In this document: positions 1-6,426 of the stretch, piece after piece | How the letters are laid out: each line of letters starts with the position of its first letter | Position numbering within the stretch: position 1 is the stretch's first letter | IMG/VR virus record: IMGVR_UViG_2711768010_000002 | Direction: 5' to 3' (one strand) | DNA: 6,426 nucleotides | Source of the DNA: a virus | Lineage: Duplodnaviria > Heunggongvirae > Uroviricota > Caudoviricetes | Position numbers and translations under genes: made by a program | Notes under the pieces: generated by a model | The model's input: only the letters and a program-made list of their open reading frames with translations | What the model was told of the DNA's origin: nothing | Database searches by the model: none

Positions 1-1019
1 TTAATGACAGCGGTGCGGCGCTGGGATATTACGTCAGCGAGGACGGCTATCCTGGCTGGATGCCGCAGAAATGGACATGGATACCCCGTGAGTTACCCGG
101 CGGGCGCGCCTCGTTCATTCACGTTTTTGAACCCGTGGAGGACGGGCAGACCCGCGGTGCAAATGTGTTTTACAGCGTAATGGAGCAGATGAAGATGCTC
201 GACACGCTGCAGAACACGCAGCTGCAGAGCGCCATTGTGAAGGCGATGTATGCCGCCACCATTGAAAGTGAGCTGGATACGCAGTCAGCGATGGATTTTA
301 TTCTGGGCGCGAACAGTAAGGAGCAGCGGGAAAGGCTGACGGGCTGGATTGGTGAAATTGCCGCGTATTACGCCGCAGCACCGGTCCGTCTGGGAGGCGC
401 AAAAGTGCCGCACCTGATGCCGGGGGACTCACTGAACCTGCAGACGGCTCAGGACACGGATAACGGCTACTCCGTGTTTGAGCAGTCACTGTTGCGGTAT
501 ATCGCTGCCGGGCTGGGTGTCTCGTATGAGCAACTTTCCCGGAATTACGCCCAGATGAGCTACTCCACGGCACGGGCCAGTGCGAACGAGTCGTGGGCGT
601 ACTTTATGGGGCGGCGAAAATTCGTCGCATCCCGTCAGGCGAGCCAGATGTTTCTGTGCTGGCTGGAAGAGGCCATCGTTCGCCGCGTGGTGACGTTACC
701 TTCAAAAGCGCGCTTCAGTTTTCAGGAAGCCCGCAGTGCCTGGGGGAACTGCGACTGGATAGGCTCCGGTCGTATGGCCATCGATGGTCTGAAAGAAGTT
801 CAGGAAGCGGTGATGCTGATAGAAGCCGGACTGAGCACCTACGAGAAAGAGTGCGCGAAACGCGGTGACGACTATCAGGAAATTTTTGCCCAGCAGGTCC
901 GTGAAACGATGGAGCGCCGCGCAGCTGGTCTTAAACCGCCCGCCTGGGCGGCTGCGGCATTTGAATCCGGGCTGCGACAATCAACAGAGGAGGAGAAGAG
1001 TGACAGCAGAGCTGCGTAA
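1..1019 (+). CDS. B: Portal protein, C-terminal ~339 codons (5' partial; gene begins upstream of the window)
   Basis: Frame 3 is open from the window edge (no stop between nt 3 and the ATG at 60) to TAA at 1017-1019. The translation (...MPQKWTWIPRELPGGRASFIHVFEPVEDGQTRGANVFYSVMEQMKML...) matches my recollection of the lambda gpB C-terminal region. The ATG at 60 used by the ORF track is an internal Met, not the true start. Confidence 0.93.
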   Translation, partial: NDSGAALGYYVSEDGYPGWMPQKWTWIPRELPGGRASFIHVFEPVEDGQTRGANVFYSVMEQMKMLDTLQNTQLQSAIVKAMYAATIESELDTQSAMDFILGANSKEQRERLTGWIGEIAAYYAAAPVRLGGAKVPHLMPGDSLNLQTAQDTDNGYSVFEQSLLRYIAAGLGVSYEQLSRNYAQMSYSTARASANESWAYFMGRRKFVASRQASQMFLCWLEEAIVRRVVTLPSKARFSFQEARSAWGNCDWIGSGRMAIDGLKEVQEAVMLIEAGLSTYEKECAKRGDDYQEIFAQQVRETMERRAAGLKPPAWAAAAFESGLRQSTEEEKSDSRAA

Positions 1020-2319
1020 TCTCCCGCATATTGCCAGCATGGCCTTTAATGAGCCGCTGATGCTTGAACCCGCCTATGCGCGGGTTTTCTTTTGTGCGCT
1101 TGCAGGCCAGCTTGGGATCAGCTGCCTGACGGATGCAGTATCCGGCGACAGCCTGACTGCCGGAGAGGCACCCGCGGCGCTGGCGTTATCCGGTGATGAT
1201 GACGGACCACGACAGGCCCGCAGTTATCAGGTAATGAACGGCATCGCCGTGCTGCCGGTGTCCGGCACGCTGGTCAGCCGGACGCGGGCGCTGCAGCCGT
1301 ACTCGGGGATGACCGGTTACAACGGCATTATCGCCCGTCTGCAACAGGCTGCCAGCGACCCGATGGTGGACGGCATTCTGCTCGATATGGACACACCGGG
1401 CGGAATGGTGGCGGGAGCATTTGACTGCGCTGACATCATCGCCCGTGTGCGTGACATAAAGCCGGTATGGGCGCTGGCCAATGACATGAACTGCAGCGCA
1501 GGTCAGCTGCTTGCCAGTGCCGCCTCCCGGCGTCTGGTCACGCAGACCGCCCGGACAGGCTCCATCGGCGTCATGATGGCTCACAGTAATTACGGCGCTG
1601 CACTGGAGAAACAGGGCGTGGAAATCACGCTGATTTACAGCGGCAGCCATAAGGTGGATGGCAACCCCTACAGCCATCTACCGGATGACGTCCGGGAAAC
1701 ACTGCAGTCCCGGATGGATGCAACCCGCCGGATGTTTGCACAGAAGGTGTCGGCATATACCGGCCTGTCCGTGCAGGCTGTGCTGGATACCGAGGCTGCA
1801 GTGTACAGCGGTCAGGAGGCCATTGATGCCGGACTGGCTGATGAACTTGTTAACAGTACCGATGCGATCACCGTCATGCGTGATGCACTGGATGCACGTA
1901 AATCCCGTCTCTCAGGAGGGCGAATGACCAAAGAGACTCAATCAACAACTGTTTCAGCCACTGCTTCGCAGGCTGACGTTACTGGCGTGGTGCAAGCGAC
2001 GGAGGGCGAGAACGCCAGCGCGGCGCAGCCGGACGTGAACGCGCAGATCACCGCAGCGGTTGCGGCAGAAAACAGTCGCATTATGGGGATCCTCAACTGT
2101 GAGGAGGCTCACGGACGCGAAGAACAGGCACGCGTGCTGGCCGAAACCCCCGGTATGACCGTGGAAACGGCCCGCCGTATTCTGGCCGCAGCACCACAGA
2201 GTGCACAGACGCGCAGTGACACTGCGCTGGATCGTCTGATGCAGGGGGCACCGGCACCGCTGGCTGCAGGTAACCCGGCATCTGATGCCGTTAACGATTT
2301 GCTGAACACACCAGTGTAA
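1000..2319 (+). CDS. C: Prohead (capsid maturation) protease C, ClpP/SppA-like serine protease; 439 codons
   Basis: GTG start at 1000-1002 preceded by GAGGAGGAG (987-995); translation VTAELRNLPHIASMAFNEPLMLEPAYARVFF... to TAA at 2317-2319. Length 1320 nt equals lambda gene C. The upstream ATG at 865 in the ORF track gives an Arg-rich N-terminus lying inside the portal gene in another frame and lacks an SD, so it is rejected as the start. Confidence 0.92.
   Translation: MTAELRNLPHIASMAFNEPLMLEPAYARVFFCALAGQLGISCLTDAVSGDSLTAGEAPAALALSGDDDGPRQARSYQVMNGIAVLPVSGTLVSRTRALQPYSGMTGYNGIIARLQQAASDPMVDGILLDMDTPGGMVAGAFDCADIIARVRDIKPVWALANDMNCSAGQLLASAASRRLVTQTARTGSIGVMMAHSNYGAALEKQGVEITLIYSGSHKVDGNPYSHLPDDVRETLQSRMDATRRMFAQKVSAYTGLSVQAVLDTEAAVYSGQEAIDAGLADELVNSTDAITVMRDALDARKSRLSGGRMTKETQSTTVSATASQADVTGVVQATEGENASAAQPDVNAQITAAVAAENSRIMGILNCEEAHGREEQARVLAETPGMTVETARRILAAAPQSAQTRSDTALDRLMQGAPAPLAAGNPASDAVNDLLNTPV
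1924..2319 (+). CDS. Nu3: Capsid scaffolding protein Nu3, translated from an internal in-frame start within C (shares the C-terminus of C)
   Basis: In-frame ATG at 1924-1926 preceded by a strong SD AGGAGG (1914-1919, 4-nt spacer); product MTKETQSTTVSATASQADVTGVV...NDLLNTPV, 131 aa, Ala/Gln-rich, consistent with a scaffold. Start is ambiguous: other in-frame ATGs at 1714 (MDATRR..., no obvious SD) and 1876 exist; some lambda annotations may use the 1714-equivalent start. Confidence 0.72.
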   Translation: MTKETQSTTVSATASQADVTGVVQATEGENASAAQPDVNAQITAAVAAENSRIMGILNCEEAHGREEQARVLAETPGMTVETARRILAAAPQSAQTRSDTALDRLMQGAPAPLAAGNPASDAVNDLLNTPV

Positions 2320-2328
2320 GGGATGTTT

Positions 2329-2502
2329 ATGACGAGCAAAGAAACCTTTACCCATTACCAGCCGCTGGGCAACAGTGACCCGGCTCATACCGCAACCGCG
2401 CCCGGCGGATTGAGTGCGAAAGCGCCTGCAATGACCCCGCTGATGCTGGACACCTCCACCCGTAAGCTGGTTGCGTGGGATGGCACCACCGACGGTGCTG
2501 CC
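2329..2502 (+). CDS. D: Head decoration protein D, N-terminal 58 codons (3' end lost in N run)
   Basis: ATG at 2329 with AAGGGA 5 nt upstream; translation [58 protein letters not shown] matches lambda gpD N-terminus. ATG at 2323 (MFMTSK) is an alternative 2 codons upstream. Runs into N run at 2503. Confidence 0.9.
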
Positions 2503-2575
2503 NNNNNNNNNNNNNNNNNNNNNNNNNNNNNNNNNNNNNNNNNNNNNNNNNNNNNNNNNNNNNNNNNNNNNNNNN
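2503..2575. other. Run of 73 N (masked or gap sequence) covering the 3' half of D, the D-E spacer and the first ~11 codons of E
   Basis: Literal n characters. By my count the lambda-equivalent segment would be about 245 nt, so the N-run length does not represent true length. Confidence 0.99.
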
Positions 2576-3416
2576 CGGCAAATGAGCAGAAATTTAAGTT
2601 TGATCCGCTGTTTCTGCGTCTCTTTTTCCGTGAGAGCTATCCCTTCACCACGGAGAAAGTCTATCTCTCACAAATTCCGGGACTGGTAAACATGGCGCTG
2701 TACGTTTCGCCGATTGTTTCCGGTGAGGTTATCCGTTCCCGTGGCGGCTCCACCTCTGAATTTACGCCGGGATATGTCAAACCCAAGCATGAGGTGAATC
2801 CGCAGATGACCCTGCGTCGCCTGCCGGATGAAGATCCGCAGAATCTGGCGGACCCGGCTTACCGCCGCCGTCGCATCATCATGCAGAACATGCGTGACGA
2901 AGAGCTGGCCATTGCTCAGGTCGAAGAGATGCAGGCAGTTTCTGCCGTGCTCAAGGGCAAATACACCATGACCGGTGAAGCCTTCGATCCGGTTGAGGTG
3001 GATATGGGCCGCAGTGCGGCGAACAACATCACGCAGTCCGGCGGTACGGAGTGGAGCAAGCGTGACAAGTCCACGTATGACCCGACCGACGATATCGAAG
3101 CCTACGCGCTGAACGCCAGCGGTGTGGTGAATATCATCGTGTTTGACCCGAAAGGCTGGGCGCTGTTCCGTTCCTTCAAAGCCGTCAAGGAGAAGCTGGA
3201 TACCCGTCGCGGCTCTCATTCCGAGCTGGAGACAGCGGTAAAAGACCTGGGCAAAGCGGTGTCCTATAAGGGAATGTATGGCGATGTGGCCATCGTCGTG
3301 TATTCCGGACAGTACGTGGAAAACGGCGTCAAAAAGAACTTCCTGCCGGACAACACGATGGTGCTGGGGAACACTCAGGCTCGCGGTCTGCGCACCTATG
3401 GCTGCATTCAGGATGC
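2576..3416 (+). CDS. E: Major capsid protein E (HK97-fold family), internal fragment; both ends lost in N runs
   Basis: Translation from 2578: ANEQKFKFDPLFLRLFFRESYPFTTEKVYLSQIPGLVNMALYVSPIVSGEVIRSRGG...GLRTYGCIQDA matches lambda gpE from about residue 12 to about residue 291 of 341. Bounded by N runs at 2503-2575 and 3417-3682. Confidence 0.93.
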
Positions 3417-3682
3417 NNNNNNNNNNNNNNNNNNNNNNNNNNNNNNNNNNNNNNNNNNNNNNNNNNNNNNNNNNNNNNNNNNNNNNNNNNNNNNNNNNNN
3501 NNNNNNNNNNNNNNNNNNNNNNNNNNNNNNNNNNNNNNNNNNNNNNNNNNNNNNNNNNNNNNNNNNNNNNNNNNNNNNNNNNNNNNNNNNNNNNNNNNNN
3601 NNNNNNNNNNNNNNNNNNNNNNNNNNNNNNNNNNNNNNNNNNNNNNNNNNNNNNNNNNNNNNNNNNNNNNNNNNNNNNNNNN
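3417..3682. other. Run of 266 N covering the last ~50 codons of E, the E-FI spacer and the first ~15 codons of FI
   Basis: Literal n characters. Lambda-equivalent segment about 240 nt by my count; the flanking frames differ (E frame 1, FI frame 2). Confidence 0.99.
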
Positions 3683-4036
3683 CAATTGAACCGCGATGTC
3701 AGTTTGACGGGAACGAAAGAAGAACTGGCGCTTCGTGTGGCAGAGCTGGAAGAAGAGCTTGATGACACGGATGAAACTGCCGGTCAGGACACCCCTCTCA
3801 GCCGGGAAAATGTGCTGACCGGGCATGAAAATGAGGTGGTATCAGCGCAGCCGGATACCGTGATTCAGGATACGGCTGAACTGGTCACGGTCGTGGCACT
3901 GGTGACGCTGCATACTGATGCACTTCACGCCACGCGGGATAAACCTGTGGCATTTGTGCTGCCGGGAACGGCGTTTCGTGTCTCTGCCGGTGTGGCAGCC
4001 GAAATGACAGAGCGCGGCCTGGCCAGAATGCAATAA
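3683..4036 (+). CDS. FI: DNA packaging / head assembly protein FI, C-terminal 117 codons (5' end lost in N run)
   Basis: Frame 2 after the N run: QLNRDVSLTGTKEELALRVAELEEELDDTDETAGQDTPLSRENVLTGHENE...AAEMTERGLARMQ, stop TAA 4034-4036; matches lambda gpFI from about residue 16. This is a different frame from E, so the 2323-3762 ORF in the track is a gap artefact. Confidence 0.9.
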   Translation, partial: QLNRDVSLTGTKEELALRVAELEEELDDTDETAGQDTPLSRENVLTGHENEVVSAQPDTVIQDTAELVTVVALVTLHTDALHATRDKPVAFVLPGTAFRVSAGVAAEMTERGLARMQ

Positions 4037-4047
4037 CGGGAGGCGCT

Positions 4048-4401
4048 GTGGCTGATTTCGATAACCTGTTCGATGCTGCCATTGCCCGCGCCGATGAAAC
4101 GATACGCGGGTACATGGGAACGTCAGCCACCATGACATCCGGTGAGCAGTCAGGTGCGGTGATACGTGGTGTTTTTGATGACCCTGAAAATATCAGCTAT
4201 GCCGGACAGGGCGTGCGCGTTGAAGGCTCCAGCCCGTCCCTGTTTGTCCGGACTGATGAGGTGCGGCAGCTGCGGCGTGGAGACACGCTGACCATCGGTG
4301 AGGAAAATTTCTGGGTAGATCGGGTTTCGCCGGATGATGGCGGAAGTTGTCATCTCTGGCTTGGACGGGGCGTACCGCCTGCCGTTAACCGTCGCCGCTG
4401 A
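4048..4401 (+). CDS. FII: Head-tail joining (head completion) protein FII, 117 codons
   Basis: GTG start at 4048 with SD GGGAGG (4038-4043); MADFDNLFDAAIARADETIRGYMGTSATMTSGEQSGAVIRGVFDDPENISYAGQGVRVEG... to TGA 4399-4401. Length 354 nt equals lambda FII. Confidence 0.93.
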   Translation: MADFDNLFDAAIARADETIRGYMGTSATMTSGEQSGAVIRGVFDDPENISYAGQGVRVEGSSPSLFVRTDEVRQLRRGDTLTIGEENFWVDRVSPDDGGSCHLWLGRGVPPAVNRRR

Positions 4402-4412
4402 AAGGGGGATGT

Positions 4413-4775
4413 ATGGCCATAAAAGGTCTTGAGCAGGCCGTTGAAAACCTCAGCCGTATCAGCAAAACGGCGGTGCCCGGTGCCGCCGCAATGGCCATTA
4501 ACCGCGTTGCTTCATCCGCGATATCGCAGTCTGCGTCACAGGTTGCCCGTGAGACAAAGGTACGCCGGAAACTGGTAAAGGAAAGGGCCAGGCTGAAAAG
4601 GGCCACGGTCAAAAATCCGCAGGCCAGAATCAAAGTTAACCGGGGGGATTTGCCCGTAATCAAGCTGGGTAATGCGCGGGTTGTCCTGTCCCGCCGCAGG
4701 CGTCATAAAAAGGGGCAGCGTTCATCCCTGAAAGGTGGCGGCAGCGTGCTTGTGGTGGGTAACCGTCGTATTCCC
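4413..4775 (+). CDS. Z: Tail completion protein Z, N-terminal 121 codons (3' end lost in N run)
   Basis: ATG at 4413 with G-rich SD AAGGGGG (4402-4408); MAIKGLEQAVENLSRISKTAVPGAAAMAINRVASSAISQSASQVARETKVRRKLVKERARL...VVGNRRIP matches lambda gpZ. Runs into N run at 4776. Confidence 0.9.
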
Positions 4776-4871
4776 NNNNNNNNNNNNNNNNNNNNNNNNN
4801 NNNNNNNNNNNNNNNNNNNNNNNNNNNNNNNNNNNNNNNNNNNNNNNNNNNNNNNNNNNNNNNNNNNNNNN
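4776..4871. other. Run of 96 N covering the 3' ~71 codons of Z and the first ~12 codons of U (including the Z/U junction)
   Basis: Literal n characters. Lambda-equivalent segment about 248 nt by my count; the 96-nt run happens to keep phase, so the track fuses Z and U into one 272-aa ORF. Confidence 0.99.
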
Positions 4872-5231
4872 GCACTGGAGAAGCATGACACCGGGGCGAC
4901 GCTTTTTGATGGTCGCCCCGCTGTTTTTGATGAGGAAGATTTTCCGGCAATTGCCGTTTATCTCACCGGCGCTGAATACACGGGCGAAGAGCTGGACAGC
5001 GATACCTGGCAGGCGGAGCTGCATATTGAAGTTTTCCTGCCTGCTCAGGTGCCGGATTCAGAGCTGGATTCGTGGATGGAGTCCCGGATTTATCCTGTGA
5101 TGAGCGATATCCCGGCACTGTCAGATTTGATCACCAGTATGGTGGCCAGCGGCTATGACTACCGGCGCGACGATGATGCGGGCCTGTGGAGTTCAGCCGA
5201 TCTGACTTATGTCATTATCTATGAAATGTGA
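4872..5231 (+). CDS. U: Tail tube terminator protein U, C-terminal 119 codons (5' end lost in N run)
   Basis: After the N run in the same phase: [119 protein letters not shown], stop TGA 5229-5231; matches lambda gpU from about residue 13 of 131. Confidence 0.9.
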
Positions 5232-5238
5232 GGACGCT

Positions 5239-5979
5239 ATGCCTGTACCAAATCCTACAATGCCGGTGAAAGGTGCCGGGACCACCCTGTGGGTTTATAA
5301 GGGGAGCGGTGACCCTTATGCGAACCCGCTTTCAGACGTTGACTGGTCGCGTCTGGCAAAAGTTAAAGACCTGACGCCCGGCGAACTGACCGCTGAGTCC
5401 TATGACGACAGCTATCTCGATGATGAAGATGCAGACTGGACTGCGACCGGGCAGGGGCAGAAATCTGCCGGAGATACCAGCTTCACGCTGGCGTGGATGC
5501 CCGGAGAGCAGGGGCAGCAGGCGCTGCTGGCGTGGTTTAATGAAGGTGATACCCGTGCCTATAAAATCCGCTTCCCGAACGGCACGGTCGATGTGTTCCG
5601 TGGCTGGGTCAGCAGTATCGGTAAGGCGGTGACGGCGAAGGAGGTGATTACCCGCACGGTGAAGGTCACCAATGTGGGACGTCCGTCGATGGCAGAAGAT
5701 CGCAGCACGGTGACGGCGACGACCGGCATGACGGTGACACCCGCCAGTGCTTCCGTAGTGAAAGGGCAGAGCACCACGCTGACCGTGGCATTCCAGCCGG
5801 ATGGCGCAACCGACAAGAGCTTCCGTGCGGTGTCTGCGGATAAAACAAAAGCCACCGTGTCGGTCAGTGGTATGACCATCACCGTGAAAGGTGTTGCTGC
5901 AGGCAAGGTCAACATTCCGGTCGTATCTGGTAATGGTGAGTTTGCTGCGGTTGCAGAAATCAACGTCACCGCCAGTTAA
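5239..5979 (+). CDS. V: Major tail tube protein V with C-terminal Ig-like (Big_2-type) domain, 246 codons
   Basis: ATG at 5239 with GAGGA (5230-5234); [45 protein letters not shown]... to TAA 5977-5979; 741 nt equals lambda V. The ORF-track start at 5209 ([10 protein letters not shown]) lies inside U in another frame and is rejected. C-terminal ~80 residues ([79 protein letters not shown]) have the Thr/Val/Ser-rich beta-strand pattern of a Big_2 Ig-like domain. Confidence 0.95.
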
Positions 5980-5994
5980 TCCGGAGAGTCAGCG

Positions 5995-6417
5995 ATGTTC
6001 CTGAAAACCGAATCATTTGAACATAACGGTGTGACCGTCACGCTTTCTGAACTGTCAGCCCTGCAGCGTATTGAGCATCTCGACCTGATGAAACGGCAGG
6101 CAGAACAGGCGGAGTCAGACAGCAACCGGAAGTTTACTGTGGAAGACGCCATCAGAACCGGCGCTTTTGTGGTTGCGATGTCCCTGTGGCATAACCATCC
6201 GAAGAAGACGCAGATGCCGTCCATGAATGAAGCCGTTAAACAGATTGAGCAGGAAGTGCTTACCACCTGGCCCACAGAGGCAATTTCTCATGCTGAAAAC
6301 GTGGTGTACCGGCTGTCCGGTATGTATGAGTTTGTGGTGAATGATGCTCCTGAACAGGCAGAGGACGCCGGGCCTGCAGAGCCTGTTTCTGCGGGAAAGT
6401 GTTCGACGGTGAGCTGA
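5995..6417 (+). CDS. G: Tail assembly chaperone G, 140 codons
   Basis: ATG at 5995 with SD GGAGAG (5983-5988); MFLKTESFEHNGVTVTLSELSALQRIEHLDLMKRQAEQAESDSNRKFTVEDAIRTGAFVVAMSLWHNHPKKTQ... to TGA 6415-6417; matches lambda gpG in sequence and length. Confidence 0.95.
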   Translation: MFLKTESFEHNGVTVTLSELSALQRIEHLDLMKRQAEQAESDSNRKFTVEDAIRTGAFVVAMSLWHNHPKKTQMPSMNEAVKQIEQEVLTTWPTEAISHAENVVYRLSGMYEFVVNDAPEQAEDAGPAEPVSAGKCSTVS

Positions 6418-6426
6418 GTTTTGCCC
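5995..6426 (+). CDS. T: G-T fusion (tail assembly protein GT) made by programmed -1 ribosomal frameshift near the end of G; 3' partial, T continues past the window
   Basis: Slippery heptamer G GGA AAG at 6393-6399 in the G frame. After a -1 slip the reading frame continues GGG AAA GTG TTC GAC GGT GAG CTG AGT TTT GCC (G K V F D G E L S F A) with no stop to the window end, matching the start of the lambda T extension as I recall it. Confidence 0.8.
6393..6399 (+). promoter_or_regulatory. Programmed -1 ribosomal frameshift slippery site (G GGA AAG) of the G/GT tail chaperone pair
   Basis: Exact X XXY YYZ-type heptamer GGGAAAG positioned 6 codons before the G stop, with the -1 frame open downstream; this is the classical lambda G-T recoding site. 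Confidence 0.85.

Follow-up and report, generated by a model that had tools for sequence, protein, structure and literature searches.

Within the head protease gene C of lambda-type phages, at which codon does the nested scaffolding protein Nu3 begin? The existence of a nested C/Nu3 pair is textbook lambda biology and is already known. The two are treated as overlapping genes in the title of a 1980 genetics paper (Shaw & Murialdo 1980), and excerpts from the literature describe Nu3 as an essential lambda scaffold that overlaps C and state that lambda encodes the protease and the scaffold in one gene. The overlap is a classic case of nested in-frame genes, by which the virus places its maturation protease inside a shell that is later cleared. 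Here, we investigate the start of the short form in a phage head gene module, using the sequence of the locus, its homologues and the records in which it is annotated.

The locus is a lambda-type head module containing C with a C-terminal scaffold domain

The window (the whole stretch of DNA that was analyzed, 6,426 bases) is a lambda-type head and tail morphogenesis module. It runs from the 3' end of portal gene B through C/Nu3, D, E, FI, FII, Z, U, V, and G, so that C/Nu3 is flanked by the portal gene on one side and by the genes for the decoration and major capsid proteins on the other. Window positions 1 to 2502 align with lambda 3419 to 5920 at 97.7% nucleotide identity with zero indels, and a lambda coordinate equals the window coordinate plus 3418. 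B extends to 1019 and D begins at 2329, with E and the tail genes beyond it; the whole is colinear with lambda apart from runs of N. All of the features described below lie on the + strand. C was matched by 80 phage records at 95 to 99% identity, and the identical 439-aa C protein has been recorded on at least 1000 contigs from Shigella and other Enterobacteriaceae. Roughly 950 S49 prohead protease homologues of greater distance were seen among phage genomes. The DNA therefore most likely derives from a lambdoid prophage.

Gene C (1000 to 2319) encodes the full-length head protease with its C-terminal scaffold domain, a protein of 439 aa read from a GTG start to a TAA stop at 2317 to 2319. The gene is colinear with lambda C (4418 to 5737) without indels, and its start therefore was placed at GTG 1000 rather than at the GTG at 865 given in the mechanical ORF list. 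The first 20 nt of C overlap the 3' end of B. The Shine-Dalgarno (SD) sequence of C, GAGGAGGAG (987 to 995), ends 4 nt 5' of GTG 1000, as it does at lambda 4418, and its duplex with the anti-SD sequence (-12.0 kcal/mol) is the strongest in the gene.

The C protein matched PHROG 53, "head maturation protease," with an E value of 3e-185. A phmmer search against PDB identified an S49/SppA-like protease fold in C residues 81 to 298 (1240 to 1893; SppA structures 3rst and 4kwb, E=1e-21), and the Pfam family Peptidase_S49 (PF01343) matched residues 150 to 297 (E=8e-44). In the alignment with SppA, Ser166 occupies the position of the serine in the "AASGG" motif. The N-terminal part of C is thus a prohead protease domain of the S49 (SppA/ClpP-clan) type, and its C-terminal extension is homologous to lambda Nu3 (about 98% nucleotide identity, PHROG 8399). 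The initial annotation of this DNA had identified the gene as C with Nu3 nested in its 3' third, and this identification is borne out by the identity of about 98% and the colinearity with lambda; the nested part takes up 396 of the 1320 nt, or 30%, of C.

A strong ribosome-binding site precedes an in-frame ATG at the end of the protease domain

The Nu3 reading frame that was proposed in the initial annotation (1924 to 2319) comprises 131 codons plus the stop. It lies in the C frame, ends in the C terminus that is common to both proteins, and starts at Met309 of C. The internal SD sequence AGGAGG (1914 to 1919) is spelled by the end of the Ser305 codon and the codons of Gly306 and Gly307 (TCA GGA GGG), and GCGA separates it from ATG 1924. 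The resulting 4-nt spacer is at the short end of the usual range, which counts against 1924. Both elements were present where they had been placed, and the two other ATGs that had been named, at 1714 and 1876, also lie in the frame that ends at TAA 2317 to 2319. A further in-frame ATG at 1732 (Met245) and several in-frame GTGs had been absent from that list.

The anti-SD duplex was scored at all 37 in-frame ATG, GTG, and TTG codons of C. A strong duplex was obtained at only 2 of these, GTG 1000 and ATG 1924 (-10.8 kcal/mol). All other codons gave -6.4 kcal/mol or weaker, with values of -3.8 kcal/mol at 1714 and +0.3 kcal/mol at 1876, corroborating the earlier view that 1924 has by far the best ribosome-binding site of the three ATGs. 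Across the window, AGGAGG followed after 3 to 9 nt by ATG was observed twice against an expectation of 0.34, the second copy (ATG 1826) being out of frame. The window's least structured 40-nt segments of C are centered at 1852 to 1864 and at 1933 to 1951, flanking the start at 1924. An in-frame internal start with its own ribosome-binding site is therefore found at the boundary between protease and scaffold.

Positions 1500 to 2400 were also searched for a sigma-70-like promoter and for Rfam RNA families, and neither was found in this interval. The best explanation for the short form is therefore translation from a ribosome-binding site internal to the late mRNA. A special RNA structure presenting the SD sequence was sought as well, and the 71-nt region folded no better than shuffled sequences (z = +0.34). 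A weak 6-bp hairpin has the SD sequence and AUG of 1924 in its loop, and we regard this as a chance occurrence.

The boundary start is conserved among C homologues

In order to compare the start across the family, 80 C-homologue loci from bacterial genomes, phage 21, and lambda were reduced to 51 sequences with pairwise identities below 95%. These are 35 to 100% identical to the window and are mutually related, so that the counts given here are not counts of independent events. All 51 homologues have an in-frame ATG no more than 6 codons from the Met309 column. An SD duplex of -6 kcal/mol or better was found at this ATG in 46 of the 51 and a weak SD sequence in the remaining 5; as background, a site of this strength occurs in 1.9% of the remaining 13-codon windows of these genes. 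The Met309-column start ranks first among the internal starts in 30 of the 51 genes and within the top four in 46. It lies just past the protease domain, Met309 being 11 residues beyond the end of the S49 fold at residue 298.

Further inspection of the aligned nucleotides revealed that GGAG at positions -9 to -6 of the boundary ATG carries 0.8 to 1.5 bits, compared with 0.1 to 0.4 bits at the flanking positions (51 homologues). Of 38 glycine codons located three codons 5' of the ATG, 36 are GGA, which is otherwise the rarest glycine codon in these genes (171/1817, 9.4%). The residue that follows this glycine is Gly, Ala, or Val, and the first base of its codon stays G. Because GGAG is kept in an otherwise variable linker, with a bias toward GGA and with the first-base G retained, selection at the 1924 site acts on the nucleotides rather than on the amino acids. 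Folding and base composition change at the same place. Centered on the boundary ATG, the 51 genes show on average a rise in 40-nt folding energy (about -9.5 to about -4.5 kcal/mol) and a drop in GC content (0.60 to 0.45). Such a combined dip in structure and GC content is what translation initiation regions usually show. The sequence features of the internal initiation site, its homology, its place at the domain boundary, and its evolutionary conservation are all direct observations.

The out-of-frame AGGAGG (1814 to 1819) and its ATG at 1826 open a small ORF of 33 codons in the +1 frame, the TGA of which overlaps ATG 1924 as ATGA. Translational coupling through this ORF was considered and rejected, as a comparable out-of-frame ORF was found in 2 of the 51 homologues. 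The AGGAGG at 1814 is accounted for by conserved Gly-Gln-Glu codons of the protease domain.

Database records place the lambda nu3 start at 1714

The initial annotation had suggested a comparison with curated lambda Nu3 records, and this did not return the codon that it preferred. GenBank J02459 and RefSeq NC_001416 give nu3 as 5132 to 5737 (201 aa), equivalent to window 1714 to 2319, with the start at the in-frame ATG (Met239) at 1714 to 1716 (lambda 5132) and not at 1924 (lambda 5342). Lambda carries the same SD sequence, spacer, and ATG as the window at 5332 to 5344. The start at lambda 5132 has been copied into phage 434, HK629, HK630, lambda hybrids, and other records. Among the lambda-like records listed, no nested gene confined to the region 3' of 1924 is annotated, and all of the nested features extend over 1730 to 1900. 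In the expert-annotated phage 434 record, the CDS that uses the 5132-equivalent start bears a note opening with "real Nu3 start ...," which suggests that the annotators knew that the 5132-type coordinate is not the true start.

The protein family databases hold both lengths. C residues 309 to 439 are matched from end to end (E=1e-78) by the 131 positions of PHROG 8399, "head scaffolding protein," and PHROG 8940 is a family of 201 positions. A full-text search of the accessible literature for a statement of the Nu3 start codon, or for N-terminal sequencing, mass spectrometry, or initiation profiling of Nu3, found none.

ATG 1924 is favored over the alternative origins of the short form

If Nu3 started at ATG 1714, the product would have 201 aa and a mass of 20.8 kDa, and the SD sequence at 1914 would be incidental. 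This start has the authority of the two lambda reference records and their copies, and the PHROG 8940 profile is of matching length. Nu3 presumably runs at roughly 19 to 20 kDa on SDS gels, which would have motivated the assignment. However, the SD sequence at 1714 is weak and badly spaced (-3.8 kcal/mol), and no dip in structure or GC content is seen there. Met239 is kept in just 4 of the 51 homologues. At this position, 21 homologues have Ile, 13 have Thr, and 6 have Ser, and the 47 homologues without Met, which include phage 21 (Ile), have Ile, Thr, Ser, Leu, Val, or Ala. The 201-aa model thus has neither a conserved start codon nor a usable ribosome-binding site. Moreover, because Met239 lies inside the S49 fold, its product would begin with an orphan protease fragment of about 60 residues, an incomplete domain made up of the last 59 to 60 residues of the fold. 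Taken with the "real Nu3 start ..." note in the phage 434 record, which uses this same start, these observations indicate that 1714 probably is not the real Nu3 start, and we consider this assignment unlikely. The use of several starts, with 1714, 1924, and possibly 1876 together giving a nested series of scaffold isoforms, seems extremely unlikely. All three are in-frame ATGs, and weak sites could in principle allow leaky initiation, but the strong SD sequence and the comparative conservation are found at 1924 only. Met293 (1876) is kept as Met or Phe within the last helix of the protease fold, and this pattern of conservation points to a structural role rather than to a start.

The short form might also arise with no internal initiation at all, solely through proteolysis of C in the linker, in which case the SD-like sequence would be a pause site or a product of chance. 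C is a protease that carries the entire scaffold sequence, and excerpts from the literature on P2 gpO and MD8 gp5 provide examples of self-processing protease-scaffold fusions. The title of the 1980 paper, in which C and Nu3 are overlapping genes, speaks against this origin. Cleavage alone also leaves unexplained why a conserved Met stands 5 nt past a conserved GGAG, why the glycine codon is biased toward GGA, and why the region is unstructured and low in GC. Early amber mutations in C leave Nu3 function intact. We therefore regard an origin by cleavage alone as very unlikely.

The comparative evidence strongly favors 1924 (lambda 5342) over 1714 (lambda 5132) as the start of Nu3, and the preference for 1924 expressed in the initial annotation gains support from the conservation in 51 homologues, the domain boundary, phage 21, and PHROG 8399. 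We conclude that one reading frame very probably yields two proteins with a common C terminus, gpC from GTG 1000 and gpNu3 from the SD sequence at 1914 to 1919 and ATG 1924.

The product of ATG 1924 is predicted to be helical with a disordered N terminus

Translation from 1924 gives a product of 131 aa with a mass of 13.4 kDa and a pI of 4.4; for the 131-aa product of lambda, a mass of 13,394 Da was calculated. Its composition (27 Ala, 14 Thr, 10 Glu, 10 Val, and 9 Gln) agrees with its earlier description as rich in Ala, Gln, and Thr. That description had also called the protein low in complexity and intrinsically disordered. This fits the first third of the protein, in which residues 1 to 32 are predicted to be disordered, but not residues 38 to 106, for which helices are predicted.

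The regions of Nu3 were delimited with an alignment of 23 scaffold-length homologues (56 to 91% identity), which also was used for AlphaFold2 modeling. The N-terminal segment, residues 1 to about 37 to 40 (1924 to 2034), is hypervariable, rich in Ala, Thr, Ser, Pro, and Gln, and without conserved columns, and pLDDT values are below 50 throughout residues 1 to 32. It is followed by a conserved core, residues 38 to 106 (2035 to 2241), comprised of two predicted helices (38 to 73 and 80 to 106), the first of which reaches a pLDDT of 93. Invariant columns extend from Q41 to about P110, and most of them fall within Q41 to M106. Residues 112 to 131 mostly have pLDDT values below 50, and the overall pTM is 0.29. 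The model predicts Nu3 to be an extended helical protein with a disordered N terminus and no globular fold, a physical character like that of a scaffold. gpNu3 is called intrinsically disordered in the title of Medina 2011 (PMC3247018), and Nu3 is described in excerpts from the literature as largely alpha-helical with disordered regions.

The extreme C terminus common to C and Nu3, DLLNTPV (2296 to 2316), is conserved in the same alignment. L126, N128, T129, and P130 are invariant among the 23 sequences, D125 and V131 are nearly so, and P438 and V439 of C are kept in phage 21. The DLLNTPV tail is a candidate contact site for the capsid protein or the portal.

A model for the expression and assembly of C and Nu3

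According to the proposed mechanism, ribosomes initiating at GTG 1000 would produce gpC (439 aa), in which an S49/SppA-type serine protease is joined by a short linker to the scaffold domain. Ribosomes initiating at AGGAGG 1914 to 1919 and ATG 1924 would produce gpNu3 (131 aa, 13.4 kDa), the scaffold domain alone. The two starts differ in kind. That of C is a GTG within the 20-nt overlap with B, and that of Nu3 is an ATG in an open, AT-richer context. These differences could favor the scaffold and set the Nu3:C ratio. Since the scaffold domain is also part of C, the protease would be expected to be coassembled into the procapsid with Nu3, and once inside the procapsid it could degrade the scaffold before DNA packaging. 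Separate synthesis of the two proteins, their relative amounts, and their coassembly via the shared domain are suggested by established lambda biology and by analogous systems. Excerpts from the literature describe an initiator complex formed by B, C, and Nu3, with C-Nu3 and Nu3-Nu3 interactions, and state that C may degrade Nu3.

Implications for annotation

All of the comparative signals examined put the reference nu3 start 70 codons too early. It is quite likely that the reference nu3 model (5132 to 5737, 201 aa) is wrong by 70 codons, that the error has been copied to many phage and prophage annotations and to a PHROG family, and that a large family of gammaproteobacterial prophage head proteases (35 to 100% identity) has the conserved internal SD-ATG at the S49 boundary as its hallmark. 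If this is true, it amounts at most to a curation correction and a comparative rule, since we believe that the true Nu3 start (131 aa, 13.4 kDa) already is given in the older biochemical literature and in UniProt. What is added here is the evidence for 1924 and the conservation of the boundary SD-ATG over a broad prophage family. Automated annotations of lambda-like prophages mostly omit the nested scaffold or mislabel it. Misleading labels in use include "head-tail preconnector protein Nu3" and the PHROG category "tail." The boundary SD-ATG would be usable for the automatic annotation of nested scaffold genes by a simple calling rule, in which a conserved GGAG-N5-ATG just after the S49 fold marks the scaffold gene in this family of C homologues.

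Comparison with known protease-scaffold systems

In phage Mu, an in-frame internal start within gene I gives rise to the scaffold gpZ, which has its C terminus in common with the protease gpI. The Mu protease belongs to a different family from that of C/Nu3, and we know of no detectable sequence similarity between I/Z and C/Nu3. In the herpesvirus UL26/UL26.5 system, an abundant scaffold likewise is expressed within the protease frame, and the common C terminus directs both proteins into the procapsid. There, the short form has a separate promoter and mRNA in place of an internal ribosome-binding site. The herpesvirus protease is an assemblin, whereas that of the window is of the S49/SppA type, so that the likeness is one of functional analogy only; no promoter-like site for a separate 3'-coterminal transcript was found 5' of 1924 in the search of 1500 to 2400. 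P2 gpO and Pseudomonas phage MD8 gp5 resemble C/Nu3 in combining protease and scaffold in one gene. In the literature excerpts that deal with them, they are described as single processed polypeptides with no separately initiated nested scaffold, and the MD8 gp5 polypeptide is in addition fused to the major capsid protein.

The closest system is lambda C/Nu3 itself, which has the same genes at about 98% nucleotide identity, with no indels and with the same flanking genes B, D, and E. It differs from the window by point substitutions only, such as those changing Nu3 residue 96 from T to A and residue 82 from E to K. Phage 21 (OL657228) shares the S49 protease and the in-frame nested scaffold at 57 to 58% identity, with the protease/scaffold gene at 4406 to 5911 and the nested scaffolding protein at 5309 to 5911. 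Its scaffold has 200 aa because it carries three copies of the conserved Nu3 core and lacks the variable N-terminal segment. The internal SD duplex of phage 21 is -12.0 kcal/mol, and its annotated scaffold start and ribosome-binding site align exactly with Met309 of the window and the preceding Gly-Gly codons.

Results

The GTG start codon of C, the S49-type head protease gene, is located 20 nt inside the 3' end of the portal gene B (window 1000-1019; B ORF, 60-1019). Ahead of this GTG lies a very strong Shine-Dalgarno sequence, GAGGAGGAG. The overlap is identical to that of lambda, in which B occupies 2836-4437 and C occupies 4418-5737.

Upstream of the internal ATG of Nu3, the scaffold read in the C frame, AGGAGG occurs a second time, at 1814-1819, and is followed by an ATG at 1826 that is out of frame. 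The ORF that begins there comprises 33 codons in the +1 frame and ends at a TGA (1925-1927) that overlaps the Nu3 start codon as ATGA. This ORF resembles a coupling leader for Nu3, a role that was considered and rejected; a comparable ORF was found in only 2 of the 51 non-redundant C homologues. The AGGAGG at 1814-1819 is accounted for by the codons for a Gly-Gln-Glu sequence that is conserved in the protease.

Comparison with lambda revealed that the three N-runs of the window are not true to length: the 73 bases at 2503-2575 stand for approximately 245 lambda bases, the 266 at 3417-3682 for approximately 240, and the 96 at 4776-4871 for approximately 248. Because the runs do not preserve length, the window-to-lambda offset changes in steps (3418, 3590, 3564, and 3716), and the ORF list of the window contains artificial fusions, such as a 479-amino-acid "ORF" (2323-3762) in which D is joined to E.

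Product names given in public records to the equivalents of window 1000-2319 were inconsistent and partly misleading. For example, the entire C gene is in some cases annotated as "head-tail preconnector protein Nu3," other names for the C/Nu3 pair include "Phage capsid and scaffold" and, in one Salmonella phage, "tail fiber protein," and the category of PHROG 8940 (the 201-amino-acid nu3 family) is "tail." The record of phage 434 (OL657226; L003/L006) has a nested scaffolding-protein CDS at 5131-5736 with a note containing the words "real Nu3 start"; in its complete form, this note probably gives the experimentally known start.

Sequence 96 to 99% identical to lambda was present in genome contigs (loci L009-L017, L019-L022, L027, L038, and L050) of assemblies labeled Chromatium, Kitasatospora, Shewanella, Pseudomonas, Oceanobacillus, Neobacillus, Akkermansia (a MAG), Enterococcus, and Amycolatopsis, among others. 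Many of these loci lie on contigs that are either approximately 48 kb long or very short, with a coverage value close to 1. They almost certainly represent lambda DNA contamination or spike-in rather than prophages.

Discussion

Scaffolds of the phage 21 type, approximately 200 amino acids long, are found in phage 21 itself (L004, OL657228; scaffold region, 1498-2100) and in loci L045, L048, L049, and L051. They differ from Nu3 in that they are without its variable N-terminal segment and carry its conserved core motif (...IMGIL.C.EA.GRE..A..LA...GMTVE.AR.ILAAAP...) in three tandem copies; PHROG 8399, the 131-position "head scaffolding protein" family, matches the phage 21-type scaffold in three stretches.

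Follow-up and report, generated by a model that had tools for sequence, protein, structure and literature searches.

A predicted -1 ribosomal frameshift site of the lambda G/G-T tail assembly chaperone type at the 3' end of gene G in a lambda/434-like phage sequence

The closest described system is the -1 frameshift of phage lambda G/G-T (Levin, Hendrix & Casjens 1993; Xu, Hendrix & Duda 2004, 2013, 2014, as cited in PMC5009743 and PMC7618472), through which the lambda GT region yields its two products, gpG and gpGT (PMC3296357, PMC5009743). The slippery sequence is GGGAAAG, on which ~96% of ribosomes keep the zero frame (PMC3296357), with a G:GT ratio of ~30:1; phased as G_GGA_AAG, it ranks among the most shift-prone heptamers in E. 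coli (PMC5009743). Under-thiolated tRNA-Lys(UUU) leads to a higher lambda frameshift rate and a lower phage yield (PMC3296357, PMC7618472). G and G-T both bind the tape measure protein H via G, V, the tube protein, is the partner bound by the T domain, and the virion contains neither G nor G-T (PMC5009743). The literature support used here consists of Maynard 2012 and two reviews.

Two further systems bear on the comparison. E. coli dnaX (A_AAA_AAG) relies on the same A_AAG lysine slip and the same single E. coli tRNA-Lys and, like G/G-T, draws two products in a fixed ratio from one gene. In E. coli the single tRNA-Lys (mnm5s2UUU) pairs weakly with AAG, which makes A_AAG shift-prone; the dnaX shift reaches ~50% and is accompanied by an upstream Shine-Dalgarno-like element and a downstream hairpin. 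The N15/HK225/phi80 type (G_GAA_AAG) has homologous G (31-45% identity) and T proteins, the latter ~30 residues shorter, with the same junction position, the A_AAG lysine slip codon, and a tape measure gene downstream.

The window analyzed here, the whole 6,426-nt stretch from the Caudoviricetes record IMGVR_UViG_2711768010_000002, carries a lambda-type head and tail module comprising the 3' end of portal gene B followed by C/Nu3, D, E, FI, FII, Z, U, V, and G. Identity is 97-99% with phage 434, with lambda-like phages, and with prophages of most complete E. coli genomes, and the head and tail genes around G are closest to those of phage 434 and E. coli prophages. Its 3' end contains the following features:

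5239..5979, + strand: gene V, major tail tube protein (Pfam Phage_TTP_12 at 1.4e-70 plus Big_2; annotation)
5995..6417, + strand: gene G, tail assembly chaperone in the zero frame (ATG start, 140 aa, stop TGA 6415-6417)
6354..6417, + strand: G/T overlap in which the zero and -1 frames are both open (64 nt, 21 codons)
6393..6399, + strand: slippery heptamer G_GGA_AAG, predicted -1 ribosomal frameshift site (sequence, phase, lambda identity, family conservation, literature)
6399..6426, + strand: start of the T segment in the -1 frame, cut by the window edge (first codon after the predicted slip, GTG 6399-6401)

The only long + strand ORF at GGGAAAG is 5995..6417, and its product covers 125/126 profile positions of Pfam PF06894 (Phage_TAC_2) at 5e-60, shares 96.4% amino acid identity with lambda G (~5/140 residues differ), and is labelled G or tape measure chaperone in phage 434 and E. 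coli records; the earlier note's identification of this ORF as a lambda-type G is thus borne out by the profile match and the identity. Residues 161-239 of V (window 5719-5955) form a C-terminal Big_2 Ig-like domain (Pfam 1.5e-19), which is encoded in frame. Some other phages join such Ig-like domains via a frameshift of their own, which is not the case for V here. Further upstream, at window 1000-2319, Nu3 (scaffold) is nested in frame within C (protease/scaffold) and begins internally at 1714, an arrangement also annotated in phage 434; the pair is another case of two products from one frame in the window. Three N runs, at 2503-2575 (73 bases), 3417-3682 (266 bases), and 4776-4871 (96 bases), span the D/E, E/FI, and Z/U gene junctions. 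In the near-identical relative L021 the corresponding stretches are 245, 240, and 248 bases, so the lengths of the runs are not preserved, and the long ORFs that cross them, 2323..3762 and 4413..5231, are artefactual fusions.

Since (6393-5995) mod 3 = 2, GGGAAAG is phased G_GGA_AAG in ORF 5995..6417, where the zero frame reads Gly134 (GGA, 6394-6396) and Lys135 (AAG, 6397-6399), then five sense codons (CSTVS), with the TGA stop as the sixth codon. The -1 frame opens at 6354, which gives the 64-nt overlap with G, and from 6393 it reads GKVFDGELSFA without a stop up to the window edge, 27 bases past the heptamer; in relatives the G/T overlap is similarly short (roughly 12-160 nt). The locus thus has an in-phase X_XXY_YYZ heptamer near the 3' end of G, within the overlap. 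On these points the earlier note, which had placed GGGAAAG six codons before the G stop with a -1 frame open to the edge, was accurate in every detail of sequence and phase. It had also called this the sole non-standard decoding event in the window, which is reasonable, although with three stretches masked by N it is not strictly provable; the nested C/Nu3 pair represents alternative initiation, not recoding.

As a bare motif, GGGAAAG does not exceed chance: the window holds three copies on both strands against 0.79 expected, and at least three copies arose in 9/200 dinucleotide shuffles. The second + strand copy, at 328 in the portal gene, is out of slip phase. By simple estimates, the exact heptamer would fall in phase within the 21 overlapping codons with a probability of ~0.0013, and any in-phase X_XXY_YYZ with one of ~0.08. 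The significance of GGGAAAG at 6393-6399 comes from its phase, position, and homology, not from the bare motif. Other in-phase slippery heptamers (FII 4305, A_AAT_TTC; Z 4709, A_AAG_GGG; E 3330, C_AAA_AAG) were set aside as chance occurrences, as were further in-phase slippery or A_AAG sites at Z 4553/4574/4706 and C 1455, because their -1 frames end within 0-36 codons and none lies at a gene end.

Sequence past 6426 was taken from near-identical relatives, not from the source contig. The last 117 nt of the window have no exact match in species-representative genomes and are found exactly in 22 IMG/VR contigs; among complete E. coli genomes, none exceeds 98.6% identity over G. In three loci (L013, L021, and L023), 9 of the 5991 unmasked bases depart from the window, with no mismatch over 3683-6426. 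In L021 the -1 frame runs for 146 codons from the heptamer (Gly, Lys, then 144) to a stop at 9334-9336, which overlaps the ATG (9329) of an 853-aa ORF. The 144-codon segment matches Pfam PF06223 (Phage_tail_T) at 2e-14, and the 853-aa protein, with TMP_2 at 1.7e-69 and Tape_meas_lam_C at 3.7e-21, is the product of the tape measure gene H. The 146-codon frame is intact in all 24 loci that share this junction, gene order in the near-identical relatives is V-G-T-H, and H directly follows T in L021, phage 434, lambda, and the E. coli prophage. The predicted G-T fusion would comprise 135 + 144 = 279 aa, in agreement with the 839-nt joined CDS annotated in phage 434. The earlier note had expected a -1 frame of about 145 codons followed by a tape measure gene, an expectation matched by the 146 codons and the 853-aa H in relatives identical over 3683-6426; an early -1 stop or a missing tape measure gene, which it had named as counting against a functional fusion, was seen in none of the near-identical relatives read downstream.

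Comparison with lambda reveals the same heptamer G_GGA_AAG in the same phase, six codons before the G stop. The lambda genome (NC_001416) is base-for-base identical to the window, and to L021 beyond its edge, over the heptamer and no fewer than 60 nt after it, and the -1 product begins with the same 70 residues in lambda as in the window's relatives. Lambda also shares the 146-codon -1 frame, the V-G-T-H order, and a T stop that overlaps the H start by 8 nt. The two do not differ at the slip site; differences lie in ~5/140 residues of G and in neighboring genes, which are 97-99% identical. The feature is already known: a lambda/434-like E. coli prophage or phage carries here the recoding site long described for lambda G/G-T. 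Our comparison therefore agrees with the earlier note that the site, being sequence-identical to the characterized one, is not novel, and its figure of a few percent for the lambda shift corresponds to the ~4% in the literature (PMC3296357, PMC5009743, PMC7618472).

To extend the comparison beyond near-identical sequences, we collected diverged homologs from annotated phages and from bacterial contigs, the latter with one genome per species, which after removal of duplicates gave 59 distinct 97-nt junctions of Enterobacterales phages and prophages in a gap-free alignment. T identity in this sample, referred to the window's relative, ranges from 99% down to 37%, and the genera are Escherichia, Trabulsiella, Citrobacter, Enterobacter, Kluyvera, Kosakonia, Phytobacter, Proteus, Morganella, Providencia, and Edwardsiella. 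All 59 junctions have AAA at positions 4-6 of the heptamer, the sole invariant columns among the first 27, and at position 7 there are 56 with G and 3 with A. Lys is preceded in the zero frame by GAA (48), GGA (6), GCA (2), GTA (2), or AAA (1), such that the amino acid varies while the third base, heptamer position 4, is always A. This constancy of the third base despite amino acid change shows selection on the slip site itself; a slip codon A_AAR needs the invariant A, and neither reading frame needs it by itself. The zero-frame stop lies 6, 2, or 1 codons after Lys (1-2 codons in many relatives), and the -1 peptide is conserved from the slip site onward (GK.....F..LAREFGRPDWR.ML). No start codon proper to the -1 frame is conserved among the relatives, and the gpT-family segment that it encodes in L021, at 146 codons from the heptamer, falls in the range of about 115-150 codons expected for this type. 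The junction alignment argues strongly that T would be entered from G by a -1 shift at the Lys codon and would not be an independent gene.

The most common junction form is G_GAA_AAG (46/59), and the lambda form G_GGA_AAG accounts for 5/59. Rarer forms are A_GAA_AAG, G_GTA_AAG, G_GCA_AAA (which adjoins a stop), G_GGA_AAA, and A_AAA_AAG. The junctions of the wider family were read in L029, L030, L031, L032, L034, and L132-L194, mostly at ~1201-1207.

We also searched for RNA elements that might stimulate the shift. The 120 nt that begin with the heptamer fold with no more stability than shuffled sequence (z = -1.53), which counts neither for nor against a low-efficiency site. With eight relatives as input, RNAalifold predicted an inner hairpin and an outer helix that begins 7 nt past the heptamer; 93% of cells were paired, a value reached by no shuffle, and the slide control was passed. 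On 59 sequences, however, only 75% of cells were paired, with many pairs broken in 15-31 sequences, and this candidate downstream stimulator was dropped; pairs with two-sided changes were as frequent as expected from shuffles (237/500). De novo RNAalifold on the 59 sequences gave no consensus structure, and the inner hairpin is a by-product of the conserved LAREFGRPDWRAM peptide. A search for related loci among viral contigs gave only 99-100% identical ones, which are of no use for covariation. Rfam returned no relevant family, its single match being a chance snoRNA (E = 0.57). The window lacks a Shine-Dalgarno-like element upstream of the heptamer, and the relatives are inconsistent, with even a 4-mer of this kind present in just 23/59 junctions. 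The site thus lacks the marks of the dnaX-like or IS-like stimulator class, with no conserved hairpin or pseudoknot 5-9 nt past the heptamer and no such upstream element. We conclude from these alignments that the family has no RNA stimulator in common, which is consistent with a low-efficiency shift driven by the heptamer. In this respect the G/G-T site, with its reported rate (in lambda) of a few percent, is unlike dnaX.

The reading of T as an independent gene, with its own start at GTG 6399-6401 or at a downstream ATG and with an incidental heptamer, has the public annotation behind it. RefSeq lambda lists T (10115..10549) as a separate CDS from the GTG that overlaps the last heptamer base, PGAP calls a "phage tail assembly protein T" from that GTG in E. 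coli, several phage records likewise carry a separate T, and an ORF finder also begins T at GTG 6399-6401. In other records T starts 27-90 nt further down, and in loci set in the same register, with G starting at 1501 in each, the annotated starts fall at 1905, 1950, 1932, 1983, and 1992. The -1 peptide is nevertheless conserved from the slip site, upstream of all these starts. The GTG itself, which shares a base with the heptamer, is replaced by GTC, GCC, GCA, GTA, or ATA in relatives that keep the junction; the GGCCTGCAGAGCCTGTTTCTGC upstream of it, read by eye, has no visible Shine-Dalgarno at a usable distance; and the first Met of lambda T (REMGR) is Phe (REFGR) in most relatives. An independent T would also leave the invariant AAA unexplained, including its zero-frame third-codon position, and the cited literature gives gpG and gpGT, not a free T, as the lambda products; we regard it as extremely unlikely. 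Among the records examined, only that of phage 434 has a joined G-T CDS (839 nt, 279 aa), and the warning in the earlier note that a pipeline ignoring the shift will miscall T describes most public records, where T stands as a separate gene. The correct products would be G at 5995..6417 and a joined G-T CDS, 5995..6399 / 6399 onward, with base 6399 read twice. The practical value of the site lies in annotation; the biology adds little.

A G-T fusion could also arise at the level of transcription, if RNA polymerase were to add or drop a base in the A run. Such slippage yields two-frame products in some phage and bacterial genes (PMC5009743). One relative, Stx2_14040, has a longer run, AAAAAAG. 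The run at the present site, however, is just three A's, and RNA polymerase slips efficiently only on runs of some 7-9 or more. What is conserved is the codon-phased A_AAG/A_AAA, not the run length, and the response of the lambda rate to tRNA-Lys modification is a translational signature (PMC3296357), which leaves slippage by the polymerase with a negligible likelihood. As the window ends at 6426, the site might instead be a relic in a decayed prophage, with T or H disrupted further on and no functional G-T made. Such decay does occur: L160 (Shigella flexneri CP182557.1) holds a lambda-like G-T junction from a decayed prophage, with GGGAAAG kept at ~1150-1240 but the G frame and the T frame each interrupted by a nearby stop, and a pseudogene lies further along the tail module of the closest complete E. 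coli prophage. On the other side, every intact gene that can be seen in the window has its full length and is 97-99% identical to its counterpart in viable phages (434, lambda), the 146-codon frame is kept in 24/24 loci with the same junction, and four loci identical over the last 1.5 kb carry T, and H too where they are long enough; a relic here is highly unlikely.

We propose that 6393-6399 is almost certainly a programmed -1 ribosomal frameshift site of a lambda-type tail assembly chaperone pair, as judged from sequence. Read directly from the DNA and its relatives are the phase of the heptamer, the two frames, the identity and order of the genes, and the selection on A_AAR, whereas the slip rate and the roles in assembly are carried over from lambda on the grounds of identity. 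Most ribosomes would stay in frame and stop at 6415-6417, giving the 140-aa gpG. When GGA (Gly134) occupies the P site and AAG (Lys135) the A site, their decoders, tRNA-Gly and tRNA-Lys(mnm5s2UUU), would occasionally move by one base in the 5' direction and pair anew with GGG and AAA; GTG 6399-6401 would then be read next, and translation would continue in the -1 frame through T, yielding a 279-aa G-T fusion that ends where H starts. An extra RNA stimulator would seem neither needed nor evident. By identity with the lambda sequence, ~4% of ribosomes may slip. As in lambda, many gpG and few gpG-T would coat the tape measure protein H, and the T domain would recruit the tube protein V to polymerize around it. 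By analogy with lambda, for which the literature establishes both points, the G-T fusion would be made at a few percent of G and be required for tail assembly.

The junction forms also raise a question about the family as a whole. A GAA codon in the P site cannot fully re-pair after a -1 slip (GAA to GGA), which makes the G_GAA_AAG heptamer non-canonical. On a speculative and rather unlikely reading, with the P-site tRNA unable to re-pair in the non-lambda forms, single-tRNA-Lys slippage on A_AAR would be the mechanism common to the family, and the lambda/434 lineage, including the window, would have gained its two-tRNA site secondarily, a site that perhaps sets a different G:GT ratio. One could also imagine that a local hairpin of the lambda subgroup tunes the shift rate in the window. 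Neither idea changes the identity of the feature. For finding such junctions in diverged relatives, a working rule is an invariant lysine slip codon preceded by a variable P-site codon, without a conserved RNA stimulator.

Further observations concern the relatives themselves. In L021, adjacent ORFs of 184 and 224 aa at 12920-14142 share the same ~150-aa K-like (C40 peptidase) sequence, reflecting either a tandem duplication of a tail tip gene or an assembly artefact of the IMG/VR contig. G-T DNA ~99-100% identical to lambda was also found on short or ~1x-coverage contigs (L116-L130, L141, L149, and L170) of unrelated genomes, among them Neobacillus, Oceanobacillus, Kitasatospora, Shewanella, Leeuwenhoekiella, Marinifilum, Pseudoxanthomonas, and Psychrobacter, and likewise in MW057783.1, a record named "Campylobacter phage CJLB-4." These occurrences most likely represent contamination of the assemblies by lambda control DNA.
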